Part shown: positions 1 to 32,000 of the stretch, piece by piece
Layout of the letters: the number at the start of each line of letters is the position of its first letter
How positions within the stretch are numbered: the first letter of the stretch is position 1
Notes under the pieces: model-generated
Database searches by the model: none
Told to the model about the DNA's origin: nothing
The model's input: only the letters and a program-made list of their open reading frames with translations
Translations under genes and position numbers: made by a program
Source of the DNA: Coprobacillaceae bacterium
GTDB lineage: Bacteria > Bacillota_I > Bacilli_A > Erysipelotrichales > Coprobacillaceae
Reading direction: 5' to 3'
Assembly: GCA_963675515.1 (NCBI GenBank)
Contig: OY776328.1
Location: 60,001 to 92,000, forward strand
Length of the DNA: 32,000 bases

Positions 1-271
1 TCTCGACTCCAGGATAGATGGTCACATACTTTTCGTGGATCTCATGATTGTATTTGCGGTAATCCCGGACACACTCTTCAACAACACCCCGTTCGAAATA
101 GCGGCCAAAAGATGTCCTGAGGCTGGGACCCAAAAACGAATGGAGCTCCTCCTGGGTCAGATCATGACCGGGAAGATATTTGTTGAAAACAAATCTGAAA
201 GTTTCAAAGATCAGGCTGTCGGTGTTGATCACCGTGCCGTCAAGATCGAAAATTACTGCCAAATCCATCAT
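1..271 (-). CDS. ppaX: HAD-superfamily phosphatase, PpaX-like pyrophosphatase (first ~90 codons only; gene runs off the window start)
   Basis: Not in the ORF track. Manual minus-strand translation from ATG at 271 gives MMDLAVIFDLDGTVINTDSLIFETFRFVFNKYLPGHDLTQEELHSFLGPSLRTSF.... It carries the HAD motif I DxDGT. The start overlaps the lgt stop (ATGA). The hprK-lgt-ppaX order matches Bacillus. Confidence 0.7.
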   Translation of the reverse strand, partial: MMDLAVIFDLDGTVINTDSLIFETFRFVFNKYLPGHDLTQEELHSFLGPSLRTSFGRYFERGVVEECVRDYRKYNHEIHEKYVTIYPGVE

Positions 272-1062
272 TGCCTCCTTGTTTTATTGACTACCACATA
301 AGCCATTCCCGCAATTCCCACAATCACGAAGACAACCGATGTCAGCTGAGCCATCCGCAGTCCCAGGAAATAGAGGCTGTCGGTCCGCAATCCTTCAACG
401 AAGAAACGGATGATGCCATACCAGATGAAATAGCTGAAGAATTCCATCCCCTGATATTTTGCGGTTTTCTTGACAACAAAGAATATAACCAGGAAACCGA
501 CAATGTTCAATGCCGATTCGTACAGGAAGGTCGGATGATAATAGGTCCCGTTGATCGCCATTCCATCGATGATGAAATTTGGCAGGTGCAGGCTTTCCAG
601 GAAGCTGCGGGTCACTTCCCCCCCATGGGCCTCCTGATTGAAAAAATTGCCCCAACGTCCAAATGCCTGCGCAACCAGGACCCCTGGCATGATGGCATCT
701 CCAGCCTGCAGGAAATCAATGCCTTTTTTCTTGAAAAAATAATATGAAAAGATCAGTCCGGCGACAACCCCGCCTTGGATCGCCAGGCCACCATGGTCTA
801 TCCTGAATATTTCCACGAAATCATTTGAATATATTCCATCCCACATGAACGCGACATACCAGAGTCGGGCTCCGATTATTCCGACAGGCATCAGATAGAA
901 GACAAAGTCCGATAGGATCTCCTTATCAAAGCCCAGCTTCTTGAAATTATGCTGGGCGATCAGATAGGCCGCAACCACCCCGATCAGGATGAATACCGCA
1001 TAATACTGGATCGAGATCGGCCCTAACTGGAAGAACGTCTGCCGGTCGACAAAAAACATCAC
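268..1062 (-). CDS. lgt: prolipoprotein diacylglyceryl transferase
   Basis: 264-aa polytopic membrane protein with the Lgt signature FGRWGNFFNQEAHGG and HGGL. The start is GTG 1062 or, more likely, ATG 1059 (TGATG junction with the hprK stop). Confidence 0.9.
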   Translation of the reverse strand: MMFFVDRQTFFQLGPISIQYYAVFILIGVVAAYLIAQHNFKKLGFDKEILSDFVFYLMPVGIIGARLWYVAFMWDGIYSNDFVEIFRIDHGGLAIQGGVVAGLIFSYYFFKKKGIDFLQAGDAIMPGVLVAQAFGRWGNFFNQEAHGGEVTRSFLESLHLPNFIIDGMAINGTYYHPTFLYESALNIVGFLVIFFVVKKTAKYQGMEFFSYFIWYGIIRFFVEGLRTDSLYFLGLRMAQLTSVVFVIVGIAGMAYVVVNKTRRQ

Positions 1063-2000
1063 TCGCTACCCTTGTTGGCGTCGATGTTGGCGAGAATCCG
1101 GTTGACAAATTCTTTCGATGAATCGACACCACTTTCCTTAAGGCGCATGTTCATTACCGCCGACTCGATGATTACCGCCATTGAACGTCCCGATGATACC
1201 GGAACGATAACTCTTGGAATCTCGATATCCAGAACTTCCTCGTATGACTGGATTTCATCAAGACCGAGACGGGCATATTCCCGTGATGGCACCCAGCGAT
1301 CGAGCTGGATGATAAGGTCCACATTGTCGTCCTCGAGAATCGATCCGATCCCGAACATCTTGGAAACGTCGATTACCCCGATTCCGCGTATTTCCAGAAG
1401 CGAATACAGCACCTTTGGCGCCCGGCCGACAATCTTCTGACCGAGATTGATCAGTTCGATCGCATCATCGGCTATAAGCAGATGACCCCGCTTGATCAAC
1501 TCCAATGCGATCTCGGATTTTCCGATTCCGGATTCACCTTTGATGATTACCCCTTTACCATAGATGTTGAGAAAAACCCCATGCATCAGGGTTTCCTTGG
1601 CCAGGGCGCGATCCAGCTTGTTTGTCAGATTCATCGATACCCGACCAGTCGCATATTCCGTTACGAAGATCGGGAAATTCTTCGCAATCGCCACATCCAT
1701 CAATATCGGCGGGCAAGTATAACCCTTGCAGATGATCACGCAAGGAGTTTCATCGTGGAGCAGCTTTGGAAATATTTCCTTTTGCCGATCTACGGTCATC
1801 TCGGAAATGAACGCCATTTCCTTGGCTCCCAGAACTATAAGTCGCTTGAATTCACTATTTTTAAAATATCCGGCAAGCTCGAACCCGGGACGATTGACCT
1901 CGGGGATAACGACTTCACGGTTCAATGATTCTTCATTACCCGTGATTTGGATGTATGAATCCAAGTTCAACAAATCACGGATCTTAATTGATTTTGCCAT
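1059..2000 (-). CDS. hprK: HPr kinase/phosphorylase
   Basis: 313 aa with Walker A GESGIGKSE and the HPrK signature LEIRGIGVIDV. A GGAG Shine-Dalgarno precedes the ATG. Confidence 0.93.
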   Translation of the reverse strand: MAKSIKIRDLLNLDSYIQITGNEESLNREVVIPEVNRPGFELAGYFKNSEFKRLIVLGAKEMAFISEMTVDRQKEIFPKLLHDETPCVIICKGYTCPPILMDVAIAKNFPIFVTEYATGRVSMNLTNKLDRALAKETLMHGVFLNIYGKGVIIKGESGIGKSEIALELIKRGHLLIADDAIELINLGQKIVGRAPKVLYSLLEIRGIGVIDVSKMFGIGSILEDDNVDLIIQLDRWVPSREYARLGLDEIQSYEEVLDIEIPRVIVPVSSGRSMAVIIESAVMNMRLKESGVDSSKEFVNRILANIDANKGSE

Positions 2001-2010
2001 TTCTATCTCC

Positions 2011-4836
2011 TCATAATAATTTTTTCAGGAATGCTCCAGTATGTGATTGTTCACATTTGGCTACCTTTTCAGGTGTGCCCGAGACAACCACGGTACCTCC
2101 ATTATCGCCTCCTTCTGGTCCCAAGTCAATAATATAGTCAGCAACCTTGATGACATCGAGATTATGTTCGATGATGATAACTGTATCGCCCTGGGCTACG
2201 ATATGATCGAGAACCTCGATTAGTTTGGCCACATCGTGGCTGTGCAAGCCAGTTGTCGGTTCATCCAGGATATAGACGGTCTTTCCGGTGGCTTTCTTCT
2301 GGAGTTCGGATGCGAGTTTGACCCGCTGCGCCTCCCCACCCGAAAGGGTTGTCGCCGACTGACCAAGTTTGATATAGCCAAGACCCACATCATAGAGAGC
2401 CTGAAGCTTGCTTTTTATTCTTGGGATGTTTTCGAAGAATTCAAGCGAATCCTCAATCGTCATCTCCAATACGTCAAAAATATTTTTATCTTTATACGTG
2501 ACTTGCAACGTTTCGTCATTATATCTTTTGCCATGGCATTCGTTGCATGGAACATATACATCCGGCAAAAAGTGCATCGAGATTTTCTTGACTCCGTCGC
2601 CCTGGCAAGCCTCGCAGCGGCCACCTTTTACATTGAACGAGAACCGCCCCTTGTCATAGCCACGGATCTTCGCTTCATTCGTCGAGGCGAACAAGTCCCG
2701 GATAAGATCGAAGACTCCGGTATAAGTCACCGGATTAGACCTCGGGGTTCGTCCGATCGGATCCTGGGAAACTTCAATTACCTTGTCGACGTGTTCAAGC
2801 CCCTTGATTTCCTTGTACAAACCTGGCTTTTCCTTGGATTTGTATATCGCATTTTTCAAAACCTTGCCCAGGATGTCATTTACCAACGTCGATTTTCCCG
2901 AACCGCTGACTCCGGTCACCACATTGAAGCATCCGATCGGGAATTTTACCTTGATGTTTTTCAGGTTGTGTTCGTTTGCCCCGATTATTTCCAGATATTT
3001 CTTTTGCGGTTTCCGGCGTTTTTGGGGCACCGGAACACTCAGTTGTCCGGTAAGGTACTTTCCGGTAATGGACTCCTCGCATTCGCCGATTTTATCCGGT
3101 GTCCCTGAGTAGATGACTTCGCCTCCGTGAACCCCTGCGCCAGGACCGATATCGACGATATAATCGCTCGCTCGCATCGTGTCCTCGTCGTGTTCCACCA
3201 CAATCACGCTGTTGCCCAAATCCCTGATATCCAGCAAAGCCTGAATCAGTCTTTCATTGTCCCTTTGGTGCAGTCCGATTGAAGGCTCGTCGAGTACGTA
3301 CAGCACTCCCGACAGCCGGGTTCCGATCTGGGTTGCCAGACGGATCCGTTGGGCTTCGCCACCCGAGAGCGTACCTGCCTTGCGGGCCAGATCAAGATAT
3401 CCAAGGCCGACCTGAGCCAGAAAGGTCAGGCGGTCTTTTATCTCTTTGACAACAAGCCGGGCGATATTGCGCTGGTATTCATCGAGCTGCAGATTTGTGA
3501 TGAATTCGAGGGCATCGACAATTGACAGGTGGGTGAACTGGGCGATATTGATGCCCCCCACCTTGACCGCCAGCACTTTTTCATTGAGCCGGTCCCCGCC
3601 ACAGCTAAGACACGTATGTTCACTCATAAATGATGCATACCACTCCTTAGACCACGAAGATGTGGTTTCCTGGTACAGCCTGGCAATCGATGATTTGACC
3701 CCTTCGATTGCCTTGAACTGGTCGGTCCTTGTTCCACTCGCTGAGATCAATGTGTATTTGATTGGCACATGGGAACCATAGAAGATGATGTTCAGTTCCT
3801 TCTTGGTGAAATTCTTGAGCGGCTTGTCGCAATCTATCTGGTAGTAATCGCACAATGCCAGAAACCTCTGCCATTCCAGCCGGCTTGTTCCGACCGCCGA
3901 CTTGAAGTACCTGATTCCTCCCTGGTTGATCGACAGATCCCAATCGGGAATGAGAAGGTCGTCATCGACCTCGTTCTTGATTCCCAATCCCCGGCAGTCC
4001 GGGCAGGCACCAAGAGGGTTGTTGAAAGAAAACAGGCGAGGTTCAAGTTTTGGAACCGAGAAGCCGCAAATCGGACATGACAAATGCTCGGAGAAAAGCT
4101 GCTGCTCCCCGCTGTCAAGATTAACTACTATCACTTCGCCGCCAGTCAGTTTCAGCCCCACTTCGAGCGAGTCAACCAGCCGGCTGCGGTAATTTTCCTT
4201 CTTGACGATCCGGTCGACTATGACCTCGATATTGTGTTTCTTGTTTTTCTCCAGGGCCGAAACTTCTTCAAGAAGCATGTTTTCACCATCGACCCTGATC
4301 CGCACGAATCCCTGGGAAAGGAGGTCGTCAAAAAGTTCCTTGAATGTCCCTTTCTGGTTCTTGGCCACGCTGGCCAGAATCTGGAGCTTGGTCCCGTCCG
4401 GGTATCCGTCGATGGTATCGGCCATCTGCTTGGTCGTCTGGGCCATGATGGGAATGTTGTGTTCCGGGCAATAGGCGATACCGATGCGGCCAAAAAGCAG
4501 CCTCAGGTAATCATATATTTCCGTCACCGTCCCCACTGTCGAGCGGGGATTGTTCGATGTCGTTTTCTGGTCGATGGCAATCGCCGGAGATAGGCCGTCG
4601 ATACTGTCAACATCCGGCTTTTCCATGTTCCCAAGAAACTGGCGCGCATAGGCGCTCAGCGATTCGACATAACGTCTTTGCCCTTCGGCATAGATCGTGT
4701 CGAACGCCAATGACGATTTGCCCGAGCCCGACAATCCCGTCAAAATTACCAGTTTGTCCTTTGGGATGGTCAGATCGATATTCTTCAGGTTGTTTTCACG
4801 GGCACCTTTAATTACTAAAAAATCTTTATTTGCCAT
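2011..4836 (-). CDS. uvrA: excinuclease ABC subunit A
   Basis: 941 aa with two ABC modules (GLSGSGKSS, GVSGSGKST; LSGGEAQR twice) and CxxC zinc modules. Confidence 0.97.
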   Translation of the reverse strand: MANKDFLVIKGARENNLKNIDLTIPKDKLVILTGLSGSGKSSLAFDTIYAEGQRRYVESLSAYARQFLGNMEKPDVDSIDGLSPAIAIDQKTTSNNPRSTVGTVTEIYDYLRLLFGRIGIAYCPEHNIPIMAQTTKQMADTIDGYPDGTKLQILASVAKNQKGTFKELFDDLLSQGFVRIRVDGENMLLEEVSALEKNKKHNIEVIVDRIVKKENYRSRLVDSLEVGLKLTGGEVIVVNLDSGEQQLFSEHLSCPICGFSVPKLEPRLFSFNNPLGACPDCRGLGIKNEVDDDLLIPDWDLSINQGGIRYFKSAVGTSRLEWQRFLALCDYYQIDCDKPLKNFTKKELNIIFYGSHVPIKYTLISASGTRTDQFKAIEGVKSSIARLYQETTSSWSKEWYASFMSEHTCLSCGGDRLNEKVLAVKVGGINIAQFTHLSIVDALEFITNLQLDEYQRNIARLVVKEIKDRLTFLAQVGLGYLDLARKAGTLSGGEAQRIRLATQIGTRLSGVLYVLDEPSIGLHQRDNERLIQALLDIRDLGNSVIVVEHDEDTMRASDYIVDIGPGAGVHGGEVIYSGTPDKIGECEESITGKYLTGQLSVPVPQKRRKPQKKYLEIIGANEHNLKNIKVKFPIGCFNVVTGVSGSGKSTLVNDILGKVLKNAIYKSKEKPGLYKEIKGLEHVDKVIEVSQDPIGRTPRSNPVTYTGVFDLIRDLFASTNEAKIRGYDKGRFSFNVKGGRCEACQGDGVKKISMHFLPDVYVPCNECHGKRYNDETLQVTYKDKNIFDVLEMTIEDSLEFFENIPRIKSKLQALYDVGLGYIKLGQSATTLSGGEAQRVKLASELQKKATGKTVYILDEPTTGLHSHDVAKLIEVLDHIVAQGDTVIIIEHNLDVIKVADYIIDLGPEGGDNGGTVVVSGTPEKVAKCEQSHTGAFLKKLL

Positions 4837-6184
4837 ATTTACCTCTTACTATATCTATAATTTTATCACGAGACATGCCCCTGAGCTGGAGATCATAAGC
4901 CTCATCCAGTATTTTCCCGTAATTTTTCGGATTTTCTATTTCCCAGGCAATCAGGTCACGGCCTCTTAGATATGGTTCCAATGCCCTGGTGCCGTGCTTG
5001 GCCGCCATTTCGCTCACAAATTTGCTTACTAGCTTGTAATCCTGATAGCCCTCTTTTTTCCGGCCCAGCTTGTCGCATTTTGTCAGAAGGAACAACTCGT
5101 CAAGGCTGACTGCGGGCTCGATGTCCCTGAGAAGTCTGAGGTAGTTGTAATCCTGGTTACTTTTGCGAGCCATGTTCATCAGGGTCATGTGGTATCTTAT
5201 CATCACCTTGAGATACTTTTTCATTTCATTGCTTTTGATCAGGTCGCCCAGCTGTTCTTCAAAAACCTCGACCCCGACTTGGGCGTGAAAAGGGGCGTGG
5301 AGATCACTTGTGGTGACCACCGGTTTCCCGATATCATGAAGGAAGTTGGCCCACATGAAGTAGCTGGGATTTGCACTCTTCTGTTTGACCAGCGAAGCCA
5401 GTTCCACCACCATAATCGTATGGTTTAAAACATTTCCCTCAGGATGATAGTCGAGCCGTTGCATCGTGGCGTCCTGATCCTGCAGCGGCTTGAGCAATCC
5501 GTTGATTTCCCGTAAGAAATTTATCCCGTTGCCCGGATAAGGTCCCATAAGCATTTTGTCATATTCGTTAAAAATCCGTTCCTTCGAAAGATACTCAAGC
5601 CCATTGTCTTTTACGATATTTTCGCATTCCGTTCGGGTAGGCTCATCAGGTTTGAAATTGAACCGTGACATGAACTGGGCCAGTCGCAAGACCCGCAGAG
5701 GATCTTCCCTGAATGTTTCTTGCGAAACCATCCGTAATTTCCGTTCTCTAAGATCTCTCTGCCCGAAATACGGATCATGGATCTTGCCAGTCTTGTATTC
5801 AACATAAATCGCATTGATGGTGAAATCCCGGCGACTTGCCGCTTTTTCTATGTCGAACTGCTCCAGCAGCCTTATCTCAAACTCCTGGTGTCTCTTGCCG
5901 ATTTTTGTTTCCTGGCGTGCCAAAGCAAAATCGACTTCGGGAAAAATATCCAGCTTAAGGATGCCGTAAGCCCGTCCGACATGGGAAACTTCGCCGAACT
6001 TTTCAAGCACCGTTTTGAGCCGGTCCAAGTCAAAACAGAAGATTTCCAGATCGATGTCATTGCTTGGCCAGCTTTCCTCCATCAAATAATCGCGTACATA
6101 ACCTCCGACAAAAAAGACGCGACCGCCATTGAGCTCGATTTGATCAAGGATCTTCTCGAGCTCCTGGGGCAGATTAAATTTCAC
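4826..6184 (-). CDS. cca: class II tRNA nucleotidyltransferase (CCA-adding enzyme type) with C-terminal HD phosphohydrolase domain
   Basis: 452 aa with head-domain motifs [19 protein letters not shown] and [12 protein letters not shown], then [10 protein letters not shown] and FLHDIGK (HD). The layout resembles E. coli-type Cca. GTG start with GGAG 7 nt upstream. It overlaps the uvrB stop and the uvrA start by 11 nt each. Confidence 0.72.
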
Positions 6185-8147
6185 CTTGGAGCTCCAGGAT
6201 GATATCTCTCAACTCCATCGCCCGTTCGAAGTCCAGTTCCTTGGCTGCATGGCGCATCTGTTTTTCCAGATCGGCCACCAGTACCTGGCGTTCCTTCTTG
6301 GATGCTCCCTTGGATTTCTTGAGCAGCGATGTCGCTTTGTCAATTTGTTCAAATCCATGAATCGCTTCGCGGATCTCTTTTTTGATGGTCGTCGGAGTTA
6401 TGTTGTTGGCTTTATTGTAAGCCATTTGAATCTCACGGCGCCGCTTGGTCTCATCGATGGCATATTGCATCGAGTCGGTTATCTTGTCACCGTACATTAT
6501 TACCTGGCCATTGCTGTTGCGGGCCGCCCGTCCGATGGTCTGGATCAACGAACGGTTCGAGCGCAGGAATCCTTCCTTGTCGGCATCCAGGATGCAGACA
6601 AGCGACACCTCAGGCAGGTCAAGCCCTTCGCGAAGAAGGTTGATCCCGATCAGGACGTCATATTTCCCCAGCCGCAAATCACGCAGGATCTGGGTCCGCT
6701 CAAGTGTCTTCGTATCGCTGTGCAGGTACGACACTTTAAGCCCGACTTCTTTGAGGTATGCGGCAAGATCTTCAGCCATCCGCTTGGTCAATGTCGTGAT
6801 CAGTACCCTTTCATTGCGGTCGATCCGTTCATTGATCTGGGATATGATGTCATCGATCTGGTTCTTGGTCGGCTTTATTGTGATTACCGGATCAAGCAGG
6901 CCGGTCGGACGGATGATCTGTTGGACATATTCATTGTTTACCGCCTCGAGCTCATAATCGCCCGGTGTGGCCGACACATATATCGCCTGGTTGATCAATT
7001 CTTCAAATTCCTCAAATCGCAGCGGCCGGTTGTCCATTGCGCTTGGCAGCCGGAAACCGTATTCCACAAGGGTTTCCTTGCGGGCCCGGTCGCCGTTGTA
7101 CATCCCCCGTATTTGGGGCAGCATCACATGCGACTCGTCTACTACGACAAGGAAATCATCGGGAAAATAATCCAGAAGACAATAAGGCCGCTCTCCTGGC
7201 TTACGCCGGTCGATATGGCGCGAGTAGTTTTCGATTCCCGGACAGATGCCAACTTCCTTAAGCAGTTCGATGTCATGGCGTGTTCGCTGTTCAAGACGTT
7301 CATATTCGAGCAGTTTGTTCTCTTTTTTTAGCTGTTCGAGACGATCTTCCAGTTCGTTTTCGATATCAACAGCCGCCTGATTCAATACTTCCTTGGTGGT
7401 GACATAGCCATCCGCCGGGTAGATTGTGTAAGTCTTGAAGTTGCCCAGCACGGCTCCGGTCAGCGGATCGACCTCTGATATTCTTTCCACTGTATCACCA
7501 AACAGCTCGATCCGGATCTTGTATGCGTCGCTGTGGCCCGGGGTGATTTCAATCACATCGCCCCTGACCCTGAATGTCCCTTTTGTCTGTTCGATATCGT
7601 TGCGGTGGTATTGCCGGTCGACCAGATAGGTAAGCAGTTCATTCCGGTCGATTTCCTGATCGACCCGCAATGAAAATATCATTTCTTTGTACTGCGCCGG
7701 ATTTCCCAGACCGTAAATCGAGGCCACCGAGGCAACCACGATCACATCATCCCGTTCAATCAGGGAGTTCATCGCGGCCGCCCTAAGCATTTCGATCTCG
7801 TAGTTTGTCTTCGAATTCTTGTCGATATAAAGATCTCGGCCTGGAATATAAGCTTCTGGCTGATAGAAATCGAAGTTGGAAATGAAGTATTCCACCCGGT
7901 TCTCCGGGAAGAATTCCTTAAGCTCCGAATACAATTGTCCTGCCAGGGTTTTGTTGTGGGCCAGTACAAGAGTCGGTTTTTGCACTTGGGCAATAACATT
8001 GGAAACCGTGAAGGTCTTCCCCGTTCCGGTCCCGCCAAGCAATACCTGTTCTCTTTTTCCTGATCTTATCCCTGCGACCAATTCCTTGATAGCTTCAATC
8101 TGGTCTCCCATCGGCTCGAAAGGAGAAACTAACTTAAATTCTGGCAT
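6174..8147 (-). CDS. uvrB: excinuclease ABC subunit B
   Basis: 657 aa with helicase motif [13 protein letters not shown], and a C-terminal UVR domain ([12 protein letters not shown]). Confidence 0.97.
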
Positions 8148-8155
8148 ATTGTCAC

Positions 8156-9565
8156 CTACTTTATCAATTCAATAACTTGGTTATATATATTATCATTTAT
8201 TTCCAGAGAAACATAGTTGAGCGACTTGGAAATCACGGCCAGATAGGTATCACTATCAAGACCGGTCGTAAGTTCCATGCCATTGTCCTGCTGGAACTTG
8301 TTTATCGCCATCAAGGTTTCCTGATCAAAATAGCCATCTTCGCGGCAAAGGTAACCCAGGATGTTCAATGCCGCCTGGATTGGCTGGAGCTGGTCGACAT
8401 CCACGGTATCGACATCGATGTCAGCATCAATGGCGGTATCGTTGAAAGAAAAACCATACCCGGAATCCACCGGAATCGCAGGAGCGATTCCCGACCCTTG
8501 GATATTGCTGCCATTTGGCAGATACCATTTGGCATAGGTGTACTTGAGGGTCGAACCGTCAGTCAAGGGCACCGAAACCTGGGCTATCCCCTTGCCAAAG
8601 CTGGTATTTCCAACCGTCACATATCCCAGGTTGTCAACGAGGGAACCGGTGAGAATTTCAGCGGCTGATGCCGTTTCTTCATTGATGAGAATATATCCTT
8701 TTTTGAATGTGGTAACCACATCACCATTGCTGTAATAATCTTTCAAGGGATTGTCATTTGTTTCAATAGAATAAACCAACTCCCCTTTTTCAACAAAAAG
8801 ATCAAGGATGTCGCTGCAGGCACTTATCAGTCCGCCGCCATTTGACCGGAGGTCGATCACAATTGTCGTTATGTTGTTGCTCGCAAACAGTTCCAGACCG
8901 TCTTTCACTTCCTGGGCTGTCTCATCGCCAAACGTATTGATTTCAAGATATCCAAATGACTGGTCGCCTGATTGACGAATGCTTGCGATCGAACCGGTGG
9001 CTATGTACTCCCGGGTGATCGATACATCCCGTGACACACCCAGATATTCAACCTTCAGATTGGCAACCGTTCCCTGGTCACCGGTGATCAAATCCTTCAT
9101 TTGCTGGGAATCCAGCCCTTCCAGGCTTTGTGAGTCACTGGCAACGATAATGTCCCCTGCCTTCAAATCAGTCTGGCTGGCAGGTGAATTGTTCACGACT
9201 TTGGTAATCAATGCGCCATTGTCGGTCGCTATGAAATTGACGCCGATCCCAATCAGGCTGCCATCCATCGATGCATTGAAGATGGCCGTCTGTTCCGGTG
9301 TCATGTAAGTCGTGTACTTGTCATCGAGACCGGACACGAGGCCGGCCGCAGCCGCCTGCTCGAAATCGATATCTTCATTGGGATTGAGCCAGTTTTCCTC
9401 GAGAATCTCGTATATCTCACTTATGGTGTTGACGCCATTGTTGGCTATTATCACCGGATGGGATTGGGATATGAAATAACCTGCCAAAAAGCTGATGGCA
9501 ACCAGCGCCGTTATTCCTGCTATTATCCGCCCATAACGATATTTGCGTTTGTTTGTTCGCTTCAT
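8156..9565 (-). CDS. S41 family carboxy-terminal processing protease with N-terminal membrane anchor, PDZ domain and C-terminal peptidoglycan-binding-like repeat
   Basis: 469 aa with an N-terminal TM helix ([19 protein letters not shown]), a PDZ-like segment ([25 protein letters not shown]), an S41 core ([20 protein letters not shown]) and a C-terminal PG_binding_1-like segment ([10 protein letters not shown]...[10 protein letters not shown]). Confidence 0.85.
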
Positions 9566-9659
9566 AAATTGCTCCTTATTGTACTACTTTAGTTTACCAC
9601 AAACTTTTAAAGATAAAAAATAAAACACCAAATAATCGTGGCAAATATCGACAGTACGC

Positions 9660-9685
9660 AAAAAAAGACCGGCAGCGGTCTTTTC
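9660..9685 (-). terminator. rho-independent terminator downstream of gap
   Basis: Stem AGACCG/CGGTCT (9666-9671 / 9676-9681) with loop GCAG. On the minus strand it is followed by a 7-U tract (A-run 9660-9666). Confidence 0.6.
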
Positions 9686-9704
9686 TTGTTAGCTAAATAA
9701 TGGT

Positions 9705-10718
9705 TTATGCTAATTCAGCGAAATATTTGATTGTTCTAACCATTTGGCTAGTGTATGAGTTTTCATTATCATACCATGCAACTGTTTGAACTTGGCTGTT
9801 TCCATCTTCCATAACAGTTACCATAGTTTGAGTAGCATCAAAGATTGATCCGAAAGTTGAACCAACGATGTCTGCAGAAACGATTGGGTCAGTGTTGTAA
9901 GCGTATGAAGCGTTAGCAGCAGCTTTCATTGCAGCATTTACTTCATCAACAGTTACTTTACCTTCAACAACTGAGATCAGGATTGTTGTAGATCCAGTTG
10001 GAGTTGGTACACGTTGAGCTGAACCGATTAATTTTCCATCTAATTCAGGGATAACTAATCCGATTGCTTTTGCAGCACCAGTTGAAGAAGGAACGATTGA
10101 AACAGCTCCAGCACGAGCTCTTCTTAAATCCCCACCTCTATGTGGTCCGTCTAATAACATTTGGTCACCAGTGTAAGCATGAACTGTTGTCATGATACCT
10201 GATTTGATTGGAGCTAATTTGTTTAAAGCGTTAGCCATAGGAGCTAAACAGTTAGTTGTACAAGAAGCTGCTGAGATGATTTTGTCATCTGCAGTCAAGA
10301 TACCTTCGTTTACACCGAATACAACTGTTGGTAAGTCGTTTCCAGCTGGAGCTGAGATAACAACTTTTTTAGCACCTGCATCGATATGAGCTTGAGATTT
10401 TGCTTTTGAAGTATAGAATCCAGTACATTCCAATACTACATCTACCCCTAATTCTCCCCATGGTAATTCAGCTGCGTTTGATTTAGCAAAGATTTTGATT
10501 TCTTTACCGTCAACAGTGATTGAATCTTCACCAGCAACAACTGTATCCGCTAAAGCGTATTTACCTTGAGCTGAATCATATTTCAATAAATGAGCCAACA
10601 TTTTAGGTGCTGTCAAATCGTTGATTGCTACTACTTCATAACCTTCTGCACCAAACATTTGTCTGAATGCTAGACGTCCAATACGCCCAAAACCATTAAT
10701 CGCTACTTTTACTGCCAT
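9705..10718 (-). CDS. gap: glyceraldehyde-3-phosphate dehydrogenase
   Basis: Has INGFGRIGR and the active site SCTTNC. I place the start at ATG 10718 (MAVKVAING...), preceded by AAGGAGG. The upstream 17 codons of the tracked ORF look like a spurious extension. Confidence 0.95.
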
Positions 10719-10748
10719 TAATAAATCCTCCTTATATTTTATGCCTAC

Positions 10749-10777
10749 ATTATAATGCAACACTTGCATAAAAGCAA
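10749..10777 (-). promoter_or_regulatory. sigma-A type promoter for gap
   Basis: Minus strand reads TTGCTT (10777-10772), a 17-nt spacer, then TATAAT (10754-10749). This lies ~30 nt upstream of the gap SD. The spacer contains the palindrome ATGCAAnnnTTGCAT. Confidence 0.5.
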
Positions 10778-10899
10778 CCTGTTTTAAGCTTTGTAAAGGT
10801 TTACAATGACAAATTTTACTAATTTTTTCACAAGGAATTTAGGTTTTTTACTATATCGTAAACCATATTTGGGATATCCACATGGATTGGCTGGGATTT

Positions 10900-10940
10900 A
10901 TAAAACCCCAAGATCAAAATGCCTTGATCCTGGGGTTTTA
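10900..10940 (-). terminator. rho-independent terminator downstream of rpoE
   Basis: 12-bp stem 10906-10917 / 10924-10935 (CCCCAAGATCAA / TTGATCCTGGGG, one mismatch), followed on the minus strand by UUUUAU. Confidence 0.75.
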
Positions 10941-10947
10941 CATATTC

Positions 10948-11277
10948 CTAATCGTCGTAGTTTTCCTGATCGATCGAATCGTCTTCTTCTTCCTCAGGTT
11001 CATCATCCTCATCATCGCTGTAGATATCGTTCATGTCGATGTGGACTTCTTCAAACAGATGGCGCTCTCTTAAGTCCCAGTAGTTTTCACCTACTGTGAT
11101 AAAGCGGCCATCAAGGGTGATGTTCGTGTAGAACAAGCTCCTTTTTTCATCGATGTCGTCGAATGTGAAATCGCGAAGCTTTTGGATCTCTTCAAACAGT
11201 TTATAGAAACTAAGGGCACCTGATGCCTGAGTCAGAATGTCGCAGGCAATGTCGGTCATTGATTTGATATTTTCCAT
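10948..11277 (-). CDS. rpoE: DNA-directed RNA polymerase delta subunit
   Basis: N-terminal HARE-HTH-like domain (MTDIACDILTQASGALSFYKLFEEI) and a strongly acidic tail (DDEDDEPEEEEDDSIDQENYDD). The start is placed at ATG 11277, behind TAAGGAG. Confidence 0.85.
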   Translation of the reverse strand: MENIKSMTDIACDILTQASGALSFYKLFEEIQKLRDFTFDDIDEKRSLFYTNITLDGRFITVGENYWDLRERHLFEEVHIDMNDIYSDDEDDEPEEEEDDSIDQENYDD

Positions 11278-11287
11278 GTATTTCTCC

Positions 11288-12949
11288 TTACATTTTTTCC
11301 GGGGCACTAACACCCAAAAGATTTAAAGCATTTTTCAGTGTGATCATGGTCGCTTTTACCAAGGCCAGACGTTGCGCCGACAGTTTTTCATTGTCTTTGT
11401 CGATCACATGACATTCATTGTAGAAGCTGTGGAACAGGGCGGCAAGTTTCTGGATATAATTGGCCACCTTATGTGGGGCACGGTTGCGCGCCGCTTCACT
11501 GATTTCATTCGGGAACTCGTTGATTATCTGGCATAATTCGATTTCCTTTGAATGCACAAGCAGCTCGAATGTATCACTTATCGCAATATTGGCCTCTTGT
11601 GCTTGCTGGAGAATCGACGCCATCCGGGCGTGGGCGTATTGAGCATAGTACACCGGATTCTCATTTGATTTCGATTTGGCCAATGTCAGATCGAAGTCGA
11701 AATGGCTGTTGGCCGCTTTGGAAACAAAGAAGTATCTTGTAGCATCGACCCCGATTTCCTCGATAAGGTTCTTGATAGTGATGGCGTTACCGGTTCTTTT
11801 TGACATCTTGACTTCCTGCCCATTTTCAACCATTCTTACCATCTGGATGATGTCGATGTTGAGCTGATCGGCATTGTATCCCAACGCCTGGATTGCGGCT
11901 TTCATCCTATTAATGTAACCATGGTGGTCAGCACCAAGCAAATCCACCAGATACTCATATCCACGATCCAGCTTATTGAGATGGTAGGCGATATCAGGCG
12001 TCAGGTAGGTATAAGTTCCATCCGACTTGATCAAAACCCGGTCCTTGTCATCGTTGAAATCAGTTGACCTGAACCAAAGCGCACCGTCTTGTTGGTATGT
12101 ATATCCGGCCGCTGTAAGTTTCTCAATTGCCGGAACAATCTTATTATCATCATACAAAGAGGTTTCCGAGAACCAGTTGTCGAATTCCACCCGGTACTCT
12201 TGCAATACGTCCTTGATTTTTTCCAGCTCGTAGAATTTCCCCCGTTCTTTGAAAAATTCAAGAGCCTCTCCTTTAGGAGCGTTTAAGTATTTGTCGCCAA
12301 CTTCATCTTTCAATTTCAATGCGATGTCAATAATATCCTGGCCATGGTAGCCGTCATCAGGCAGCTTGATGTCCTGTCCGAAGCTTTCAAGATAGCGGGA
12401 ATACAGAGAAATGGCCAAATTCGCAATCTGGTTGCCAGCGTCGTTGATGTAATATTCGCGGGTCACATCGTAACCGGCAAAATCCATTATCCGGCAAATC
12501 GAATCACCGACTGCCGCACCTTTGGCATGGCCAAGATGGAGGTCTCCGGTAGGGTTGGCCGATACGAACTCCACATTATATTTGGCTTGGCCTCCCGCAT
12601 CGGTCTTCCCGTAACTGTCACCCGCTTCAATTACCGTCTTGATTACCGCGCTGATTGCCGTCTTTTTCATTATTATGTTGATGAATCCCGGACCGGCAAT
12701 TTCCAATTCTTCAATTTCAAATTTTTCCCTGTCAACATTGGCGATGATCGCTCCGGCAATCTCCCGGGGATTCTTGCGCAGCATTTTTGTGAGCTGCATC
12801 GCAATATTTGTCGCATAATCCCCATGGTTCTTGTCTTTGGGGATTTCGATGGTAATTGTTGTCTCGTCATATTCTTGACAAAAACCACTCTTGATAAGGG
12901 CATCCTTGAATGCGATTTGTAAAGAGTGTTCGATTTTGTTGGTTGGCAT
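11288..12949 (-). CDS. argS: arginine--tRNA ligase
   Basis: 553 aa with class I motifs: a HIGH-type motif (ANPTGDLHLGHAKG) and a KMSK-type motif (VKMSKRTGN). Confidence 0.95.
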   Translation of the reverse strand: MPTNKIEHSLQIAFKDALIKSGFCQEYDETTITIEIPKDKNHGDYATNIAMQLTKMLRKNPREIAGAIIANVDREKFEIEELEIAGPGFINIIMKKTAISAVIKTVIEAGDSYGKTDAGGQAKYNVEFVSANPTGDLHLGHAKGAAVGDSICRIMDFAGYDVTREYYINDAGNQIANLAISLYSRYLESFGQDIKLPDDGYHGQDIIDIALKLKDEVGDKYLNAPKGEALEFFKERGKFYELEKIKDVLQEYRVEFDNWFSETSLYDDNKIVPAIEKLTAAGYTYQQDGALWFRSTDFNDDKDRVLIKSDGTYTYLTPDIAYHLNKLDRGYEYLVDLLGADHHGYINRMKAAIQALGYNADQLNIDIIQMVRMVENGQEVKMSKRTGNAITIKNLIEEIGVDATRYFFVSKAANSHFDFDLTLAKSKSNENPVYYAQYAHARMASILQQAQEANIAISDTFELLVHSKEIELCQIINEFPNEISEAARNRAPHKVANYIQKLAALFHSFYNECHVIDKDNEKLSAQRLALVKATMITLKNALNLLGVSAPEKM

Positions 12950-12978
12950 TTTTCTCCTCCTTGAATTATATCTTTATT

Positions 12979-13007
12979 AAGTTACCAAAAAAAAGGCTTT
13001 AAGTCAA
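12979..13007 (-). promoter_or_regulatory. candidate sigma-A promoter (extended -10) for argS-rpoE
   Basis: Minus strand reads TTGACT (13007-13002), a 17-nt spacer ending in TGg, then TAACTT (12984-12979). Confidence 0.4.
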
Positions 13008-13018
13008 TGAAAGTTAGC

Positions 13019-14530
13019 TTATAATAGCGGTGCAAACAGCCGCAGGATGAATCCTGCCAGTTTGTTGAAACGAAAACTGTCAAGTTCTTTTCTGGTTATC
13101 AGCTGACTCTTCGCGAATGTCTCGTCAAAATCCTGTTTGATTGTTGCAATTGTCTTCGACCGGTAGAGAATGACTCCGCACTCGAAATGCAGGAAAAGAC
13201 TTCGGTAATCAAGGTTGATTGTGCCGACCACAGCCACCTTGTCGTCGATTATGAAATTTTTCGAGTGAATGAATCCCGGGGTATACTCATAGATTCTCAC
13301 TCCCCCTTCAATGAGGTTTTCATAGAATGAGCGGGTCACATAATAGACAAGTTTCTTGTCGGGTATGCCCGGAGTGACGATCCGCACATCGACATCCCTC
13401 TTGACCGCCAAAGTAAGGGCTTTGTACAAAGTCTCATTCAAGACAAGATAAGGCGTGAAAATATAGATGTATTTTTTGGCGTTGTTGATCAGGTTCAAAT
13501 ACACATTTTCCCCTACCGGCTCATTGTCCAGGGGGCTGTCGCCATAAGGGATTATCAAGCCATCGCTTTGGTTTTTTTGCTCATAGTTGCCGGGATGATA
13601 CAAGAAAAAGTCCTCATATGTGTTCTTGCTGGCGTTCCAGGTTGTCAAGAACATCTTCGTCAATGACCAGGTTGCCATCCCTTCGATCTTGATCCCCGCA
13701 TCTTTCCAATGCCCAAAACGGACAATCCTGTTGATATATTCATCGGCGATATTGAACCCGCCGCTGTATCCGATGGTCCCGTCGATCACTGTGATTTTGC
13801 GGTGATCCCGGTTGTTCATCGCGATCGAAAGAAAAGGGACAAATGGGTTGAAGGCCACCATCCTGATGCCGGCATCTTTCATCTTTTTGAACAGCTTCTT
13901 CTTGCCCCATCCGATCGAACCGAAATCGTCATACATGAAACGCACTTCCACTCCTGAAAGCGACTTCTCGATCAGGGCCGATGCAATCGTGTCGAACATA
14001 TAACCCTTGTCCACTATAAAATACTCCATGAAGACAAAGTGCCGGGCATTCTGGATATCGGCAAGCAAATCTTCATAATTGTCGTCGCCCAGGGGGTAGT
14101 ATTTCGAGATTGTGTTTTCATAGGTCGGAAACCCGATCCGGTTAAGATACGAAAACTGCCCCTTGTAGTCCTCATCGATACCTTCAGGCATCGAGTGACG
14201 GTCATTCAGGGTCAGCACATAGCGTCCCTGCCGCTGGAAACTGTCCCGCATCTGGCGCGACGGTCTCTTGTTTCCGACGGCCAGATACATCAGCCCCCCA
14301 AACAATGGGGCGATTGTGATCACAATCGACCAGATCAGCTTATATCCCGAATCATCATCCTTATTTATGATATACAGCAAAGTCAGGAAGCTGATAATCC
14401 GTAAAAAGCCGTCGATGTAGATGGATATGTCGGAGAGGAAAAACATCATCAGCAAGACCCAGATAAGTTGCACCAGGATAAGCATGCCAAAAATAAAGAT
14501 CTTACTTGTTATGTACTTGGACAATTTCAT
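13019..14530 (-). CDS. cls: cardiolipin synthase (phospholipase D superfamily)
   Basis: 503 aa with N-terminal TM helices and two HKD motifs (HRKITVIDG and HSKNFIIDD). It overlaps the upstream DUF1934 gene by 29 nt. Confidence 0.9.
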   Translation of the reverse strand: MKLSKYITSKIFIFGMLILVQLIWVLLMMFFLSDISIYIDGFLRIISFLTLLYIINKDDDSGYKLIWSIVITIAPLFGGLMYLAVGNKRPSRQMRDSFQRQGRYVLTLNDRHSMPEGIDEDYKGQFSYLNRIGFPTYENTISKYYPLGDDNYEDLLADIQNARHFVFMEYFIVDKGYMFDTIASALIEKSLSGVEVRFMYDDFGSIGWGKKKLFKKMKDAGIRMVAFNPFVPFLSIAMNNRDHRKITVIDGTIGYSGGFNIADEYINRIVRFGHWKDAGIKIEGMATWSLTKMFLTTWNASKNTYEDFFLYHPGNYEQKNQSDGLIIPYGDSPLDNEPVGENVYLNLINNAKKYIYIFTPYLVLNETLYKALTLAVKRDVDVRIVTPGIPDKKLVYYVTRSFYENLIEGGVRIYEYTPGFIHSKNFIIDDKVAVVGTINLDYRSLFLHFECGVILYRSKTIATIKQDFDETFAKSQLITRKELDSFRFNKLAGFILRLFAPLL

Positions 14531-14909
14531 TTCCAGTCACCCCATCCCTGATGTTCACCACAATAAATACGTCACTGATCTTGACATCATTTGCACATAG
14601 TGCGTATTTTATTTTCAAATTCGGTTTGCAGTGTTGAAACATAAGCAGTCTGCTTTCAAGTTCGATATTTCCATATTGCGTTTGATAGTCGTTGAGCAAC
14701 TCCATTTCCCCGACCACCAGGGTTGCCTGATTGTTGGTGAGGTAGATCAACTCATCCCTTTTTTCGATTCCAATAGTGTTGCCGTTGGCGAAAAAGTTCA
14801 AAGTGAAGCCGGATTCGGTTTCAACATATTCGCCAACTTCCTGATACTCAATTGTTTCTTGATGTTCATCATATTTGATGATGCTTCTATATCTTATTCT
14901 TACTTTCAT
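14502..14909 (-). CDS. DUF1934 (YwiB-like) beta-barrel protein
   Basis: 135 aa, small and acidic. Sequence style and position next to cls/argS match the YwiB/DUF1934 family, recognised from memory only. Confidence 0.55.
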   Translation of the reverse strand: MKVRIRYRSIIKYDEHQETIEYQEVGEYVETESGFTLNFFANGNTIGIEKRDELIYLTNNQATLVVGEMELLNDYQTQYGNIELESRLLMFQHCKPNLKIKYALCANDVKISDVFIVVNIRDGVTGNEIVQVHNK

Positions 14910-14959
14910 TAAATCACCACTGCGATTATATCATAAACCATGGAATAATCGCCATAAAT

Positions 14960-16189
14960 TTATTTAGGGAAATAGATTTTATGGGCCTCTTTGTTTTTCT
15001 TTGAATTGACGATGGCCCCGACAATCTCGCTCATCTGCAAAAACGGGATCAGTCGATCGTTTTTGACGATTTCAATTTCGCCAATCTGGTGGCTGTCACC
15101 ATAATAATGGTAAAGTACCGCCTGCTGGGTATCGATGCTCACATAATAATCGGTGTCGAACCCTCTTATTTTCTGTCTGGTCTTAATATTGTCCACAATT
15201 GAATTGTCTTCACTGTCGATGTCGATATAGCCAAGCAGATCCCGGTCCAGAAAACGCCGGCACAGGTCAGAGAGGATGTCGTCATTGCAGTTTGCGAATT
15301 TGTGGAAATAATACAGCACTACTGCCTCATCAAGGGCGATATAGTCTTTTGCCGTGACCCGTCCTTCAAGAAAAGGAAGAAGGTATCCGACATCACCAAA
15401 ATCATATTTAAGACTGTACAGGTGCTTGATTCTTTTGAAGATCGATTTGAGGATTATCTCATAACTGCGGCCAACAGGATGGAAATACACCTGCCAATAC
15501 ATGTGATAGCGAGCCAGGATATAGTCTTCAATGGCCTGAACACCGCTATGTTTATAAACCAGTTTATTATCCTTGACCCGGATACAGCGGATGATCCGCG
15601 CCAGATCGAACTGGCCATAGCTTACCCCGGTGAAATACGAGTCACGAAGAAGATAATCCATCCGGTCCGCATCAAGTTGCGATGAGACCAGTGAAACAAG
15701 GATTGAATTTTGATGGGTCTTTTCGATTATCGCACAGACATCATCAACCATACGCTCACTTACTTTACCAAGAATATCTGAGATCTCCGGGCATTCCCTG
15801 ATGATCTTGACCGTGAAGAGCTCATGGGAGTCGCCAAAGATATCCTCGAACGAATGGGAAAAAGGTCCGTGACCCAAGTCATGGAGCAGCCCGGCAACCA
15901 TGGCACATAGATATTCGTAATCAGTCAAATGTTTTGCGATCACACTTTTGGACACCATTTCAACAACAATCCAGTATACTCCAAGCGAATGCGAAAACCG
16001 GGTATGTTCCCCTCCCGGATAGGCCTGTGAAGTCCCTCCGAGCTGCTTGATCCTGCGCAACCTCTGGAATTGCGGCGTGTCGATAAGATCAAGAATGACC
16101 TGGTTGTCGATCGTAATATAATTGTGAATAGGATCGCGAATTACCCTGACATCCTGCAATGCGATGCTTTGTAATGTGAAATCTTTCAT
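14960..16189 (-). CDS. HD-domain phosphohydrolase (SAMHD1/YwfO-like dNTP triphosphohydrolase family)
   Basis: Has RFSHSLGV and LLHDLGHGPFSH, plus DADRMDYLLRD. The start is placed at ATG 16189 behind GGAGGG; the tracked GTG 16207 would sit on the SD. Confidence 0.85.
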   Translation of the reverse strand: MKDFTLQSIALQDVRVIRDPIHNYITIDNQVILDLIDTPQFQRLRRIKQLGGTSQAYPGGEHTRFSHSLGVYWIVVEMVSKSVIAKHLTDYEYLCAMVAGLLHDLGHGPFSHSFEDIFGDSHELFTVKIIRECPEISDILGKVSERMVDDVCAIIEKTHQNSILVSLVSSQLDADRMDYLLRDSYFTGVSYGQFDLARIIRCIRVKDNKLVYKHSGVQAIEDYILARYHMYWQVYFHPVGRSYEIILKSIFKRIKHLYSLKYDFGDVGYLLPFLEGRVTAKDYIALDEAVVLYYFHKFANCNDDILSDLCRRFLDRDLLGYIDIDSEDNSIVDNIKTRQKIRGFDTDYYVSIDTQQAVLYHYYGDSHQIGEIEIVKNDRLIPFLQMSEIVGAIVNSKKNKEAHKIYFPK

Positions 16190-16297
16190 CTTCAACCCTC
16201 CTAACACTGATTATACAAAAAAAAACACCCTGATAGTAGCATTTTAGCCATTTTTGCCACAATGACATAAAAAATTAAGATTATTTGTCCAAGTGTC

Positions 16298-16326
16298 AAA
16301 AAAAAGCCCGGCATTTTACGCCAAGC
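16298..16326 (-). terminator. probable rho-independent terminator downstream of dfx
   Basis: Minus strand reads CUUGGC-GUAAAAU-GCCGGG (6 bp including two G.U pairs), followed by an 8-U tract. Confidence 0.45.
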
Positions 16327-16370
16327 TTATTTCCCACTTCTATTTTCCCTGAAAAAAGATTACCTGAATA

Positions 16371-16742
16371 TTATAAATCCTTTTTCCACAAACCATGCAA
16401 GTTGCAATATTCATATACTGCCACTGCTTTTTTACCTGCAACATTGAAAGTCGCTTTTGGCGCTTCATTAGGGTTCAGATCTTTGCGGTATGTTCCATCT
16501 TCCAATTCAACCACGACAAATTGGATATAGTGTTCTTCAGTCATTGGGTGTTCAACCGCACCGACAACGACATCCAGAACGTCTCCATCGACTGTTGCCA
16601 CCGGAACATGTTTTTCAACCGCAGCGTCAACTGTATTTGCTTTCAACTCTTCCATTGGTTGTCCGCAGCATACCAATTCACCGCCACCGCTTTTCACTAA
16701 CTCAACAATATTTCCACAGACATTACATTTAAAAAATTTCAT
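16371..16742 (-). CDS. dfx: desulfoferrodoxin (2Fe superoxide reductase)
   Basis: 123 aa with an N-terminal desulforedoxin-like Cys cluster (CNVCGN...VCCGQPM) and a neelaredoxin domain (EKHVPV, HPMTEEHYIQ, CNLHGLW). Confidence 0.9.
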   Translation of the reverse strand: MKFFKCNVCGNIVELVKSGGGELVCCGQPMEELKANTVDAAVEKHVPVATVDGDVLDVVVGAVEHPMTEEHYIQFVVVELEDGTYRKDLNPNEAPKATFNVAGKKAVAVYEYCNLHGLWKKDL

Positions 16743-16916
16743 CAGAACTGCCTCCTTTTTTCACTTTATGATACAATTTTAGCACCTTACTTCGCTTATT
16801 GAAAGCAATACGCTTATTTTTTTCATAATTGTGAAATTTCATATCTTGGAAAAACGGCATGATTAATTTTTATCCCGATACAATAGAGCCATAAACTAAA
16901 GGAGGACTTTTTTTAA

Positions 16917-18296
16917 ATGAAAGGTGTAAAAATTGTAACAATAGGCGGGGGTAGTTCTTATACTCCTGAATTAATGGAAGGTTTCATCAAACGATACGAC
17001 GAATTGCCAATTCGCGAAATCTGGTTGGTCGATATCGAAGATGGTAAAGAAAAAATGGAAATCGTCGGGAAAATGGCCCAAAGAATGTGGGATGCATCTC
17101 CTTATGACGTAAAAGTGCATTTGACATTAGATCGCCGCGAAGCTTTGAAAGATGCTGACTTCGTAACTACTCAGTTCCGTGTCGGATTATTGAACGCCCG
17201 CATCAAAGACGAAAGAATCCCATTAAGCTATGGTATCATGGGTCAAGAAACAAATGGTGCCGGAGGAATCTTCAAAGCATTGAGAACAATCCCTGTAATC
17301 TTGAGCATCGTTGAAGATATGAAAGAATTATGTCCGGACGCATGGTTGGTAAACTTCACTAATCCATCTGGAATGGTTACTGAAGCAATCCTTAGATACG
17401 GTAAATGGGAAAAAGTCATCGGATTATGCAACGTTCCAGTAGGAGCAATGATGGCTGAACCTGAAATGCTTGGAATGAAACTTGAAGATATGAACTACAA
17501 ATTTGCCGGATTGAACCATTTCCACTGGCATAGAGTATTCGACAAAGCTGGAAACAACATAACTCAAAAAATCATCGACCGCATGTATGACACTGACGCT
17601 GGAATCCCTGCGAACATCGCTGATTGCCCGATCACAAAAGAAATCGTTGATCAAATGCAAATGATTCCTTGCGGATACCACCGTTACTACTACATGCAAA
17701 CAGACATGTTGGAACATTTGTTGGAGGATTACAACGGTAAAGGAACACGTGCTGAACAAGTTAAACAGACTGAAGCTGAACTGTTCGAATTATACAAAGA
17801 TCCTAACTTGGATCACAAACCTGAACAATTGGCTAAACGTGGTGGGGCTCACTACTCTGATGCCGCTTGTGAAACAATCGCTTCAATCTACGGAGACAAG
17901 AAGACTCATATCGTAGTTTCAACTCGCAACAATGGTGCCATTCCTTTCTTGCCTACTGACTGCGCAGTTGAAGTATCAACATACATGACAAGTGCCGGTC
18001 CGATGGCAATCGCGTGGGGTGACATGGACTACGCTTCTAAAGGTTGGCTTCAAGCTATGAAAAACATGGAACAAGCCACAATCGAAGCTGCAGTTACCGG
18101 AGATTACGGTTTGTTATTGCAAGCATTGACATTGAACCCACAAGTTTCAGGTGGAACTACAACTAAACGTGTATGTGATGAATTATTGATCGCCCACAAA
18201 AAATATTTGCCTCAATTCGCTGCAAAAATCGCAGAATTGGAAGCAGAAGGAATCACAGTCAAGGATGAAAAAGTTCAAGCTATCCTTGATAAATAA
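16917..18296 (+). CDS. glycoside hydrolase family 4, LicH/ChbF-like 6-phospho-beta-glucosidase
   Basis: 459 aa. The N-terminus KIVTIGGGSSYTPELMEGFIKRYDELPIREIWLVDI and the segments DADFVTTQFRVGLL...DERIPL...GQETNG...NFTNPSGMVTEA closely follow B. subtilis LicH as I remember it. AGGAGG SD. Confidence 0.85.
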   Translation: MKGVKIVTIGGGSSYTPELMEGFIKRYDELPIREIWLVDIEDGKEKMEIVGKMAQRMWDASPYDVKVHLTLDRREALKDADFVTTQFRVGLLNARIKDERIPLSYGIMGQETNGAGGIFKALRTIPVILSIVEDMKELCPDAWLVNFTNPSGMVTEAILRYGKWEKVIGLCNVPVGAMMAEPEMLGMKLEDMNYKFAGLNHFHWHRVFDKAGNNITQKIIDRMYDTDAGIPANIADCPITKEIVDQMQMIPCGYHRYYYMQTDMLEHLLEDYNGKGTRAEQVKQTEAELFELYKDPNLDHKPEQLAKRGGAHYSDAACETIASIYGDKKTHIVVSTRNNGAIPFLPTDCAVEVSTYMTSAGPMAIAWGDMDYASKGWLQAMKNMEQATIEAAVTGDYGLLLQALTLNPQVSGGTTTKRVCDELLIAHKKYLPQFAAKIAELEAEGITVKDEKVQAILDK

Positions 18297-18346
18297 TCTT
18301 ACTCTAAGTATAATTATGTAATATTTGAGAGATAAGGTGAAAATAA

Positions 18347-19558
18347 ATGAGTAAAACTACAAAATTGAACATCAACTACGGAATCATCCAGGCCTTGTAT
18401 TACAGTGCCCTTTGCGCCATTAACGGGTTCGCTTCGGTCTACATGCTTAACGCCGGGATTTCGAATTCAGTAATCGGGCTTTCATTGGCTTTGGCCAATG
18501 TCTTCGCTTTCGTCATTCAGCCGTTCATCGCGGCATATCTTGACCAGCATAAAGAGATCCCCATTTCCCGGGCGATTTCACTGATGGTTATGATAATTGT
18601 CTTGGCGAGCGGAATGCTGTTCGTATTCCACAACCCAATGTTTGTGACGGTATTCCAGATTGCCATTATAACAATCGGACTTTGCCTGATTCCTTTGATA
18701 AACACCTTGGCCTTTGCCTTTGAAAAGCATGGGATTGAATTGAATTATTCGATTCCACGTGGGATTGGCTCGGGTGCCTATGCGAGCGCTTCGCTGTTTC
18801 TAGGTTGGTTTACCAGCCGCTACAATGCAAACCTGCTGCCATTGTTCTATATCATCTTCACTTCCGCTATGCTTGTGAGTCTCCAGCAGTTCAGACTGCC
18901 AAAAGACTCTTATTCAACCAGCGAAGTCGGTGAAGCAGCGGAGCAAACACAGCACAGAGAACTTACTCTAGGCAAATTCGTAACGGAATACAAAATGTTT
19001 ATGGTTGTCTTGGCTGGTTGCTTTTTGATCTACATCAGTCACTTGGTAGTCAACAACTTCGCCTTCCAGATCATCTCCAATGTCGGAGGCAACTCCGGAA
19101 ACATGGGGATTGCAGTTTCAATTGCGGCCTATGTGGAGATTCCTGTCATGTTCATGTTCAGCAGAATCAAGCGCAGATTTTCCTTGAATTCCCTTTTCAT
19201 CTTCTCAGGGGTCATGTTTGTGGCGAAAACTGCGGTTACCTGGCTGGCACCTAGCGTCGGCTTCATCTATTTCGCCCAGGCGCTGCAGATGTTCGCCTAT
19301 GCGCCATTCATCCTATGCACGGTCTACTATGTCAACGAAGCAATCAGCCCGGCTGACAAGGTTAAAGGTCAGTCGTTCATGACGATGGCCATGACACTTT
19401 CGGGGATTGTCGCATCATTGGCCAGCGGGGTTCTAATAGACAGTGTCGGTGTCAAGATGCTGCTGCTTTACACGACAATCTTGACAATCGGCGGCCTGGT
19501 TGTATTCGCTTTAGGAATTCTGGCCAACCGCAAGAATCTTATTTACAAACAAGACTAA
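18347..19558 (+). CDS. MFS transporter (12-TM permease, substrate unknown)
   Basis: 403 aa, hydrophobic throughout, with a central hydrophilic loop (PKDSYSTSEVGEAAEQTQHRE) typical of the 6+6 MFS topology. Confidence 0.75.
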   Translation: MSKTTKLNINYGIIQALYYSALCAINGFASVYMLNAGISNSVIGLSLALANVFAFVIQPFIAAYLDQHKEIPISRAISLMVMIIVLASGMLFVFHNPMFVTVFQIAIITIGLCLIPLINTLAFAFEKHGIELNYSIPRGIGSGAYASASLFLGWFTSRYNANLLPLFYIIFTSAMLVSLQQFRLPKDSYSTSEVGEAAEQTQHRELTLGKFVTEYKMFMVVLAGCFLIYISHLVVNNFAFQIISNVGGNSGNMGIAVSIAAYVEIPVMFMFSRIKRRFSLNSLFIFSGVMFVAKTAVTWLAPSVGFIYFAQALQMFAYAPFILCTVYYVNEAISPADKVKGQSFMTMAMTLSGIVASLASGVLIDSVGVKMLLLYTTILTIGGLVVFALGILANRKNLIYKQD

Positions 19559-19574
19559 AATCAAATATTACGCC

Positions 19575-19603
19575 AAAAGGTGAGAGAAATTCTCACCTTT
19601 TTT
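19575..19603 (+). terminator. rho-independent terminator after the MFS gene
   Basis: Stem GGTGAGA/TCTCACC (19579-19585 / 19591-19597) followed by TTTTTT. Confidence 0.8.
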
Positions 19604-19712
19604 AGCGCAACAAATTGGCGACAGACAGCTCCAGTGTCCCCTAAAAACAAATGCTCCAGATCCTATTATGACGACAACCCACACCGAAAGTCCCTTTCTT
19701 TGATTGTAAGAC

Positions 19713-19754
19713 AAAAAACACCTCGGAATCGAAGTTATTTTGATTCCGGGGTGT
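19713..19754 (-). terminator. rho-independent terminator after the GntR gene
   Basis: 13-bp stem 19718-19730 / 19742-19754 (one mismatch). On the minus strand it is followed by a 6-U tract (A-run 19713-19718). Confidence 0.75.
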
Positions 19755-19765
19755 TTTAAATCATA

Positions 19766-20440
19766 TTAGTTGTCTTTGCTTTCGTAGTAGTGTTTGACAA
19801 GAAACTGGGTCTTGCGGATATGCTTTTTTACCTTCTCGACCGCGCGTTTTTTGTCTCCGGCCAGGATGGCTTCGTAAATCTCACGATGCTCAATTGCCGC
19901 CGAATCCAGACGGTTCGGCTGCTTGATTGAATGACGTGAAGTCACATGGATATAGTAATTGATATCCCGAAGCAGCTGTTCGAAATACTGCGACTGTGTG
20001 CCTTTGTAGATTGATTCATGAAAAGCAATGTTGGCATCGTTGAATTTGTCCTGGTCGCGTACTTTTGAGGCTTCTTCCATCGCCAGATACGCTTCCTTGA
20101 TCTTGTCCAACTGAACCGAGTTGATTCTTTCAATCGCCAATTCTACCGCCAACGCCTCAAGGACATAGCGTATTTCCAGCATGTCATTGATATCACGGTG
20201 AGAAAAACCAATTACGAACACGCCTTTGTTTGGCTCCGAGCGGACCAAGCCCTCAAGCTCGAGCTGTTTCAAAGCTTCGCGAATCGGCGTTCTTGATATC
20301 TGCAATTCCTTCGATAAAGCAACCTCATTGAGCTTCTGACCTTTGGCATATTCCTCGTTCAAAATACGGTCACGCAGGATGTTGAAGATCTTGTTCCCCA
20401 GCGATCCGTGACCTGTATTTTCTAAAATGGCTTTTTTCAT
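19766..20440 (-). CDS. GntR-family transcriptional regulator, FadR-like (FCD C-terminal domain)
   Basis: 224 aa with an N-terminal winged HTH (LNEVALSKELQISRTPIREALKQLELEGLV) and an all-helical C-terminal domain. Confidence 0.85.
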   Translation of the reverse strand: MKKAILENTGHGSLGNKIFNILRDRILNEEYAKGQKLNEVALSKELQISRTPIREALKQLELEGLVRSEPNKGVFVIGFSHRDINDMLEIRYVLEALAVELAIERINSVQLDKIKEAYLAMEEASKVRDQDKFNDANIAFHESIYKGTQSQYFEQLLRDINYYIHVTSRHSIKQPNRLDSAAIEHREIYEAILAGDKKRAVEKVKKHIRKTQFLVKHYYESKDN

Positions 20441-20443
20441 GGT

Positions 20444-21436
20444 TTAGAACCTTTCGATGATTGCTTGAGTGAATTCTTGAGTCGAAGCAGTTCCGCCGAT
20501 ATCGCCAGTCACGACTTCGCCTTTTGCAACGGTGTCGATGATGGCGTCACGGAGTTTTTTGGCATTGGCCTTGTCACCCATGTCTTCGATCATCAATGCG
20601 AAAGCCAGCAGCAATGCGCTTGGATTTGCTTTGTTCTGTCCTGCGATATCCGGTGCCGAACCGTGAACGGCTTCATAGATCCGATAGTCGTCACCGATGT
20701 TTCCTGATGGGGCGAAACCAAGACCGCCGATAAGACCGGCGCACAGGTCGGACACGATATCTCCATAAAGGTTTGGCGCAACCAGCACATCATAATTTTC
20801 GGGACGGATAACCAGCTGCATGCACATGTTGTCCACGATAACCGCCTCGCTGGCAATTTCCGGGTATTCTTTGGCAACATCGTTGAACGCTTCGAGGAAC
20901 AGTCCGTCTGTGAATTTCATGATGTTAGCTTTATGAACACAAGTGACTTTCTTGCGACCGTTGCTGCGGGCGTAATCAAAAGCGTAGCGGGCGATTTTCT
21001 CACTGGCCTGACGGGTAATCAGTTTGATTCCGTGAGCGACATCATCACCTATTTTGTATTCGATTCCCTTGTACAAGTCTTCGGTATTTTCACGGATGAT
21101 GACAAGATCGATATTGTCATATCTTGAATTTGTTCCTGGAATCGATTTGATCGGGCGGACATTGGCATAAGTTTCAAATTTCTGTCTTAAAGCCACATTG
21201 ACCGAGCGGAAACCTGTTCCAATTGGTGTTGCGGTAGGACCTTTCAAAGCCCATTTGTATTCCTGGATAGCTTCAACCAGACCTGGCTGAAAAACTTCCT
21301 TCGTATCGGCCGCGTACTCTGCTCCTGCATCGTATTTGAGCCATTCGATATCCAAATTCAGGGCTTTTGTTACAGCCTCGACACTTTGCGATATTTCCTT
21401 ACCTATTCCGTCTCCCGGGATCAATACTGCCTTCAT
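20444..21436 (-). CDS. icd: isocitrate/isopropylmalate dehydrogenase family enzyme, most likely NAD-dependent isocitrate dehydrogenase
   Basis: 330 aa with GDGIGKE, IRENTEDLY, NLYGDIVSDL and HGSAPDIAG. It lies immediately downstream of aconitase, and the stop and start share one base at 21436. Confidence 0.7.
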   Translation of the reverse strand: MKAVLIPGDGIGKEISQSVEAVTKALNLDIEWLKYDAGAEYAADTKEVFQPGLVEAIQEYKWALKGPTATPIGTGFRSVNVALRQKFETYANVRPIKSIPGTNSRYDNIDLVIIRENTEDLYKGIEYKIGDDVAHGIKLITRQASEKIARYAFDYARSNGRKKVTCVHKANIMKFTDGLFLEAFNDVAKEYPEIASEAVIVDNMCMQLVIRPENYDVLVAPNLYGDIVSDLCAGLIGGLGFAPSGNIGDDYRIYEAVHGSAPDIAGQNKANPSALLLAFALMIEDMGDKANAKKLRDAIIDTVAKGEVVTGDIGGTASTQEFTQAIIERF

Positions 21437-23361
21437 TAAAAGTCTCCTCCAATTTCCTTAATCGCATTCAATAGACCACCAAATTCAATCATAGTTTTTT
21501 CACGAGGAGTAACTTCCAATTTTCCTTCGATAGTAGCTCCGGTAGCCACATTAATGATGGCAACTTTTCCAGTGCCATTCAATGCGGCGAAGATACCTTC
21601 GATTTTATATTCATCATTCAATGTGAAGAAATCTTGTTCCTCTTCCTTGATGACGATTGGCAGGATACCGTTGTTGATCAGGTTTGAACGGTGGATCCGC
21701 GCAAACGATACTGCGATTACGGCTCTGATTTTCAAATGGTTAGGAACCAGGGCAGCATGTTCACGAGATGAACCTTGCCCATAGTTGTCACCTCCGACAA
21801 TGAATCCACCGCCGGCGTTGATCGCACGGTCATAGAATTCAGGATCAACTTTGGAGAATGAGAATTTGGCCAGATGCGGCACGTTGGAACGGAATGGCAG
21901 CAGCTTGCTGTCAGAAGGCACGATATGGTCAGTTGAGATATTGTCTCCGACTTTCAGGACAACTTTGCCTTGAAGCGTGTCTTCCGCTTTTTCACCACGA
22001 GGAACCGGTTTGATGTTCGGTCCCATATATAATTCGTGTTTAGGATCGTATTCATCAATGAAGTAATTAGGGTTTTTGATGAATTCCACATTATCGACAA
22101 CATCAAGATACATATCATCTTCAAACTCAGTGCTCAAGTATCCCTTGATAGCACTTAAAGCTGCGATTTCCGATGAAACAAGATATACTTCGGCATCATT
22201 GGTACCTGAACGCCCTTTGAAGTTGCGGTTGATGGTTCTTAAAGACACACCCTTTGAAAGTGGCGCCTGACCCATACCGATACATGGACCGCATCCGCAT
22301 TCAAGGATACGCGCTCCGGCTTGGATCATGTCCTGAAGTGCCCCGTTGGCCGAAAGCATTGCCAGAATCGATGAAGAACCTGGTGCGATTACCAATGAAA
22401 CATCGTCGTTGACACGTTGACCTTTCAGGATCTTGGCTGCGCGCATCATGTCCGCATATGAAGAGTTAGTACATGAACCGATAACAACCTGGTTGATTTT
22501 CATCCCTTGCAATTCTTTGGCAGGAACGACATTGTCCGGATTATGAGGTTTGGCAACCATCGGTTCCAAAGAAGCCAGGTCAATTTCCAACACTTCATCA
22601 TAAGTCGCATCCTCGTCAGCTTGAATCTGAACGTAATCAGCTTCACGCCCTTGTTGTTTCAAGTAATCCAATGTGTTTTCATCTGTCGGGAAGATTGAAG
22701 TGGTGGCCCCCAGTTCAGCCCCCATGTTGCAGATTGTCGCTCGGTCAGTGAGCGTCAGGTTTTTGATACCTTCACCTGAATACTCGACAATTTTGTTTGT
22801 TCCACCTTTGACAGTAAGGATTTCCAAAATTTTCAAAATAACGTCTTTTGCCGAAACCCAAGGAGCTTTTTCACCAACCAACTTGATGTTCAAGACACTT
22901 GGACATTGCAAGTAGTATTTTCCTGTCGCCATAGCTACGGCAACGTCAAGTCCACCGGCTCCAATGGCGATCATCCCCATCGCACCGCATGTAGGTGTGT
23001 GTGAATCCGAACCTACCAGAGTTTGTCCTGGTTTTGAGAAGTTTTCCAATTGCAACTGGTGACATACCCCGTTACCTGGCCGTGAAAAGACGATTCCATG
23101 TCTTTTCGCCACTGAGCGGATGAATTCATGGTCATCCATGTTTTCAAAACCGGTTTGCAACATATTGTGGTCAATATACGCAACTGCCTTTTTGACAGCA
23201 ACATGGTCAACCCCCATCGCTTCTAATTGCAGATATGCCATAGTTCCGGTTGAATCTTGAGTCAGAGTCTGATCAATTTCAATCCCGATCCCTGTTCCTG
23301 GAACCAATTCTCCAGATACTAATTTTTCACTTAATATTTTGTACGCTAAACTTTTACCCAT
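21436..23361 (-). CDS. aconitate hydratase (short ~640-aa type)
   Basis: Fe-S ligand regions GSCTNSS and CGPCIGMG, and a swivel domain (ISTDHIVPS, GQGSSREHAA). The start is placed at ATG 23361 (MGKSLAYKIL) behind AGGAGG. Confidence 0.88.
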   Translation of the reverse strand: MGKSLAYKILSEKLVSGELVPGTGIGIEIDQTLTQDSTGTMAYLQLEAMGVDHVAVKKAVAYIDHNMLQTGFENMDDHEFIRSVAKRHGIVFSRPGNGVCHQLQLENFSKPGQTLVGSDSHTPTCGAMGMIAIGAGGLDVAVAMATGKYYLQCPSVLNIKLVGEKAPWVSAKDVILKILEILTVKGGTNKIVEYSGEGIKNLTLTDRATICNMGAELGATTSIFPTDENTLDYLKQQGREADYVQIQADEDATYDEVLEIDLASLEPMVAKPHNPDNVVPAKELQGMKINQVVIGSCTNSSYADMMRAAKILKGQRVNDDVSLVIAPGSSSILAMLSANGALQDMIQAGARILECGCGPCIGMGQAPLSKGVSLRTINRNFKGRSGTNDAEVYLVSSEIAALSAIKGYLSTEFEDDMYLDVVDNVEFIKNPNYFIDEYDPKHELYMGPNIKPVPRGEKAEDTLQGKVVLKVGDNISTDHIVPSDSKLLPFRSNVPHLAKFSFSKVDPEFYDRAINAGGGFIVGGDNYGQGSSREHAALVPNHLKIRAVIAVSFARIHRSNLINNGILPIVIKEEEQDFFTLNDEYKIEGIFAALNGTGKVAIINVATGATIEGKLEVTPREKTMIEFGGLLNAIKEIGGDF

Positions 23362-23375
23362 ACTATACCTCCTAA

Positions 23376-23385
23376 TTGTATACAA
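23376..23385. promoter_or_regulatory. operator-like palindrome TTGTATACAA (site 1, directly downstream of the -10)
   Basis: Perfect 10-bp palindrome of the GntR-type GT-N-AC class. Confidence 0.5.
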
Positions 23386-23413
23386 TTATAGTATACAACT
23401 CTGGATTTTTCAA
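23385..23413 (-). promoter_or_regulatory. sigma-A promoter of the aconitase-icd-gntR operon
   Basis: Minus strand reads TTGAAA (23413-23408), exactly 17 nt, then TATAAT (23390-23385). Confidence 0.6.
23389..23398. promoter_or_regulatory. operator-like palindrome TAGTATACAA (site 2, overlaps the -10/spacer)
   Basis: 9/10 match to sites 1 and 3. Confidence 0.45.
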
Positions 23414-23417
23414 GGAT

Positions 23418-23427
23418 TTGTATACAA
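23418..23427. promoter_or_regulatory. operator-like palindrome TTGTATACAA (site 3, just upstream of the -35)
   Basis: Identical to site 1. Confidence 0.5.
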
Positions 23428-23479
23428 TAAATCAAGTTATTTTAGCAATACCATTTTTTTTATGATAAAATAAGCCGAG

Positions 23480-25351
23480 GTGACAAAATTGATATTAGAA
23501 TGTTCGAATATGACGAAATCTTTTCAAGGCATTGACTTGCTTAAAGATATAACATTTAAAATAGATGACAAAGACAAAACCGCCCTGATTGGGGTGAACG
23601 GAGCCGGAAAAACAACCGTTCTTTCCTTGATAATCGGTGAGTTGAGTCAAGACAGTGGCGACATTTTCAAGTCAAAGGATCTGACGATTGGCTATTTGCG
23701 CCAGCAACACCAGCTTGATTTGGAGAAAACAGTCTACCAGACCGCTCTGGCCATATTTGATCCCTTGATTGAAATGGAAAAGCGGCTGCGTGAAATCGAG
23801 CACAGGATGGCCGATGACCACTCGCCCGAGATCATGAATGAATATGACCGGTTACAACACGAATTCGCCTTGAACCAGGGCTATGAATACCCAAGCCGGA
23901 TCCAGGGAGTGCTAAAGGGACTGGGGTTTGGCGAGAGCGAATTCGATTTGAAGGTCGGGATGCTTTCAGGCGGACAGAAAACCCGCTTGGCGCTGGGAGA
24001 ATTGTTGCTCAAACAGCCACGGCTTCTAATCCTCGATGAGCCGACCAACCATCTTGACTACGATGCGACAGTATTCTTGGAAAACTACCTGAAAAACTAT
24101 CCCCACGCGATACTTGTCGTATCGCATGACCGCTACTTCATTGACCAGGTTGCGACCAAGATTGTGGAAATAGAAAATGGACGGTCCAAAACCTATCCCG
24201 GAAGCTACAGCGCTTATGCCACAATCAAAAAACACAACCGCAACATCGAGCTGAACCATTATATTAACCAGCAGCGGGAAATCAAAAAGATGCAGCAGTC
24301 AATCGACACGCTCAAATCATTCAACCGGGAAAAATCAGTCAAGCGGGCCCGTTCCAAGGAAAAGCAATTGGATAAAATCGAACTGCTCGACAGACCCGAA
24401 TCACTCCCTGATTCGATCCGCTTCGATTTCCAATCAAAAGTTGAATCAGGCTATGACGTCCTGAAAGTTTCCAATTTGGCGATGAGCTTCGCCGCTCCCC
24501 TGTTCGAGAACATAAGCTTCGACATCAAAAAGCAGGAGCGCATCTGTCTGGTCGGGGCCAACGGAATCGGCAAGACAACTTTGCTCAGGATAATCACCCA
24601 GCAGCTGCGTCCAACCCACGGAAAAGTCAAAATCGGATCAAAAGTTGAGATGGCGTACTATGATCAGGAACACAGCAGCTTGAATTTTGGCAATACCATT
24701 TTCCAGGAGATATCGGATGCCTACCCGAAAATGACCAACACCCAGATAAGATCAACCCTGGCGCTGTTCAACTTCCGCAATGATGACGTTTTCAAGGAAA
24801 TCGGATTATTGTCCGGCGGCGAGAAGGGCAGGGTCCTGCTGGCCAAGATATTGCTCAAACAAGCCAACTTCCTCGTGCTTGATGAACCGACCAACCATCT
24901 TGACATTGCATCCAAAGAAGTTCTTGAAGATGCACTTGCCGAGTATGATGGCACGATCATCTTCATCTCCCATGACCGGTTTTTCATCAACAAGCTGGCA
25001 ACAAAAATCATCGAACTCACACCCGATAAGGCGATTGAAATCCCCGGCAACTATGAGCATTATCTGGCAGTGAAGACAAACTACAGCCAGACCAAGGAAA
25101 GAGACAACAGCGACTATATCGAACACAAACAAAGCCAGGCCAAAGTGCGGCAGCATCAAAAGCAGATCCGAAATCTGGAGAACAGGATTTCCCAGATTGA
25201 AGAAAAGATAAGCGAGCTCAATACTCTTCTAGTGTCGAGCGAAGTCGTCGATGACTACCAGAAATACAACGAGGTCAATGATAAGATTGCCGCCCTCGAA
25301 GATGAGCTGGAGTCCAATCTAATTGAGTGGGAAGACTTGCAACAGGAATAA
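23480..25351 (+). CDS. ABC-F family ATPase (ribosome-associated type, no TM domain) with C-terminal coiled-coil extension
   Basis: 623 aa with two ABC cassettes (GVNGAGKTT/LSGGQKTR and GANGIGKTT/LSGGEKGR), a basic inter-domain linker and a helical acidic tail. The start is uncertain: GTG 23480, or TTG 23489, which has better spacing to GAGG. Confidence 0.88.
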   Translation: MTKLILECSNMTKSFQGIDLLKDITFKIDDKDKTALIGVNGAGKTTVLSLIIGELSQDSGDIFKSKDLTIGYLRQQHQLDLEKTVYQTALAIFDPLIEMEKRLREIEHRMADDHSPEIMNEYDRLQHEFALNQGYEYPSRIQGVLKGLGFGESEFDLKVGMLSGGQKTRLALGELLLKQPRLLILDEPTNHLDYDATVFLENYLKNYPHAILVVSHDRYFIDQVATKIVEIENGRSKTYPGSYSAYATIKKHNRNIELNHYINQQREIKKMQQSIDTLKSFNREKSVKRARSKEKQLDKIELLDRPESLPDSIRFDFQSKVESGYDVLKVSNLAMSFAAPLFENISFDIKKQERICLVGANGIGKTTLLRIITQQLRPTHGKVKIGSKVEMAYYDQEHSSLNFGNTIFQEISDAYPKMTNTQIRSTLALFNFRNDDVFKEIGLLSGGEKGRVLLAKILLKQANFLVLDEPTNHLDIASKEVLEDALAEYDGTIIFISHDRFFINKLATKIIELTPDKAIEIPGNYEHYLAVKTNYSQTKERDNSDYIEHKQSQAKVRQHQKQIRNLENRISQIEEKISELNTLLVSSEVVDDYQKYNEVNDKIAALEDELESNLIEWEDLQQE

Positions 25352-25413
25352 TCAAAGCATATTCATGGCCAGTTTGGCAAATTAGTGATATTATCTTGTA
25401 AAGAGGTGATTTT

Positions 25414-25875
25414 ATGGCATATTTAGAAGTGGGCACCCAAGCCCCTGATTTCACATTAATGAACAAAGACGGAAAGGAAGTCAGCCTGTCTGATTACCTT
25501 GGACAGAAAGTCGTCCTTTATTTCTATCCCAAAGACTCAACTCCGGGCTGCACCCGCGAGGCATGCGACTTCAGAGACAACCAACATCTTTTTGGCGAGC
25601 AGAACGCCACAATTATCGGAATATCCAAAGATTCGGTGAACTCCCATCTGAAGTTCGCCCAAAACAATGAACTGAATTTCGAGATTCTCAGCGACCCCAA
25701 TCTTGATGTGATCAAGGCTTACGGCGTATGGCAATTGAAAAAGAACTACGGCAAGGAATATATGGGCATAGTCCGCACAACCTACGTACTAAATGAACTT
25801 CACCAGGTTGTCAAAATATATAAAGTGTCGAAAGTAAATGATCATGTCACAAAAGTCTTGGATGACATGCAATAA
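25414..25875 (+). CDS. bcp: thioredoxin-dependent peroxiredoxin Bcp
   Basis: 153 aa with FYPKDSTPGCTREAC, the peroxidatic Cys motif. Confidence 0.9.
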   Translation: MAYLEVGTQAPDFTLMNKDGKEVSLSDYLGQKVVLYFYPKDSTPGCTREACDFRDNQHLFGEQNATIIGISKDSVNSHLKFAQNNELNFEILSDPNLDVIKAYGVWQLKKNYGKEYMGIVRTTYVLNELHQVVKIYKVSKVNDHVTKVLDDMQ

Positions 25876-25891
25876 TCAAATAATTTCCCAG

Positions 25892-25925
25892 GAACTTGAA
25901 GGAACTCTTTCAAGTTCTTTTCTTT
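25892..25925 (+). terminator. rho-independent terminator after bcp
   Basis: Stem GAACTTGAA/TTCAAGTTC (25892-25900 / 25909-25917) followed by TTTTCTTT. Confidence 0.8.
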
Positions 25926-25931
25926 AGATGA

Positions 25932-27416
<1,485 letters not shown>

Positions 27417-27424
27417 CAAACTCA

Positions 27425-27451
27425 GCCATAGGCAAACGCCTGTGGCTTTTT
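27425..27451 (+). terminator. rho-independent terminator after the GH1 gene
   Basis: 9-bp stem GCCATAGGC/GCCTGTGGC (27425-27433 / 27438-27446) followed by TTTTT. Confidence 0.85.
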
Positions 27452-27513
27452 CCTTGCAAACATAGAAGATCGAATAGAGGGTAAGTAATCACGTGTGTTA
27501 CTTATCCCCTTTC

Positions 27514-27601
27514 ACACCACTTATACCGACTTTTGGATTATCCCGACAAATATGTATTTTTGAGGGATAGTCCTTTTTTGTATTATTAAAAGTCGGGATA
27601 A
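27514..27601. repeat. left terminal inverted repeat (IRL) of the RIT-type element
   Basis: Perfect inverted match to 30863-30950. It contains the boxes TTATACCGAC (27521-27530), TTATCCCGAC (27538-27547) and an inverted GTCGGGATAA (27592-27601). Confidence 0.9.
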
Positions 27602-27642
27602 TTTTATTTTCAGTCTATAATGTAGCTAGGAGGTAGTTTGAA

Positions 27643-28872
27643 ATGAAAAATTTGAATAGTATCGACGAATTAGTTCAGCTTGCTTTAAATAACCTGAAGT
27701 CTCAAGGCTATAATGAACTTACCATTCAGGCCTACGAATCCAGCTACTTTAACCCCATTTTGAAAAGATATTCTGACTTAAATCAAATAAACTATAGTCG
27801 GGAAATTATGGATTCACTGCTAAAGTTCTATCTTTCGCAACTTCAAAACAAAATTATTAGTAGGACCACCTATAATAAAAGAGTGCGTGGCGTCTTAATG
27901 ATTACCGAACTTAATGATTTCGGTTCCTTCAAGTGGAAAGTTTTCACATTTAAGAATGAAATCCCCATATCATCAGAGTTCCAAATCACAATAAAAGAAT
28001 ATTTGAAAAATAGAGAAGTATCTATTAGGACCCTTCAATTTGAAGAGCGAATCCTATATTTATTTTCAAATTTTCTAAACAATCATGATATTTTGCAACC
28101 GAAATTAATAAGTACTAGCGATATAGTGGAATTTATTAAGATCATCTCTAAGGATAACCCAAAATCCATGGAGAAGATACTCACTTGTCTGAAAAAATAT
28201 TTAGTTAATTTGTATAGAAATAATAAGATTGATTTTGATATAAGCTCCATCGTTTCCTTCGGTAAAATACGAGACAGGGCATTATATCCGCCAATAGATA
28301 TTATTGATCTTGTAGGAATTTTAAATTCAATTGATAGGGAGACACCTACCGGAAAAAGAAATTATGCGATTATAATATTGGGAGCAATGACAGGGCTAAG
28401 AGCTGGAGATATAGTACGGATTCAGCTTGAAGATATTGATTGGAAAAAACGCAAATTAAATATAGTTCAAGGGAAAACAAATAGTCCCCTAACAGTGCCA
28501 TTAACTGAGAGTGTCTGTAATGCAATTGCGGACTACATTCTAAATGGAAGACCCAAAACTGATGATAATAGTGTTTTCATAAGATCATTAGCTCCTTTTA
28601 CGGGGCTTAAAGACGGCTGTTCTATCGCTTCTTTTTTTAGAAGGTATCTACTGAAGGCTGGAATTGAACCCTCCCTTAAAACCGGGAACACTTTCCACTC
28701 TATTAGGCGGATGTTAGGGACTCAACTTATTATCAACGGCGTTCCGGTTACAATGATTGCACAGCTCTTGGGTCACCATTCGGTCATACCTACTAAGCAA
28801 TATATTTCACTTGATGTTGAGGGTTTGAGAAAGTGTGCGTTATCTATGGAAACACTTGGTGGTAGAATATGA
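27643..28872 (+). CDS. ritA: tyrosine recombinase, first gene of the trio (RitA position)
   Basis: 409 aa with catalytic-type residues in GLRAGDI (R), HSIRRMLGT (HxxR) and LLGHHSVIPTKQYISL (H...Y). AGGAGG SD. The stop overlaps the next start (ATGA). Confidence 0.8.
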   Translation: MKNLNSIDELVQLALNNLKSQGYNELTIQAYESSYFNPILKRYSDLNQINYSREIMDSLLKFYLSQLQNKIISRTTYNKRVRGVLMITELNDFGSFKWKVFTFKNEIPISSEFQITIKEYLKNREVSIRTLQFEERILYLFSNFLNNHDILQPKLISTSDIVEFIKIISKDNPKSMEKILTCLKKYLVNLYRNNKIDFDISSIVSFGKIRDRALYPPIDIIDLVGILNSIDRETPTGKRNYAIIILGAMTGLRAGDIVRIQLEDIDWKKRKLNIVQGKTNSPLTVPLTESVCNAIADYILNGRPKTDDNSVFIRSLAPFTGLKDGCSIASFFRRYLLKAGIEPSLKTGNTFHSIRRMLGTQLIINGVPVTMIAQLLGHHSVIPTKQYISLDVEGLRKCALSMETLGGRI

Positions 28873-29819
28873 AATTCATATATGATTATATCGCAGACAT
28901 GATTAAATATCGAATTGATTTAGGGTATTCGTTGCAACCAACTTCTTGGTATCTTAACGATTTTTCCAAATACTTGACGAATAATTTTCCCAGTGAAACA
29001 ATGCTTACTCAAGAAATGATCATGCCTTGGTGTGTGCAAAGGAAAACTGAGCAGGCGTGCAGTTTTCGATCTAGAATGTCATCAATAAGACAATTTACAC
29101 TTTACCTTTTTGCGAACGGAGCTTCCAACTTTGTACTTGATTTGAATTTCTTACCTAAAATCACAAGATATGTACCTTATATATTCACAAACATGGAGCT
29201 TAAAACCATTTTTGAAATGGCTGATAGTAAAAAATATATCAAACCTATGACGGCTAAAAATAGAATCATATCTGTAATCTATCGATTGATATACTTTTGT
29301 GGTCTTCGGCCAAACGAAGGTCGTGAAATAATGAAAAAAGATTTGGACTTGGATAATGGAACTATACTTATTAGAAAAAACAAAAATCATAAGGAACGTT
29401 TAATTCCAATGGCCGTTGATGTAACAGATATGATGCGCGAGTATATCGATGAAATGAAGTTAATATTTCCAAATACTGATTATGTTTTTCCATCTCCAAC
29501 CGGGCTTCCATATCATTCAAAATGGTTAAGGACGGAATTCTTGAAGATTTGGGATGAGATAAAGCCCGAGGGTGGTAGAGCTCGTGTAAGAGTATACGAT
29601 TTACGTCATCGCTGGGCGACAACTGTCATGATGAAACTCTTAAACGAAGGTGAAGATTTATATTCATTGCTTCCCTACATGAGTGCCTATATGGGTCATT
29701 CCAATTTCGAAGACACGGCTTATTATATTCACTTACTTCCAGAGGAATTAATTAAATCATCTGAAGTTGATTGGGAAAGGTTTTCCTCAATCATTCCTGA
29801 GGTGTCTAAGTATGACTGA
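28869..29819 (+). CDS. ritB: tyrosine recombinase, second gene of the trio (RitB position)
   Basis: 316 aa with GLRPNEGR, YDLRHRWATT and MGHSNFEDTAYYIH. Confidence 0.8.
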   Translation: MKFIYDYIADMIKYRIDLGYSLQPTSWYLNDFSKYLTNNFPSETMLTQEMIMPWCVQRKTEQACSFRSRMSSIRQFTLYLFANGASNFVLDLNFLPKITRYVPYIFTNMELKTIFEMADSKKYIKPMTAKNRIISVIYRLIYFCGLRPNEGREIMKKDLDLDNGTILIRKNKNHKERLIPMAVDVTDMMREYIDEMKLIFPNTDYVFPSPTGLPYHSKWLRTEFLKIWDEIKPEGGRARVRVYDLRHRWATTVMMKLLNEGEDLYSLLPYMSAYMGHSNFEDTAYYIHLLPEELIKSSEVDWERFSSIIPEVSKYD

Positions 29820-30861
29820 AAATTCATTATGTTTCTTCAAAATGATTAGAGATTATTTTGAGTCTTTCTTACCAAAACAAAAAGGAAACAGCTTCAACAC
29901 AATCAAATCCTATAAAATCACTATGAATCAATTTCTAAAATATGCATGTAACGCCAATAAAATCAAACTATCTGACTTTTGCTTCGAGATAACCTCGGTT
30001 AAGCTACTTGATAATTTTTTGAATGACGGTGAGCAATATTCCGGGTGGTCTTGCAGTACTAGAAATCAGAAACTGGCAGCAATTCGTTCGTTTTACAAAT
30101 ATGTTGCATCTCGCAATATTTCTTTAATGGCATATTACCAAGAACTACTTGCGGTCCCTATGAAAAAGATGTCCAAAAATAATCAGATTGAATACTTCTC
30201 CGAAAATGTTTTAGAAACATTACTTAGGCAGCCAAACACAAAAACAAAAAAAGGAATACGGGATTTGGTTTTCATGATACTAATGTATGACACTGGAGCT
30301 AGAATTCAGGAAATTTTGGATCTCAAAATTGGAGACCTGTTCCTATTTAGTGAAGTCCCGTACGTGAAACTAACAGGAAAGGGCAGTAAAGTAAGATTAG
30401 TCCCAATTATGGAAAAAACGATAAACCACTTGAAAAATTATCTATCGATATTTCACTTAAAATCAAAAGACGATAGCTTCGTTTTTTGTTCAAAACGAAA
30501 GGAAATCATCAGTCAACTGTCGCCAGATGCTGTTCAAAAATTTATTGATAAATATTGTGCATCCGCTCATGATGTAGATGAAGAAGTACCTATTCATATT
30601 TATCCGCATATGTTCCGCCATTCTAGAGCCATGCATTTATATCATGGTGGAATGCCGCTACCACTTATTTCCGAATGGCTTGGACATGCGCAAGTTTCTA
30701 CAACAATGGAATTTTATGCGCAGGCAACATTAGAAATGAAAAAACAGGCAATTGAGCAGGCTACAGAAGCAATTAGCCCCTTAATAAATATTTCTAATAA
30801 ATACAATCTGGATTTTGAAAATGATGAAGAACTGATTAAAAGGCTCTATGGATTGATATGA
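29812..30861 (+). CDS. ritC: tyrosine recombinase, third gene of the trio (RitC position)
   Basis: Start placed at ATG 29812 (MTENSLCFF..., GAGGTG 7 nt upstream), which overlaps the ritB stop by 8 nt. Has TGARIQEIL, HMFRHSRAMH and LGHAQVSTTMEFYAQ. The stop lies 1 nt before IRR. Confidence 0.8.
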   Translation: MTENSLCFFKMIRDYFESFLPKQKGNSFNTIKSYKITMNQFLKYACNANKIKLSDFCFEITSVKLLDNFLNDGEQYSGWSCSTRNQKLAAIRSFYKYVASRNISLMAYYQELLAVPMKKMSKNNQIEYFSENVLETLLRQPNTKTKKGIRDLVFMILMYDTGARIQEILDLKIGDLFLFSEVPYVKLTGKGSKVRLVPIMEKTINHLKNYLSIFHLKSKDDSFVFCSKRKEIISQLSPDAVQKFIDKYCASAHDVDEEVPIHIYPHMFRHSRAMHLYHGGMPLPLISEWLGHAQVSTTMEFYAQATLEMKKQAIEQATEAISPLINISNKYNLDFENDEELIKRLYGLI

Positions 30862-30862
30862 G

Positions 30863-30950
30863 TTATCCCGACTTTTAATAATACAAAAAAGGACTATCCC
30901 TCAAAAATACATATTTGTCGGGATAATCCAAAAGTCGGTATAAGTGGTGT
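30863..30950. repeat. right terminal inverted repeat (IRR) of the RIT-type element
   Basis: Perfect reverse complement of 27514-27601. Confidence 0.9.
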
Positions 30951-30975
30951 TATCCCGATATCGGGATAACACCAC
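30944..30975. repeat. 32-bp perfect palindrome GTGGTGTTATCCCGAT|ATCGGGATAACACCAC straddling the IRR end
   Basis: Manual reverse complement is identical. It consists of the last 7 nt of IRR, two inverted TATCCCGAT boxes, and a second copy of ACACCAC, the first 7 nt of IRL. Confidence 0.9.
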
Positions 30976-31001
30976 CGTACATACGGTTCCGTATACGGCG
31001 G
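30972..31001 (-). ncRNA. group II intron domain V-like hairpin
   Basis: Minus strand reads CCGCCGUAU-ACG-GAAC-CGU-AU-GUACGGUGG. It has a 9-bp lower helix with CGC at positions 2-4 and a G.U wobble at the G, a 2-nt bulge on the 3' strand, a 3-bp upper helix and a 4-nt loop. It starts 1 nt after the RT ORF stop codon. Confidence 0.65.
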
Positions 31002-31002
31002 T

Positions 31003-32000
31003 TCAGCACTTTACGCGTTTATAGTAATCTAAAAAGAATATATAGTTTAATGATTTGATATATTCATTCGACAGCGTCTTACTAAGAACTGGGCTATGGG
31101 CAATTCGCCAATAGCCTTTTCTTGTGTTCGCATTTCGATATGCTTCATTGTCATTCATTCCTAACTTGACGAGGTTTTCATGCCTAGTCTTTATTTTCTT
31201 CCATTGTTTCCACAATCGGCATCTAATCTTGGCCCGCATCCATTGGTCTGTTTCAGACATCAGTGTCTTCATGTTGGCTATTTTGAAATAGTTGACCCAT
31301 CCCATGATGAATCTTCTGAGCATTACTGGGTGATAATCATTTGATATATGCCCTTTTGTCTTGCTTAGAAGTTCCCTCATGCGGTTCTTCATTTTGACAA
31401 CTGACTTGGGGTGTACTCTAACCTGAGCGCCATCTTTATTGAAATAGAACCCAAAGCCAAGAAACTTCACTTTTGGTGCATAGGCAACCACAGTTTTGTC
31501 TCTGTTGACTTTTAGTTTCAGCTTGCCTTCAATGAACTCAGTTACTGATTTCATGACTCTTTGTGCCCCCCTTGAACTTTTGCAGAGTATCATTACGTCA
31601 TCCGCGTAGCGAACGAAGCGGTGGCCTCGTTGTTCCAGTTCCCTATCCAATTCGTTGAGCATAATGTTTGAAAGTATCGGACTGAGTGGTCCTCCTTGAG
31701 GTACGCCGACTATGGTCTTTCGATATTCTCCTTCAACTTCTACTCCCGCATTGAGATAACGGTTAATGAGCGAAATCACTCTTCCATCCTTGATTGTCTT
31801 TGACAGTATCGTTATCAGTTTATCATGATTGACCGTGTCAAAGTATTTCTCCAAGTCCATATCTACGATTTGACGGTATCCGGCATTGAGATTTTCAACG
31901 CATTTTTCAATCGCATCGTGGGCACTTCTTTGGGGGCGGAATCCATAACTATTTTCACTAAACAACGGTTCGTAGATAGGTGTCAGCACTTGGGCGATTG
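31003..32000 (-). CDS. group II intron reverse transcriptase/maturase (partial; N-terminus beyond the window end; no C-terminal endonuclease domain visible)
   Basis: Has LTPIYEPLFSENSYGFRPQRSAHDAI, DLEKYFDTVNH, GVPQGGPLSPILSNI, the YADD motif in RYADDVMIL, and a maturase X-like region (RRFIMGWVNYF). The frame stays open to position 32000. Confidence 0.9.
   Translation of the reverse strand, partial: IAQVLTPIYEPLFSENSYGFRPQRSAHDAIEKCVENLNAGYRQIVDMDLEKYFDTVNHDKLITILSKTIKDGRVISLINRYLNAGVEVEGEYRKTIVGVPQGGPLSPILSNIMLNELDRELEQRGHRFVRYADDVMILCKSSRGAQRVMKSVTEFIEGKLKLKVNRDKTVVAYAPKVKFLGFGFYFNKDGAQVRVHPKSVVKMKNRMRELLSKTKGHISNDYHPVMLRRFIMGWVNYFKIANMKTLMSETDQWMRAKIRCRLWKQWKKIKTRHENLVKLGMNDNEAYRNANTRKGYWRIAHSPVLSKTLSNEYIKSLNYIFFLDYYKRVKC

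Follow-up and report, generated by a model that had tools for sequence, protein, structure and literature searches.

The locus at 27514-30975 of the window (the whole stretch of 32,000 nucleotides analysed here) raises the question whether it holds a recombinase-in-trio (RIT) element and, if so, at which sites the element is cut and rejoined. RITs are jumping genes whose mechanism is unsolved, and a comparison of more than 100 relatives reveals conserved sites where cutting and rejoining most likely take place. A first-pass annotation had taken the block for an intact element of RIT type, probably still mobile, and this core reading agrees with the family in gene order and sizes, overlaps, reciprocal best hits, the domains of RitA and RitC, the terminal repeats with their palindrome, total length and the presence of a second copy at another site. 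The block is a genuine autonomous RIT transposon, thus a copy of an already known element class, and it is nested in a second mobile element, a group II intron. The mobile unit covers 27521-30969 (3449 bp) and consists, in this order, of an 81-bp module, ritA-ritB-ritC, the reversed 81-bp module, the hexamer X′ and a 20-bp palindrome; together with the flanking hexamers it coincides with the range originally annotated. The AT-richness noticed earlier is also found, with a GC content of 0.35-0.38 through the element vs 0.42-0.53 over most of the window.

Features of the RIT element and of the interrupted intron in the window (P and P′, the two halves of the palindrome)
Feature	Position	Strand	Description
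Intron domain VI and 3′ end	27474..27514	-	Context; domain V then domain VI folds once the unit is removed
Left hexamer X (CACCAC)	27515..27520	+	Varies between copies, matches the target; L013 alignment and family-wide hexamer table
Left 81-bp module	27521..27601	+	Inverted repeat and motif scan
B1 TTATACCGAC	27521-27530		Left module motif
B2 TTATCCCGAC	27538-27547		Left module motif
B3, inverted	27592-27601		Left module motif
Candidate ritA signals	27616..27633	+	Putative -10 box TATAAT (27616-27621) and ribosome-binding site AGGAGG (27628-27633), read directly
ritA	27643..28872	+	409 aa, tyrosine recombinase, two N-terminal core-binding domains (predicted)
ritB	28869..29819	+	316 aa, tyrosine recombinase, YxxRH replacing HxxRH
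ritC	29812..30861	+	349 aa, Xer-like tyrosine recombinase, conserved C-terminal extension
Right 81-bp module	30863..30943	-	Exact reverse complement of the left module
Internal hexamer X′ (GTGGTG)	30944..30949	+	Reverse complement of X; GTTTGA in L013
20-bp perfect palindrome TTATCCCGAT/ATCGGGATAA	30950..30969	.	Two head-to-head motif copies; identical in L013
Right outer hexamer X (CACCAC)	30970..30975	+	Native to the target: 3′ end of intron domain V plus linker
Group II intron domain V	30976-31003	-	Rfam RF00029, 29.7 bits, E 1.3e-3; domain V part at high posterior probability
Reverse transcriptase/maturase ORF	31003-31989	-	RVT_1 E 4e-38, GIIM E 1e-13; runs off the window; context 30976..32000

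The archetype of the class is Rmet_1271-1273 of Cupriavidus metallidurans CH34, and further trios are found on the megaplasmid pHG1 (Van Houdt 2009/2012). Likewise, in the window three tyrosine-recombinase genes, ritA, ritB and ritC, follow one another in the same direction. Their annotated sizes of 409, 316 and about 349 aa are borne out, and all three products contain PF00589 (E values of 3e-27, 4e-22 and 4e-31, respectively). The ORF list starts the third gene at a TTG (29767, 364 aa), but a length of 349 aa in homologues and in the gene called in L013, a related copy at another locus, supports the ATG at 29812. The gene overlaps given by the annotation (ATGA at 28869-28872 and 8 nt at 29812-29819) were read directly in the sequence and fall within the 4-8 bp characteristic of RIT ORFs (PMC3414803). 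A consensus promoter scan reported no promoter upstream of ritA, because the -35 element (TCGGGA, overlapping B3) is weak.

It had been proposed to compare the three proteins with the RIT families. Pfam and NCBIfam contain no curated RitA, RitB or RitC profiles; in BLASTP comparisons with the pHG1 trio each product pairs reciprocally, as best hit, with its own counterpart among RitA, RitB and RitC. RitA matches protein 1 at E 4e-49 and the other two at 1e-8 to 1e-12, RitB matches protein 2 at 4e-44 and RitC protein 3 at 7e-62, while all cross pairs lie between 1e-5 and 1e-12. An equivalent pattern was obtained with the Robertmurraya trio. The HxxR signature annotated in each protein is present in RitA and RitC, which have the series R...HxxR...H...Y and with it the complete catalytic set R-K-H-R-H-Y, but not in RitB. 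Here the motif is YDLRH, with a tyrosine at the position of the first histidine, and the same tyrosine is found in 14 of the 17 RitB relatives examined. RitA is predicted to have two sequential core-binding domains, since its AF2 model (pLDDT 84) shows four-helix bundles at residues 7-93 and 111-192, followed by the catalytic domain. RitC has SAM-like N-terminal domains and, in its model, an extra helix (307-319, low local confidence of 57-64) after the helix with Tyr302; its tail is conserved with invariant M309, K310, A313, A317, D338 and L345. Two sequential core-binding domains in RitA and a C-terminal helix in RitC are named features of RITs (PMC8138268). The dN/dS values are 0.26 for ritA, 0.15 for ritB and 0.08 for ritC.

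Several other assignments were tried and rejected. The proteins are not XerC/XerD chromosome dimer resolvases: they reach 75-145 bits against equivalog cut-offs of 330-335, and the trio is found at several loci, not at one conserved site. Assignment to a phage integrase does not fit the N-termini, which are SAM-like core-binding domains alone, without an arm-binding domain; the neighbours are housekeeping genes and the intron reverse transcriptase, and no match was found in the phage collection. Scores against the Gamma-mobile-trio model (GmtY, NCBIfam NF040693) are 19 and 17 bits with a cut-off of 340 bits. Members of the Tn554, SE and GInt families have two recombinases, one of them large, and non-recombinase partners (TnpC, Srap, Tfp, GinC/GinD). 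Here, three tyrosine recombinases of ordinary size are encoded and no fourth gene lies between the repeats.

The annotated 88-bp repeats (27514-27601 and 30863-30950) are reverse complementary at 88 of 88 positions and lie 3261 nt apart, which cannot be chance. As the element end they had been drawn slightly too wide: in each, an 81-bp terminal module belongs to the element, whereas the outer 7 bp, a single A/T base plus the hexamer CACCAC, do not. The module carries TTATNCCGA motifs at +1, +18 and, inverted, +72, a layout that recurs in 18 divergent RITs. Three copies of the 10-bp motif TTATNCCGAN are present per module and two more come from the palindrome; the motif scan gave nine matches vs 0.25 expected. 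The palindrome, which adjoins the right repeat and was recovered as 16+16 nt in an inverted-repeat search, belongs to the mobile unit and is followed by a third copy of the hexamer. From this layout of motifs and palindrome, three core-type sites result in the integrated element, and in each of them a 6-bp spacer separates two half-sites: flank-X-B1 at the left, B1′-X′-P internally and P′-X-flank at the right. The half-sites contributed by the target show no resemblance to the TTATNCCGA motif.

Published RITs measure about 3.5 kb; their ends vary in sequence and carry a 28-29-bp inverted repeat with a palindrome overlapping it (PMC3414803). The unit of the window, about 3.45 kb with terminal inverted repeats and an adjoining palindrome, agrees in size and ends. 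It shares with the CH34 and pHG1 RITs the overlapping co-directional genes A (~410 aa), B (~315 aa) and C (~335-350 aa) with overlaps of 4-8 nt, the length of about 3.5 kb, the repeats next to a palindrome, the insertion into other mobile elements and the best match of each protein to its positional counterpart. Unlike these elements, the window RitB has a tyrosine for the first histidine of HxxR. Protein identity to the pHG1 trio is just 27-34%, the host of the window element is a low-GC Firmicute (Erysipelotrichaceae-like), and the pHG1 RIT has a different palindrome and different motif sequences. The repeat, with 81+7 bp, is longer than the published ones (28-34 bp quoted) and perfect.

More than 120 metagenomic contigs contain the exact 20-bp palindrome, which adjoins a RIT end at 90 junctions; the proteins of these elements are only 21-49% identical to those of the window RIT. 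The scan demanded the exact palindrome and hence gives no share of RITs carrying one, and the Robertmurraya and pHG1 RITs carry other palindromes. The Robertmurraya RIT (33% RitA identity), located inside an IS66 transposase gene, has the same layout of hexamers and palindrome as the window. At 53 of the 90 junctions the internal hexamer is an exact complement of the outer one; at the remainder the two differ at one to four positions, never more. Both ends lie on one contig for 20 elements (18 loci, including three contigs with two palindromes). All three hexamers are equal in half of these (10/20), and in five (four independent sites) the discontinuity is at the palindrome; one of the five, L053, is a rearrangement and three others differ at a single base. 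Identity of the hexamers of element and target appears to be favoured, not obligatory, and mismatched states can also come from recombination between RIT copies at different loci, as in L053. The palindrome lies beside the ritC end at 25 junctions and beside the ritA end at 18. In one Robertmurraya copy (L003), both the trio and the single mismatch of the palindrome are flipped, and the palindrome keeps its target side. Four contigs (L035, L056, L071 and L110) have palindromes at both ends, possibly an assembly effect of the inverted repeats. Many homologues are located on contigs of ~3.2-3.5 kb, which is typical of collapsed repeats.

The position directly after a host terminator, as first annotated, was not upheld. 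A terminator-like hairpin follows the GH1 gene (27424-27447), and it is separated from the repeat by approximately 60 bp in which a group II intron has its 3′ end. The element is nested in this intron, between domains V and VI, and the start of the 3′ exon, UCGAU, is common to the interrupted intron and related introns. Relatives occupy the equivalent intron position or conserved transposase motifs. Removal of the unit and one hexamer restores adjacent domain V and VI hairpins in the introns, and yields continuous IS66 DDE ORFs in four relatives (L123, L122, L037 and L045) and a continuous IS30-like ORF in another (L022). Some RIT flanks gave above-threshold Rfam matches to D1-D4 domains of group II introns, from three classes or more; in others, transposases (IS66, IS256-type and rve/Mu) are encoded, and in one case an IS110-family gene lies just downstream. 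We infer that RITs target short conserved stretches of other mobile elements, in the window the linker between domains V and VI.

The copy L013 is 94.9% identical over 27519-30969 of the window and lies at a different locus. Homology in the alignment begins at 27520/27521, and the only four differences at the right end all fall within the internal hexamer. The hexamers of L013 are TCAAAC/GTTTGA/TCAAAC vs CACCAC/GTGGTG/CACCAC in the window, an identical layout with four of six positions different. The intron carrying L013 shows no detectable DNA similarity to the window intron, and therefore the RIT moves independently of its carrier. That the repeats might be internal parts of a larger element, an objection anticipated by the first-pass annotation, is true only trivially, by nesting. 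The modules and the palindrome (~182 bp) have no differences from L013 vs 9.4 expected (P ~1e-4), whereas the genes differ by 5%. The perfection of the repeats, from which a recent insertion had been deduced, is no sign of recency because the 81-bp modules are also identical in this diverged copy; the comparison indicates constraint instead. Recent movement is likewise not borne out by the genome, in which no identical second copy is present: three RitA paralogues are located on the same 2.88-Mb contig, and the others are 19 aa different or truncated (P0122). The window copy is probably functional, judging from intact genes under purifying selection, perfect modules and three matching hexamers.

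Other tyrosine recombinases exchange strands at an overlap region of 6-8 bp. The reading that we consider best, with a probability of roughly 0.6, is that this autonomous RIT would transpose conservatively by crossover at the hexamer via a palindromic joint, as a circle or a hairpin. The three recombinases would bind the motifs and swap strands at the hexamer; as a guess, the two core-binding domains of RitA may read the tandem motifs B1 and B2. A crossover between the left and right junctions would release the unit with the joint B1′-X′-P/P′-X-B1, a perfect palindrome in which the same core site occurs twice, once in each orientation. The predicted sequence of this joint is ...GTCGGTATAA-GTGGTG-TTATCCCGATATCGGGATAA-CACCAC-TTATACCGAC..., and the same crossover would restore the donor site, giving the predicted intron ...TTTCA-CACCAC-CGTACA... 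The free unit might be a circular duplex, a linear molecule closed by hairpins, or single-stranded. Insertion would be the reverse reaction through either core site, which would explain why the trio is found in both orientations with the palindrome on a constant target side. Matching all three hexamers to a new target family, as between the window and L013, would need several rounds of exchange. For the window copy, these static sequences show neither a free joint nor an empty site or an excision product; one contig (L116) has the predicted joint, possibly again an assembly effect of the inverted repeats.

A single-strand route has been proposed for SE elements and Tn554 and has been shown for integron cassettes and the CTX phage. 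Two alternatives to the crossover reading concern the form in which the element travels. The less doubtful one, still tentative, is that the free form is not a circle but a hairpin-closed linear duplex, made and re-fused at the P/P′ palindrome in the manner of a telomere resolvase. RITs are enriched in exonuclease-resistant DNA in which a circle junction was undetected, and hairpin intermediates from the terminal palindromes have been proposed (PMC5737581); a circle with a long palindromic joint, however, would likewise evade paired-end junction detection. The integrated arrangement B1′-X′-P/P′-X-flank is what would be expected from fusing two hairpin ends, and solo palindromes that join two different IS66 flanks head to head (for instance L072) look like fusions. 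Site-specific recombination between copies accounts for such fusions equally well, and by their scores the Rit proteins are simple recombinases of the Xer kind. Somewhat less probable is a single-strand pathway, with exchange or copying-out of one strand and replication to fix the product. The folded 88-nt repeats and X′-P/P′-X would form a recombination site, and B1′-X′-P, being perfectly complementary, would pair with P′-X-B1 to a duplex core site. In SE and Tn554 a 6-bp spacer travels between sites (PMC10214605), a behaviour similar to the hexamer mismatches of RITs, and in cases with several differences the left hexamer agrees with the internal one and the outer one alone differs. The counts of the mismatch patterns are small, though (five elements at four independent sites vs three vs two), and include possible single-base mutations and the rearrangement in L053. 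Moreover, no replication or HUH function is encoded, and two-strand exchange with segregation of a heteroduplex fits the data as well.

That the copy is immobile and persists as cargo of the intron or as a fixed relic is unlikely. The nesting in the intron and the genome with its truncated paralogue and no identical second copy would fit, and the Robertmurraya IS66::RIT composite is repeated as a whole at 99.97% identity, so that carriers can spread RITs. Yet the genes are intact with dN/dS values of 0.08-0.26, the sites are perfectly conserved, L013 has moved independently of its carrier, and an insertion between domains V and VI is likelier to cripple the intron than to ride on it. Hardly credible is the view that no transposon is present and that the trio represents Xer-type resolvases of the host, a cluster of phage integrases or a switch for local DNA inversion. 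The top NCBIfam matches are indeed the XerA, XerC and XerD models, and relative to the flanks both orientations of the trio are seen, as with invertible segments; but scores of 75-145 bits stay below the cut-offs of 220-335, there are no phage genes nearby, the same unit is found at different loci between target hexamers where its removal restores the interrupted genes, and the homologues on contigs of element length also speak against this view.

The proposed crossover at a travelling hexamer has partial counterparts in other systems. SE elements and Tn554 resemble the RIT in having several tyrosine recombinases, a travelling 6-bp spacer ('fingerprint/footprint'), specific targets and no DDE/HUH enzyme. 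They differ in having two recombinases with the partners Tfp/Srap or TnpC, imperfect short terminal repeats, no palindrome and no third inverted hexamer, and a sequence relationship is undetectable beyond the catalytic fold. The coupling sequences of Tn916 and CTnDOT are similar with respect to staggered cuts of 6-7 bp, flank-derived bases in the intermediate and tolerance of overlap heterology, but these are large conjugative elements with a single integrase and Xis, without long perfect repeats or a palindromic joint. The telomere resolvases ResT, TelK and TelN also act on a perfect palindrome with a catalytic domain of the tyrosine-recombinase type, and the RIT joint is built like a hairpin telomere after replication; the Rit proteins, in contrast, are Xer-like simple recombinases, and hairpin formation by RITs is a proposal (PMC5737581). 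Sites of the Tn4430 TnpI and Xer/lambda type likewise combine a core half-site by the crossover with spaced recombinase motifs (in the RIT at +18 and +72). There, a single enzyme uses the site for resolution or integration, whereas in the RIT an identical three-motif module is present at both ends of a three-enzyme transposon.

The element at 27514-30975 had been described in the first-pass annotation as bounded by perfect 88-bp terminal inverted repeats. The two arms (27514-27601 and 30863-30950, 88 nt) are indeed 100% complementary, and the range takes in the whole unit with its hexamers. A second RIT copy, located at a different locus on the metagenomic contig L013, is 94.9% identical across window positions 27519-30969. 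In the end alignment the shared sequence begins at 27521 (TTATACCGAC...), and on the other side the similarity continues past the right repeat, skips six bases and runs into a 20-bp palindrome. Because of this alignment, the 88-bp repeat is read as an 81-bp terminal module plus a hexamer and one A/T base, both of which lie outside the module. Judged from the same comparison, the palindrome is also part of the mobile unit. The hexamer varies between copies, yet it is found three times inside each copy; L013 carries TCAAAC, GTTTGA and TCAAAC.

Features of the RIT element, its recombination sites and its surroundings in the window
Feature	Position	Strand	Size	Remark
GH1 terminator	27424-27447			host gene left of the element
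Domain VI and intron 3′ end	27514 down to 27474	minus		left of the element
Hexamer CACCAC	27515-27520			left outer
ritA	27643-28872		409 aa	ORF call
ritB	28869-29819		316 aa	ORF call
ritC	29812-30861		349 aa	from ATG 29812, best start
Hexamer GTGGTG	30944-30949			internal
Palindrome TTATCCCGAT/ATCGGGATAA	30950-30969		20 bp	conserved in L013
Hexamer CACCAC	30970-30975			right outer
Group II intron domain V	30976-31003	minus		Rfam RF00029, E 1.3e-3, relaxed search
Group II intron reverse transcriptase/maturase		minus		right of the element
Left site				flank-X-B1
Internal site				B1′-X′-P
Right site				P′-X-flank
X, hexamer; P and P′, palindrome halves; B1, first motif copy of a terminal module; X′ and B1′, reverse complements.

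Nine copies of the motif TTATMCCGAY are present in the window (0.25 expected), and eight of them are within the element: three in each module, at +1 (B1) and +18 (B2) in forward and at +72 (B3) in inverted orientation, and two in the palindrome. The +1/+18/+72 layout is present at both ends in 18 RITs from widely different hosts, while the intervening sequence varies. The integrated element therefore has three sites of classical build, each consisting of two half-sites around a 6-bp spacer. A lone TTATCCCGAT is located at 16870-16879, intergenic and 5′ of a GH4 gene, with neither a partner motif nor a palindrome close by; it was put down to chance.

Three explanations of these ends were weighed. 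A simple target-site duplication of the flanking 5-6 bp was rejected, because a third, inverted copy that lies between conserved sequences changes together with the other two. The palindrome could be a target sequence, but the interrupted IS66 ORFs and intron linkers are restored only if it is removed with the element, and this explanation was rejected as well. The perfect identity of the repeats had been taken as a sign of recent insertion. The genes of the window and L013 copies diverge by 5%, yet not one of the roughly nine differences expected in the modules and palindrome is present (P ~1e-4); thus the perfect repeat reflects constraint, not recency.

Our furthest-reaching reading is that RITs share a family site architecture, built of a pair of 81-bp modules with three motifs each, a 20-bp palindrome that is near-universal, and a hexamer in direct, inverted and direct orientation, that this architecture implies a perfectly palindromic joint with two equivalent core sites (circle or hairpin) and crossover at the hexamer, and that RITs appear specialised in parasitising mobile elements. 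We give this reading as a whole a probability of roughly 40%. Neither a description of this site architecture and its hexamer triad nor a link between RITs and group II introns was found in the literature covered, outside which Ricker et al. 2013 lies.

Searching public metagenomes for perfect matches to the 20-bp palindrome gave at least 120 contigs. Among the matches listed there are 125 occurrences: an RIT end (NTCGGNATAA) lies six bases off on one side in 90, a single one is bordered by such ends on both sides, 31 lack an RIT end and three are at contig edges. The proteins encoded beside these palindromes are, among the matches listed, 21-49% identical to those of the window, so conservation of the palindrome far exceeds that of the enzymes. 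Not all RITs have it, since those of Robertmurraya and of the megaplasmid pHG1 carry others. At 53 of the 90 listed junctions, the internal and outer hexamers are exact complements; 1, 2, 3 and 4 positions differ at 16, 9, 7 and 5 of them, and never more than four. Twenty elements (18 loci) have both ends on one contig, including L035, L056 and L071, which carry a palindrome at both ends. All three hexamers are equal in ten of these; the outer hexamer deviates in five (four independent sites), the left in three and the internal in two, mostly by single bases. This bias of 5 to 3 to 2 is too small to serve as a guide to single- or double-strand exchange. Locus L053, with a multi-base mismatch, was rejected as a clean carry-over of the hexamer between synonymous codons; its flanks come from different genes and it is thus a rearrangement between two loci. 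The joint-like L116 and the both-end palindromes of L035, L056, L071 and L110 were set aside as evidence, being inseparable from assembly effects. Among the matches listed, the palindrome adjoins the ritC end at 25 junctions and the ritA end at 18.

The simplest fit to this layout would be a conservative site-specific transposition. The left and the right junction site would recombine at the hexamer, which would free the unit and restore the donor; the healed intron is predicted to read TTTCA-CACCAC-CGTACATACGG. The freed joint, B1′-X′-P/P′-X-B1, would be a perfect palindrome with two identical core sites opposed, with the predicted sequence GTCGGTATAA-GTGGTG-TTATCCCGATATCGGGATAA-CACCAC-TTATACCGAC. 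Insertion via either core site would place the genes in either orientation, the palindrome always lying on one side of the target, which matches the 25:18 split and an inverted RIT in Robertmurraya. The model would place cleavage at the hexamer borders. A staggered exchange over the hexamer would leave heteroduplexes, so that a few rounds would suffice to replace the three hexamers; movement between copies of the same target family would make them identical, and mismatched ones would mark recent arrival or recombination between copies. There are parallels in the 6-bp "fingerprint/footprint" of SE elements and Tn554 (PMC10214605) and in the coupling sequences of Tn916. The free form may be a circle, a hairpin-closed linear molecule or a single strand; a hairpin form has been proposed, and exonuclease-resistant RIT DNA without circle junctions was reported (PMC5737581).

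Three composites on the chromosome of Robertmurraya sp. 2P01SA (complete genome; L001, L002 and L003, ~4125-10055) carry an RIT inside an IS66-family transposase gene. Two of them are 99.97% identical across 5.9 kb. In the third, the trio is flipped together with a single palindrome mismatch, while the palindrome keeps its side of the target; the internal hexamer of this inverted RIT differs from the flanking hexamer at two of six bases.

Flanks of RITs and solo palindromes include group II intron D1-D4 domains of at least three Rfam classes with scores above gathering, and in intron flanks domain V always abuts the outer hexamer. Genes for IS66, IS256-type (Transposase_mut) and rve/Mu transposases are present in other flanks, and in one case an IS110-family transposase gene follows some 0.3 kb downstream. 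Removal of the unit with one hexamer gives continuous IS66 DDE ORFs at four loci and an IS30-like ORF at one. The insertion points lie in highly conserved motifs (DNNxAER, LHVDGY, CxAHxxR, YFPKG); target half-sites show no resemblance to the RIT motif. On these flanks, RITs seem to have specialised in parasitising other mobile elements and seem to home to their most conserved stretches, namely the domain V/VI linker of group II introns of several classes and the catalytic-motif codons of transposases (IS66, IS30-like, IS256 and rve-type). Single RITs have been described in a Tn6049-like transposase gene and in radC of an ICE (PMC3414803). If the preference for conserved motifs is real, it would be a clear case of a mobile element living on others and would make RITs a source of rearrangements between intron or insertion-sequence copies.

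Palindromes without an RIT were found with direct (L064, L069, L082, L098, L125, L060, L036) and with inverted hexamers (L024, L057, L065, L072, L083, L112), several of them in group II introns. They resemble footprints that remained when the gene-bearing part was lost. At L072, two different IS66 flanks are joined head to head, which looks like an RIT-mediated rearrangement. A 294-bp gene-less mini-element with two terminal modules between two palindromes (L110, 1515-1860) may be a non-autonomous RIT derivative, and its inverted flanks may be an assembly effect. The identical palindrome and hexamer are located beside another conserved end, TTGGGGGTATCCATTTAACCGGAG, at L083, L084, L112 and L024; this end may belong to another element type that shares the site.

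RITs are widespread across bacterial phyla, and of the prokaryotic transposon groups listed in PMC10214605 they belong to the small number for which no one has yet reproduced movement. A reaction of this kind is normally carried out by a tetramer of one or two recombinases, and we know of no explanation for the three recombinases of RITs. The window copy is compact (3.45 kb) and intact, and its ends are exactly defined with a 95% relative; its value lies in these clear bounds and the close comparator. The family comparison replaces a vague "inverted repeat and palindrome with variable ends" by a falsifiable site model with eight motif copies, three core sites, a 6-bp crossover hexamer and a predicted joint, which makes the RIT mechanism directly testable.

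Pfam and NCBIfam hold no RIT-specific models; subfamilies were therefore assigned by reciprocal BLAST against the trio on pHG1 of Cupriavidus necator, a replicon named as RIT-rich (PMC3414803); tblastn placed this trio, and its proteins were taken from the annotation. For every window protein the match to the pHG1 protein in the same position (A-A 4e-49, B-B 4e-44, C-C 7e-62) is far better than to the other two (1e-5 to 1e-12); each thus falls with RitA, RitB or RitC, as anticipated. An XerC/D identity is not supported: the top NCBIfam matches are Xer models, with 75-145 bits well under the cut-offs of 220-335. Two sequential core-binding domains in RitA and an extra conserved C-terminal helix in RitC are hallmarks of these proteins (PMC8138268). 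The AlphaFold model of RitA (pLDDT 84) has four-helix bundles at 7-93 and 111-192 followed by the catalytic domain; that of RitC has a helix at 307-319 past the Tyr302 helix, and this tail is kept in 35 homologues. The length of ~3.45 kb, the 4-8-nt overlaps, the inverted repeats and the adjoining palindrome fit the published RIT description (PMC3414803). RIT membership is supported by all of these features. The pHG1 RIT itself (L134, ~3785-3830 and 7330-7360) differs from that of the window in palindrome and repeat: a 28-bp palindrome, GCGCAAATGTGCTG/CAGCACATTTGCGC, adjoins the ritA-side repeat GCGCTATTACCGGCCG. The overall layout may be general, the sequences not.

The three co-directional ORFs between the repeats all carry the PF00589 catalytic domain (E 4e-22 to 4e-31), and direct reading of the sequence bears out the ATGA and 8-nt overlaps. 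The ritC start is preferred because the homologues and the gene called in L013 have 349 aa. An R...HxxR...Y signature had been assigned to each protein; RitA and RitC have the complete R...HxxR...H...Y set, whereas RitB has YDLRH with Tyr replacing the first His, as do 14 of 17 relatives. The block is AT-richer, as noted earlier (GC 0.35-0.38 versus 0.42-0.53 in most of the window). With dN/dS between window and L013 of 0.26 (ritA), 0.15 (ritB) and 0.08 (ritC), all three genes are, on these ratios, kept by purifying selection. The dS values (window 27643-30861 versus L013 8001-11219) are 0.12-0.13 for ritA and ritB and 0.31 for ritC, and this unevenness suggests that the two copies are mosaics from recombination between RIT lineages. 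The element is a genuine, intact RIT and is probably functional; of the proposal that it is a recent, intact and still mobile copy, the part on recent movement in the source genome is not supported.

A 2,881,239-bp contig of this genome, on which one window protein occurs exactly, encodes, besides the window RitA (P0121), an intact paralogue (P0001, 19 aa differences) and a truncated one (P0122), compared here as protein sequences. P0122 ends after residue 378 and lacks the catalytic tyrosine; at least one RIT copy in the genome has therefore decayed. No match came from exact-protein look-ups with the window RitA, P0001 and P0121 or from a megablast of the element against plasmid and phage collections. 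Elsewhere the window holds ordinary chromosomal genes (ABC-F ATPase, peroxiredoxin, aconitase, isocitrate dehydrogenase, sugar hydrolases).

The element had been placed directly after a host terminator; instead, it is nested in a group II intron between domains V and VI. Without the unit and one hexamer, the two domains fold side by side. At the gathering threshold Rfam gave no match in the window, L013, L001 or L003, because the insertion separates the domains. The L013 RIT has the same intron position, and since the two introns have no detectable DNA similarity, the RIT arrived in them independently. The intron (27474-27514 and 30976-32000, minus strand) has its 3′ end ~22 bp from the GH1 terminator, and its 5′ part extends past the window edge. 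In its RNA the two 88-nt repeats would base-pair, which could reunite domains V and VI; an RIT-bearing intron might still splice, carrying the RIT along. The sole good -10 box 5′ of ritA is TATAAT at 27616-27621, and its -35 position falls within B3 (27592-27621 region). Speculatively, a recombinase bound at B3 could repress the rit operon.

What the first reader, a model, noticed from the sequence alone, without database searches (positions are those of the whole stretch)
30934..30985. Candidate crossover (core) site: 10-bp inverted arms around a 6-bp CACCAC spacer, and a 7-bp ACACCAC repeat at both junctions
Seen directly: the right end reads GTCGGTATAA-gtggtg-TTATCCCGAT|ATCGGGATAA-caccac-cgtacatacg, which includes the 32-bp perfect palindrome at 30944-30975. 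The left end reads ...ccctttca-caccac-TTATACCGAC. Joining the two ends would therefore give ATCGGGATAA-caccac-TTATACCGAC, the exact reverse complement of the intact site at 30934-30959. Two ~10-bp inverted binding arms around a 6-8-bp asymmetric spacer is the canonical layout of tyrosine-recombinase core sites such as lox, FRT, dif and att cores. ACACCAC occurs at both element/flank junctions (27514-27520 and 30969-30975). This is what conservative site-specific integration through a 6-7-bp overlap region would leave behind. Inference: the element may move through a circular intermediate carrying two mirror-image core sites, integrating at a chromosomal CACCAC-containing pseudo-site.
Basis: partly seen in the sequence, partly recalled or inferred. 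Interest (0 to 1): 0.65.

Follow-up and report, generated by a model that had tools for sequence, protein, structure and literature searches.

The report
RIT transposon crossover sites, in an intron
The palindrome marks the recombination sites of a "recombinase-in-trio" (RIT) mobile element that has inserted inside a group II intron, and comparison with related copies shows where its three tyrosine recombinases most likely cut and rejoin DNA, which has not been worked out for this family.

Summary
Its target model needs correcting.

- **The element.** It is a 3.45-kb RIT element (ritA-ritB-ritC) bounded by perfect 88-nt inverted repeats.
- **The target.** It sits between domains V and VI of a minus-strand group II intron. 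Intact related introns carry ACACCAC once at that point, so the insertion duplicated it.
- **The site layout.** It reads flank-X-armA...armA'-revcomp(X)-armB|armB'-X-flank, with dif-like ATAA-N6-TTAT cores. The same layout occurs in RITs with only 27-33% RitA identity, each with a different X.
- **X is not a fixed CACCAC.** A 95%-identical copy in a different intron has identical repeats and palindrome, but all three spacers read TCAAAC/GTTTGA. Related copies show mixed spacers that change exactly at the arm/spacer borders. Two otherwise near-identical copies in one complete genome carry the body in opposite orientations.
- **Mechanism.** The best fit is conservative recombination within the spacer that tolerates sequence differences.
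- **What is unproven.** A circular intermediate whose joint would be a 194-bp perfect palindrome is plausible but not shown. A hairpin-capped linear form is not excluded.

RIT elements are a known kind. I found no published description of their crossover sites in the papers I could search.

The parts
27467..27513 (-). Group II intron domain VI and 3' end. This is the left flank of the insertion and is displaced from domain V by the element. The 27467 boundary is approximate, read by eye from the alignment.
   Evidence: Joined to 30976 onward, it aligns colinearly with intact introns from B. thuringiensis pBMB7 and S. stutzeri. The joined sequence folds into domain V plus domain VI.
27514..27520 (+). 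Left copy of the 7-bp junction repeat ACACCAC. The 6-bp spacer CACCAC is 27515-27520. This is site L (flank-X-armA).
   Evidence: Intact introns have a single copy here.
27521..27601 (+). Left inverted repeat. It holds terminal arm A (TTATACCGAC, 27521-27530) and internal motif copies at 27538-27547 (+) and 27592-27601 (-).
   Evidence: 88-nt perfect inverted repeat when the spacer is counted. Motif enrichment. It is 100% identical in the L035 copy although the element overall is 94.8% identical.
27643..28872 (+). ritA, tyrosine recombinase, 409 aa.
   Evidence: Pfam PF00589, E=2.9e-27. Its best match among the three C. necator pHG1 RIT proteins is the first gene, E=2e-49.
28869..29819 (+). 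ritB, tyrosine recombinase, 316 aa. It overlaps ritA by 4 bp.
   Evidence: Pfam PF00589, E=4.3e-22. Its best match in the pHG1 trio is the second gene, E=2e-44.
29767..30861 (+). ritC, tyrosine recombinase. The listed ORF starts at TTG 29767. An ATG at 29812 (MTENS...) would give an 8-bp overlap with ritB and is the more likely start.
   Evidence: Pfam PF00589, E=4.8e-31, plus an N-terminal SAM-like domain. Its best match in the pHG1 trio is the third gene, E=7e-62.
30863..30943 (+). Right inverted repeat, ending in arm A' (GTCGGTATAA, 30934-30943).
30934..30959 (+). Site M, the one complete core site in the integrated element: armA'-GTGGTG-armB (GTCGGTATAA-GTGGTG-TTATCCCGAT).
   Evidence: Equivalent sites occur in distant RITs.
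30950..30969 (.). armB|armB' perfect palindrome TTATCCCGAT|ATCGGGATAA. It would be the symmetry centre of the joined ends.
   Evidence: The same or a near-identical 20-mer lies next to RIT ends in at least 72 distinct metagenome contexts.
30969..30975 (+). Right copy of the junction repeat ACACCAC. This is site R (armB'-X-flank). The CACCAC bases are also the native 3' end of intron domain V plus its linker.
   Evidence: A 38-nt 100% match to domain V of intact introns starts exactly at 30969.
30976..31003 (-). Group II intron domain V, of the CGC-triad type. This is the right flank of the insertion.
   Evidence: Rfam RF00029 at 29.7 bits, E=0.0013, below the gathering score of 40. The score comes from domain V. 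The domain VI half of that alignment falls on element sequence and is spurious.
31003..31989 (-). Group II intron reverse transcriptase/maturase ORF. It appears to continue beyond the end of the window.
   Evidence: Pfam RVT_1 plus GIIM. NCBIfam TIGR04416 at 299.4 bits, matching model positions 85-353.

Best explanation
**What it is.** The feature is the set of recombination sites of an intact RIT (recombinase in trio) element. That is a roughly 3.45-kb mobile element whose only genes are three Xer-like tyrosine recombinases.

**The three sites in the integrated copy**
- L: flank-CACCAC-armA (27515-27530).
- M: armA'-GTGGTG-armB (30934-30959), a complete dif-like core.
- R: armB'-CACCAC-flank (30960-30975).

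**Shown**
- The element inserted precisely between domain V and domain VI of a group II intron.
- The intron's native 6-7 bp are present on both sides.
- The same layout, with other spacers, recurs across distant RIT families.
- Between copies, differences at the element ends fall exactly in the three 6-bp spacers.
- Both orientations of the gene-carrying body relative to the palindrome occur.

**Inferred**
- The recombinases bind the 10-bp arms and exchange strands at the two borders of the 6-bp spacer, as Xer does at dif.
- Integration is a conservative crossover between the armB'-X-armA core of the joined ends and a target 6-mer.
- The reaction tolerates differences inside the spacer but wants identity at the position next to armA or the flank.
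- The resulting heteroduplex segregates at replication.
- L x M recombination flips the body and makes those two spacers alike. Over a few rounds the element's spacers take on the sequence of its last target.

**Least certain.** The donor form is most simply a circle whose joint is a 194-bp perfect palindrome carrying two mirror-image cores.
For: **Identity as a RIT**
- Three adjacent PF00589 genes with 4-8-bp overlaps.
- Each is most similar to the gene at the same position in the C. necator pHG1 RIT.
- The source genome carries at least three RitA copies.

**Precise insertion in the window**
- A 38-nt domain V match to intact introns begins exactly at 30969.
- Intact introns read CTCTC-ACACCAC-CGTACATACGG.
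- The reconstructed empty site aligns colinearly with them and folds into domain V plus domain VI.

**Same layout in distant RITs, each with its own spacer**

| Source | Locus | Spacer(s) |
|---|---|---|
| Robertmurraya | L003 | ATGTCGA |
| Lentibacillus | L006 | TCGTAGA |
| Ferrovum | L011 | TAATTG |
| C. necator pHG1 | L031 | TAGCGC |
| R. albus | L033 | GAGATT |
| Rhodococcus | L034 | TCGTCGA at the junctions, TCATCGA internally |

**Precise insertion elsewhere.** Removing the element plus one spacer copy restores:
- a 519-aa IS66 transposase ORF, with the Pfam profile matched 1-283/284 in one stretch across the junction;
- an IS21 IstA-type ORF and an IstB fragment;
- a 337-aa ORF across the pHG1 junction that has no Pfam match at E<=0.001. 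It carries tyrosine-recombinase-like motifs by eye, and an annotated integrase gene lies on its right flank.

**Exchange confined to the spacer**
- L035 is 94.8% identical overall. Its 81-bp repeats and 20-bp palindrome are 100% identical, yet all three spacers differ at 4 of 6 positions.
- Families B and C show mixed spacers (CACCAC, CAGAAC, GTTCTG) that change exactly at the arm borders. L156 shows the same.
- Of 72 metagenome contexts of the form armA'-S-palindrome-S-flank, 30 have perfectly complementary spacers and 36 have 1-3 mismatches. The random expectation for a perfect match is 0.0002.
- Mismatches per spacer position are 17, 12, 15, 20, 10 and 2, so they avoid position 6.

**Inversion.** In one complete Robertmurraya genome, copy L005 has the body inverted relative to the flanks and palindrome, compared with L003 and L004. 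The palindrome lies on the ritA side in pHG1 and on the ritC side in the window.

**Free form**
- Logan contig L019, seen in 13 samples, is circular, with a 30-nt (k-1) end overlap. It reads armA'-S-palindrome-S-armA.
- L157 and L158 end at the palindrome centre on both sides.
- L079 and L087 are an occupied/empty pair differing by one RIT unit.

**Xer relationship.** The best NCBIfam matches are XerA, XerC and XerD, all below their family cut-offs.
Against: - No experiment was possible. Cleavage positions are inferred from comparisons only.
- None of the 114 distinct palindrome contexts from JGI metagenomes has armA on both sides, as a circle joint would.
- A published mobilome study found RITs enriched in exonuclease-resistant DNA but found no circle-junction read pairs (PMC5737581).
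- The L019 circle could be a de Bruijn-graph cycle built from two kinds of integrated copy.
- Simple heteroduplex segregation does not give (target, target, target) spacers in one step. The window and L035 states need extra rounds of inversion or excision and reintegration, or a copying step not yet understood.
- Flank half-sites do not resemble the arms: mean match 1.53 against 1.54 in the control. How the target is recognised is therefore unexplained.
- Long-range linkage in metagenome contigs is unreliable across the long inverted repeats. L090 and L135, for example, have perfectly or nearly identical inverted flanks.
Confidence: 0.72

Rival explanations
1. Same sites, but the free intermediate is a linear duplex with covalently closed hairpin ends rather than a circle. 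The armB|armB' palindrome would be cut and sealed like a telomere-resolution site, or the cruciform of the 194-bp palindromic joint would be resolved. Integration would combine a core-site crossover at one end with re-fusion of two hairpins.
For: - RITs are enriched in exonuclease-resistant DNA without detectable circle junctions, and the authors proposed hairpin intermediates (PMC5737581).
- The palindrome is perfect and has no spacer.
- Contigs L157 and L158 stop at the palindrome centre at both ends.
- No circle-type context appears among 114.
- Three recombinases are more than a simple crossover needs.
Against: - No telomere-resolvase-type domain is found. All three proteins match only the ordinary integrase catalytic domain and Xer-like models.
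- The model adds steps without explaining the spacer patterns any better.
- L019 reads through the palindrome from the ritC-side repeat into left-repeat-specific sequence, as a circle would.
- A giant palindrome at a circle joint would by itself defeat read-pair mapping.
Confidence: 0.13
2. The 7-bp repeat is an ordinary target-site duplication made by staggered cuts and gap repair. On this view the internal GTGGTG and the palindrome are unrelated element sequence, for example a ritC terminator or an operator.
For: - The junction spacers are identical to each other and to the target's native sequence in the window and in L035.
- In L034 (Rhodococcus) both junctions carry the same 7-mer while the internal one differs by one base.
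Against: - The element encodes no DDE or other transposase, only tyrosine recombinases.
- The internal spacer changes together with the junction repeat in the window, L035 and five other families. An unrelated internal sequence would not do this.
- Copies exist whose two junction spacers differ, such as L026 and L156. A duplication cannot give that result.
- No terminator-like site is predicted at the palindrome. It has no loop and no T-run.
Confidence: 0.05
3. The extra armB|armB'-CACCAC is a remnant of a second, mostly deleted RIT copy or a solo end that was already in the target. On this view it is not a working part of this element.
For: Solo palindromes flanked by non-RIT DNA exist in metagenomes. 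One of them, L087, is occupied by a RIT in L079.
Against: - Intact introns have nothing between domains V and VI except ACACCAC.
- The palindrome travels with the element into a different intron (L035).
- It is present at one end of RITs in seven or more families.
- It is 100% conserved while the rest of the element has diverged by 5%.
Confidence: 0.04
4. The palindrome belongs to the intron, as domain VI. The Rfam alignment of RF00029 across 30917-31003 suggests this.
For: Rfam aligns model positions 1-77 over 30917-31003 with E=0.0013.
Against: - The score is below gathering (29.7 against 40).
- The domain VI part of the alignment needs a 13-nt insertion and pairs RIT motif copies with each other.
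- The true domain VI, with the conserved CTAYTCGAT 3' end, lies at about 27467-27513 and aligns with intact introns.
- An intact intron scores 44.6 bits (L001).
Confidence: 0.01

Closest known systems
RIT (recombinase in trio) elements, e.g. those of Cupriavidus metallidurans CH34 and C. necator pHG1 (Van Houdt 2009/2012; Ricker 2013)
   Same: - Three overlapping tyrosine-recombinase genes in the order A-B-C.
- About 3.5 kb and multi-copy.
- Inverted repeats, with a palindrome overlapping one end. [quoted passage not shown]
   Different: - This copy is from a low-GC host.
- Its inverted repeats are much longer (88 nt, perfect) and carry repeated TTATCCCGA motifs.
- It sits in a group II intron.
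- The papers I could search describe no core site, crossover region or target. In 2023, target specificity and mode of movement were still listed as not formally tested (PMC10214605). Ricker 2013 could not be read here.
Xer recombination at dif, and mobile elements that integrate at dif using host Xer (e.g. CTX phage)
   Same: - Core of two inverted 10-11-bp arms around a 6-bp central region, with inner bases ATAA-N6-TTAT as in E. coli dif, GGTGCGCATAA-TGTATA-TTATGTTAAAT (established knowledge).
- The recombinases' best family matches are XerA, XerC and XerD.
   Different: - The recombinases are encoded by the element itself, there are three of them, and they score far below the Xer family cut-offs.
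- The sites are part of a transposable unit.
- The central region differs between copies.
- The targets are not dif.
Tn554, strand-biased circularizing elements (SEs) and GInts
   Same: - Small elements moved by several tyrosine recombinases.
- A 6-bp junction sequence is carried from one site to the next (PMC10214605). That resembles the mixed spacers seen here.
   Different: - Those elements need a non-recombinase partner (TnpC, Srap or GinD) and lack long inverted repeats and a palindromic joint.
- RIT has three catalytic recombinases, two mirror-image cores, and flips its body in place.
Tn916 and CTnDOT integrases
   Same: Strand exchange across a 6-7-bp overlap that need not be identical in the two partners. 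For IntDOT, identity is required only next to the first cleavage site (established knowledge). That parallels the conserved spacer position 6 seen here.
   Different: These are large conjugative elements with arm-type sites and an excisionase. They have no terminal inverted repeats and no palindrome.
Telomere resolvases (TelK, TelN, ResT)
   Same: Enzymes with tyrosine-recombinase chemistry that act on a perfect palindrome. This would explain an exonuclease-resistant, non-circular free form.
   Different: No telomere-resolvase domains are found in RitA, RitB or RitC. No hairpin ends have been demonstrated.

Membership tests
RIT element | Three adjacent, same-strand tyrosine-recombinase genes with short overlaps | tested here: met
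   ORFs at 27643-28872, 28869-29819 and 29767/29812-30861, each matching PF00589. The overlaps are 4 bp and, with the ATG start, 8 bp.
RIT element | [quoted passage not shown] | tested here: met
   Each protein's best BLASTP match in the C. necator pHG1 trio is the gene at the same position: E=2e-49, 2e-44 and 7e-62, against 1e-5 to 1e-12 for the off-position pairs.
RIT element | Catalytic R...HxxR...H/W...Y residues in all three proteins | tested here: met
   Read by eye in the translations, not through a formal alignment. RitA has HSIRR...GHHS...QYI, RitB has LRHRW...GHSN...AYYI, and RitC has FRHSR...GHAQ...EFY.
RIT element | Size of about 3.5 kb, terminal inverted repeats, and a palindrome overlapping one end | tested here: met
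   The inserted unit is 3455 bp. The inverted repeat is 88 nt and perfect, and the palindrome is 32 bp at the ritC end. See PMC3414803 for the published description.
RIT element | Multiple copies and mobility within genomes | tested here: met
   At least three RitA cluster members lie on one 2.88-Mb contig. A 94.8%-identical copy sits in a different intron and genomic context (L035).
RIT element | RitA with two core-binding domains and RitC with an extra C-terminal helix (Smyshlyaev 2021, PMC8138268) | not tested
   No structure prediction was run. The lengths of 409 aa and about 349-364 aa are compatible.
Xer/dif-type core site (how it works, not membership) | Two inverted arms of about 10-11 bp around a 6-8-bp central region | tested here: met
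   GTCGGTATAA-GTGGTG-TTATCCCGAT, with inner bases ATAA-N6-TTAT. The same holds in the other RIT families examined, apart from one partial parse.
Xer/dif-type core site (how it works, not membership) | Strand exchange at the borders of the central region | tested here: inconclusive
   The evidence is comparative only. Differences between copies fall exactly in the 6 bp, and mismatches avoid position 6. Cleavage itself cannot be tested here.
Xer/dif-type core site (how it works, not membership) | Use of host XerC/XerD at the chromosomal dif site | tested here: not met
   The recombinases are encoded by the element and score 75-145 bits against Xer cut-offs of 220-335 bits. The targets are introns and IS genes.
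Tn554 / SE / GInt type transposons | A non-catalytic accessory protein (TnpC, Srap or GinD) encoded by the element | tested here: not met
   Among ORFs of 60 aa or more, only the three recombinase ORFs and two short antisense ORFs inside ritB lie between the inverted repeats.
Telomere-resolvase (hairpin) system | A protelomerase-type protein | tested here: not met
   Pfam and NCBIfam give only Phage_integrase, SAM-like and Xer-like matches.
Telomere-resolvase (hairpin) system | Covalently closed hairpin DNA ends | not testable with these tools
   This needs long reads or gels of exonuclease-treated DNA.
Group II intron (the target) | Reverse transcriptase/maturase ORF followed by domain V and domain VI | tested here: met
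   - RVT_1 plus GIIM.
- TIGR04416 at 299.4 bits on an ORF that appears to run past the window edge.
- Domain V is 38/38 identical to intact introns.
- The reconstructed domain V-VI is colinear with them.
- RF00029 alone is below gathering because the element splits the two domains.

The most novel reading that the evidence does not exclude
The three recombinases divide the work, and the joined element ends, a 194-bp perfect palindrome, are handled as a cruciform or hairpin. One Rit protein would act like a telomere resolvase at the armB|armB' centre. The free form would then be a hairpin-capped linear DNA rather than a circle. The element would also rewrite its own 6-bp crossover spacers to match each new target. 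That would make RIT a self-reprogramming tyrosine-recombinase transposon with a hairpin intermediate, a mechanism not described for any bacterial transposon.
Probability: 0.12. Interest if true: 0.85.

Novelty: new member of a known kind. Interest (0 to 1): 0.58.

Why it matters
RIT elements were described in 2009 and occur across bacterial phyla. As of 2023 their transposition had never been reproduced in the laboratory, and their target specificity and mode of movement were untested (PMC10214605).

This window, together with the related copies found here, yields a concrete model that can be tested directly:
- a 26-bp dif-like core site;
- a 6-bp crossover region whose sequence follows the target;
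- three sites (L, M, R) in each integrated copy;
- inversion of the body in place;
- a strong tendency to insert into other mobile elements: the domain V/VI junction of group II introns, and IS66 and IS21 genes.

It also gives a practical rule for finding RIT boundaries in genome annotation. And it offers a reason why circle junctions have been missed: the joint would be a long perfect palindrome.

Tried and rejected
**Searches that led nowhere**
- The Rfam gathering scan of the window found nothing.
- The permissive scan gave an RF00029 hit whose domain VI half lies on RIT sequence. I rejected that half as spurious after aligning with intact introns.
- Megablast of the element against plasmids hit only the 38-nt domain V. 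That result proved useful for the empty site.
- The window's own RitA and RitB, and the 95% relative P0001, are not retrievable with the look-up of encoding contigs. The other copies in the source genome could therefore not be examined.
- The genome-contig scan found only relatives at or below 37% identity.
- An exact 27-nt inverted-repeat pattern found nothing in metagenomes.
- Ricker 2013 is not held. I cannot exclude that it already describes junction repeats.

**Ideas considered and rejected**
- *A fixed, element-specific CACCAC core.* Rejected by L035.
- *Arm-like half-sites in the targets.* There is no signal.
- *The palindrome as a terminator.* None is predicted there.
- *A single-step copying mechanism that always gives three target-type spacers.* It conflicts with the mixed spacers in L016, L026, L034 and L156.

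**Evidence deliberately not used**
- Long-range structures in metagenome contigs, such as a palindrome at both ends or inverted identical flanks in L018, L090 and L135. The long inverted repeats can make assemblers join the wrong flanks.
- L027 and L032, which lack the palindrome at both ends, were also not used as primary evidence.
Full report
**1. The observation**

- The repeat finder reports the 32-bp perfect palindrome at 30944-30975. It also reports an 88-nt, 100% complementary inverted repeat, 27514-27601 / 30863-30950.
- The inverted repeat therefore already includes ACACCAC on the left and GTGGTGT on the right.
- The 10-mer TTATMCCGAY occurs eight times in the two ends, against 0.25 expected in the whole window.
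- ACACCAC is not enriched in itself. Its significance lies in where it sits.
- The predicted end-to-end joint is the exact reverse complement of 30934-30959. The joined ends would form a 194-bp perfect palindrome.

**2. What the element is**

Three same-strand ORFs lie between the repeats. Each has a tyrosine-recombinase catalytic domain.
- Each is most similar to the gene at the same position in the RIT trio of C. necator pHG1: E=2e-49, 2e-44 and 7e-62.
- The best family-level matches are XerA, XerC and XerD, all far below the cut-offs.
- This is a RIT (recombinase in trio) element.

The papers I could search say the following:
- RIT transposition has never been reproduced, and target specificity and mode of movement are untested (PMC10214605).
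- An inverted repeat and an 'overlapping palindromic sequence' were seen at RIT ends but did not fit known site architectures (PMC3414803).
- RITs are enriched in exonuclease-resistant DNA without detectable circle junctions, which led to a hairpin proposal (PMC5737581).

**3. Where it sits**

The ORF to the right, on the minus strand, is a group II intron reverse transcriptase/maturase.
- Domain V of that intron lies at 31003 to about 30970.
- A megablast of the region against plasmids matched only 38 nt, at 100% identity, starting exactly at 30969. The matches are domain V of intact introns in B. thuringiensis and Pseudomonas-group plasmids.
- Those intact introns read ...CTCTC-ACACCAC-CGTACATACGG.
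- Joining window 27440-27520 to 30976-31010 gives a sequence colinear with them. It folds into domain V plus domain VI.

So the target carried ACACCAC once, and the insertion is 3448 bp plus a 7-bp duplication. CACCAC is the intron's own sequence: the last bases of domain V plus the linker to domain VI. The Rfam alignment of 'domain VI' onto the palindrome is spurious.

**4. Same layout in other RITs**

Notation: F = flank, X = spacer, a = terminal arm, b|b' = palindrome, x' = reverse complement of x.

The layout F1-X-a...a'-X'-b|b'-X-F2 recurs with different X:

| Source | Locus | X | Target, where known |
|---|---|---|---|
| Robertmurraya | L003 | ATGTCGA | IS66 transposase |
| Lentibacillus | L006 | TCGTAGA | same codons of another IS66 transposase |
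| Ferrovum | L011 | TAATTG | istB |
| C. necator pHG1 | L031 | TAGCGC (palindrome on the ritA side) | |
| R. albus | L033 | GAGATT | |
| Rhodococcus | L034 | TCGTCGA at the junctions, TCATCGA internally | |

Removing the element and one X restores intact ORFs in several cases:
- a 519-aa IS66 transposase whose Pfam match runs 1-283/284 across the junction;
- an IS21 IstA-type protein;
- an IstB fragment;
- a 337-aa ORF at the pHG1 junction with no Pfam match. It shows recombinase-like motifs by eye and adjoins an annotated integrase gene.

The inner bases of every core read ATAA-N6-TTAT or close to it. That is the pattern of Xer dif sites (established knowledge).

**5. The spacer follows the target**

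*A second copy of the same element.* L035 is 94.8% identical to the window's copy. It lies in a different group II intron, at the same domain V/VI position, in a different genomic neighbourhood.
- Its two 81-bp repeats and its 20-bp palindrome are 100% identical to the window's.
- All three spacers differ: TCAAAC, GTTTGA, TCAAAC against CACCAC, GTGGTG, CACCAC.
- GTTTGA completes the base-pairing of that intron's own domain V, so by my reading it is native there.

*Related families.* Two families from the look-up of encoding contigs (B, 41% RitA identity; C, 38%) and L156 also sit at the domain V/VI junction of bona fide introns. They show mixed states:
- armA'-GTGGTG-b|b'-CAGAAC-domain V;
- domain V-GTGGTG-b|b'-CACCAC-armA...armA'-GTTCTG-domain VI;
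- (CACCAC, GATCTG, CAGCAC) in L156.

The changes always fall exactly at the arm/spacer borders. GTTCTG matches the domain V 3' end in the Rfam consensus, GGUUCuG.

*Metagenome survey.* A scan for the b|b' palindrome gave 114 distinct contexts.
- In the 72 with armA on one side and flank on the other, the two spacers are perfectly complementary in 30 and differ at 1-3 positions in 36. The random expectation for a perfect match is 0.0002.
- Mismatch counts per position are 17, 12, 15, 20, 10 and 2. The base next to armA or the flank is almost always shared.
- The flank half-sites do not resemble the arms.

**6. Rearrangements**

- In the complete Robertmurraya chromosome, three copies of an IS66::RIT composite exist. 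In one of them (L005) the RIT body is inverted relative to the flanks and palindrome.
- The palindrome is on the ritC side in the window, L035, R. albus and Rhodococcus. It is on the ritA side in pHG1.
- L079 and L087 are 99.9% identical contigs that differ by one RIT unit inserted next to a resident palindrome.

**7. Mechanism**

The simplest account is conservative tyrosine-recombinase exchange at the borders of the 6-bp spacer.
- The joined ends carry two mirror-image cores, a'-X'-b and b'-X-a.
- A crossover between b'-X-a and a target 6-mer gives the observed integrated structure.
- If differences inside the spacer are tolerated, each product is a heteroduplex that segregates at replication. 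This gives the mixed spacers seen in families B and C and in L034 and L156.
- Working through the strand exchanges, L x M inversion leaves both sites with the same spacer in each daughter. Together with excision and reintegration, this can convert all three spacers to the target's sequence, as in the window and L035.

These steps are inferred, not shown.

*Evidence on the free form.*
- For a circle: L019 is a circular unitig in 13 samples.
- Neutral between a circle and a hairpin-capped linear form: L157 and L158 end at the palindrome centre on both sides.
- Against a circle: 0 of 114 contexts are of the circle type, and the mobilome study found no circle junctions.

A hairpin-capped linear form therefore remains possible. 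No telomere-resolvase domain is present.

**8. Rivals rejected**

- *Ordinary target-site duplication.* The element has no transposase. The internal spacer changes together with the junction spacers. Some copies have unequal junction spacers.
- *Terminator.* None is predicted at the palindrome.
- *Remnant of a second copy.* The palindrome travels with the element and is perfectly conserved.
- *Intron domain VI.* Rejected by the alignment.

**9. Caveats**

- Metagenome contigs may join the wrong flanks across the long inverted repeats. L090 has identical inverted flanks and L135 nearly identical ones. For metagenome and Logan contigs I relied on short-range contexts. For long-range statements I relied mainly on complete replicons, with two exceptions: L035 is an ENA contig, and the L079/L087 pair are metagenome contigs.
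- The other copies in the source genome could not be retrieved.
- Ricker 2013 could not be read.

**10. Verdict**

The core-site and crossover reading is supported. The idea of a fixed CACCAC pseudo-site is replaced by a spacer that follows the target, at a specific intron position. The circular intermediate is unproven. The element is a new member of a known kind. Its site anatomy gives a testable model for a mechanism that is still open.

Noticed in passing
window about 27467-27520 and 30969-32000 (minus strand): A group II intron with a CGC-triad domain V is split between domains V and VI by the RIT. Its reverse transcriptase ORF appears to run past the window end. The split should stop the intron from splicing.
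   Followed up: yes
L003, L006, L011, L031, L032, L033 and families B and C (L015-L030): RIT elements sit very often inside other mobile elements. Examples: the same codons (xVD of VDGYxGYN) in two different IS66 transposases, IS21 istA and istB, an ORF next to an annotated integrase gene on pHG1, and group II introns, either at the domain V/VI junction or in the reverse-transcriptase GG(I/V)ISP motif.
   Followed up: partly
L083, L087, L130, L133 (solo); L079 (occupied): Some metagenome contigs carry a 'solo' armB|armB' palindrome flanked by 6-bp spacers and inverted 10-mers (GCATTGCTTG ... CAAGCAATGC), with no RIT body. One such site is occupied by a RIT in L079. The spacers beside the same flanks differ between samples. 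How these solo sites arise is unexplained.
   Followed up: partly
L003, L004, L005 (Robertmurraya sp. 2P01SA chromosome): A 5.9-kb IS66::RIT composite is present in three copies. In one copy the RIT body is flipped in place. This suggests that the RIT sites also act as an inversion system.
   Followed up: partly
one search hit list; L019, L157, L158: Many Logan and ENA contigs that encode RitA homologues are 3.2-3.5 kb long, which is the length of the element. Some are circular unitigs and some end exactly at the palindrome centre. This may reflect a free form, or assembly breaks at the inverted repeats.
   Followed up: partly
L027, L032; L018, L090, L135: Some copies have no palindrome at either end, with flanks from two different introns in inverted orientation. 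Others have a palindrome at both ends with inverted flanks, identical in L090 and nearly so in L135. These could be reciprocal products of RIT-mediated inversions, or assembly chimeras across the inverted repeats. I could not tell which.
   Followed up: no
window 29767-29812: The mechanical ritC ORF starts at TTG 29767. An ATG at 29812 would give the 8-bp ritB/ritC overlap typical of RITs, so it is probably the true start.
   Followed up: no
window 27521-27601 and 30863-30943: Each inverted repeat contains its own internal inverted pair (TTATACCGACTTTT / AAAAGTCGGGATAA, 53 nt apart) and folds strongly as single-stranded DNA, with z=-7.5 for the right end. The spacer is thus followed by a hairpin-capable segment both in the element and in the target (domain V). 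This could bear on how the target is recognised.
   Followed up: no
window 16870-16879: There is a single isolated TTATCCCGAT elsewhere in the window. It is probably chance.
   Followed up: no
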